In this document: in pieces, positions 1 to 44,400 of the stretch
Layout of the letters: each line of letters opens with the position of its first letter
Numbering within the stretch: position 1 is the first letter of the stretch
Position numbers and translations under genes: made by a program
The notes under the pieces: generated by a model
Seen by the model: the letters and a program-made list of their open reading frames with translations, nothing else
Told to the model about the DNA's origin: nothing
Databases searched by the model: none
Source: a virus
Lineage: Duplodnaviria > Caudoviricetes
Strand: one strand, 5' to 3'
Length of the DNA stretch: 44,400 nt
IMG/VR virus record: IMGVR_UViG_3300027851_000048
Coordinates: 1-44,400 of that record

Positions 1-4
1 AGTG

Positions 5-130
5 CGGTGTCGTTGGCTGACGTCGATACCGCACTGCCGATCCCCGTGGCCGGCGCTGCGCTGGTCTGGAATGAGGATGGCACAGCGATCGTGAATGGCG
101 TGCCGACGGAAAGCCTCGTCGCGCTCTCGG
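5..130. repeat. Terminal direct repeat, left copy (126 bp), circular overlap
   Basis: 5-130 is identical to 44275-44400; bases 1-4 do not match. The tail-fibre ORF stays in frame across the join. Confidence 0.95.
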
Positions 131-684
131 GTTACATGGCGAACGTCATTCAGGCAGCGGATGCGGCCGAGGTGCTGGGCGATCTGGGCGTGTCCGCGTT
201 CGCGCAGACCATCCTCGACGACGCAAACGCCGCCGCGGTCCGCACGACCATCGGCGCCGCTTCGCCCATCGGAACGACCACGAACGACGATGCGGCGGCC
301 GGCTACATCGGCGAAACCATCGAGGGCGCGCTGGCATCAGGGTCCGCGACAGCACTGGTCACCGCGACATCGAAAAATGTGCTCTTCATCCCCCTGACGG
401 CCGGTGACTGGGATGTCGGTGGGCAGGCTGCCTTCACGCTGGTCAATACCTCGACAATCTGGCAGGCCAGTATCAGCCTGGTGTCGGCGACACAGGACGC
501 GGCGAACCGGGTGTATGAGCGAGTCGGCGCCGCCGGCAACCTGATTGGGGCACGGGAGTCCGCTCTGCCCATGACGCGGATCAAGCTGAATGCGCCGGCC
601 ACGGTCTATCTCGTGGCTGAGGCGACCTTTGCATCCGGATCGAACGCGGCCTATGGCCGACTGATCGCGCGACGCCGCCGATAA
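7..684 (+). CDS. Tail fibre protein, C-terminal part (continues from 43875 across the circular join; about 359 aa in total)
   Basis: In frame with the ORF starting at 43875. Contains an SAFAQTILDDANAAAVRTTIG fibre-type repeat and a beta-rich C-terminus. Confidence 0.8.
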   Translation: MSLADVDTALPIPVAGAALVWNEDGTAIVNGVPTESLVALSGYMANVIQAADAAEVLGDLGVSAFAQTILDDANAAAVRTTIGAASPIGTTTNDDAAAGYIGETIEGALASGSATALVTATSKNVLFIPLTAGDWDVGGQAAFTLVNTSTIWQASISLVSATQDAANRVYERVGAAGNLIGARESALPMTRIKLNAPATVYLVAEATFASGSNAAYGRLIARRRR

Positions 685-725
685 TGCGACCTCGAACACA
701 GGCTTTCACGACACAAGGGCAAACC

Positions 726-1412
726 ATGAAACTGTTTTTCGCTGCCGTTCTTTTCTTCCTTTCAGCCTTTGCGGCGGCTCAAGTCGAGCAGTCGCCGCAG
801 GAAATCCACTTCGATTACCGCGTGAACATGCTGCAGGGCATGGCCGAGGGCGCCGGCTACGGCAAGACCGTGCTGATGGGTGACTCGATCGCGGAGGCGT
901 TTTTCTGGAACTCGACGGCGTGCGGGGCGCTGATCAACGCCGGATCAGGCGGTGCCAACACAGAAATGCTGCACGCCCGTGTCGCGCGGATATTCGACCT
1001 GACGCGCCCTGCTGTGGCCGTGGTGCCGATCGGGATCAACGACGCACACGAATGGACGGACCTTGCCGACTGGAAGCGGAAATACAACGGCATCGCCTAC
1101 CTGATGTTTCAGCGCGGCATCACGCCGGTGTTCGAAACGCCGCTGCCGGTGGAGCAGGGGAAGCCTCTCGGGGCCGACTACTTCGATCAGGCAGTGCTGC
1201 TCGAAATCATCGCGCACATCCGCGCCGTCGCACGCAACTACGGCGCCGTGCTCAATGACCAGTTCGCCACGTTCAGCGACGCCGCCGGCTATCTGCCGGC
1301 CGGCAGCACGCTCGACGGTGTGCATCCGACTGGCGCGCTCTACCGCGTGATCTACACACAGCGGCAGGGGGCGATTCGGCGGGCGTGGGCGAAGCGCGGG
1401 GTGAGCTGCTGA
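726..1412 (+). CDS. Secreted SGNH/GDSL hydrolase (esterase) with N-terminal signal peptide
   Basis: MKLFFAAVLFFLSAFAAA|Q signal peptide. SGNH blocks GDSI, NAGSGG, GIND and DGVHP are all present. The stop overlaps the holin start (TGATG). Confidence 0.85.
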   Translation: MKLFFAAVLFFLSAFAAAQVEQSPQEIHFDYRVNMLQGMAEGAGYGKTVLMGDSIAEAFFWNSTACGALINAGSGGANTEMLHARVARIFDLTRPAVAVVPIGINDAHEWTDLADWKRKYNGIAYLMFQRGITPVFETPLPVEQGKPLGADYFDQAVLLEIIAHIRAVARNYGAVLNDQFATFSDAAGYLPAGSTLDGVHPTGALYRVIYTQRQGAIRRAWAKRGVSC

Positions 1413-1720
1413 TGATCGACCCTCAACATCACGACTGGTGGATGACCACCATCCTGCTCGTCATCCTCGCCATGTGGGCGGGGTTCGTGAGCTACCTGCG
1501 CACGCTGGTCAAGGGGCAGGAATTCCGGTGGCTGTGGTTCGTCAGCCACATGTCGTCGAGCGCGCTGGCCGGGCTGATCACCGCGCTGCTCTGTGACCAG
1601 TACGACGTGACGATTCAATGGACAGGCATCTCGTGCGCGCTGGCCGGGCACATGTCCGCCGAGGCGGTCAAGGTGTTCGAAGATCGGCTGCGGAAAAAAG
1701 CGGAGGCGCTCGAAACATGA
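1412..1720 (+). CDS. Holin (LydA-like)
   Basis: About 102 aa with 2-3 hydrophobic segments and a basic C-terminus, directly upstream of the endolysin. Confidence 0.8.
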   Translation: MIDPQHHDWWMTTILLVILAMWAGFVSYLRTLVKGQEFRWLWFVSHMSSSALAGLITALLCDQYDVTIQWTGISCALAGHMSAEAVKVFEDRLRKKAEALET

Positions 1721-2121
1721 ACACAGGCATCGAAAAATTCGACGCGCGCAGCCGGCGCAACCTGGCCGGTGTGCATCCGGCTCTGGTCGCCGTAGTCGAG
1801 CGCGCCAGCGAGATCACCGCGGTGCCGTTCGTTGTCATCGAAGGCATGCGCACGAAGGCGCGGCAGGCCGAACTGGTCAAGGCCGGCGCGAGCCAGACGC
1901 TGCAGGGCCGTCACTTGCACGGCTTCGCGGTTGATCTGGCCGCGATCGCCGGCAATGAAATCCGCTGGGACTGGCCGCTGTATTTCAAGGTGGCCGATGC
2001 CATGCAGCGCGCCGCCGATGAACTCAACACGCCGGTCATCTGGGGTGGATCGTGGCGCAAGTTCAAGGACGGACCGCACTTCGAGCTGCCGAGACTGACC
2101 TACCCGGACCCGAAGCCGTGA
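1717..2121 (+). CDS. Endolysin, peptidase M15 family (L-Ala-D-Glu peptidase type)
   Basis: Motifs EGMRT..RQ, RHLHGFAVD and WGGSW..FKDGPHFEL. Confidence 0.9.
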   Translation: MNTGIEKFDARSRRNLAGVHPALVAVVERASEITAVPFVVIEGMRTKARQAELVKAGASQTLQGRHLHGFAVDLAAIAGNEIRWDWPLYFKVADAMQRAADELNTPVIWGGSWRKFKDGPHFELPRLTYPDPKP

Positions 2122-2306
2122 GCGCCGATGTGGTGACCATGTTTCCCGGCGGAGCCTTTTCGCGAGAGCAGATAGCGGCTGTCCAGCAATTCGAAAACCA
2201 GCTTGCTCAGGCGGTCGAAACAGCGAAGGGCACGCGGGTTCCGCAGGGCTTCATTGTTGCGCTGCTGCACGCTTTCGCCATGCGCGAGACACAGGATTTG
2301 ATGTGA
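2118..2306 (+). CDS. Hypothetical protein within the lysis cassette
   Basis: GTGA overlaps with both neighbours; 62 aa. Confidence 0.6.
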   Translation: MSADVVTMFPGGAFSREQIAAVQQFENQLAQAVETAKGTRVPQGFIVALLHAFAMRETQDLM

Positions 2307-2728
2307 TCGTCGGCACCTTCATCCGCGCGCTGCCCGGCTGGGTCATGTGGCTGGCGCTTGGTGCGCTGGTGGCGGTCTCGGCGGGCTGGGGCTGGGTCAA
2401 GGGCGCCGCCAGCGTGCAGCAGGACTGGGATGCCGAGCGCGCCGCACAGACCATCACCGTCCTGCGCGTACAGGCCGCCCAGGCTCAGGTCACCGAGCGC
2501 GTCGTCACGCAGTACGTCGACCGGGTGCGCGTCGTGCGCGAAGCGGCCGAAACCATCATTAAAGAGGTGCCCGTCCATGTCCCCGCGAAATGTGATCCTG
2601 ATGGCCGTCTGCCTGCTGGTTTCCGCTGGGTGCACGACGCCGGCGCCTGTAACGGTCGTTGCCCTGCCGAACCCGCCGCAGATCCTGATGGAGCCGCCAC
2701 CGCCGCGGCTCGAACAGATCCCCGGTGA
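2303..2728 (+). CDS. i-spanin (Rz-like)
   Basis: N-terminal TM helix, a VTERVVTQYVDRVRVV...IIKEVP coiled region and a C-terminal Cys. Confidence 0.8.
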   Translation: MIVGTFIRALPGWVMWLALGALVAVSAGWGWVKGAASVQQDWDAERAAQTITVLRVQAAQAQVTERVVTQYVDRVRVVREAAETIIKEVPVHVPAKCDPDGRLPAGFRWVHDAGACNGRCPAEPAADPDGAATAAARTDPR

Positions 2729-2876
2729 CCGCGACCAGCCCGTGACCGTCACCGCCGCCGCCAAGACCGTGGCCACGAACTACGGCACCTACCACCTGAT
2801 CGCCGAACGCCTGCGCGCCCTGCAACAGTGGGTACGCGAGCAGGCAGCCCTGGGCAATGCTGCCGGCAGTCCGTAA
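2577..2876 (+). CDS. o-spanin lipoprotein (Rz1-like), overlapping the i-spanin
   Basis: MSPRNVILMAVCLLVSAG-C lipobox and a Pro-rich mature region, in the +1 frame overlapping Rz. Confidence 0.8.
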   Translation: MSPRNVILMAVCLLVSAGCTTPAPVTVVALPNPPQILMEPPPPRLEQIPGDRDQPVTVTAAAKTVATNYGTYHLIAERLRALQQWVREQAALGNAAGSP

Positions 2877-3053
2877 AGCGCTTGCGTTCGCTGAGGTGCT
2901 GCGCCGAAGCGGCTTTCGATCGTTCGAGGCCCGCATCATCCTGATCCTCGCCGCAGCGTTATGGCGCGAACGCGGAAAAACGAAGCGCGTCCGCCGTGAC
3001 CGTGACGGCTGGCGACAGGTCGCCTCGATCGCCATGGAAAAGCCTGCCCGCCC

Positions 3054-3357
3054 GGAGTAGGTCGCGGCGTAGCTTTTCAGATCATCAGCCCGGAAACCCT
3101 TTACCAGCTTGACCAACATACTGCGCCATCATCGGTGTAACGCCGCTGGCCGATGCCGCTGCAAGCTGTTGATTTTCCACCCGCGTTCCTCTGAAACCGT
3201 GTCCGGTCGCTGCTTTGCTGCCGACCGTGAGCGGTTCGGCCGATTGTTCGGCACCTATCCCCACGCATCCGCACTTGCTGTTTTGGCGTAGGTTTTCGGC
3301 GTACCATCCGCGAAAGTTACGCCGGCACCCGTCGGCGCGCACCGGGAAACCTACGCC
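3054..3357. other. attP region: arm-type repeats, IHF site and a core resembling the mutS 5' end
   Basis: GGCGTA(G/A)NTTT repeats at 3066, 3285, 3313 (reverse) and 3347 (reverse), with degenerate copies at 3054 and 3298. An IHF consensus AATCAACAGCTTG lies on the minus strand at 3162-3174. The region is immediately upstream of the integrase. Confidence 0.8.
3085..3180 (-). other. Replacement N-terminus for host MutS (mini-ORF GTG-ENQQLAAASASGV-TPMMAQY)
   Basis: AGAGGA RBS, GTG at 3180, and TPMMAQY at 3138-3118 matching the conserved MutS N-terminal TPMMxQY. The frame diverges and stops after the motif. Confidence 0.8.
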
Positions 3358-3359
3358 AG

Positions 3360-4637
3360 ATGTTCGACGCCCGCGCCGCGAAACAACTTCAGCCCGGCAC
3401 GCACCTTACCATTGAGGGCTGCCCGGGGTTACGCCTGCAGGCCACGGCGCGCACGCGTGCGTGGACGTACCGGTACAAGAGCCCGGTCGACGGGCGCATG
3501 CGCCAGGTGAAGCTTGGCGAGTGGCCGGCGATGTCGTGCCCGGCGGCGATTGTGGCCTGGGAAGATATGCGCCGGGCGCGTGAGGCGGGCGATGATCCGG
3601 CGCTGGCCAGGCGTGCGACGCGCGCGCAGACGCGTGCAACCGTGGCCCGGGCGCGGAGTGATTCGGTGCTCACGGTGGGGCGGGTGGCTGAGGCGTACCT
3701 GGTGGGGCATGTGGAGCGCAACCGCAAGCCCAAGGGCGCGGCGGAGATCCGGCGCATGTTCGGCCAGATGCTGGAGCCGGACGCGGATCTGCCGGCGGCG
3801 ACTTACACCCGATCGCAGGCGTTTGCGCTGCTCGAGCGCTGGGCGCATTCGCCAGTGCAGGCCGGCAAGCTGCGTGCCGAGCTGGGCGCGGCGTGGGACT
3901 ACGCGCTCGATGCTGGCCAGCTGCCCGAGACTGCGCCGAACTGGTGGCGGCTGATTATGCGGGGGCGTCTGCGATCGCGCGGGAAGAAGATCGCCGGCGA
4001 AAGCCAGGGCACGATCAAGCGCGTACTCAAGGATGCCGAGGTGGCCATGCTGATCGCCTGGCTGCCGAACTTCACCCAGCTGCTCGACGACGCGCTCACG
4101 CTCTACCTCTGGACGGGGTGCCGCGGTGCCGAGATCATGGCCATCGAGGCGCACGAGGTGGCCGAAGAGGCCGACGGCTGGTGGTGGACGATACCGAAGG
4201 CCAAGACCAAGAACGCCCGGCACGAGAGCGCGAGCGACTTGCGGGTGCCGCTGGTGGGGCGCGCGCTGGCCGTGGTGAAGCGCCGCCTGGCGCGCTACCC
4301 GTCGGGCTACCTATTCCCGGCCAGTCGCGGCGCCGGCGGGCACACCGCGCAGAAGGTCATCCAGGAGAACGTGTATTACCACCAGCCGTACAGCAACGTG
4401 CGGCCCGAGGTGAAGCGGTCGCGCCTGCCGGTGACGCACTGGTCGCCTCACGACCTGCGCCGCACCGTGCGCACGGCGCTGGCCAGCATGGGGTGCCCTG
4501 ACTCGGTGGCTGAGGCGGTGTTGGGGCACATGCAGGCCGGCATCAAGGGGGTTTACAACCTGCACAGCTACGATCGGGAGCGGCGCGAGTGGCTCACGCG
4601 GCTTGATCAGCGGTGGTCGAGTCTTGCGCAGCCGTAG
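3360..4637 (+). CDS. int: Tyrosine integrase with N-terminal arm-binding (DUF4102-type) domain
   Basis: Catalytic R (TGCR), K (TKN), HDLRR, LGH and GVYN; N-terminal GLRL...W.YRY.SP.DGRMRQVKLGEWP. Confidence 0.95.
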   Translation: MFDARAAKQLQPGTHLTIEGCPGLRLQATARTRAWTYRYKSPVDGRMRQVKLGEWPAMSCPAAIVAWEDMRRAREAGDDPALARRATRAQTRATVARARSDSVLTVGRVAEAYLVGHVERNRKPKGAAEIRRMFGQMLEPDADLPAATYTRSQAFALLERWAHSPVQAGKLRAELGAAWDYALDAGQLPETAPNWWRLIMRGRLRSRGKKIAGESQGTIKRVLKDAEVAMLIAWLPNFTQLLDDALTLYLWTGCRGAEIMAIEAHEVAEEADGWWWTIPKAKTKNARHESASDLRVPLVGRALAVVKRRLARYPSGYLFPASRGAGGHTAQKVIQENVYYHQPYSNVRPEVKRSRLPVTHWSPHDLRRTVRTALASMGCPDSVAEAVLGHMQAGIKGVYNLHSYDRERREWLTRLDQRWSSLAQP

Positions 4638-4869
4638 CCGCGCCCCGCTTGCCCTTGCCCGCGCCGGTGTTCCTCGGTGGCGGCAGATCTGACACCGGCC
4701 GCGCTTCGGCCCATTCGATCACCTCGCGGTACAGCCAGCCGACCCGGTTGGCGGACAACAGCCGCGGCTTCGGGAAGTTCTTTTCGCGCACCATCTTCTG
4801 CACCGTGGCCTCGCTCAGCGAGACGTGGGCGGCGACGTCCGGCAGCGACAGGTAGATCGGTGTGCTCAT
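4594..4869 (-). CDS. AlpA-family excisionase / recombination directionality factor
   Basis: LSLPDVAAHVSLSEATVQKMVREKNFPKPRLLSANRVGW; convergent with int and overlapping it by 44 bp. Confidence 0.88.
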   Translation of the reverse strand: MSTPIYLSLPDVAAHVSLSEATVQKMVREKNFPKPRLLSANRVGWLYREVIEWAEARPVSDLPPPRNTGAGKGKRGAATAAQDSTTADQAA

Positions 4870-5150
4870 GCGCGGCCCTTTCGCCTGGTGGCCAGCGACA
4901 CCCACAGCGCCCGTTCGCCGGGCTGTGTGTCGACCCGGAATTCGTCGCTGTTCTGAATCGCGCACCGCACGTAGTGCAGGGGAATGCCCGACTCAACGAC
5001 GATGGCGTTCATGCGGCAGCGCGCACCGGCGCTGTTCGCGATGAGCCGGCGTGCGGCGCCGTAGATGAGGGCGTTGCGGTCTTCGCGCGCCATGGGCGGC
5101 GGCGCGTCGGGGCGGCGCATCTGCTCGATGGCGAGGGTCCAGGGCGTCAT
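4866..5150 (-). CDS. Hypothetical protein (MTPWTLAIE...)
   Basis: ATGA-coupled to neighbours on both sides. Confidence 0.65.
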   Translation of the reverse strand: MTPWTLAIEQMRRPDAPPPMAREDRNALIYGAARRLIANSAGARCRMNAIVVESGIPLHYVRCAIQNSDEFRVDTQPGERALWVSLATRRKGRA

Positions 5151-5746
5151 GGTTGCACCCGCTTGAATTCGACGACCCAGACCCACGGGTTCGCGGCCCA
5201 GCTGCCGGCGCCGTTGATCTGCTCCCACAGATCGGCATACCACTGGCGTGGGTCACGGCCCTCTGCCATGTTCGGGAACGGGCAACCTTCGGCCATGGCG
5301 TCGCCTCGGCTGATGTCCTGCAGGCGCTCGACGCGCACGGCGGCGACTTCGAGCAGGATGCGGCTCGCCCAGCGGGGCATGAACATGCCGGGGCGGTGGC
5401 GTGACTCGGCCTTGTAGCCGTCATCGGCCATGTACCAGACGTGGCTTTCGGGGATGTCGCGCGGTGGCAGGTGGTCGAATGTTGTGTGGGCTTTCCACGC
5501 TTCCCGCACCCACAGCCGGTCGCCGTGCTGGCCGTAGGGGCACGAATAGGGGTGCTCCATCCCGTCGTTGCACAACTCGCTTTCGCCGTCGTCGCTTTGA
5601 TACGGCCACCAGCCCGCGCCGGTGTTGAGCATGACAAAGCCCTGCCGCTTTCGTGGCAAGGCAACCGCCCGCCGCGTCTGTGTCTTCGTGCCGTCGAGCA
5701 GCGCGCGCACCATCGGCGCGGAGAAAAGGATCGGTCGTTCGGCCAT
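5147..5746 (-). CDS. Conserved phage protein, ASCH/PUA-like (ERPILFSAPMVRA...KTQTRR family)
   Basis: Motifs CPYG..GDRLWVRE, MPRWASRI.LE, VRVERLQDIS and NPWVWVVEF. Confidence 0.85.
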   Translation of the reverse strand: MAERPILFSAPMVRALLDGTKTQTRRAVALPRKRQGFVMLNTGAGWWPYQSDDGESELCNDGMEHPYSCPYGQHGDRLWVREAWKAHTTFDHLPPRDIPESHVWYMADDGYKAESRHRPGMFMPRWASRILLEVAAVRVERLQDISRGDAMAEGCPFPNMAEGRDPRQWYADLWEQINGAGSWAANPWVWVVEFKRVQP

Positions 5747-5749
5747 CGC

Positions 5750-6238
5750 TCACACCTCCCTGCTGGCCACGTCGGTGTGGCGTGCGGTGTGGTCGGTCTG
5801 CTCGTAAGGGTCGCGCGCTGAGAGGTCGGCGGCGCGGTTACGAAACCGGGTGAGCATGTGCTCGAGGAAGGCGACGATGTCGGCCGGGGTGGCGCCGGTG
5901 CGCTGGGCGCCGTCGATGCCGAAGGTGATGAGGTCGAGCCAGTTGCGCTGCAGCTGGGGCTCGGTCAGGGCGCGGGTGAGGCGGGTGAGGCACGACTCGG
6001 CCAGGTGGCCGGTGTTGAGGCCGGGGCCGCAGGCGTACTCGCTGGCCACGCGGAACTGGTGCAGGTAGGTGGCGAGGTCGAAGGCTGGCCAGCGCGCGAC
6101 GAGCGCTGAGACGTGCGCCTGGATCAGTTCGCGCAGCATGGCTTGACCGCGTGCGCCGCGAATAGCGGACTTCACCGCACCGCGCCACCGAATCAGTGCC
6201 CATACGTCGCAATCGTCGCTGTATCCGCTGCGGCTCAT
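5750..6238 (-). CDS. Hypothetical phage protein (MSRSGYSDD family N-terminus, possibly chimeric)
   Basis: GGAG RBS before ATG 6238; the N-terminus is a familiar phage motif. The frame is open upstream to 6325. Confidence 0.6.
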   Translation of the reverse strand: MSRSGYSDDCDVWALIRWRGAVKSAIRGARGQAMLRELIQAHVSALVARWPAFDLATYLHQFRVASEYACGPGLNTGHLAESCLTRLTRALTEPQLQRNWLDLITFGIDGAQRTGATPADIVAFLEHMLTRFRNRAADLSARDPYEQTDHTARHTDVASREV

Positions 6239-6314
6239 CGTGTCGGCTCCTTGCAGCTTGCCGCGCAGTGGCCTTTTCGACCGCAGCGCGTGCAGATGTT
6301 GTAGAGGGGTGAGG

Positions 6315-6629
6315 TCATTGCGCATTGCCTTTTCGGGAGTTCCACCGCTCGCGGAGCAGACCGGTTACATCATCCATGATCGGGTAAATCAGTCCGCTTG
6401 ACGCTCCGCATAAACTGCTTGTGCATTGCACACACTGCGCGCCAACTCCAACGTCACCATCCTCGCCTTCAAGCGTTATGATTTCCGCAGGCGACCCGCA
6501 GAATGGGCACGGCTCTAGAGTGTTGTGGCACCTGCCGCACTCGTCATGATCTGGCCCGCCGATAAATATCGCGCCACAGGTTACACACTCGCATCCACCC
6601 GGATTGCTAGTTACTCGGTCTTTACTCAT
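6315..6629 (-). CDS. Lar-family restriction alleviation / Zn-finger protein
   Basis: LEPCPFCG...VQC...CGA...WN.R, plus extra CxxC pairs at the N-terminus. Confidence 0.75.
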   Translation of the reverse strand: MSKDRVTSNPGGCECVTCGAIFIGGPDHDECGRCHNTLEPCPFCGSPAEIITLEGEDGDVGVGAQCVQCTSSLCGASSGLIYPIMDDVTGLLRERWNSRKGNAQ

Positions 6630-7078
6630 CCCGCCTCCCCTTCGGCAAGTGCTGCGCGGATCGCTTGCAGTTCGTCACGCAGCGCCTGTGACTGGTAGGC
6701 GTCGCCGTCGTTGTCGATGCAGTCGCATACCCCGTAATCGCTGACGATTTTCAGCGCCACGTCATCGACATCGCGCAGCAGCAACGCAAGCCGCTTCGCC
6801 CGCGACTCTGCCGCTGCGAGCCGTTCGGCCAGCCTTGCATTCTCTATGACGTAGCTGTTCGACTTGCGGCAAAGCTGCTTTTCCCGTTCTTCGGACGCTG
6901 CGAGCTGGGTGCGTAGGGTGTCGCGCTCTGCGATCACCATCGACAGTGCTGTCGGTCCGGTCCCGGATTTGCAGTCAAGCGCGTCCGCTAAGTCGTTGCG
7001 GAGGGTGGCGATTTCGTCGGCTGCGTCGTCGTATCCCTCATTGCTGAGTTGCTGTAGTTCTCGGTCTGTCAGGCTCAT
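6626..7078 (-). CDS. Hypothetical coiled-coil protein (Ead/Ea22-like region)
   Basis: ATGA-coupled ORF in the early-left operon. Confidence 0.7.
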   Translation of the reverse strand: MSLTDRELQQLSNEGYDDAADEIATLRNDLADALDCKSGTGPTALSMVIAERDTLRTQLAASEEREKQLCRKSNSYVIENARLAERLAAAESRAKRLALLLRDVDDVALKIVSDYGVCDCIDNDGDAYQSQALRDELQAIRAALAEGEAG

Positions 7079-7401
7079 GGCGTCACCTCAAACATATCAA
7101 CGGTCAAGGCATCACGCGTGGCGCAGCTAGGGCCGTCCGGTGCGCCAACCGGATCAAATGCAGCGCATACCGGGTCGCCGTCATCGTCGTAGCGCCACTC
7201 TTGCGGATATTCCGGATGGCTGACGTCGTATGCGTAAGTCGCGCCGATGATCGGGCAGCAGTCCTGTTCGCTGGCCATGTCCGCCTCTACTTCGCCGTTC
7301 ATTACCCGGTCGCGCTTGCAGCGTCCGCACCAGCCGGAGATAAATCCCGCGCCTTGTGTGCCGTTGGATGGCCGGAAAAGCTTGATCGTCTGCTCGCTCA
7401 C
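7075..7401 (-). CDS. Hypothetical Cys-containing phage protein
   Basis: RPSNGT.G..F...WC..C...CPI...YP.EW......P.C.AF pattern; coupled overlaps. Confidence 0.75.
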   Translation of the reverse strand: MSEQTIKLFRPSNGTQGAGFISGWCGRCKRDRVMNGEVEADMASEQDCCPIIGATYAYDVSHPEYPQEWRYDDDGDPVCAAFDPVGAPDGPSCATRDALTVDMFEVTP

Positions 7402-8252
7402 GGCTTCACCTCCCCGCGCAGGGCTGCGTCTATTTCGTAGTCAATGGCTGAGTCGAAGTCACCCTTGAACAGTGGCAAGTCTCCAACCTGCGCCATCCAA
7501 GTGGCAGGTGATTTGTCCCGCAGCCACCGATACCGCTCCGCATCCTGTCGGCTTGCCAGCACTACCGCTTCCAGTGCCGCGCATTCGGCAATCTGCGCCA
7601 GCAGGTATGACGATGCAAACCCCCCGTCGGAACCAAGCCCGAGCGCGTTCGCTACCTGCCCACAAACTGCCGCCACCCCTGCCGTGTAACCTGCTGCCCG
7701 GCATTGCTCGCCGTAGGTGCGCAGTGTTTCCGCCGCATATATGTTGCCGCCGTCATTAAACATCTCGAAATCTAACCGCACGGACACATTCCAGTCCGGA
7801 CTAAGCCAGCCATCAGGCTCCGGCATCGGCACATCGCCGACGGGCTGCGGGGCTGAGTCACCAAGCAAGTGCAGCAGCATTTCGCGCGTCAGGCGCGCGG
7901 GCTCGCCGCGTAGCAGATTGGCGTGCAGCGTCGCCGGATCACGCAGCTTCTGCCATTCATCACGCTCCGCAGCCATCACCCGCACAGCGTCGAGCAGGGC
8001 GGTGCGTGAAATATCTTGTTCCTCTCGCCAGATGCGTCGATTTTCGCCTTGTGTTTCTCCTGCCCACCCCGCACACGACTCCAGTTTTTGCACCAGCCGC
8101 TCCACCTCCGCGATGTCCGGCTGCACCATCGCGCGGGCGCAGGCTTCGCGAAGTGCTTCAACAGCGTTCTTTTCATCCTCGAATCGAGCAGATAGCTCGA
8201 ATACCTCCGCCGCAGTCAGCGCAGCGGCGATCAGTTCCTGTGTGGCGCTCAT
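7398..8252 (-). CDS. Hypothetical mosaic protein (Eaa/Ead-like, DAERYRWLR motif)
   Basis: DAERYRWLR...D.AID C-terminal motif typical of lambdoid early-left genes. Confidence 0.75.
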   Translation of the reverse strand: MSATQELIAAALTAAEVFELSARFEDEKNAVEALREACARAMVQPDIAEVERLVQKLESCAGWAGETQGENRRIWREEQDISRTALLDAVRVMAAERDEWQKLRDPATLHANLLRGEPARLTREMLLHLLGDSAPQPVGDVPMPEPDGWLSPDWNVSVRLDFEMFNDGGNIYAAETLRTYGEQCRAAGYTAGVAAVCGQVANALGLGSDGGFASSYLLAQIAECAALEAVVLASRQDAERYRWLRDKSPATWMAQVGDLPLFKGDFDSAIDYEIDAALRGEVKP

Positions 8253-9494
8253 GCTGCATCAACCTCCAAAAATTCCGGCTCGCCGAGCAAGCACGACAAG
8301 TGCTGCTGCAGCCTGAAGCGGTACGACTCCATTGCCGACGCATCGCAGGCGAGCGGATCGGCAATCACCCATGTCGAAGGCCACCCCATCAACCAGCTCG
8401 CGAAAAGCGGGCTCAAGTGCCGGCGCGAGGTAGGGGTGAGCATCGAGGATGACGGGCCATCCGGGATCTGCTGGGCCAGGGGCGAAAACGCCGCGAAGTT
8501 CGCTAGTTGGTCCATGTGCTTCCTGCCCCCCCCCTGTCAGCGTGCAATGCGTTTCCGAGTTCGCACCCTTGCCATCGCGGGCTGCAGGCGTCGGCCATTG
8601 CACCGACGCGACAGTTGGGGGTAGGCCGGCACCGTTCCCGTTCTTGTGTTTCAACTTCAGTTTCTGTGCTCGTGCATGCCATGTTTCCGGGCTTTCGCCA
8701 TCGTTCACCACGGCTGCGCTCGGGGTCGGCCACATCTGCGCCACCGTCGGCAGTCCGATGGTCACTTTGGTGTCGGCTCGCTTCTGCGCTGCAGGGGCCA
8801 CTTTGCTCATATCCCGTGCTGCACTGCATACGTCCGGCGTCGGCCACTGCACAGCCTGTTCCCGAATATTCGGTCCCATGCGGCCATTGCTGTAGGTGCT
8901 CGTGTTGCAGTCTGGCGTCGCCCATGCCTCGCCACGCGAGGCAGAACCATCGCGCCCGGCCGTGGCTGGCGCCCACATCGGACGCTGAAAGAGTGAGCCA
9001 TTCCGCATTCCACCCGCGGTCGGCCAGTTCTCCCAGGACTCGGGCGGCTGCGCGCTCTTCCAGTTCGCCTTCGGCTTCGTCCACAACGGTGGCGGTGGCA
9101 GAAGCGATGCCTGCGACGTTCTCCAGAACAACGAGCCACGCACCGCAATCGTCGGCAATGCGCAGGACTTCGAAGAACAGTCCTGACCGCTTGCCGTCAA
9201 GCCCAGCGCGGCGCCCGGCAACACTGAGGTCTTGACACGGGAAACCCGCAACGACGCAATCCACTGCTCCGCGCCACGCGCGAGCGTCGAAGGTGCATAC
9301 GTCGGACCAGACAGGAGTCGGGTCCAGTCCGCCGCCTTCGCTGTGCGCCGCCAGTACAGCGCCGGCGTAAGCTTCCCGCTCGACGTAACAGACGCAGCGA
9401 GTGTCGACGCCCAGGTATCGGAGCCCAGCTCGCACTCCTTCGCCGAGCATGCCGACGCCGGCAAAAAGCTCGATGGTATGTAGAGCCATGTCAC
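8249..9494 (-). CDS. Alternative-frame beta subunit of the C5 methyltransferase (WPTP repeats and motif IX-like), frameshifted at the same G9 tract
   Basis: An open frame overlaps the entire alpha gene and carries W(P/A)TP repeats. Removing one G joins it to LSPLFASWLMGWPSTW (motif IX-like), giving 414 aa. GTGA and ATGA coupling at both ends. Confidence 0.75.
8259..9489 (-). CDS. C5 cytosine DNA methyltransferase alpha subunit (motifs I-VIII and X), frameshifted at a G9 tract
   Basis: ELFAGVG (I), GFPCQD (IV), ENV (VI) and H.R.R (VIII). As sequenced it stops at 8503. Removing one G at 8526-8534 joins it to RLRCVGNGVVP (motif X), giving 409 aa. Confidence 0.85.
8526..8534 (-). repeat. Homopolymeric G9 tract (candidate slipped-strand switch)
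   Basis: C9 on the + strand, exactly where both overlapping frames cross over. Confidence 0.9.
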
Positions 9495-11239
9495 GCAGCC
9501 TCCCGCATCTGCCCCACCACGCCACCCTCAATCCAGTGCGCCCCGATCGTCTCCGGCAAGCCGCCCGGCAGCGTCTTGAGCGTGCCGAACACCAGCGCTG
9601 TGTCGATCTCGTCATCTGCCGCGAGCTGGTCGAGCCATTCGAGCGCATCGGCGCGGCCGGCCAAGTCCAGCACATCGAAGCGATCGAGCACCAGCAGGCG
9701 CAGGCCGGACAGATGGCTGACCGCCTCGGCGATCATTGCGTCGGCGCGCCACTTCTCGGACTCGCTGAGTAGCGCGTAGGGGCGACACAGGCTCTCCACG
9801 CGGTGGTAAGCGGCGCTTATCGACATGTCGCGCCCAATGTGGACTTGCATCCATTGCGCGCGCAGCGATGAGGTATCAAGCCGATCGTTGATCGGCTCCA
9901 GCGCCTCGGCCAGCATGTCGCCCGGGATGCCGTCCGGCGACAGCGCGTCGGCGATCTCCAGCCACGCAAGCACGTCGGCGTGATGGCGGGCAGCCTGTTC
10001 GATCACCCGGTCCTTCTGCGCCTCCTGCTCGGCCAGCGACTGGTATTTGGCGACATCGGTGCGCCACGCGTCGCGTGCCTCTGTCTTCTGCTGCACGTCC
10101 TCGCGCAGCTCGTCGAGGTTCGGCGCTTCGGCGTCATCGGGCGCGAGTTCCTTCAGCGCGGTTTCAGCGGCTTCGGCAGCCGCCAGATCGCGCCGCCCAT
10201 TGTTCACCGCGCTCTGCATCAGGTCGCGTGCGCGCTCCTTCTCCGGCAGCGTCGCCGCGGCGTCGGCGTCGAAACTGTATTCCGGCTCGACGTACTCAAT
10301 CAGCGCGCCATCAGCCGGCCTGTGTGTGAGCACGACCGCGCAGCACGGGCAGTTGTAGGTCGGCACCTTCTCGGGCTTGTGGCCAGCTTTCGCGCGGGTG
10401 TCCGCGACGACCTTCTGCCACTCAGCGAACTCGGCTTCGTCCTTGGCGAGCTTGGCGCGGATACGGTCGATGCGGCCGGCGCGCTCTTCAAGCTGGGCGC
10501 GCCGCTGTTCCTGCTCTTCGCGCGCTCGGGCGGCCGACTGCGCGGCACCCAGCGCCTGCTGCGCTGTGGACAGGGCCGCGTCGGCTTCCTTGAGCTTCGC
10601 GCGGGAGTTCTCCAGCAACTGCGGTGCGCGGCCGGCGTCATCGGGCAGCGCGGCCGGGCGCCAGCCGGCGGACTTTTCCTTGCCCCACGTCTCGCCACCG
10701 GTCACGGTTTTCCACGCGGCTTTTGCATCGCGCGCCTTGCCTTGGGCCTCTTTGCATGCGGCCTCGAAGCCGGCCTTGAGCAGCGGCATGACCAGCGCGA
10801 CGCGGGCGTCGTCAAAGCCTTTGTCGGCCAGCCGCTTCTTCACGGCTTCGCCGCTTGAGCTGAGGCCCATCAAGCCGAACAGGAACGCCCGGCGCTCGTC
10901 CGGCGACAGGCGAGCGAATCGCTGGGCGTCAAGCGCGTAGCTGATGGCGCCCTCTTCAAAGCAAGTACCCTTGCCGCTCGGCAGCGCGACAGCGTAGGCG
11001 CCGCCGTCTGATACGACCTCGACGAAGCCGGACTCAGCGCCCTCAGTCAGCAGTGCGCCATATTCCTTCTTCAGACTGACGCGCACCGTTTCACCGGTGA
11101 GCGCGTGGCGGACGGCTTCCTGCAGCGAAGACTTGCCTGCGGCGTTGGCGCCAGCGAACAGATTCACCGGGCGGGTCAGCGCGACATCAGCCGCGCGGAT
11201 GCCCAAGTAATTCTGGGCTGAGATTCGGGTGATTTTCAT
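9491..11239 (-). CDS. SMC/SbcC-like AAA ATPase
   Basis: Walker [10 protein letters not shown], long coiled coil with a CPCC Zn-hook, signature LSESE and Walker B LLVLDRFD. Confidence 0.88.
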
Positions 11240-12363
11240 GCTGCGAGTACCTCACGCTGTCCGGTGGAATTCATGGGGCTGACGACACCGGCTTGCTCCA
11301 TCTGCTCGATCAGACGCGCCGCGCGGTTGTAGCCAATCTGAAGATGGCGCTGAATGAGCGATATGGACGGGCGCCCAGTCTTCTTCACAACCTCAACCGC
11401 CTGGTCGTACAGCGGGTCAGGATCGCCGTCGTTTGCCGAACCTTCGGCGCGTTCAACGAGGTCGTCACGCTTCGGCACTTCGATGCCGCCGTGGGCCGCC
11501 GCCAGCGCCAAGAAGGCCTGCTCGATCTCGGCAGCCTCCAGCAGGAACTGCGCGTCGAAGTTCTCAATCTCGTCGTCGGCCGGCTGCTGCGACTCGGTGA
11601 GCACGTCGAGCATCTGAATCCGCTTCAGCTCCAGTTCGCTGCCAAGGATGAAGCTCATGCGGTCGCGGAATGTGAGGCCAAGGTGTTCGGCGCGCTTGCC
11701 CTGCGCGATGTGGTGCCGGATCTCTTCGGCGTCAAGGCTGTGCCGCGTGTAGCTGACTGCGGCCTTGCTCTCGGACGACGACACCAGCTTGCAATCGGTG
11801 TCGATCGTGAATTGCTCCGGCGCCTCGTCAGCGGCGAGCCAGGAGGTCATGGCACTCGCAGGCGTGATCTGCGTGTTCATCAGCGACACCGGCATGTTCT
11901 CCAGCGCCTCGCGCATGGCGTCGATTGCCTCCTCGGCGCGGTTCGCGCTGGCGGCAGCCACGATCAGTAGGCCGCGCTGGCGACAGATCCACGCCAGCGT
12001 CTGGCGCTTGCGTGTGAAGGCCAGCTCCAGCAGTTCGCGGGTGACCTGATCCTTGATCTCGCGCACCTCACGACGGCCGGGCTTGTAGCCTTGCTCCAGC
12101 TCAATGTCGGCGACTCGGATGTCGACGTGCTCCTGTATCACGGCAGCAGGCAGCAGCTTTTCCTCGACTTGGAAACACACGAGATAGCGCCCATGGACTT
12201 CGTGACACAGTTCGGCTTGGTCGCGTGGCGGCACAAAGCCGCTGGAGTCGATCTGCGACGGCGAACACGGCTGGAAGGTGCGGCGCGACAGCAGCTCGGC
12301 GGTCCCGGCTGCGTCCCACGGCCAGCCGGTCGGGAGGTGGTAGGCGATTGCGTTTCTGAACAT
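11236..12363 (-). CDS. rdgC: Recombination-associated protein RdgC fused to a C-terminal FtsK gamma domain
   Basis: RdgC motifs [11 protein letters not shown]...Q..S.GFVPP and EEKLLPA.VI. The C-terminus [11 protein letters not shown]...[28 protein letters not shown] is FtsK gamma. Confidence 0.9.
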
Positions 12364-12369
12364 GGCGGC

Positions 12370-13299
12370 TTACTCCAGATTCATCGCGCGCTGACCGCGA
12401 CCACGCGGCGCACTGGGCGGCTGTTCGCCACCCGCTTCGGCCAGCTCGCGCGCGCGGATCGCTGCCTCTTCTTCAGGCGTCGGAACCCAGTCGCCGGCCG
12501 ACTGCTGGACGGTGGCGGGCGGTACGCGGTTGGTGCTGCCCTGTTCGATCTGGCGCAGCTCGTTGTCCTGTCGGCGGTCCATGTCGGCCGGGCTTTCGGG
12601 CTTCTCAGGGGAGGGTTCCGCCGTTGTCGGGGCTGCGTCGCGCAAGGCATTCAGGTCGACCGAGAACCCGCCCCGGCCGTCCGGTGACGCTTCGAACGTG
12701 TCCTGGATATCCTCGACGGTCTGAAGACCCATGCCGAGTTCGGGTGCGTAGGCGCGCTGCCAGAAAGCCGCGCAGCGATACACGAACATCTGGTCGGGCA
12801 TCGTTTTCCACTTGCTGCCGTTCTTCGAATCCCAACCCTCGGCGCGCACCATGGCCCACGTCACCCAGATTCCGTCCAGACGCTCACCGGTTTCTCGTTC
12901 AATCGCCCAGGCGCGGCAGCCGTAGTCCGCTTCGCCTGGCTTGCCCTTCCATTCGTAGCGCAGCGAGCTGTATCGGCCGCTTGCGTTGATCGTCGCGATC
13001 AGGAACTTCGACGACCAACCCGGTGTGCCATGCACGATGTACAGGTTCTGCATGACCATGAGCGGGTTCGCGCCGATGCGCTGAGCCATGTCCATCGCGA
13101 TCATGCAGTTGGCTAGATTCCCCTGGTACTGCTTGGGCACGAGGTCGGACGAGGCAAAGGCCTTGCTCACGCGCTGGATCAACTCGAAGGCCTGCAGGTC
13201 GAAAAAGCCGGCGCGCACGGCCGGCAATGTGTTCTCGCGCGGCGCGGTCTGCTGGCTGCGCAGCGCGGTGACGCTTGTGTTGTTCGCGGGTGCGTTCAT
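12370..13299 (-). CDS. RecT/Bet-like ssDNA-annealing recombinase
   Basis: S.LVPKQYQG..ANC.IA.....R.G..P..VMQNLY.VHG.P.W and SKWKTMPDQM..YR.A.FW.R.YAPE; adjacent to the exonuclease. Confidence 0.8.
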   Translation of the reverse strand: MNAPANNTSVTALRSQQTAPRENTLPAVRAGFFDLQAFELIQRVSKAFASSDLVPKQYQGNLANCMIAMDMAQRIGANPLMVMQNLYIVHGTPGWSSKFLIATINASGRYSSLRYEWKGKPGEADYGCRAWAIERETGERLDGIWVTWAMVRAEGWDSKNGSKWKTMPDQMFVYRCAAFWQRAYAPELGMGLQTVEDIQDTFEASPDGRGGFSVDLNALRDAAPTTAEPSPEKPESPADMDRRQDNELRQIEQGSTNRVPPATVQQSAGDWVPTPEEEAAIRARELAEAGGEQPPSAPRGRGQRAMNLE

Positions 13300-13321
13300 G
13301 GTCTTGTTGTCCTCGTGTTGG

Positions 13322-14167
13322 TCAGTCGTGGTAGCGGCAGTGCGCGGCGTAGGCCGGGCAATACTTGTTGCTGCAGAGCATGCTTTTCGGGTTCGGCGGG
13401 AAGATCCCGTCGCGAAGCATTCGCGCGGCGATCTCGATCAGGCCGGGATGCTCTTCAGTGCCGAGAAGCGGCGTTTTCACGTCCGCGATCTCACCGGTAC
13501 CGCACGGCGTTTCCTTGGTCGTCTGCAGGCCGATGATTTCAGCGGGCGCCTCCATGCGCTCACCGCTGGCCTGCTCGGCCATCAGCGTGTAGATACCGAG
13601 CTGGAGGTGGTGTCCTTTGGTGACAGCCCGGCGGCTGCCGTCCGGCGCCTTTTCCGTCGCGCGGCCACCGGTCTTGATGTCGCTGATTCCGCGGCGTCCG
13701 TCTTCCAGCACACGGACGCGATCGGTCGTTCCAGTGACACGAACGACGCCGTGTTCGGTGGCGATGTCCAGCGCCTCGCATTCGAGCTCAACCGCCGAAT
13801 AGGTGCGGATCGGCGCAATCTCGTTGCAGTACCGCGTCGTAAGCTTGATGGCGAAGCTGTCGGCCTCGTTCGGCGACAGGTCTTCATCCCAGGCAACCTC
13901 GTATTCCGGGTGCGCGAGGTTGTCGCGTGCCGCGTCGACCGCGTCGGTGACACTGATCGACGAGCCGTCAATCAGGCGGGCCGCGTCAAATGCCGCGGTG
14001 CCGGCATGCACTGCAGTGCCGAGCGCGGCGGCGCCGGATGACGGGCTCCTCAGCCCGACAATGTTCTGCCAGTACCAACGGTGCCCGCAGTCGAACAGGG
14101 ATGGCCACGAGCTGGCGCGGATAGTTGCCAGCGGCTCGATGCCGTTGATGCGTTCGGGTGCATTCAT
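13322..14167 (-). CDS. PD-(D/E)XK exonuclease (Cas4/RecB-like, probable Fe-S cysteines)
   Basis: GTAVH, GTTD, DIKTG and QLGIY; one N-terminal Cys plus a C-terminal C...YC......C. Confidence 0.88.
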   Translation of the reverse strand: MNAPERINGIEPLATIRASSWPSLFDCGHRWYWQNIVGLRSPSSGAAALGTAVHAGTAAFDAARLIDGSSISVTDAVDAARDNLAHPEYEVAWDEDLSPNEADSFAIKLTTRYCNEIAPIRTYSAVELECEALDIATEHGVVRVTGTTDRVRVLEDGRRGISDIKTGGRATEKAPDGSRRAVTKGHHLQLGIYTLMAEQASGERMEAPAEIIGLQTTKETPCGTGEIADVKTPLLGTEEHPGLIEIAARMLRDGIFPPNPKSMLCSNKYCPAYAAHCRYHD

Positions 14168-14421
14168 CGAATAGCTCCAATCAGTTTCAACCGGCGCGAT
14201 GCCTGCCGGCGCTCTTCCCGCGCAATGCGCAGGGCTTCCAGATGCGCGACGTGTCTTGAGTGATCCGGGCAGATCGTCATTGCGTCGGCGCCGATCCACT
14301 CGTCAGCCGCCAGCGTTGTTCTTGACCCGAGCGCAGCCATCGCAGCGTGACGCTCGTCGAGCCAAGCGCGAACCACGCGCAGACGGGCCCGGAGTCGAGC
14401 AGCAGCGCGGCGCCTATTCAT
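14164..14421 (-). CDS. Hypothetical protein
   Basis: ATGA-coupled to the exonuclease. Confidence 0.55.
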   Translation of the reverse strand: MNRRRAAARLRARLRVVRAWLDERHAAMAALGSRTTLAADEWIGADAMTICPDHSRHVAHLEALRIAREERRQASRRLKLIGAIR

Positions 14422-14527
14422 CGCTCGCCCCGATCTCGTCGTCGTCCGGGCAGCGCTCGTCGAATTCCAGCACCCGACCAAGCGCCAGCATGATTAGCCC
14501 GTAGGCCATTGCGATTAGCGCCTCCAT
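14414..14527 (-). CDS. Small hypothetical membrane peptide (MEALIAMAYGLIMLALG..., 37 aa; not in the ORF track)
   Basis: GGAGG RBS and TGATG coupling; hydrophobic N-terminal half. Confidence 0.6.
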   Translation of the reverse strand: MEALIAMAYGLIMLALGRVLEFDERCPDDDEIGASDE

Positions 14528-14769
14528 CACACACCTCCTTTGCGCGCGGCGAGCATGGCGTCGGCCATTGCGTATGCATCCATCGCGACGCCAATCCGCC
14601 AGTTTTCATCCGGGAACTCATCGCAGATTAAGTGGCATGTCGGCAACGCCTTAACCGCGAAATAATCGCGCAGCGTCATGCCGGGGTTGAAGTGGTACGG
14701 AGTTCCGTCTGGGTTCTTTTCCTCGTAAGGAAACGCCGGCCCACCGTTCGGTGCATCTTTCGGGTCCAT
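14527..14769 (-). CDS. Conserved phage protein (GGPAFP...GMTLRDYFA...AY..ADAML family)
   Basis: Recognisable motif and GGAGG RBS. Confidence 0.85.
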   Translation of the reverse strand: MDPKDAPNGGPAFPYEEKNPDGTPYHFNPGMTLRDYFAVKALPTCHLICDEFPDENWRIGVAMDAYAMADAMLAARKGGV

Positions 14770-14999
14770 CACACACCTCCGACGCGCACAATCAGCGATA
14801 TTTTTCTTACACGAGACGATTCACTTACTGACACCACAAGCCCCGCCGATTCGGCGAAAAGCAGCACGCAGTTGCCTTCATCTGTGTCCTCAATCTTCAT
14901 GCAGTAGTCGCCGTCAGAATCAACAAAGCAATCACCTTTATCCATCTGCCCAAACTCAACCGCTTGGCCTTTATGGCTATCTTCAAACGTCATCGTCAT
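14769..14999 (-). CDS. Hypothetical protein (lower GC)
   Basis: GGAGG RBS and TGATG coupling. Confidence 0.7.
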   Translation of the reverse strand: MTMTFEDSHKGQAVEFGQMDKGDCFVDSDGDYCMKIEDTDEGNCVLLFAESAGLVVSVSESSRVRKISLIVRVGGV

Positions 15000-15115
15000 C
15001 ACACACCTCCAGTCAGGAGCAGGACGATGCCTGCGGTGGGGATCAGCACCAGCGCGCAATCGATCGCCAGTGCGCGCAGTTCATAGGGCGTGGCCTTGCG
15101 GGTCAGGTCGTTCAT
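14999..15115 (-). CDS. Small hypothetical membrane peptide (38 aa)
   Basis: MNDLTRK...ALVLIPTAGIVLLLTGGV; coupled overlaps. Confidence 0.6.
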   Translation of the reverse strand: MNDLTRKATPYELRALAIDCALVLIPTAGIVLLLTGGV

Positions 15116-15342
15116 GCCGGAACACTCGCGCAGTCGGTATGCACCGCGCTCCGGTCGGTCTGTTCGTAGGCGTCGAGCGCGCTGCGGTCGGACAGCGTGC
15201 AGACGGAACCGTAGTCGCGCCGAGCAACCGAACCGGCCGGGATGAATTCGCTGGCGTCGAGCGTCACGCACTCGCCCCGCCGAAACCCGGCACGCAGCAG
15301 GGACGGGGCGACGTAGCCGGTCAGGACCGGTGCGGGCTTCAT
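15112..15342 (-). CDS. Hypothetical protein
   Basis: ATGA-coupled in the PL operon. Confidence 0.6.
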   Translation of the reverse strand: MKPAPVLTGYVAPSLLRAGFRRGECVTLDASEFIPAGSVARRDYGSVCTLSDRSALDAYEQTDRSAVHTDCASVPA

Positions 15343-15686
15343 TGCAGCGCCCCTGCGAAGCAGATTCCTGCAATCAGGGCGCGGTTCGCTGCGGCACGGG
15401 ACTCGCGCGCTTCGTCCTCGAAATCGGCGGCAACGTCTTCGCCGCGGGACTGGATCGCGATCTCGGCAAGCGGCATGACGATGTGCGTCTCGCGAGCCTG
15501 CTGCAGCGCGACCATCAGCGCGTCAGGCGTGTCGCATGTGGCCATCGCCACGAGCACGGCGCCGCTGAACATCTCGATGTCGGCGCCGTTGTATTCGAGC
15601 GAGCCAGACGGCATGCGGCCGCGCTGCTCGATCTGGCTCCGTACCTGTGCTTCGATGACTGCTTCGGCCTGCTGTCTGGTGTCCAT
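15339..15686 (-). CDS. Hypothetical protein, first gene of the PL operon
   Basis: GGAGGG RBS before ATG 15686, downstream of the PL promoter. Confidence 0.7.
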   Translation of the reverse strand: MDTRQQAEAVIEAQVRSQIEQRGRMPSGSLEYNGADIEMFSGAVLVAMATCDTPDALMVALQQARETHIVMPLAEIAIQSRGEDVAADFEDEARESRAAANRALIAGICFAGALQ

Positions 15687-15720
15687 CGGTGCGCCCTCCG
15701 GGTGCGTTGTCGATGGAGTA

Positions 15721-15762
15721 ATTATCGGACATCCGAAAATAGATGTCAATCGGAAAACCGAA
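15721..15762 (-). promoter_or_regulatory. PL early promoter with two operators (OL)
   Basis: TTGACA (15749-15744), 17 bp, GATAAT (15726-15721). Operators ATCGGACATCCGAA (15724) and ATCGGAAAACCGAA (15749). Confidence 0.85.
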
Positions 15763-15809
15763 AATAAATTACGCGGAAGGTTACAGCGGCCCGACGTACT
15801 GCTTTCGGC

Positions 15810-16136
15810 CTACTGATTTTCTGGTGCGAGCGACTTGATGGTTTCAGCCAGGTGCTGCTGGGTATTCGGGGTGAGTTTGCGGAACGCCGTCAAAATCTCT
15901 TGCTCTTCGGGGGTCGGAATAAGCAACTCCCCCTCCTCACCATAAACGATCCAACGTGCAGACTTGCCCAAGACTTCGGTCATCTTCTGTAGCACCTTAG
16001 CCGATGGGAGATGTGAATCCCCCTTCTCGATCTCAGAAAGAGTGCTCTGCGCGCAACCGATAGCCTTGGCAAATTCGCCTTGCTTGTAACCAGCCGACTC
16101 GCGAGCGCTCTTTATCCGCTGCCCGGGTGTTTGCAT
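15810..16136 (-). CDS. CI-like repressor, XRE HTH, no peptidase domain
   Basis: GQRIKSARESAGYKQGEFAKAIGCAQSTLSEIEKG; divergent from cro; probably leaderless. Confidence 0.88.
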   Translation of the reverse strand: MQTPGQRIKSARESAGYKQGEFAKAIGCAQSTLSEIEKGDSHLPSAKVLQKMTEVLGKSARWIVYGEEGELLIPTPEEQEILTAFRKLTPNTQQHLAETIKSLAPENQ

Positions 16137-16145
16137 GGTCCGGAC

Positions 16146-16225
16146 ATTGTCCACAATCCTACCTTCGGAGTGCCGATATAAAAAGTGCGCGAGGTCTTGA
16201 CTTTGAACATCGGAACTCCGAAACT
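16146..16225. promoter_or_regulatory. PR/PRM region with two operators (OR)
   Basis: PR: TTGACT (16197), 17 bp, GAAACT (16220). Operators TTCGGAGTGCCGAT (16164) and ATCGGAACTCCGAA (16209). An extended -10 TGnGACAAT on the minus strand lies before cI. Confidence 0.8.
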
Positions 16226-16231
16226 TAGGGC

Positions 16232-16426
16232 ATGACACCACAAGACCTCCTCTCTCACTTCAAAACGCAGTCGGCCATCGCGAGGGCTTTGGGCTGCGCG
16301 CAGTCGAGCGTTTCCGAATGGTTTGACGCTGGCCGCATACCTGAGGGCCGGCAATATCAGATTGAGCTTGCAACGGAAGGTGCGTTGCGCGCTTCCCGTC
16401 CGGCGCTCAGGGCGTCCGTCGAATGA
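16232..16426 (+). CDS. Cro-like regulator
   Basis: MTPQDLLSHFKTQSAIARALGCAQSSVSEW...IPEGRQYQIELATEGALRA. Confidence 0.9.
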   Translation: MTPQDLLSHFKTQSAIARALGCAQSSVSEWFDAGRIPEGRQYQIELATEGALRASRPALRASVE

Positions 16427-16694
16427 ACAACATCTCCTCCGTCGTGGGTTCGCACAACCACGGCTTCACGCCGCGCGGCATCCACGTCGACCGGCTGCGC
16501 GGCCTTTCTACACATCACTCGCGCCAGCATCAGCGCGAGGTACCAGCGCGGCAGTTGCTCGAGCACGGCGGCGGTCGCGAGGACTTCGGGCGGGTCGGTG
16601 TAGGTCTTCATGGCCGCATCGTCTTTTTTTTGCCTGAATTTGTCTGTCCGTGCATGTCCGTGAATTACGGACAACGGCTGAGCAGGGGGCTTTC

Positions 16695-17078
16695 ATGCAA
16701 CTAGGGCTAATGCACGAGTCGATCAGTGATGCGCTGCGCGAGGTTGTCCAGGCGTGCGGGGGATCTAAGCCAGTTGGGCAAAAGATGCGCCCGGAGCTTC
16801 CAATCGAGCAGGCCGCAGGCTGGGTGCGTGACTGCCTCAATCCCGAGAAGCGCGACAAATTCAGCGCGGACCAGGTCGTGCTGCTGCTGCGCATGGGACG
16901 TGAGGTCGGGGCGCACGCCGGAATGCTGTACCTAGCGCGGGAGTGCGGCTACGCGGACCCGCAGCCGATCGAACCGGAGTCCGAAGTCGCGCGGCTTCAG
17001 CGCGATTACATCGAGGCAACCAAGCTGCTGATGCGGACGGCCAGCCGGATCGAGACATTGCAGATGAGGCAAGCATGA
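16695..17078 (+). CDS. CII-like regulatory protein
   Basis: Position after cro and the DAL..VVQA.GGSK.VG...DCLNPE.R.K pattern. Confidence 0.7.
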   Translation: MQLGLMHESISDALREVVQACGGSKPVGQKMRPELPIEQAAGWVRDCLNPEKRDKFSADQVVLLLRMGREVGAHAGMLYLARECGYADPQPIEPESEVARLQRDYIEATKLLMRTASRIETLQMRQA

Positions 17079-18460
17079 GCTACCAAGATTTCGTCTCCCG
17101 CAAGCTTTCGACCGTCCCACCGACCGGCATCACTGGCCGCGTTGATCTGGCCGGCTCACTGTTCCCGCATCAAGCCGCTTTGACGCAATGGGCGCTCAAG
17201 CGCGGCCGCGCGGCAATCTTTGCCGACACTGGGCTTGGGAAGATGCGGATGGAGCTGGCATGGGCTGACGCGGTGCAGAAATACACCAATCAGCCGGTGA
17301 TGATCCATACCCCGCTGGCTGTGGCTGCACAGATTGCGCGCGAGGCTAAAGAGGTCGGCATTGTGGCGAAGGTCTGCCGCGAACAATCGGATCTGATCCA
17401 GGGCATCAACATCACGAACTATGACCGGCTGCACAAGTTCGATACATCGATCTTCGGGGCCGTCGTGCTGGATGAGTCCGGCTGCATCAAGCACAGCGAC
17501 ACACGCACATTCAAGACGCTGACCGAAGCCTACCGCGATACGCCGTTCAAGCTGCCGGCCAGTGCGACGCCCGCCCCGAATGACTGGACTGAGCTTGGCA
17601 CACACGCCGAGTTTCTGGGCATCTGCACCAAGCAGGAAATGCTCGCGGAGTTCTTCACGCATGACGGTGGAGACACAAGCGTATGGCGGCTGAAAGGCCA
17701 CGCGAGGGACATCTTCTGGCGTTGGGTGTCGTCTTGGGGCGCGATGATCCGCCGCCCGTCTGATCTTGGCTTTGACGACGGCGCATACAACCTGCCGGCC
17801 CTGCATGTGCATGAGCATCAGGTGAGCTACGAAATGCCGCTCAATGGGATGTTGTTTGCGACTGATGCGCAAAGCCTGAGTGAGCGCCGCGAAGCCCGCC
17901 GTGCGTCGATGGCGGATCGGGTTGCCGAGTGTGCCGCGCTGGTCAATGCCGAGTCCGACGAGCCGTGGATTGTGTGGTGCGACCTGAATGCGGAGGGTGA
18001 CGCGCTCACCAAGGCAATCGACGGCGCAGTGCAGATATCGGGTGCCGACGACACAGACACGAAAGAGCGCCGATTGATGGACTTCGCAGAAGGCCGCACG
18101 CGTGTGCTGATCAGCAAGCCGTCGATCTGCGGATGGGGCTTGAACTGGCAGCACGCTGCGCGCATGGCTTTCGTCGGAGTGACCGACTCCTATGAAGCGT
18201 ATTACCAGGCTGTCCGCCGCTGCTGGCGCTTCGGGCAGACGCGTGACGTGCATGTGCATGTGTTCGCCAGCAGGGCGGAAGGCGCTGTCGTGGCGAACCT
18301 GACAAGAAAAGAGCGTGACGCCGGAAAGATGGCCGAGTCCCTCAGTGCTGAAACCCGCGATGCAGTCATGGCCGAAGTGACTGGATTGAAGCGCGAGACG
18401 AACGATTACAACGCCGGGAAGCTCGTAGTGGTGCCGGCATTTCTGAGGAGCGCAGCATGA
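17075..18460 (+). CDS. SNF2/DEAD-like superfamily 2 helicase
   Basis: DTGLGK, LDESG, SATPAPND, GLNWQ and QAVRRCWRFGQ. Confidence 0.9.
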   Translation: MSYQDFVSRKLSTVPPTGITGRVDLAGSLFPHQAALTQWALKRGRAAIFADTGLGKMRMELAWADAVQKYTNQPVMIHTPLAVAAQIAREAKEVGIVAKVCREQSDLIQGINITNYDRLHKFDTSIFGAVVLDESGCIKHSDTRTFKTLTEAYRDTPFKLPASATPAPNDWTELGTHAEFLGICTKQEMLAEFFTHDGGDTSVWRLKGHARDIFWRWVSSWGAMIRRPSDLGFDDGAYNLPALHVHEHQVSYEMPLNGMLFATDAQSLSERREARRASMADRVAECAALVNAESDEPWIVWCDLNAEGDALTKAIDGAVQISGADDTDTKERRLMDFAEGRTRVLISKPSICGWGLNWQHAARMAFVGVTDSYEAYYQAVRRCWRFGQTRDVHVHVFASRAEGAVVANLTRKERDAGKMAESLSAETRDAVMAEVTGLKRETNDYNAGKLVVVPAFLRSAA

Positions 18461-19335
18461 GTTGTATCGATCAAGTCGTGACCGACCGTTACACCGCGAT
18501 TCATGGGGATTGTATTGAAGCATTAAGGGGCTTGCCGGATCACTGTATCGGCTATTCGATCTTTTCACCGCCGTTCGCCAGCCTCTACACCTATTCAAAC
18601 AGCCCGCGCGACATGGGAAACGTCAGGAACGACGCGGAGTTCTTCGACCATTTCGACTACCTGATTGCAGAGCTGCGTCGGGTGATGAAGCCCGGACGAA
18701 ACGTGTCGTTTCACTGCATGGACATGCCGAGCAGCAAGGAACGGGACGGCGTGATCGGACTGAAGGATTTCCCCGGCGATCTGCTTCGCGCTTTCCAGCG
18801 CCACGGCTTCATCTATCACTCGAAGGCCACGATCTGGAAAGACCCGGTGACGGCGATGACCCGGACAAAGGCACTCGGGCTGCTGCACAAGTCGATCCGT
18901 GAGCGTTCGGAAATGTGCCGCATGGGCATCCCTGACTATCTCATCACGGTGCGCGCGCCGGGTGAGTCTGAACACGTCACTCATACGGTTGATGAGTTCC
19001 CGGTTGATATGTGGCAGCGGTACGCATCGCCGGTCTGGATGGATATCAACCCGTCCGAGACGTTGCAATACACCAGCGCACGCGAACACGACGACGAGCG
19101 CCACATCTGCCCGCTGCAGCTTGAGGTTATCCGCCGTGGCGTGATGCTTTGGACAAATCCTGACGACATCGTGCTGAGTCCGTTCATGGGCATCGGATCG
19201 GAAGGTCACGTCGCGCTTGAAATGGGCCGGCGATTCGTCGGGGTGGAGCTGAAGGCGAGCTATTACGGGCAGGCCACGCGGAACCTGGACGCCGCCACGC
19301 GAAAGATGGATGACCTGTTTTCGAGCGCTGCGTAA
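18457..19335 (+). CDS. Amino (N4C/N6A) DNA methyltransferase, beta class
   Basis: FSPPF catalytic motif before the SPFMGIGS SAM-binding motif; HICPLQ. Confidence 0.9.
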   Translation: MSCIDQVVTDRYTAIHGDCIEALRGLPDHCIGYSIFSPPFASLYTYSNSPRDMGNVRNDAEFFDHFDYLIAELRRVMKPGRNVSFHCMDMPSSKERDGVIGLKDFPGDLLRAFQRHGFIYHSKATIWKDPVTAMTRTKALGLLHKSIRERSEMCRMGIPDYLITVRAPGESEHVTHTVDEFPVDMWQRYASPVWMDINPSETLQYTSAREHDDERHICPLQLEVIRRGVMLWTNPDDIVLSPFMGIGSEGHVALEMGRRFVGVELKASYYGQATRNLDAATRKMDDLFSSAA

Positions 19336-19449
19336 GTGGCCAGCGAGTACGAGCGCATGAAGGCGCAGTGGGTCGCCAAGCACCCAAGCGCGACGCCTCA
19401 GCAGTATGCCCAGGCAATGCGCGATATCGCGCGGAGGCTCGGGGTTTGA
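19336..19449 (+). CDS. Small hypothetical protein (37 aa; not in the ORF track)
   Basis: MASEYERMKAQWVAKHPSATPQQYAQAMRDIARRLGV; fills the gap and is TTGA-coupled to the initiator. Confidence 0.6.
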   Translation: MASEYERMKAQWVAKHPSATPQQYAQAMRDIARRLGV

Positions 19450-20285
19450 ACTTCTACAAGCACTACATCGGCGACTTCCAGCGCGACACAGGGCACCTGA
19501 GCCTGACGGAGCGCGGCGCGTATCTCGCGCTGATTCATCACTATTACGCGACAGAAAAACCGCTTCCAACCGACCACACATCACTGTGCCGAATCGCGGG
19601 CGCAATCACGCGTCAAGAGCGTGACGCCGTGAAGGCCGTCATGTCGTTTTTCGAGCGGGTCGAAAGCGGACTCATGCACAGCAGAATTGAGGCGGAGCTT
19701 CAGAAAGCGGGTGCTGTATCGGACACGAATCGTGAGATTGCGCTCGCACGAGAAGCGAAAAGACGTGCGGAAAAAGAGGCACGAAACGAGCACGAACAGA
19801 GCACGAAGCGTGCTCCAAGCGTGCCACGCTCAGAGCACGAACAGAGCACTAACCAGACTCCAGACACCAGAGAAGAACAAATACCCCCCCAACCCCCCGT
19901 GCCGGGGGGCGAGCCGTCATCGGATTTGCCGTCGAACAAGCGGGAACGCAAACCGCGCATCAGCCTGAAGACCTTCCTCGACCGCTGCCAGCAGGCAGGC
20001 GAGAAGGCTGTCAGCGACTACGCGCCTTTGCTGGAGTACGTGGAAGCGACGGCGTTACCGATGGATTTCGTCCAGCTCGCCTGGGACCACTTCAAGCGCG
20101 AGCACCTGCCGCCCGGCGCAAATCACGCCCGGTTGCAAGCCGACTGGCGGCGGCACTTCCTGACCTACGTCGAGAAGGGCTACTACCGGCTGTGGTACGC
20201 CAAGCCGGACGGTGGCTACGATCTGACGACGGTCGGCATCCAGGCGCAGCGGCTGCACGCCGCGGGGGCCGAACATGCGGCGTGA
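19446..20285 (+). CDS. Replication initiator, YdaU/DUF1376 family
   Basis: NFYKHYIGDF.RDT.HLS..E.GAY..L...YY..E.PLP; GGAGG RBS with a TTG start; upstream of DnaB. Confidence 0.88.
   Translation: MNFYKHYIGDFQRDTGHLSLTERGAYLALIHHYYATEKPLPTDHTSLCRIAGAITRQERDAVKAVMSFFERVESGLMHSRIEAELQKAGAVSDTNREIALAREAKRRAEKEARNEHEQSTKRAPSVPRSEHEQSTNQTPDTREEQIPPQPPVPGGEPSSDLPSNKRERKPRISLKTFLDRCQQAGEKAVSDYAPLLEYVEATALPMDFVQLAWDHFKREHLPPGANHARLQADWRRHFLTYVEKGYYRLWYAKPDGGYDLTTVGIQAQRLHAAGAEHAA
19746..19855. repeat. Putative replication origin iterons inside the initiator gene
   Basis: GCACGAA units at 19779, 19790, 19801 and 19835. GAGCACGAACAGAGCAC is duplicated at 19788 and 19833, with inverted CGTGC copies between. 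Confidence 0.7.
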
Positions 20286-21657
20286 CGAACTGCTTCTGCC
20301 GCCGCACAGCATCGAGTCCGAGCAGTCGGTCATCGGTGGGTTGATTCTCGACAACGCGGCCATCGATCGCATCGGAGCGCTGCGCCCGGAGCACTTCTAC
20401 CGCGACGACCACAGGCGAATTTTCGTCGCGATCTGCGCATTGATCGGCGCGAGCAAACCGGCCGACGTGATCACCGTCTTCGACGAACTGGAGCGCGCCG
20501 GAGAAGCGGAGAGGGTCGGTGGGCTCGCGTACCTGGGCGAGGTTGCCAACGGCACACCATCCGCGGCGAACATCCACCGGTACGCTGAGACCGTGGCCGA
20601 TCGGGCGGTTCTTCGGTCGCTGATGTCGGCCGGCGACGAGATCGCGGCGCGCACGCATCAGCCCGGCGCGACATCGGAAAAGCTTGAATTTGCTCAGTCG
20701 CGCATCATGGAGCTGTGCGAACAGGCGACGACTCGCGAGCCGAGAACCGTTCAGGAGGTGATGGCCGACAGCCTGAACCGGATACAGCGCCGACTCGATG
20801 GAACCGAGTCAGTCGGCACGCCAACCGGCTTCACCGACATCGACAAACGCGCTCTTGTGCTCAAACCGGGGAACCTCGTCATCCTCGCTGCGCGACCCGG
20901 TATGGGCAAGACCGCCCTGGCATTGCGAATTGCCGCGAACGTGGCTGAATCCGGTCAATCGGTGCTCTTCTGCTCGCTTGAGATGGAGGCGCAGCAACTG
21001 ACCGATCGCCTGCTCTCGTGCCTCGCACGGATTCCGCTTTCCGGTGTTCTGGGAGAAGCCACCCTTGATCAGTGTGAGTGGGATCGCATGTCGGGCGCTA
21101 TGGCCCGGATCAGCAGCATGCGGATGTCGGTCGACGACCAGTCGGCGCTGAAGCTCTGGGATGTCCGAACAAAGGCGCGCCAGGTGAAGCGCCGACAAGG
21201 ACTGGACCTTATCGTCATCGACTATCTGCAGCTCATGTGCGGAGAAGGCGAGAACCGCACGCAGGAGGTCGGCGGCATCAGTCGCGGGCTCAAGGCGCTG
21301 GCGAAAGACATGGGTGTGCCTGTCATTGCAATGTCGCAACTGAATCGCGGACTGGAGTCCCGGCCTAACAAGCGGCCGACACTCAGCGACTTGCGGGAGT
21401 CGGGTGAAATCGAGCAGGACGCAGACATCGTCTGGGGTCTGTACAGAGACGAAGCCTACAACCCGGAAAGCCAGTACAAAGGCCTCGCAGAGTTGTTGTG
21501 GCTCAAGAATCGCAGCGGCGAATCCGGTGGGTGTACGCCGCTTTCATGGGTCGGTGAGCACGTTTTCTACGGCAATGCGCAGCAGGGTGCATATCGCGAG
21601 GCCGCGGAGCGCGCCAACACAACGAAGCCGCGGAACAGCCGCGGCCTGAGTGATTGA
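20275..21657 (+). CDS. dnaB: Replicative DNA helicase
   Basis: PPHSIESEQSVIG, AARPGMGKT, IDYLQLM, SQLNR and DLRESGEIEQDAD. Confidence 0.95.
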   Translation: MRRDELLLPPHSIESEQSVIGGLILDNAAIDRIGALRPEHFYRDDHRRIFVAICALIGASKPADVITVFDELERAGEAERVGGLAYLGEVANGTPSAANIHRYAETVADRAVLRSLMSAGDEIAARTHQPGATSEKLEFAQSRIMELCEQATTREPRTVQEVMADSLNRIQRRLDGTESVGTPTGFTDIDKRALVLKPGNLVILAARPGMGKTALALRIAANVAESGQSVLFCSLEMEAQQLTDRLLSCLARIPLSGVLGEATLDQCEWDRMSGAMARISSMRMSVDDQSALKLWDVRTKARQVKRRQGLDLIVIDYLQLMCGEGENRTQEVGGISRGLKALAKDMGVPVIAMSQLNRGLESRPNKRPTLSDLRESGEIEQDADIVWGLYRDEAYNPESQYKGLAELLWLKNRSGESGGCTPLSWVGEHVFYGNAQQGAYREAAERANTTKPRNSRGLSD

Positions 21658-21673
21658 ACGAGGAGACAACGCA

Positions 21674-21964
21674 ATGACCCCGTGGGCACTGGCCATCGAA
21701 AACCTGCGCGCCGCAATCCCGCCCGGCACGCGCTACCTGCCCGGAATTTCGAATCATCACCGGATGGCGCCGACCGAGACAGACATCGAACGGCGTGACC
21801 GGCTCGTCGCGCACCTGAAGGCGAAGGGCCGGCGCGTCGGCACGATGGACCTCATCTGCGCGCTCGATATCGATAAGGCGCAACTGCGACGCGCAGCGGA
21901 CGCATCGGTGCATGTGCGGGTCATCCCGTGCGGCAACGGGAACATGTTCGAGTGGGTACCGTAA
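21674..21964 (+). CDS. Hypothetical protein (MTPWALAIE...), possible winged helix
   Basis: AGGAG RBS before ATG 21674. Confidence 0.65.
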   Translation: MTPWALAIENLRAAIPPGTRYLPGISNHHRMAPTETDIERRDRLVAHLKAKGRRVGTMDLICALDIDKAQLRRAADASVHVRVIPCGNGNMFEWVP

Positions 21965-22194
21965 CGCCATGCGGATGCCAGGCATGCAGACCAGCGGACC
22001 CACTGCCGACCTATTCGCAGGCGCACATGAGGGCGTGCGAGGTGCGGATGGTGCTGCGGATGTCATCGGCGCAACTGGCGGCGTACTACGCGATGGTGGC
22101 GAGCCGGCGCGGGGAGACGGCGCAGAAGGAACTGAAAAACGAGGTGGATGCGGAATGGGAGAGGCAACGGAAGTCGGGCAGGTCATCCGGTTGA
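21952..22194 (+). CDS. Hypothetical phage protein (CEVR.VL...Y...V..RRG family)
   Basis: Recognisable motif; start codon uncertain. Confidence 0.6.
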   Translation: MGTVTPCGCQACRPADPLPTYSQAHMRACEVRMVLRMSSAQLAAYYAMVASRRGETAQKELKNEVDAEWERQRKSGRSSG

Positions 22195-22619
22195 TTGTTC
22201 GGGGCACGCCGGCGCCGCAGGGCTCGAAAAGCTTCAAAGGCATGAGCAAGGCCGGCCGGGCGATCCTCACGGAGTCGTCGAAGAAGGTCCGTCCGTGGCG
22301 GCAGGACGTGAAAGCTGCAGCCGAGGCGCTGCGCGAGCGAACCGGCGCGGCGCCGATCGACGGACCGGTCATCGTGAGCATGGTATTCACGCTGCCGAAG
22401 CCGGCCAGTGCGCCCAAGCGTCGGCGCACGTACCCGATGCGCACGCCAGACTTGTCCAAGCTGGTCCGCTCCACCGAGGATGCGCTGACCGATGCCGGTA
22501 TATGGGCGGACGACGCCCGGGTCATCGGCTACACGAAGCTGTGGAAGACCTACCCGATGGAAGACGTCGATGCGCTGGACACGCCGGGTGTCGTCATCGA
22601 GATCAGGGAGGTCGCTTGA
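22155..22619 (+). CDS. rusA: RusA-family Holliday junction resolvase
   Basis: G.PAPQGSK and PDLSKLVRSTEDALT..GIW.DD..V. Confidence 0.88.
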   Translation: MGEATEVGQVIRLIVRGTPAPQGSKSFKGMSKAGRAILTESSKKVRPWRQDVKAAAEALRERTGAAPIDGPVIVSMVFTLPKPASAPKRRRTYPMRTPDLSKLVRSTEDALTDAGIWADDARVIGYTKLWKTYPMEDVDALDTPGVVIEIREVA

Positions 22620-22858
22620 AGCCTGACGCCTACCACAGCCTGTTGAGCCGTGAAGCGCAGGACGCACTGCGCCGGGCAGCAAGTGCGGATGAGGATCGCG
22701 ATCAGATCGATGTGGTGAAGGCCGTCGAGGCCGCCGAGCAGAAGGCACGCGACTTGAACCCGGAGAGGTACCGCGATGGCGATCAAGCAGTGGAAAACGA
22801 ACGAGCACAACAGAAGAATCGGCGAGGATCACCCGCTGTCCGTGCTGACCGATCATGA
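22616..22858 (+). CDS. Hypothetical protein
   Basis: GGAGG RBS, TTG start overlapping the rusA stop. Confidence 0.55.
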   Translation: MKPDAYHSLLSREAQDALRRAASADEDRDQIDVVKAVEAAEQKARDLNPERYRDGDQAVENERAQQKNRRGSPAVRADRS

Positions 22859-23003
22859 GGTCGATGTGATGCGCTCACTCCACGAGGACTACGGTCTGCC
22901 GGTGAATGTGCTGGCCGAGAAGTTCGGCGTGCATCGCAACACGGCAAGCCGAATCGTCAATTACAAGGTCAGGAATCAGTGCGTGAGGGAGAAGGAATCG
23001 TGA
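22776..23003 (+). CDS. Small HTH DNA-binding protein (candidate late regulator)
   Basis: GEDHP...LTD.EV..MR...GLPVNVLAEKFGVHRNTASRIVNY; sits immediately before the terminase. Confidence 0.75.
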   Translation: MAIKQWKTNEHNRRIGEDHPLSVLTDHEVDVMRSLHEDYGLPVNVLAEKFGVHRNTASRIVNYKVRNQCVREKES

Positions 23004-23527
23004 AGGAACTCACGCCCAGGCAGGCGAAATTCGTGCGCGAGTACCTGATCGACTTGAACGCGACACAAGCAGCGATCCGTGCCGGGTACAGCGCGAAGAC
23101 CGCGAGCCAGATAGGCGAACGGCTGTTGAGGAATGTTCAGATTCAGCGCCGGCTTGAAAAAGCGATGGCTGCACGCGCCGCACGCACTGAAGTCGACGCC
23201 GACTACGTGCTCAAGCGGATGGTCGAGATCGATGCGATGGACGTGCTCGACATCATGGATGACCAGATGGCGATCAAGCCGGTCAGCGAGTGGCCCAAGG
23301 TCTGGCGCCAGTACCTGAGCGGGTTCGACCTGGCTGAGATTGCCGAGGGCAGTGGCGACCAGCGCAAGATTGTCGGCACGCTGAAGAAGATCAAATGGCC
23401 GGACAAGACCAAGAACCTGGAACTGCTGGGCAGGCACTTCGGGTTGTTCAACGACAAGCTCGACCTGTCGTTCGGCAATGCGCTGGCCGAGCGTCTGGCA
23501 CGAGCGCGCAACAGGGGTGATGAGTGA
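23000..23527 (+). CDS. Terminase small subunit
   Basis: LTPRQAKFVREYLIDLNATQAAIRAGYS and KIKWPDKTKNLELLGRH. Confidence 0.93.
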   Translation: MKELTPRQAKFVREYLIDLNATQAAIRAGYSAKTASQIGERLLRNVQIQRRLEKAMAARAARTEVDADYVLKRMVEIDAMDVLDIMDDQMAIKPVSEWPKVWRQYLSGFDLAEIAEGSGDQRKIVGTLKKIKWPDKTKNLELLGRHFGLFNDKLDLSFGNALAERLARARNRGDE

Positions 23528-25002
23528 GCCGCAACACGGCAAACGACCCCGAGCAGGATCTGATCAATCTCGCCGCGCAGTGCTCGACCGACCCGCTGCG
23601 CTGGGCGCACAAGGCCTATGACTGGGGTCACGGCGAACTTGCTGCAGTCAAAGGTCCGCGCGTCTGGCAGACCGAAGCGTTGGCGCAGATACGCGATCAC
23701 CTGAGCAATCCTGAGACGCGGCACCAACCGCTGCTCATGGCGCGTGCGTCCGGGCATGGAATTGGGAAATCGGCTTTGATCGGCATCATCACCGACTGGG
23801 CGCTCTCGACCTGCGAGGACTGCAAGGTCGTCATCACGGCGAACACCGACACGCAGCTGCGCACGAAGACCTCGCCCGAGGTGGGCAAGTGGATGCGGCT
23901 GGGCCTGACCGCGCACTGGTTCGATGTGCAATCCACCAGCGTCTCGACGCGAGACAGCGCTCACACCAAGACATGGCGCGCGGACTTCGTGCCGTGGTCC
24001 GAGCACAACACAGAGGCCTTCGCCGGTCTGCACAACAAGGGCAAGCGCATCGTGCTCATCTTCGACGAGGCGTCAGCCATCGCAGACAGGGTATGGGAGG
24101 TGGCAGAAGGCGCGCTGACCGACGAGGACACCGAGATCATCTGGATTGCGTTCGGCAACCCCACGCGGGCTACGGGGCGGTTCCGCGAGTGTTTCCGCAA
24201 GTACCGGCATCGGTGGAAGACCGCGCAGATCGACAGCCGCACGGTCGAGGGCACGAACAAAGACCAGATCGCGAAGTGGGCGGCCGACTATGGCGAGGAC
24301 TCCGACTTCTTCAAGGTGCGCGTGCGCGGTCAATTCCCGGCCATGTCGGCAAAGCAGTACATCAGCGAGACCGATGTCGATGCAGCGAAGGCGCGCCACC
24401 TGAGGCGCGAGCAGTACGAGTTCGCGCCGGTCATCCTGACGTGCGACCCGGCGTGGTCGGGCGACGACGAACTGGTCATCAGCAAGCGTCAGGGGTTGAA
24501 GTTCGAAGTCCTGCGCACGCTGCCAAAGAACGACAACGATGTCTGGGTCGCGAACCTCTTGGCGAACCTCGAGGACGAGCACAAGGCGGACGCCGTGTTC
24601 ATCGACGGCGGCTTCGGCACCGGCATCGTGTCTGCAGGCACGACGATGGGGCGCTCTTGGACCATCGTGTGGTTCTCTGAAAAGAGCGGCGACGAAGGGT
24701 GTCTGAACAAGCGCGCCGAGATGTGGAAGCTCGCGCGCGACTGGTTGAAGGAGGGCGGCGCTATCCCGCCGGACGACGATGTGTTGCATCAAGACCTGAT
24801 CGGCCCGGAGACGGTGGCGCGGCTCGACGGCAAGCTGCAGCTGGAGTCGAAGGAGGACATGAAGCGGCGCGGCCTACCCAGTCCGAACAGGGCGGACGCG
24901 CTGGTGCTCTCGTTCGCGCACCCTGTCTCTGCCAAGTTGTCGCGTGGCCACCAATCGGATGGCGAGCGCCGCCGGTACGACCCGACCTCGCGCATGCGCT
25001 GA
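23524..25002 (+). CDS. Terminase large subunit
   Basis: Walker A SGHGIGKS, Walker B IFDEAS, GNPT, nuclease CDPA and SPNRADAL. Confidence 0.95.
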   Translation: MSRNTANDPEQDLINLAAQCSTDPLRWAHKAYDWGHGELAAVKGPRVWQTEALAQIRDHLSNPETRHQPLLMARASGHGIGKSALIGIITDWALSTCEDCKVVITANTDTQLRTKTSPEVGKWMRLGLTAHWFDVQSTSVSTRDSAHTKTWRADFVPWSEHNTEAFAGLHNKGKRIVLIFDEASAIADRVWEVAEGALTDEDTEIIWIAFGNPTRATGRFRECFRKYRHRWKTAQIDSRTVEGTNKDQIAKWAADYGEDSDFFKVRVRGQFPAMSAKQYISETDVDAAKARHLRREQYEFAPVILTCDPAWSGDDELVISKRQGLKFEVLRTLPKNDNDVWVANLLANLEDEHKADAVFIDGGFGTGIVSAGTTMGRSWTIVWFSEKSGDEGCLNKRAEMWKLARDWLKEGGAIPPDDDVLHQDLIGPETVARLDGKLQLESKEDMKRRGLPSPNRADALVLSFAHPVSAKLSRGHQSDGERRRYDPTSRMR

Positions 25003-25003
25003 C

Positions 25004-25036
25004 TGCACACATAACCGGCTTGCCGGCAGCGACCAT
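25004..25036 (+). promoter_or_regulatory. Putative late promoter, copy 1
   Basis: TGCACACATAACC-N14-GACCAT in the intergenic gap after terL. Confidence 0.7.
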
Positions 25037-25063
25037 CGGCGCCGTCCAAGGAGGCCGCGCACC

Positions 25064-25273
25064 GTGTGTTTCTTTTCCAAGCCGAAAGTCCCGAAGTTGC
25101 CCGACCCCGTGAAGCCGCCGGCTGAGTCGAAGGCGCCCGAGTACGAGACCTATTCCGCCCGCAATCGCGATCAAGTCGCGCGCGCCAGCGCCGGCTCGAC
25201 CATGATCACCGGACCGATGGGTGCGAGCACACCGGCCGCGCAGATCGGTCGCTCCACGTTGCTGGGCCAGTGA
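25064..25273 (+). CDS. Small virion/ejected protein (T7 gp6.7-like, MCFFSKPKVPK...)
   Basis: AAGGAGG RBS with GTG; C-terminal STMITG...RSTLLGQ; upstream of the portal. Confidence 0.75.
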   Translation: MCFFSKPKVPKLPDPVKPPAESKAPEYETYSARNRDQVARASAGSTMITGPMGASTPAAQIGRSTLLGQ

Positions 25274-25917
25274 CGCCGATGTGCACCGTGCCCGAGTACA
25301 ACCCCGAGACGGGCCAGTTGTCCGCGCTGCGCTTCGACGCCGAGGGCAACGTGTTCGGTGACGTCGATGGCGGTCAGCGCCAGATCGGTCGCATTGATCG
25401 CGCGGGATTGCCCAAGGCTGCCGAGCCGCAGGAAGGCTCTTCGCTCCTGACCCGTGTCGCGCCCAAGGCTGCCGACCCGTTCGCAGCCGGCGGCAAGATC
25501 CAGTCGCTGCGCACGGACGCATCCGGCAACCTGAGCGCGTTCATCGGTGCGCCGCAATCGTCGGTGGTCACGGCCGGAACGGATGGCGCACCGCGCGCAA
25601 CCAGCACGCCGGGCTCATGGGTGCCGCTGCAGGGCTTCAATCTCGACCCCAGCCAGGTCAGCGGCGACATCGCCGGCACACCGAACAACGTCGCCTACCT
25701 CACGCCCGAGGGTCAAGGGTTTCAGGCCGATGTGCGATCGCCGGATTACGGCGGCTACACCGTCGCCTACGCGCGTCAAGCGCTCAACCCAGAACTGGAG
25801 GCCGACAGCCTGCGCCCGCGTGGCTCGACGATGCTGGGCGGGCGTGGCACCGAGGTGAATCTGGGCAACCGCACCGGCACAAACGCGCCGGCAACACGTA
25901 AGGCGATGCTCTCGTGA
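25270..25917 (+). CDS. Hypothetical virion-associated protein
   Basis: Coupled to both neighbours; its C-terminus resembles the preceding gene; alternative start ATG 25279. Confidence 0.7.
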   Translation: MTPMCTVPEYNPETGQLSALRFDAEGNVFGDVDGGQRQIGRIDRAGLPKAAEPQEGSSLLTRVAPKAADPFAAGGKIQSLRTDASGNLSAFIGAPQSSVVTAGTDGAPRATSTPGSWVPLQGFNLDPSQVSGDIAGTPNNVAYLTPEGQGFQADVRSPDYGGYTVAYARQALNPELEADSLRPRGSTMLGGRGTEVNLGNRTGTNAPATRKAMLS

Positions 25918-27581
25918 CCGACAGCCAGACACCGCGGCAGAAGCTTCTGCGTCGCAAGCAGGCGATGTGGAACGAGCGCAGCAGTTGGACGACGCGCTGG
26001 CGGGACATGCGCGACTACATGCTGCCGGACGCCGGGCAGTTCTACGACCTCGACCGCGACCGGGGAGAGAACCGGCACATCCGCGTGCTGGACAACACCG
26101 GTCAGCGCTCGCTTGCCGTGCTGGCCGCCGGCCTGATGGCGGGCATGACCAGCCCGGCGCGCCCGTGGTTTCGTCTCACGACGACCGACTCCGATCTCAT
26201 GGAGAGTGAAGCGGTCAAGCTCTGGATGCACCGCGTCACCCGGATCATGCGCGAGATTTTCGCGCGCTCGAACACGTACCGCGCGCTCCACCAGACATAC
26301 GAGGAACTGGGCGCATTCGGTACGGGCGTGAGCTTCATCAAGCCGAACTTCAACACCGTGCTGCATCACATGCCGCTGACGGTGGGCAGCTACGCGCTCG
26401 CTGCGAACGCCGACGGCGTGGTCGACACGCTGGTGCGCGAGATACCCATGACGGTCGAGCAGCTTGTCGGTGAGTTCGGGCTGGATAACGTGTGCGCGCA
26501 GACGAAGAACCGCTACGAACGGCACGATTACGACACATGGCTGACCGTCTATCACGAGGTCAGCCCGCGCAAGGACCGCCAGTACGGCAAGCGCGACGCC
26601 ATGAACAAGCCGTTCAAGTCCTGTTACTACGAGGCCACGGGCGACGGCACGAATCCGCTGCGTGAATCCGGGTTCGACGAGTTCCCGGCGCTGGCTTCCC
26701 GCTGGGTCGTGCGCGGTGCATCGGTCTATGGGTCGAGTCCGGGCCGCGAAGCGCTGGGCGACATCATCTCGCTGCAGAACGGGCAGTTCCAGAAGGCGAA
26801 GGCCATCGACTACAAGGTCGATCCGCCGCTTTCGATGCCGGCGGCCATGAAGAACGACCAGAAAGACTTGTTGCCCGGCGGCATCACCTACTACACCGGC
26901 CAGCAGCCGGACATGATCCGGTCGATCTACGAGCCGCAACTCGACCTGCAGCACATGCTGCTGGACATCCAGGACATGCGTGAGCGGATCCGGTCCTCGT
27001 TCTACGTCGACCTCTTCATGATGCTGGCGAACGACACGCGCAGCGGCATCACCGCGACCGAAGTGGCCGAGCGCCACGAAGAGAAGCTTCTGATGCTGGG
27101 GCCGGTGCTTGAGCGCCTGCACAACGAGTTGCTGTCGCCGAAGATCGACATCACGTTTGCAATGATGGTGCGCGCAGGCATCGTGCCGACGCCGCCACCT
27201 GAACTGCAGGGCATGGACCTCAAGGTGGAGTTTGTCTCGACGCTCGCCCAGGCACAGCGCGCGGTTGGCCTGTCCAGCGTCGATCGCCTGCTGGGCACGG
27301 TCGGAAACATGGCAGCGCTCAAGCCCGACGTGATGGACAAGCTCGACACCGACCAGATCGTCGATACCTACAGCGACATGCTGGGTGTCGATCCGGACCT
27401 GATCGTGGCCGACGAGAAGGTGGCGCTCATTCGGCAGCAGCGCGCCGAGATGGAGCGCGCCGCGCAGCAGGCAGAGCAGGCAGCAATGGGCGTGCAGATG
27501 GCCGAACAGATGAGCCGGGCAGATACGTCAGGCAAGAACGCGCTCACGGACGTGATGGCGCAATTCCAAGGTTATAGCTGA
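25914..27581 (+). CDS. Portal (head-tail connector), T7/BPP-1 type
   Basis: LAAGLMAGMTSPARPWFRL, YG.SPG..ALGD and TATEV.ER.EEKL.MLGPVLERL. Confidence 0.95.
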   Translation: MTDSQTPRQKLLRRKQAMWNERSSWTTRWRDMRDYMLPDAGQFYDLDRDRGENRHIRVLDNTGQRSLAVLAAGLMAGMTSPARPWFRLTTTDSDLMESEAVKLWMHRVTRIMREIFARSNTYRALHQTYEELGAFGTGVSFIKPNFNTVLHHMPLTVGSYALAANADGVVDTLVREIPMTVEQLVGEFGLDNVCAQTKNRYERHDYDTWLTVYHEVSPRKDRQYGKRDAMNKPFKSCYYEATGDGTNPLRESGFDEFPALASRWVVRGASVYGSSPGREALGDIISLQNGQFQKAKAIDYKVDPPLSMPAAMKNDQKDLLPGGITYYTGQQPDMIRSIYEPQLDLQHMLLDIQDMRERIRSSFYVDLFMMLANDTRSGITATEVAERHEEKLLMLGPVLERLHNELLSPKIDITFAMMVRAGIVPTPPPELQGMDLKVEFVSTLAQAQRAVGLSSVDRLLGTVGNMAALKPDVMDKLDTDQIVDTYSDMLGVDPDLIVADEKVALIRQQRAEMERAAQQAEQAAMGVQMAEQMSRADTSGKNALTDVMAQFQGYS

Positions 27582-27592
27582 AGGGGATAGAC

Positions 27593-28933
27593 ATGGGTTC
27601 TGCACTGGAAATCAAGCCGAATGTGGAGTGGTTGCGCAATCCGGACACCGGGCTGATTGTGGGGTTTCGGGATGAGCGGGGGGTGGAGCGAGTCAACGAC
27701 TTCGCTTCGGCGCTGCTTGCCTCTGGCGGGGTGGCTTACGGAAACCTCTCCGCTCTCGGTGGCGACAGCATCACGGAGCAGTGCCGCGGGCCGGGCACGG
27801 CAAATCCGCGGGTGCGTTCGAACTTCGGGTACTTCACCTACCTGAACGCTCGTCTTCGGGGCAGCCTCAAGATGGTGGCGAACTACGGCGTCAGCGGACA
27901 GACCATGACGACGATGCTTGACCGAATTCGGTCTGGCGACATCAACCTGGACGGCATCAAATACTTTTTCTGGATACCGTCCGGCAACGATATCAATCAA
28001 GGCGTCATCACCAATGCAGCGCAACTTCGCGAGGTGATCACCAACATCGTGATTGAGCTGCGCAAGCGCGTTCCGGTCGTCATTGCCGGCAACATCATGC
28101 CGCGCACCGTGACGAACTCGGCGGGATTTGATACCCCAGCCGAGCGCGCGCTGGTGGCGCAAGGGAATATGCACCTTTCAGACCTTTCTTCCTTGGTGCC
28201 GGGATTCCGCTCTGTCGACCTATTCACTCGCCTTGTTGAGCCGTCCACCGGCGCGCCGCTGACGGGTGTGATGTGGGACACGAACCCGGTGCATCCGGGG
28301 GCCACTGGCGCAGAGTTGATTGCGGAATGCTTCTACGAAGGTGCGTCGGACATCCTCCCGAACGGCGGCTACCAGATCACCAACAACAACTATGGCGGCG
28401 AGTTGGTTGCCGTTGCTCCGGCAAGCTGGGCGATCTCCGAAGCTGTTGGAACCTGGACTACGAAAACGCTGACACACGGCGAACTCGGAAGCGACGGGAA
28501 GTCGGACTGGTCGAAGTTGATTCTGGCTACACCATCGCTGCCGGATACCACGTATCAACTGCTGGTCGACACCATTGCAATCGGGGCATCAACATTCGCC
28601 GTCGGCGACACCGTACAAGGCGCGGTCGAGTACGAGATTGTGTCTGCCGTCGATATGAAGGCTGTGAATATGCAACTCACTATCAACGGGGCCGGACAGA
28701 ACGTCGACACGATGGGTGAATTCGCTCTTCCCGCTACCGGGAGCGGTCTGAATGTATCCACAACGCGCCCGCTGAATCGCCGGCTTTTCACGACGCCCGA
28801 GTACGTCATTCCGTCCGGCACGACGGCCATGCAGCCGAAATTGCGATTCATGGCAAACAGCGCAAGTTCTGCGCTTACCGTGCTCATCAAGAATCGCCCG
28901 TCGCTGAAGAACCTGTCGGCTTTGCGCCTGTAA
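27593..28933 (+). CDS. SGNH hydrolase-domain protein with beta-sandwich C-terminus (moron or virion appendage)
   Basis: GDSIT, NYGVSGQT, GNDIN and D..PVHP; more A/T-ending codons than its neighbours; followed by a terminator. Confidence 0.8.
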   Translation: MGSALEIKPNVEWLRNPDTGLIVGFRDERGVERVNDFASALLASGGVAYGNLSALGGDSITEQCRGPGTANPRVRSNFGYFTYLNARLRGSLKMVANYGVSGQTMTTMLDRIRSGDINLDGIKYFFWIPSGNDINQGVITNAAQLREVITNIVIELRKRVPVVIAGNIMPRTVTNSAGFDTPAERALVAQGNMHLSDLSSLVPGFRSVDLFTRLVEPSTGAPLTGVMWDTNPVHPGATGAELIAECFYEGASDILPNGGYQITNNNYGGELVAVAPASWAISEAVGTWTTKTLTHGELGSDGKSDWSKLILATPSLPDTTYQLLVDTIAIGASTFAVGDTVQGAVEYEIVSAVDMKAVNMQLTINGAGQNVDTMGEFALPATGSGLNVSTTRPLNRRLFTTPEYVIPSGTTAMQPKLRFMANSASSALTVLIKNRPSLKNLSALRL

Positions 28934-28956
28934 TCGGCCGCGCCACACTTCCACGC

Positions 28957-28980
28957 AGCCGCCTCCGGGCGGCTTTTTTT
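28957..28980 (+). terminator. Rho-independent terminator
   Basis: AGCCGCC-TCCG-GGCGGCT followed by a T run. Confidence 0.9.
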
Positions 28981-29008
28981 CGCCCATCGCCCGCACTGCC
29001 ACCTCCCT

Positions 29009-29041
29009 TGCACACATAACCCGCTGCGCCGCCGTGACCAT
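29009..29041 (+). promoter_or_regulatory. Putative late promoter, copy 2
   Basis: TGCACACATAACC-N14-GACCAT just after the terminator and 8 nt before ATG 29050. Confidence 0.72.
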
Positions 29042-29049
29042 CTGCGCCG

Positions 29050-29343
29050 ATGAGCACGACACCAGACATTGAAGCGCGCCGGCAGGAAGCCGAGGCCGCG
29101 CGCCTCACCCGGACCCAGACCGAGCGCGCGGACATCGAGTGGCTGATGTCGGAAAAGCAAGGTCGCCGGATCGTCTGGCGTCTGCTCGACGAGGCGGGTG
29201 TGTTCCGCACCGTGTTCAGCGAGTCCGCGCAGCGCATGGCCTTCAACGAAGGGCTGCGCAACACCGGGCTGCAGCTGCTGGACAAGGTCATGGAGTTCTG
29301 CCCCGACGCTTACATGCAGATGACGAGGGAAGCCAAGCAATGA
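29050..29343 (+). CDS. Bbp19-like head-region protein
   Basis: DIEWLMS..QGRRIVWRLL...GVF...MAFNEG.RN.GL. Confidence 0.85.
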   Translation: MSTTPDIEARRQEAEAARLTRTQTERADIEWLMSEKQGRRIVWRLLDEAGVFRTVFSESAQRMAFNEGLRNTGLQLLDKVMEFCPDAYMQMTREAKQ

Positions 29344-30017
29344 CGGAACAGGTCACCACTGCTGCAACGACGGATGCGACGAGCGCCAACCAGGCGCCGG
29401 CCGCCGATCAGACCGCAGCAAACGCTGCAGCGGCAGACGCGACGGCCACCGCACCGGCTGACACGACCGCTGCGCCTGCCACGAAGCCTACCGAGGGCGA
29501 GCAGCAGCAGGACGGCGAAGCCAAGGGTGACGAGGCCGCGAAAACCGGCGAAGAGCAGGCCGTCGAATACGACCTGTCGCTGCCGGATGGCTTCGATCTG
29601 CAGCCGGAGGTGGGTGACGCGCTGAAGAGCTTCCTCTCCACACACAAGCTGCCGGCCGAGGCAGCGAAAGAACTCACCGCGCTGGGCGTGCAGATGGAGC
29701 AGGCCAAGGCGGAGGCGTACCAGAAGACGCGGGATGGCTGGGTCGAGTCGATCAAGTCCGATCAGGAGATCGGCGGTGATGGCCTCGACGCCAATGTGGG
29801 TCTGGCAAAGCGAGCGCTCGACACGTTCGGCACGCCGGAACTGAAAAGCCTGCTGGAGGGTTCGGGCTTCGGGGATCACCCCGAAATCGTGCGCGCCTTC
29901 TACCGCGTCGGCAAAGCGATCAGCGACGACAAGCTGGTCACCCAACAGGGGAGCGGCCCTGCCGCGCAAGCCAAGTCGCAAGCGCAGCAGATGTTCCCGA
30001 GCATGGCAAACCCGTAA
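29340..30017 (+). CDS. Capsid scaffolding protein (putative)
   Basis: Ala/Thr/acidic N-terminus and G.GDHPE.VRAF..VGKAISDD; precedes the major capsid gene. Confidence 0.8.
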   Translation: MTEQVTTAATTDATSANQAPAADQTAANAAAADATATAPADTTAAPATKPTEGEQQQDGEAKGDEAAKTGEEQAVEYDLSLPDGFDLQPEVGDALKSFLSTHKLPAEAAKELTALGVQMEQAKAEAYQKTRDGWVESIKSDQEIGGDGLDANVGLAKRALDTFGTPELKSLLEGSGFGDHPEIVRAFYRVGKAISDDKLVTQQGSGPAAQAKSQAQQMFPSMANP

Positions 30018-30029
30018 GGAGATCAGATC

Positions 30030-31046
30030 ATGGCAGTCCTGAGCATCACGAACCCGACCCTGGCCGATGCCGCCAAGGTCACCGATCCCGACGGCAAGAT
30101 GAATATCGCCAACATCGTCGACATCCTTGCCCAGACCAACGAAATCCTGGGCGACATGACGTGGGTCGAGGGCAACCTGCCGACCGGTCACCGCACCAGC
30201 ATCTCGACCGGCATCCCGGCCCCGACGTGGCGCAAGCTCTACGGCGGCGTGCAGCCGAACAAGGCTACGCACGCACAGATCACGGACAACTGCGGCATGC
30301 TGGAAGCCTACGCCGAGGTTGACAAGGCGCTGGCCGACCTGAACGGCAACAGCGCGACGTTCCGCCTGATCGAAGATATGCGCCACATCGAGGGCATGTC
30401 GCAGGAAATGGCGCAGACCATTTTCTACGGCAACGAAGGCACCGAGGCAGAAGCCTTCACGGGTCTTGCGCCGCGCTTCAATAGTCTGTCCGCACCGAAC
30501 GCCGACAACATCATCGATGCCGGTGGCACGAGCACGGACAACACCTCCGTGTACCTGGTCGTATGGGGTCAGCAGACCTGTCACGGCATCTACCCGAAGG
30601 GTTCGATGGCCGGCCTGCAGTCGCGCGACATGGGCGAGGTCACGATCGAGAACGCCGACGGTGCCGGTGGCCGCATGCAGGCATACCGCTCGCACTACAA
30701 GTGGGACGCCGGCCTGTGCGTGAAGGACTGGCGCTACGTCGTGCGTGTTTGCAACATCGATGTGTCCGATCTGCGCGCACTCACCGGCACCCAAGCCGTC
30801 GCGGCCGCGACCAACATCCTGAAGGTGATGACCCGCGCTTCCGAGCGCGTGCAATCGATGGGTATTGGCCGGCCGGTCTTCTACGTGAATCGCACCGTGC
30901 GCGAGAACCTGCGTATGTCGATCATCGAGAAGATCACGTCGAATCTCGCCTGGGAAACCGTCGCCGGCAAGCGCGTCATGACCTTCGACGACATCCCGGT
31001 GCGCCGCGTCGATCAGCTGTTGCTGACCGAAGCCCGCGTCGTCTAA
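30030..31046 (+). CDS. Major capsid protein (BPP-1/epsilon15 type)
   Basis: L.QTNEIL.DM.W.EGN..TGH, D.CGMLEAYAEVDK.LADLNGN and IP.RRVDQLL.TEARVV; TAAGGAG RBS. Confidence 0.93.
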   Translation: MAVLSITNPTLADAAKVTDPDGKMNIANIVDILAQTNEILGDMTWVEGNLPTGHRTSISTGIPAPTWRKLYGGVQPNKATHAQITDNCGMLEAYAEVDKALADLNGNSATFRLIEDMRHIEGMSQEMAQTIFYGNEGTEAEAFTGLAPRFNSLSAPNADNIIDAGGTSTDNTSVYLVVWGQQTCHGIYPKGSMAGLQSRDMGEVTIENADGAGGRMQAYRSHYKWDAGLCVKDWRYVVRVCNIDVSDLRALTGTQAVAAATNILKVMTRASERVQSMGIGRPVFYVNRTVRENLRMSIIEKITSNLAWETVAGKRVMTFDDIPVRRVDQLLLTEARVV

Positions 31047-31071
31047 GCCATCACTTCAAGGAGAACGCATC

Positions 31072-31491
31072 ATGTACGTGGATAACACTCTGGAAGTGAG
31101 CGACGCCCAGGCGCTGACCGCTTCCGCCGCATCGACCGATGTCGTGGATCTGGGTTCGGATCGCGACATCGGTCAGGGCAAGACGATCTATCTGGTCGTC
31201 ACCGTGGATGTCGCAGCCGATGGCACGACGGCCGACGAGACCTACACCGTGGCGATCCAGACCGACGACAACTCGGGCTTCTCGTCTGCCACCACGCTGA
31301 CGACCGTCACCATCCCGCGCGGCACGGCGGCGGGCGCGATGTTCGTCATCCCGATGCCCTACGGAAACGAGCGCTACCTGCGCGCCTACTACACGCTGGG
31401 CGGCACCACGCCGACGGTCACCCTGTCCGCGCACTTCACGGATCAGGAGCCGTATTCGTGGCAGGCCTACGCTGACGGCTCGGCGCCGTAA
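31072..31491 (+). CDS. Capsid cement/decoration protein (Bbp16-like)
   Basis: D..LE.SDAQA.TASAASTDVVDLG and ERYLR.YYT. Confidence 0.85.
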   Translation: MYVDNTLEVSDAQALTASAASTDVVDLGSDRDIGQGKTIYLVVTVDVAADGTTADETYTVAIQTDDNSGFSSATTLTTVTIPRGTAAGAMFVIPMPYGNERYLRAYYTLGGTTPTVTLSAHFTDQEPYSWQAYADGSAP

Positions 31492-31503
31492 CGGGAGATC
31501 GTC

Positions 31504-31737
31504 ATGCGCGAGTTCGCAAAGGCTGTGCAGATGGGCTTCTACCGCGGCGGCCGTCGGCGCGAGGGCAGCGTCTTCGAACTGACGCCCGGCGACGAGTGCC
31601 CGGCGTGGGCGAGGCCTTGCGCCTCTCCCGTGCCAGCCGACCCCGTGCCGGCTGACGAGGTCCGGGCGCAGCGCGGAAAGCGGGCGCCGGCGGCCAAGGC
31701 CGACCCCGTTCCGACTGACCCCGTGCCGGAGCAGTAA
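31504..31737 (+). CDS. Hypothetical protein with DPVP repeats
   Basis: GGGAG RBS; GFY.G.RR..G..FE motif; PVPAD/DPVP repeats. Confidence 0.7.
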   Translation: MREFAKAVQMGFYRGGRRREGSVFELTPGDECPAWARPCASPVPADPVPADEVRAQRGKRAPAAKADPVPTDPVPEQ

Positions 31738-31755
31738 CCGGCGCGGACATCCACC

Positions 31756-31781
31756 AACGGGGGCCGCGCGCCCCCGTTTTT
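31756..31781 (+). terminator. Rho-independent terminator after the capsid genes
   Basis: AACGGGGGC-CGCGC-GCCCCCGTT followed by TTT. Confidence 0.85.
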
Positions 31782-31797
31782 CATGGAGCACTGAGCA

Positions 31798-32439
31798 ATG
31801 GCTTCGGCTGTCGATATCTGCAATCTGGCGCTGTCGCACATCGGTGACGCGGCGAACGTCTCCAGCATCGACCCGCCTGAGGCGTCGCTGCAGGCCGAGC
31901 TTTGCAAGCGCTTCTACCCGGTGGCGCGCGACTTCATTCTGGAGCGGCACACATGGCGGTTCGCCACGAAGCGGCAGGAGCTGGCGATTCTGTCATCGAT
32001 CACGCTGCCCTCGTGGCAGTACGCCTTCGGCGTGCCGTCCGACATGATCCGCCCGGTCCGGTTGCTGAACACCGACGCTTCTGACGATCAGGAAGGCGAG
32101 TCCTTCATCATCGAGATGGTCGGCACCACGCAGGTGCTGTTTGCCAACATCGAGACGCCGCGCATCACCTACATCGCCCGCGTGACCGATACGGCGAAGT
32201 TCTCCCCGCTGTTCGTGTCCGCACTGTCCTACCAGCTCGCCGGATATCTGGCCGGGCCGCTCATGAAGGGCGATGCCGGGCGCAAGGAAGCGGTCGCGCT
32301 GCGCCGGCTGGCTGAGAACGATCTGGCGCTGGCTGTCACGTCGGATGCGAACTCGCAGGACGCCAAGCCCGAGCACATGCCGACCACGCTGCGCAACCGC
32401 GGCGGCTTCGCACCGGACGCGGCACGGGTGCTGCGATGA
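31798..32439 (+). CDS. Tail adaptor (tail tubular protein A-like)
   Basis: MAS.VDICNLALSHIG, H.W.FA and W.YA...P.D; synteny. Confidence 0.85.
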   Translation: MASAVDICNLALSHIGDAANVSSIDPPEASLQAELCKRFYPVARDFILERHTWRFATKRQELAILSSITLPSWQYAFGVPSDMIRPVRLLNTDASDDQEGESFIIEMVGTTQVLFANIETPRITYIARVTDTAKFSPLFVSALSYQLAGYLAGPLMKGDAGRKEAVALRRLAENDLALAVTSDANSQDAKPEHMPTTLRNRGGFAPDAARVLR

Positions 32440-34727
32440 ACCTGCGCACGCTGCTGCGCTCGTTCGCGGGCGGGGAGATCAGCCCGGAGATGTTCGGCCG
32501 GCTCGACCTCGACAAATTCCAGACCGGGTTGAAAACCTGCCGCAACTTCATCGTGCTGCCGCACGGGCCGGTGCGCTTTCGCAACGGCACGGGCTTCATC
32601 CTGTCGCAGAAGCATGCCGACAAGACCGCGCGCGTGATCGAGTTCGCCTACTCGACCGATCAGACCTACGCGATCGAACTGGGCGACCAGTACATCCGAT
32701 TCCACACGCAGGGCGGCACGTTGCTGGAAGCGGCGGATGTGGTGACCGGTGTCACGCAGGCGAATCCGGGCGTCGTCACGAGCGTCGCGCACGGGTTTTC
32801 CAACGGCGACACGATCTATCTGTCGGACTTCACGGGTGGCATGACCGAGTTGAACGGGCGCTACGTGAAGGCGGCGAACGTGACCGCGAACACATTCGAT
32901 TTACAGGACTTGTTCGGCAACGCTATCGACACCAGCGCGATGTCGGCGTATTCGAGCGGTGGCACGGCGGCGCGGGTCTATGAAATCGCCAGCCCGTACC
33001 TGGAGGCCGACCTGCTGGACCTGACCTACGTGCAGTCGGCGGATGTGCTGACCATCACGCACCCGAGCTACGCTCCGCGAGAGTTGCGCCGGCTGTCTGC
33101 CGTGTCGTGGTCGCTGACGACGATCTCATTCGTCCCGGTCATCAGCGCGCCGACCGGCATCAACGTGGTGGCGACCGTCGGGGCGGGCGCCGTCACGTAC
33201 AGCTACGTCGTGACCGCCATCGACGAGGACACGCTGGACGAGTCGGTGGCATCAGCATCCGACAGCATCACGAACAACCTCGCGACCTCGGGCAACAAGA
33301 ACACGATCAGCTGGTCGGCCGTGTCCGGGGCGCTGCGCTACAACGTGTTCAAGGAGCGCAACGGCCTGTACGGCTACATCGGGCAGACGGACGGCGTGTC
33401 ATTCGTCGATGAGAACATCACGGCTGACGTCACGCGCACACCTCCAGAGTCGCAGAACCCGTTCTCGGGCGCCAACAATTACCCCGGGTGCGTGAGCTAC
33501 TTCGAGCAGCGGCGCGTGTTTGCCGGCTCCAACAACGAGCCGCAGACCGCGCGCCTTACCCGGTCGGCGACCGAATCGAACCTCAACTACTCCATCCCCG
33601 CGCAGGACAACGACGCCATCACGCTGCGGCTGAAAGCGCGTCAGGTCAATCGCATCCGCCACATCCTGCCGCTGGCTGACTTGATCCTGCTGACCACGAA
33701 CGGCGAGTGGCGCATCTGGGCGCAGAACTCGGACGCCATCACGCCGGCCAGCGTGTCAGCCCGGCCGCAGGCGTTCAACGGCGCGGGCCTGCCACAACCG
33801 GTGCTGACCGGCAGTGCGGCGCTCTACGTGCGCAACCAGTCGGCGCGCATCTACGAGCTGCAATACACGTGGGAGCAGAACAGCTACAAGTCCGACGACG
33901 TGTCGATCATGGCCCCGCACATGTTCGACGGCTATTCGATCACCCAGATGGCGCTCACCCGCACGCCCGTTCCCGTGGTCTGGGCGCTGCGCTCCGACGG
34001 CGTGCTGCTGGGCATGACCTACATGCCTGCGCAGCGCGTGTGGGCGTGGCATCGACACGACACCGATGGCCTCGTGGAGAGCGTTGCCGGCGTGAGCGAG
34101 TCCGGTGCCGACGTGCTCTACATGACGGTCAATCGCACGATCAACGGCGTGACCATGCGCTACGTCGAGCGCATGGAGATTGCGCCACCCTCTGACGTTC
34201 TCGACGCCGATGCGCTCATCAGCGCCTTTCACGTCGACGCGGGGCTCACCTACAGCGGCGCGCTCACCGACACGATCACCGGCCTGTGGCATCTGGAGGG
34301 CGAGACGGTCAATGTGCTGGCCGACGGTGTGGTGCATCCGCGGCGCGTCGTCACGAATGGCGCCATCACGCTGGCCGAAGAGCACGAGGTGGTGCATGTC
34401 GGGCTGCCGATCGTGGGCGATCTGGAGACACTGCCGATGGCGCTGGAAATGGAGGCCTTCGGACAGGGCCGGCAGAAGAACGTGAACAAGGTCTATCTGC
34501 GCGTCTATCGCTCGTCCGGCATCAAGGCCGGACCCAGCACGAGCCGGCTTACCGAGTACAAGCAGCGCACGTCCGAGTTGCCTGGCACGCCGCCCGCACT
34601 GGTGTCCGACGAGATCGAGATCACCATCGGCGGGGTGTGGCAGTCGGGCGGGCACCTTGCCGTGCGTCAGGACAATCCGCTGCCGCTGACCGTGCTGTCC
34701 ATGGTGCTGGAGGCGTCCGTTGCCTGA
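32436..34727 (+). CDS. Tail nozzle (tail tubular protein B-like) with inserted FCCH-like beta domain
   Basis: SFAGGEISP.MFGR.D, QSADVL...HP, YP..VSYFEQR and AWHRH; insert VTQANPGVVT..AHGFSNGD. Confidence 0.88.
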   Translation: MNLRTLLRSFAGGEISPEMFGRLDLDKFQTGLKTCRNFIVLPHGPVRFRNGTGFILSQKHADKTARVIEFAYSTDQTYAIELGDQYIRFHTQGGTLLEAADVVTGVTQANPGVVTSVAHGFSNGDTIYLSDFTGGMTELNGRYVKAANVTANTFDLQDLFGNAIDTSAMSAYSSGGTAARVYEIASPYLEADLLDLTYVQSADVLTITHPSYAPRELRRLSAVSWSLTTISFVPVISAPTGINVVATVGAGAVTYSYVVTAIDEDTLDESVASASDSITNNLATSGNKNTISWSAVSGALRYNVFKERNGLYGYIGQTDGVSFVDENITADVTRTPPESQNPFSGANNYPGCVSYFEQRRVFAGSNNEPQTARLTRSATESNLNYSIPAQDNDAITLRLKARQVNRIRHILPLADLILLTTNGEWRIWAQNSDAITPASVSARPQAFNGAGLPQPVLTGSAALYVRNQSARIYELQYTWEQNSYKSDDVSIMAPHMFDGYSITQMALTRTPVPVVWALRSDGVLLGMTYMPAQRVWAWHRHDTDGLVESVAGVSESGADVLYMTVNRTINGVTMRYVERMEIAPPSDVLDADALISAFHVDAGLTYSGALTDTITGLWHLEGETVNVLADGVVHPRRVVTNGAITLAEEHEVVHVGLPIVGDLETLPMALEMEAFGQGRQKNVNKVYLRVYRSSGIKAGPSTSRLTEYKQRTSELPGTPPALVSDEIEITIGGVWQSGGHLAVRQDNPLPLTVLSMVLEASVA

Positions 34728-35190
34728 GGCCATCATCCGCGCGGTGCGCCCGGGCGACGTCAAGGAACTAGTCGCCAATCTGCGTGACGCGGACCGGCTG
34801 GAAATCATGGGCATGCACACATCCCTCGAGGCTGCGGCGCGATATTCCGTCGAGCGCTCGCGCTACGTGGCGGCGGCTGAATGCGACGGTCGGCTGGTGT
34901 GCATATTCGGCGTGGGCAGCATGGGCACGCTGTCCGATACCGGTGTGCCGTGGCTGTTGGGCACGAACGAGATGCGCCACCACAGGCGCGCGGTGCTTGA
35001 GAAAAGCCGCGAGTACGTGCCGGCGATGCTGGTGCTCTACCCGGTGCTGCGCAACTACGTCGATGCGCGCTACACCGAAGCGGTGCGCTGGCTCAAATGG
35101 CTGGGATTCGATGTGAAGCCCGCGCAGCGGATCGGCCGGCGCGGCGAGTTGTATCACCCGTTCGAAATGAGGGCAGACACCCATGTGTGA
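34720..35190 (+). CDS. Internal virion protein A-like (T7 gp13-like, GNAT-like fold)
   Basis: LR.AD..E, G.PWLLGT and L.NYVD......VRWLKWLGF. Confidence 0.8.
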   Translation: MPEAIIRAVRPGDVKELVANLRDADRLEIMGMHTSLEAAARYSVERSRYVAAAECDGRLVCIFGVGSMGTLSDTGVPWLLGTNEMRHHRRAVLEKSREYVPAMLVLYPVLRNYVDARYTEAVRWLKWLGFDVKPAQRIGRRGELYHPFEMRADTHV

Positions 35191-35704
35191 GTTGGCAACC
35201 ATCGCGACCATCGCCTCCATTGCCGGCACCGGCATGCAGGCCATCGGTGCCTACCAGACCGCGCAGTCGCAGAAGGCGTCCTATGCCTATCAGTCGCGCG
35301 TCTCCGAGAACAACGCGAAGATCGGCGAATGGCAGGCGCAGGACGCCATGAAGCGCGGCGAGCGGGCCGAGATCGACCAGCGGCGAAAGACGGCGCAACT
35401 GAAAGGCGCGCAGACGGCGAGCCTTGCGGCGCGTGGCCTGGACATCGGCACCGGCAGCGCGCTCAACATCCTGAGCGACACCGACTACCTGGGCGAGATC
35501 GACGCGCTGACTATCCGTGACAACAGCCGGCGCGAGGCGTGGGGTATCCGGCAGGGCGCGCAGAACGACACGAACAACGCCGGCGTGCTGCGCGGCGCAG
35601 GCAACGCAATCAGCCCGATCGGCGCGGGCGCGACGTCTCTGCTGACCGGTGCGGGGCAGGTTGCGAAGCAGTGGTACTACCTGAAGGACAAGGACAAGAA
35701 CTGA
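35183..35704 (+). CDS. Ejection protein (T7 gp14-like)
   Basis: MCE start, Ala/Gly-rich hydrophobic ends and G.Q.A.LAA.G.D...GSA. Confidence 0.8.
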   Translation: MCELATIATIASIAGTGMQAIGAYQTAQSQKASYAYQSRVSENNAKIGEWQAQDAMKRGERAEIDQRRKTAQLKGAQTASLAARGLDIGTGSALNILSDTDYLGEIDALTIRDNSRREAWGIRQGAQNDTNNAGVLRGAGNAISPIGAGATSLLTGAGQVAKQWYYLKDKDKN

Positions 35705-35705
35705 C

Positions 35706-37349
35706 ATGGCCACAATCCCAACCTACCCGGCGGGCGGCGCCGTCAATGCTGCACCCCTGCCGAACGCGCGACAGTCCTCCATCGCCTCACCCGCACTGTT
35801 CGCGGGTCAGCGGCTCGCCGAGCAGGCCGGAGAAGGGCTTGCGATTGGGGGTGCGGTGCTGGGCAACATCCAGCTCCGGATGCAGGAGCGCGCGGACATG
35901 GATGCCGTTGTGCGCGCCGAATCCGAGCTGATCAACAAGGTCACGGACTTCTCGCTCAAGGCGCGCGAGCGGCGCGGTCAGAACGCATACGGGCTGACGG
36001 ACGAGGCGACGAAGTGGTTCGAGGAAGAATCGCGCCGCATGGCCGACGGTCTGGGCAACGACACGCAGCGGCGCGCCTTCCAGAACATCGCGCTGCGCAG
36101 GCAGTCGTCGTTCCGCACCGGCGTGGCCGAACTGGAGCTGGGTGAGCGCAACAAGTCGCTGTCCGAGAGCATGCAGGCGGCGCGCGAGGCGGGCGTGAGC
36201 GCGGTCGCAGCGGACCCGCGCGTGGCGGATGCCGAGCGCGATCGGCTGATGAAGAACATCGACTCGGAGGCTGCGCTGCGCGGCTGGACGCCGGAGATCA
36301 CTGCCCGCGCGCGCACCGAGAACCTGACCAAGCTGCACACCGCCGCAATCGGCAATCTGGTCGAGCAGAACCCCGAGGATGCCAAGGCCTACTACTACAA
36401 GCACCGCGAAGAGATCGACGGCGCCGTGCAGCAGAAGATCACGAAGTTGCTCGACACCGCAGGGCGGGAAGCGAAGGTGCAGGGCGTGGCCGACGAGATC
36501 GAGCGCATGGGCCTGGATGATGAGGCCGCGATCAAGTTCATTCAGGAGAACCACGCCGGAGACGACGAGAAGGCCATCAAGCAGGAATGGCGCACGCGCC
36601 GCGCTGACCGCAACGCGGCCGACATGATGCAAAAGAAGGAAGTCGAGAGCGAGGCGTGGAAGGTCATCGCCGGGGGCGGTGGTCAGAAGCAGATCCCGGT
36701 CAAGCTCTGGAACGAACTTGACGGGCAGACGCAGACGCAGATCAAGGACTACCTCTACCAGCGCGCCAAGCGCGCCGAGTCCGATGCCCAGGGCAAGGCC
36801 ATGAAGACCGACATCACGGCCTATGCGCTGCTGCGCGACGCGGTCACGGCCAACCCGGAGATGGAGACCGGCAAGTTGCTGGCGATGCCGGAGTTCTCGC
36901 GCCTGTCCAGTGGCGACCAGCAGGAGGTGCTCAAGTTTCGGGACTCGCTGCGCAAGGACGAGAAGAAGATCACCGAGGTCCGCACTGCCGACAACCAGAT
37001 CACGAACACGGTGGGCCTGATGGAACTGAAGGGCGAGGCTGCGGCGGCGTTCAAGATCGGCGCGCTGCGCGAAATCGATGCCGAGGCTGCCGCACGGGGC
37101 AAGGCGCTCGGCGCCGACGAGCGGCAGAAGATCATCGACCGCATGCTGGTCGAAGGTGACGTCAATGGCGCATGGCCCGGAGGGGGTCGGCGCTGGTACG
37201 AGGTCGCCGGCACGCCGCAGGCCGAAGAGTTTCGCGCCGAAGTGCCGGACAGCGAGCGGGGCAAGATCGTCGAGGCGCTGCGCCGCGCGAACAAGGAAGT
37301 CACCGAAGAAGCCGTGCAATCCCTCTACCGGAAGAAGGTGGGACTTTGA
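35706..37349 (+). CDS. Ejection protein (T7 gp15-like position)
   Basis: Helical 547-aa protein between the gp14-like and giant genes. Confidence 0.7.
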   Translation: MATIPTYPAGGAVNAAPLPNARQSSIASPALFAGQRLAEQAGEGLAIGGAVLGNIQLRMQERADMDAVVRAESELINKVTDFSLKARERRGQNAYGLTDEATKWFEEESRRMADGLGNDTQRRAFQNIALRRQSSFRTGVAELELGERNKSLSESMQAAREAGVSAVAADPRVADAERDRLMKNIDSEAALRGWTPEITARARTENLTKLHTAAIGNLVEQNPEDAKAYYYKHREEIDGAVQQKITKLLDTAGREAKVQGVADEIERMGLDDEAAIKFIQENHAGDDEKAIKQEWRTRRADRNAADMMQKKEVESEAWKVIAGGGGQKQIPVKLWNELDGQTQTQIKDYLYQRAKRAESDAQGKAMKTDITAYALLRDAVTANPEMETGKLLAMPEFSRLSSGDQQEVLKFRDSLRKDEKKITEVRTADNQITNTVGLMELKGEAAAAFKIGALREIDAEAAARGKALGADERQKIIDRMLVEGDVNGAWPGGGRRWYEVAGTPQAEEFRAEVPDSERGKIVEALRRANKEVTEEAVQSLYRKKVGL

Positions 37350-40300
37350 ACGAATACGATGACCTGCTCGCCGCGGGCGATGCGCGCGGGAGTCTGACCG
37401 CTGCCGCCGGCCACAACCCCGACGAATACGCCCGCGCCCGGCGCGCATCCGAACAGACCGGCCTGCCGCTGGCTGTGAGCTTGCGCAACCTGCCGGCTGT
37501 CGAGCAGAAAGTGAAGCTCAACGAGTACGACCAGATGATGCAGACGGCGCCCGCTGTCGCGCGCCAGATGCGCAACCCTGACGTGGCCGGCGTGGCGCAG
37601 GACGACATTCCGCGTCTGGCGCAGATCGAGCAGTTGATGCGGGATGACTTCATGCGCCCGCAGTCAAGCACCGACGTCGTGAACAACATCATCAAGCCGC
37701 GGCCGTTTGTGTTCGGGCCGATCGCCAAACCGCCCGCGACAGCCGCCAACATCGCTACCGGTCTGGCCGCTGACGCCGGGCAGACGTTGAACCGGTTCCG
37801 CCAAGGCGTGCGCCTGCGGTTCGCCGACGCGCTTGGGCTGGACGACATGCGCGACGAGCAGATCCGTCAGCGGCGTGAGATGGACTTCGCCAGCGAGGTC
37901 ACGACACCCGAGTTCGACAGCAGCACCGCGTCGGGCATCTACAGCGGCGCACAGTCGCTGATCCGTGCCGTGCCGGGCATCGCTGCCGGTGTGGCAACGC
38001 GCAACCCCTACGCCGGTCTTGCTGTCATCGGCGCACAGACTGAGACGGATGCGTATGCCAAGTATCGCGAACGCGGCGCAACCCCAGGTCAGGCAACTAT
38101 TGGGTCGGTCGGCGAAGCGGCGGTCGAGGTCGGTACCGAGATGCTGCCGATGGGCTTCCTCGTGAATCGACTGGGCAAGGCCGGTGCTGGTGAGTTCCTG
38201 TCCGGCCTCTTGCTGCGCGAGATCCCCGGCGAGCAGATCGCAACGCTTGTGCAGGACGCCATCGACACCGCCGTCGCAAACCCCGGAAAGACGTGGGCCG
38301 AGTACCGCGCCGAGCGACCAGACGCCGCCTATCAGACGCTGGTGGCGACCGTCACGATGGCCGGCGCCATGGGTGGCATCAACGTCGTCGCGAACCGGCT
38401 GGCCGGCGAGCAGGAACAGGCCGGCACCACGGATCAAGCGGCCAAGGCCATGCAGCGCCTATTCGAGGTCGCATCCGAATCCACGCTGCGCACGCGCGAG
38501 CCGGCGACCTTCGCCCAGATGGTGCAGGCCGCCGCCGAGGAAACCGGGCAGGCGCCGACCGAAGTGTTTGTCGATGGCCGCATGCTGGCTGACGCCTTCG
38601 CGCAGTCGGGCATCGATCCGGCGCAGGCCATGCCGGCCATCGCGGGCCAACTGCAGGACGCCATTGCGCAGGGTCACGACGTGGCGATCCCCATCGGCGA
38701 GTTGGCCGCGGCGCTCCCGGGTACGGGCATGGAGCAGTCGCTGCTGGAGAACATCCGCTTCCAGGCCGACGGCCCGACCGTTGCCGAGGCGCGTGAGTTC
38801 GAGTCGAAGGCTGGCGAGATGCTGCGCACCGAAGCCGATCGGATCATCGGCGAGCAGCAGGATGAGACGGCAGCCGGTGCACAGGCGCAGACCGTGTTCG
38901 ATGGCGTGCTCGGCCAGTTGAACGCCGCGAATCGCTTCACGCCGGACGTGAATCAGGCCTACGCCACGCTGGTGCGCGACTACTTCACCACGATGGCCGC
39001 GCGCATGGGCACGACGCCGGATGCGCTGTACGAGCGGTTCCCGCTGTCGGTGTCGGCGCAAGGGGTGGGGGGCGGCATCGCGCTGGATCAGGGTGATGTG
39101 CCGGTGACCGGTGGCGCGGGTCTTGATGCCGTTCGCCAGCAGTGGCAGAGCCAAGGCATCGACTTCGCAATCTCGGAATCGCCGGATCGAATCACGGTTT
39201 CCAAGATCGTTGTGCCGGAAGGCTCGCGCGGGCAGGGCGCCGGAACACGCGCCATGCAGCAGCTGATCGATCAGGCTGATGCGGCCGGCAAGGCCATCGT
39301 GCTGTCGCCGTCGGCTGACTTCGGCGGCGACAAGAAACGGCTCACCGCGTTCTACAAGAAGCTGGGTTTCAAGGAAAACAAAGGTCGCAACCGGGCGTTT
39401 TCGACGACAGAGAGCATGTATCGCGAGGCGCCCGGGAAGCCGCTATATCAGTCGCCCACATCCGCCCCCGTGTCCATCGAGGTCGATGGCGTGATCCGCC
39501 CGGCCACGAACAGCAACGGGCAGCGCATCGCACAGACCGAGGAAGGGCTGCGCAACTTCTGGCGCTGGTTCGGCGACAGCAAGGTGGTCGATGCCGACGG
39601 GCGGCCGTTGGTGGTGTATCACGGGACGGGGGAGAAGTTTTCCAGGATTAACCTCAAGAAAGGCGCGCAAGGCCTTTTCTGGTTCGCGTCTGACAGGTCC
39701 GCGATTGAGGCTGGGGAAGTCGGAGCCTCCGGCAATGGCTTCATCATGGAGCTATACGCCAAGATCGAAAACCCGGCCGACTGGAAACAGTACGACCAGC
39801 TCATGCTTGACGAGTTTAAGTCACGCGGGCTTGACGGCGCGGTACTGCCGGAAAAAGACGGGGCGATGACCGGGTTCATCATAAACAGGCCCACTCAGAT
39901 CAAATCCGCCACCGGCAACCGCGGCACGTTCGACCCAGCCGACGCAAGCATCCTGAAACAGGGCGCTCGCGGCGCCTTCGACCCGTCGTCACTGAACATC
40001 GCGCTGCTGGAGAACGCCGACCTCTCGACATTCCTGCACGAAGCCGGTCACGCCTTCCTCGAAATGACGGCCACGATGGCCGCGCAGCCGGAAGCACCCG
40101 AACAGGTGCAGCAGGACATGCGCACGCTGCTGGACTGGATGGGCTTTAGAGGCGGCGCTGCCGAATGGCTGGCGCAACCGGTCGATGTGCGACGCGCCGG
40201 CCACGAGAAGTTCGCCGAGTCGTTCGAGCAGTACCTGTTCGAAGGCACGGCGCCGACGATCGAACTGCAGGCGCTGTTCTCCCGCTTCCGGGCGTGGCTG

Positions 40301-43300
40301 AAATCCGTCTATCGCAGCCTGGAGCAGTTCCTGCGTGGCGCGCAGAACGCCGGCCTCTCGCCCGAGGTGCGCGCGGTGATGGACCGCATGATCGCGACCG
40401 ACGAGGCCATCGCCGAGACGCAGAAGGCGCGCGCAATGGTGCCGCTTTTCAAGACCATCGAGGACGCGCAGGCGGCCGGCATGAGTGCCGAGGAGTTCGA
40501 CGAGTACGCGCGCGGCGCACTCAACGCACAGGAATCCGCGAAGGACGCGCTGCAGTTGCGCGGCATGCGCGACATGAAGTGGCTGTCGAACGCGCGCAGC
40601 AAGGTGATGAAGGCGCTGCAGAAGGGCGCGGCCGAGCAGCGCAAAGCCGTGCGTGCTGAGGTCGAGGCCGAGGTTGCGCGCGAACCGGTCTATGTGGCCC
40701 GTGCGTTCATTGCACGCGGCGAGTTGCCGGAGCGCGACCTGTCCAACGCCGAACGGCGCACGATTGACGCGGCGGCCGGCATGTCGACCAAGCTCTCACT
40801 GCCGGCGCTGAAAGAGATGTACGGCGAGGATCCTGCCGCGCCGTGGCGATACCTGCCGGTCGGCAAGAACGGGCTCGCGGCGACCGAGGGCATGCACCCG
40901 GACGAGGTGGCGCGCATCGTCAATATCGTGCTGGGCGTGCCGCGCTATCAGTCGGGCGACCAGATGGTTCGCGAGTTGCTGGCCGCACCTGCGATGCGCG
41001 AGGTCATCGAGGAGCGCACCGACCAGACGATGCTCGAGCGCTACGGCGACATCACGGGCCCCGAGGCGCTCGCGCGTGCCGCGGACGAGGCGGTGCATAG
41101 CGAAGCGCGGGCGAAGATGATCTCCACCGAACTGGCTGCCATCCGGGGCATGATGCCGCAGCGCAATCTGCTGCTGCGCGCGATCCGCCAAGCCGTCGAT
41201 GCGGCGATTGCCTCACGCCGTGTGCGCGACATGAAGCCGGCGCAATTCGCGGCAGCCGAGGCGCGAGCCGGGCGCGATGCCGAGAAGTCGCTGGCGGCCG
41301 GCGACACCGAACGGGCTGCGCAGGCCAAGCAGGACCAGTTGTTCAACAACGTGGCCACGAAGGCCGCGTATGAAGCGCAGGCTGAGATCGAAAGCGCTGT
41401 GCGCTACTTCAACCGGATGGTCAGCCCGCGCATCCGCAAGAGCATCGACCCCGACTACGCCGACCAGATCGACGCCATGCTGGAGCGCTTCGACTTGCGC
41501 AAGGGTGTCACGCTGCGCGCCATTGAGCGGCGCAAGAGCCTGGCCGCGTGGATCGAGTCAATGCGCGAGCAGGGCATCGAGCCGCAGCTGGACGAGCGGC
41601 TGGAGAACGAGGCGTTCCGCAAGTCCTACAAGGACATGTCGATGGAGGAGTTGCGCGGCCTCGTGGATGCGGTCAAGCAGATCGAGCATCTGGGTCGGCT
41701 GAAATCGAAGTTGCTGACGGCGCGCGATCAACGCGACTTCCGCGCTGCGGTCGATGCAGCAGCGACCAGCATCCGGGACAACGCGCGCCAGACGCTGCCT
41801 GACCGGGTGGAGTCGAACACCTTCGGCGCCAAGTTCGGCAAGGGCGTGCGCCAGTTTTTCGCGATGCACCGCAAGCTCGCGAGCGTCGTGCGCGAGATGG
41901 ACGGCATCAAGGACGGTGGCGTGCTCTGGGATCTGTTCGTGCGCCCGATGAACGAGCGCGGCGACGCCGAATCAGTCATGCCGAGCAGGTCACGATGGCG
42001 CTGTTCGACCTGTACAAGCCCATCCTTGAGGCTGGTCGCCTGCGCCAGAAGATGGTCGTACCCGGCACCGGCATCAGCCTGTCGCGCGAAGGGCGCCTGG
42101 CGATCGCTCTCAACTGGGGCAACGAGACAAACCGGCGCCGGGTGATGGAGGGTGACGGCTGGAACCAGTACCAGGCCGAACGCATCCTGTCGTCACTCAC
42201 GCGCGAGGAATGGCAGTTCGTCGAAGGCGTGTGGGAATACATCGACAGCTTCTGGCCGCAGATCGCCGAGAAGGAACGTCGCGTCACCGGCAGCGCGCCT
42301 GAGAAGGTCGCAGCGGCCCCGTTCTCCGTGACGCTTGCCGACGGCACCACGATCAACCTGCGCGGCGGCTACTACCCGATCAAGTACGACGCCGACCGTT
42401 CTACGCGCAGCATGGCCGACGAAGCGGCCGAGGTGGTCAAGCAGCAACTGCAGGGCGGGTACGCGCGCGCCACCACACGCAGGGGTCACACGAAGGCGCG
42501 AACAGAATCAGTGAATCGGCCGGTGCGCAAGGACTTGAACGTCATCACCGACCATCTGGCGCAGGTCACGCATGACCTGGCGTGGCACGAGTGGTTGATC
42601 GACGCGAACCGGCTGATCAACGCCGCACCGATCGACACGGCCATGCGCGAGCACTACGGCCCCGAGTTCGTGAAGCTGATGCGCGACGCAATCCGCGACA
42701 TCGCCGTCGGCGAGCCGCCTGCACAGAACGTGTTCGAACGCGGCATCAACCATCTGCGTGTGGGTGCCACCATCGCCGGACTGGGCTGGAACCTGATGAC
42801 CTCGCTCATGCAGCCACTGGGTCTCACGCAGTCGATCGTGCGGATCGGGGCCAAGCACGTCGGGCGCGGGATGATGGACCTGTTCGGTGAGCCGGCGAAG
42901 ATGAACCAGAAGGTCGCGTGGGTTTATGAACAGTCGGACTTTATGCGCCTGCGCGGCAAGACGATGCAGCGCGAGATCAACGAAATCCGCAACACGATAT
43001 CCGCGTCCGGCTTCGACTGGCTGGCCGACACGCTGCCCAAGACGGAAGCCGCTCGACGCACTGTTGCCGACAGCTACTTCATGTTCATCGCGTGGGCGCA
43101 GCGCACCGTCGATCTGCCGACCTGGCTGGGTGCGTACCACAAGGCACTGGACGGTGGAGAGCAGCACGACCGCGCAGTGTCGCTGGCCGACCAGGCGGTG
43201 GTTGATTCGCAGGGCGGCGGCATGGTGAAAGACTTGGCCGGCATCCAGCGCGGCAGTCCGATGTTGAAGCTCTGGACGAACTTCTACTCATTCTTCAATA

Positions 43301-43809
43301 CGACCTACAACCTGAGCATCGAGTCGGCAAAGCGCACCGACTTCTCGCAGCCGTCGGACGTGGCGCGGCTCGCGATGGATTACCTGCTGCTCTACACCGT
43401 GCCGACCGTGATCATCACCCTGATGAAGACCGCACTCACCGGCGATGACGATGACTGGGAGCCGGAAAAGCTGGCCGACAAGCTTGCGCGCGAGCAACTG
43501 AACTCCGTGTTCGGCACCGTCGTGGGCGCGCGCGAATTGGCTGCAGCGTTTCAGGGTTACACCGGCTACAGCGGCCCAGCGGGCACGCGCTTCTTCGCCG
43601 AGTTCGCGCGACTGGGCAAGCAGCTTGAACAGGGCGAGCCTGACGGCGCGTTCTTCAAGGCGCTGAACAACTCGGCCGGTGTGCTGCTGCACTACCCGTC
43701 GGGCGCGGTCAATCGCGCGGTGTCGGGTGTCATGGCAATCAGCGAAGGCGAGGTCGAGGGCGTGGGCATGCTGACCGCTCCGCTGTTCGGGCCACCGAGG
43801 AAGCAGTGA
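37346..43809 (+). CDS. Giant polyvalent ejection protein (gp16 position; GNAT, ART-like and zincin domains), interrupted by a 1-nt frameshift near 41981
   Basis: TTG start overlapping the previous stop. GNAT RGQGAGT...FYKKLGF; ART-like WFGDSKVVD..G.PLVVYHGT...QIKSATGN.GTFD; zincin STFLHEAGH. Two ORFs join as ESVM[R]EQVTMALF if one base is restored, giving about 2154 aa. Confidence 0.82.
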
Positions 43810-43815
43810 CGCCGA

Positions 43816-43848
43816 TGCACACATCACAAGGCTGACCGACTGGATCAT
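43816..43848 (+). promoter_or_regulatory. Putative late promoter, copy 3 (tail fibre and lysis operon)
   Basis: TGCACACATCACA-N14-GATCAT in the intergenic gap. Confidence 0.68.
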
Positions 43849-43874
43849 GCGCCGCACCACACGAGGGTATGCGC

Positions 43875-44400
43875 ATGGTCCCCAACACCCCGCGAATCGC
43901 TGGTCCGTACGACGGCAACGGTTCCGCAACGTCATTCCCGTTCGCTTTCAAAGTCTTCACGCGGTCTGATCTGCAGATCGTGCGGCTCAGTGCGCTCGAC
44001 GTCGAATCGACGCTGGTGCTCGACAGCGACTACACCGTTGCGCTCAACGCCGACCAAGATGCGAACCCCGGCGGCACGGTGACCTACCCGATCAGCGGCT
44101 CACCGCTGGCAACCGGCGAGCGCCTGACGATTCGCGGCGCGCTGGAGATCGAGCAGCAGACAGACCTCACGAACCAGGGCGGCTTCTACCCGCAGACGTA
44201 CGAAGATGCGCTGGACCGGTTGACCATGCTGGTCGCGCAAGTCAGCGAAGAGAACGACCGCGCGGTACGCGTCCCGGTGTCGTTGGCTGACGTCGATACC
44301 GCACTGCCGATCCCCGTGGCCGGCGCTGCGCTGGTCTGGAATGAGGATGGCACAGCGATCGTGAATGGCGTGCCGACGGAAAGCCTCGTCGCGCTCTCGG
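43875..44400 (+). CDS. Tail fibre protein, N-terminal part (T7 gp17-like anchor domain; continues at window start)
   Basis: GAGGG RBS; GPYDGNGSATSFPFAFKVF...DYTV...GGTV...Q.TDL.NQG.FYP...EDALDRLTM. Confidence 0.88.
   Translation, partial: MVPNTPRIAGPYDGNGSATSFPFAFKVFTRSDLQIVRLSALDVESTLVLDSDYTVALNADQDANPGGTVTYPISGSPLATGERLTIRGALEIEQQTDLTNQGGFYPQTYEDALDRLTMLVAQVSEENDRAVRVPVSLADVDTALPIPVAGAALVWNEDGTAIVNGVPTESLVALS
44275..44400. repeat. Terminal direct repeat, right copy (126 bp)
   Basis: Identical to 5-130. Confidence 0.95.

Follow-up and report, generated by a model that had tools for sequence, protein, structure and literature searches.

A probable Methyloversatilis phage with an attP that matches the TPMMxQY codons of host mutS and carries a predicted in-frame replacement start

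Why should a phage carry, next to its integrase gene, a short frame that reads like the beginning of a bacterial mismatch-repair protein? The stretch analyzed here (positions 1 to 44,400 of IMG/VR record IMGVR_UViG_3300027851_000048, hereafter the window) raises this question through a minus-strand mini-frame encoding TPMMAQY, which the initial annotation interpreted as a replacement start for host mutS within attP. Re-reading of the sequence confirmed the mini-frame, its AGAGGA and GTG, the arm repeats and the IHF consensus. On the minus strand, AGAGGA (3192-3187) is followed after 6 bases by GTG (3180-3178), the codons ENQQLAAASASGV, TPMMAQY (3138-3118), 10 unrelated residues and a stop codon at 3087-3085, giving a peptide of 31 aa. 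The region comprises the following features:

3066-3078, plus strand: putative arm-type repeat on the lysis side, destined for attL (position and conservation)
3085-3180, minus strand: 31-codon mini-frame, made up of a 14-codon replacement MutS start (3180-3139), the core and a dead-end tail
3118-3139, minus strand: att core of 22 bp, a T plus the TPMMAQY codons, common to host mutS; the attR contig of sequencing run X8 departs from the window at 3118, and the attL contigs of runs X8 and X6 at 3139
3125-3131, minus strand: predicted 7-bp strand-exchange (overlap) region, TGATGGC, its final two bases being the first two of the Ala/Gln codon; obtained by intersecting identical runs over 18 attL/attR pairs and partly shaped by the search patterns
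3162-3174, minus strand: IHF consensus site, located 36 bases upstream of the Thr codon and reading N-Q-Q-L as codons (consensus match and conservation)
3187-3192, minus strand: predicted Shine-Dalgarno-like AGAGGA, 6 bases 5' of GTG, read from the sequence and with no listed change in the compared relatives
3285-3297, 3313-3323 and 3347-3357, strand unassigned: three putative arm-type repeats before the integrase start, destined for attR (position and conservation)

The region contains the elements of a lambda-type attP, with an arm-binding integrase, arm repeats on both sides, an IHF site and a core with an overlap of about 7 bp, all of them sequence features for which binding is predicted. 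IHF recognizes the consensus WATCAANNNNTTR, which matches once in the entire window, at 3162-3174 (0.17 matches expected; at least one match in 15 of 100 shuffles); taken alone, this single match is weak evidence. The arm repeats are of the TACGCC type, with 5 of the 23 window copies of TACGCC falling within 3050-3360, and align with repeats of related elements; a shuffle figure for them is circular, because the pattern was derived from the window itself. By-eye inspection for dyad symmetry around the overlap was not convincing. Both the general layout and the 7-bp overlap agree with the account of lambda-type sites in PMC8371274. The integrase gene starts 220 bases from the core and diverges from the mini-frame, the dead-end tail of which is present in the attP form only. 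The absence of a mutS gene in the window, together with a 126-bp terminal repeat, indicates that the window represents the circular, non-integrated form.

Family scans of the 60 open frames of the window identified repressor/Cro and replication genes, as well as the following modules:

1385-2876, plus strand: lysis cassette bordering attP, with holin, M15 endolysin and a spanin-like pair (family scans; spanin label from layout)
3360-4637, plus strand: tyrosine integrase of 425 aa with arm-binding domain (PF00589, PF13356; phrog_1)
4594-4869, minus strand: AlpA-family gene convergent with the integrase gene, a likely excision factor by inferred function (PF05930, E 2.2e-08)
12370-14299, minus strand: RecT-like annealing protein and PD-(D/E)XK exonuclease (phrog_561, PF12705, phrog_69)
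22979-44399, plus strand: terminase, portal/head-tail, capsid, tail tube and internal virion genes of BcepC6B/BPP-1 type (family scans)

A giant gene for a polyvalent internal virion protein, carrying LPD22, GNAT and ART-PolyVal domains, occupies two plus-strand frames (37172-42145 and 41995-43809), both matching phrog_9880. Near the frameshift that splits it, at about 41,990, 78 of 80 relatives are open and the other 2 end too soon to tell, and the window copy may therefore be misassembled or defective at this point. The genome also encodes an RdgC fused to a C-terminal FtsK-gamma domain (11236-12363, minus strand) and two plus-strand GDSL/SGNH esterase-like genes, one after the tail fibre (684-1412) and the other after the head-tail gene (27593-28933).

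Direct evidence on the integration site was obtained by comparing contigs from 8 of 24 listed sequencing runs with the window, with 30 host letters available per junction. In run X8, an 8.7-kb contig tracks window positions 3650 to 3118 with 17 differences over 533 bases and then reads LGFKRQHPDL in the frame of the core, constituting an attR, while a 10.8-kb contig tracks positions 3010-3139 before running into host letters that read NGVPQIDPS, constituting an attL. Run X6 provides a second attL, the host side of which reads MASTDLS behind an ATG. An orphaned host mutS start is thus present at attL in both runs, like those of uninterrupted relatives, and by eye the attL letters of X8 and X6 resemble the starts found in genomes G426/G427/G428 and in G423/G425/G430. 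The phages with observed junctions are about 96-98% identical to the window phage, and the window attP equals the X8 attR-side arm, the core and the attL-side arm, with no extra bases. Contigs of runs X7 and X17 present the attP form. No junction was detected among 8 listed pieces (of 9) from X1, the possible source run of the window; X2 yielded no piece across the core, and the pieces from X11 do not bridge the core under a 31-letter rule. Searches with exact 20- and 19-base phage-arm patterns returned the window's own contig as the only real match; 11 metagenome matches and 1 viral match were dissimilar to the window and were discarded as chance. Among the listed runs, no RNA run held a good share of the window, with four possible at a share of 0.07-0.09.

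These contigs also revealed variability beside attP. The slot between the lysis genes and attP (window 2998-3057) varies among phages: X7 is longer by 1084 bases at 3046/3057, and divergence sets in at 2998, 3010 or 3044 in contigs of X2, X4, X8, X11 and X17. One X4 contig matches 3120-3493, and its 14 letters beyond 3120 are unlike both MutS and the window's left arm, perhaps representing another attP arm.

Relatives of the integrase point to the same site. Among 23 GTDB integrase loci, 20 have a divergent MutS frame of at least 851 residues that starts at TPMMxQY, 210-258 bases upstream; of the remaining three, one lacks upstream sequence, and the other two (48% identity) use a tRNA gene and a different gene as targets. 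Sixteen of 31 viral integrase loci have more than 50 upstream bases, and 10 of these run into MutS, 3 present attP, 1 ends at the motif and 2 are too short. In the host family, which contains Accumulibacter, a search of 401 genomes gave 10 strong integrase matches, all 10 fused to MutS. Four of the 8 phage records with an integrase at E <= 1e-30 were examined; YO122_3 continues into MutS, the core is present in RS-AB1 and Aval, and KS9 lacks it. The initial annotation had proposed integration into the TPMMxQY codons of mutS behind an in-frame phage-borne start, and had looked to junctions or integrase relatives at other sites as counter-evidence. Both junctions of the near-identical phages run at these codons, with MutS in frame, and most integrase relatives are fused to mutS, which bears out the proposal.

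Relatives with other targets are 48-58% identical to the window integrase and comprise KS9 and two genomic loci. At one of the latter (L020:3700-4000), the target is a tRNA-Gly gene by eye, and both this locus and KS9 (L137:1-267), which has a different core, retain the arm repeats and the IHF site. At the other (L021:3560-4000, Polaromonas), a 48%-identical integrase occupies the 5' end of a different protein-coding gene, which by eye resembles a dehydrogenase gene, at ATGATG and with arm repeats kept, possibly a case of retargeting with start replacement.

Host assignment started from the best match of the integrase, at 67% identity in genome G116, the genus of which is represented by the 21 genomes searched. 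Short perfect matches to the window in this genus sit in CRISPR arrays. A spacer search of 5 genus genomes against window bases 1-40,000 found matching spacers in 3 of them: four in G428 (33/33, 33/33, 32/32 and 31/31), five in G412 (33/33, 26/26, 29/31, 29/32 and 30/32) and three in G423 (36/36, 31/34 and 29/32). A 30-base match in G390 lies outside any CRISPR array and was not counted. In addition, MutS continues with LGFKR(Q/R)xP behind the motif in each of the 21 genus genomes, and the X8 junction likewise reads LGFKR. The suhB gene adjacent to mutS shares 90-94% identity with Methyloversatilis records, with the next named genera at 76% or below. Together, spacers, junction letters and suhB identity indicate that the host is very likely Methyloversatilis. 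Within this one host genus, anti-phage spacers occur in arrays of four different repeat types (L106, L107, L108 and L164). Besides its canonical mutS, genome G428 also presents a second MutS_I match (L121) in a 968-aa open frame.

To locate the crossover, we drew on 29 genomes with mutS-fused integrases. The partner attL was found in 18 of them (13 on the same contig as the integrase, 5 on another), was not found in 8 and was not sought in 3; where it lies on the integrase contig, the elements span 11-89 kb. Candidate attL matches without arm repeats (L158, L179 and others) were dropped as chance. With the first base of the Thr codon taken as position 1, attL and attR agree throughout positions 7-13 in each of the 18 pairs, a stretch corresponding to window 3131-3125. 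The attL search patterns demanded ATGATG, which makes positions 7-11 identical by construction and leaves the information in the borders of the identical run and in positions 12-13; the first identical position is 7 in one pair and 6 in eight pairs, and the last is 13 in four pairs. A common identical stretch over positions 7-13 matches the 7-bp overlap of lambda-type sites (PMC8371274) and points to this stretch as the crossover region. One assembly, G265, contains attL, attR and a precise attP of a single element (L145, L140 and L149, the last counted as attP and not as attL), a sign that the culture contained the excised circle.

Positions 12-13 form the beginning of a variable codon behind Met-Met, which encodes Gln or Ala, and supply its first two bases. 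Among the 21 genomes of the host genus, this codon specifies Gln in 16, Ala in 4 and Val in the remaining one; the window carries the Ala allele, as those 4 Methyloversatilis genomes do. Ala bases are likewise present in X4, X6 and X11, and Gln bases in X7, X8 and X17. On the host side, X8 is of Gln type and X6 is closest to the Ala type by eye, a resemblance that is not decisive. Hosts with Ala or Ser at this codon have identical bases in attL in 5 of 5 cases, under a pattern allowing four options. It is likely that the two bases of the overlap within this codon have to match the host allele for integration to proceed.

Conservation of the replacement start was assessed on 47 arms, a set that includes the window and consists of related, not independent, sequences. 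The mutS frame is open for at least 12 codons in 47 of 47 arms, compared with 31 and 30 for the other frames, and an in-frame ATG or GTG precedes the first stop in 46 arms, versus 6 in each other frame. The distance between replacement start and core varies, suggesting that starts were gained more than once under selection for retaining MutS. A simple scan found no clear Shine-Dalgarno in most of the 47 arms. At the corresponding distance from the core, 28 of 47 arms hold an IHF site with at most one mismatch, compared with 3 of 6204 background positions, and the N-Q-x-L that recurs in replacement starts (NQQL in the window) is this site read as codons. Its retention at the tRNA-targeting locus and in KS9 indicates that the site belongs to the recombination layout. 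Two changes, at 3153 and 3156, were read by hand in the replacement start of near-identical phages, and both alter a residue; the encoded peptide is loosely constrained. Behind the core, attP forms vary in how long their tails are and in what these encode, making a function for the 31-aa peptide unlikely.

The reading that we favor, and consider probable, is that this locus is the attP of a temperate phage, that near-identical phages are joined to mutS on both sides with the phage GTG in frame, that the crossover likely takes place within about 7 bases (3125-3131), and that full-length MutS is predicted in the lysogen and exact mutS after excision. Int would bind the arm repeats and the core, IHF would bend the arm at 3162-3174, and the AlpA-like protein would direct excision. 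In the lysogen, the first 9 to 16 host residues of MutS would be replaced by 14 phage-coded ones, translated from the AGAGGA/GTG start, and mutS would be transcribed from phage DNA, with a promoter predicted somewhere in the 220-bp arm. The most likely purpose of this arrangement is a safe, widely conserved landing site at little cost to the host, rather than control of its mutation rate; the site would be widely conserved because two Met codons cannot wobble. The phage is accordingly likely to leave mismatch repair intact instead of switching mutation on.

An in-frame fusion is nonetheless compatible with altered expression. Integration may move mutS from a host promoter to a phage promoter of other strength or timing, changing mutation or recombination rates in lysogens, an outcome that fits the attP anatomy and that we hold as a tentative, less probable reading. 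In 4 of 4 Ala-type genomes, and in 5 further ones, a gap of about 25 bases separates suhB from the start of mutS on the same strand, a spacing that suggests co-transcription, likely broken by the insertion, and in G116 suhB remains at attL. Chu et al. (mBio 8:e02045-16, PMC5296598) put forward such rewiring, as a proposal only, for precisely excising elements. Against it, the near-universal in-frame start among the arms points to selection for keeping MutS, and a promoter/terminator scan of 2870-3420 was blank, with no sigma-70-like promoter located. A more elaborate version, which we regard as doubtful, combines two ideas: that a single MutS residue acts as a key to lysogeny, the Ala and Gln attP alleles deciding the host species and perhaps converting a mismatched codon, and that insertion detaches mutS from the suhB transcript, leaving a phage promoter to determine how fast the host mutates.

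The initial annotation went further and envisaged a mutator switch, in which imprecise excision removes extra bases and leaves a frameshifted mutS. Excision of a phage capable of lytic growth mostly kills the cell, which already speaks against such a role. There is precedent at the same motif in Vibrio splendidus 12B01, where a 2-bp scar is left and the two additional bases are found in the excised circle; rare variants are lost from contigs, which would make an infrequent scar invisible in them. However, the scar was seen only in that one Vibrio, being absent in the three other excising strains covered by the same source (E. coli 536, P. putida F1 and the B. multivorans CF2 prophage; PMC5296598). 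In the present material, the window attP is in register with the X8 arms and core without extra bases, the attP in G265 is precise, both junctions of a near-identical phage are in register with uninterrupted host alleles, and MutS_I matches have no internal stop in any of the 21 genus genomes (in G430 the match is split over two contigs). The switch is not supported by this material and is very unlikely.

MutS limits recombination between diverged DNA, and the presence of RecT-like and exonuclease genes in the window had led to the suggestion that mutS is targeted to relax anti-recombination on their behalf; a related idea is that the 31-aa attP peptide interferes with MutS. Both are extremely unlikely. 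MutS is predicted to be in frame before and after excision, leaving help for RecT with no mechanism unless expression changes, and the integration module is found in elements of as little as 11 and as much as 89 kb. As for the peptide, its tails differ among attP forms and both changes in the replacement start alter a residue. That the TPMM motif is a chance match or a relic and that the phage integrates elsewhere is next to inconceivable: three relatives do use other targets, but the direct junctions at the core refute the idea for the near-identical phages.

Integration at this motif has been described before. Chu et al. reported mobile elements in the HTPMMQQ motif of mutS, including prophages (B. 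multivorans CF2), and two strains of Methyloversatilis universalis whose orphan start was confirmed appear in their Table S2 (PMC5296598). The window phage shares with these elements the motif, an integrase within 300 bp of mutS, a predicted element-borne in-frame start and an orphaned host start; it differs in being a free circular phage genome of BcepC6B/BPP-1 type, in the lack of a scar and in its Ala allele. The SpyCI elements at Streptococcus pyogenes mutL, described in the same source, likewise occupy the 5' end of a mismatch-repair gene but silence mutL when integrated, whereas the window phage is predicted to restore an in-frame mutS with a start that the element supplies. Published work already covers the class, its motif, members that are prophages, and the genus. 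The words IHF, overlap and orientation are missing from the main text of Chu et al., which likewise does not give the IHF site, the point of crossover or the host-matched alleles; Fig. S4b of that paper could be relevant to the point of crossover. In later literature, only Chu et al. was found on insertion within mutS, in a search whose coverage leaves subscription journals outside. The consulted portion of the VarioGold paper (PMC9658991) does not mention mutS, the corresponding portions of PMC13540745 and PMC2647930 mention it in other contexts, and no Methyloversatilis phage paper stood out among the titles listed.

Among known phages, Ralstonia phages RS-AB1 and YO122_3 and Acidovorax phage Aval have integrases 56-60% identical to that of the window, the same arm layout and a TPMM core, which in YO122_3 continues into MutS; they differ in their hosts, and their examined stretches carry no mutS or att annotation. 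Burkholderia phage KS9 shares a 58% identical integrase and the IHF site, without the mutS core. Burkholderia phages BcepC6B and KL4 and Bordetella phage BPP-1 resemble the window phage in size and virion genes, with capsids 57-67% identical (BcepC6B 66%, BPP-1 57%), but are not among the 8 phage records with its integrase, indicating that their integration module differs. The suggestion that a full virion-forming phage resides in mutS brings no novelty, given that prophages are named by Chu et al. and that RS-AB1 and Aval carry the core, and the split internal virion gene calls for caution in describing the window phage as virion-forming.

The window phage therefore represents a clean further example of the class described in 2017, with an assigned host and with both junctions seen in near-identical phages. 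The mapped crossover would explain the use of this site across the Betaproteobacteria, through two Met codons that allow no wobble, and the occurrence of host-matched alleles in the attP core. Methyloversatilis, as a harmless and culturable genus, offers a setting for the question that Chu et al. raise (PMC5296598), namely whether a swap of the mutS promoter alters mutation rate.
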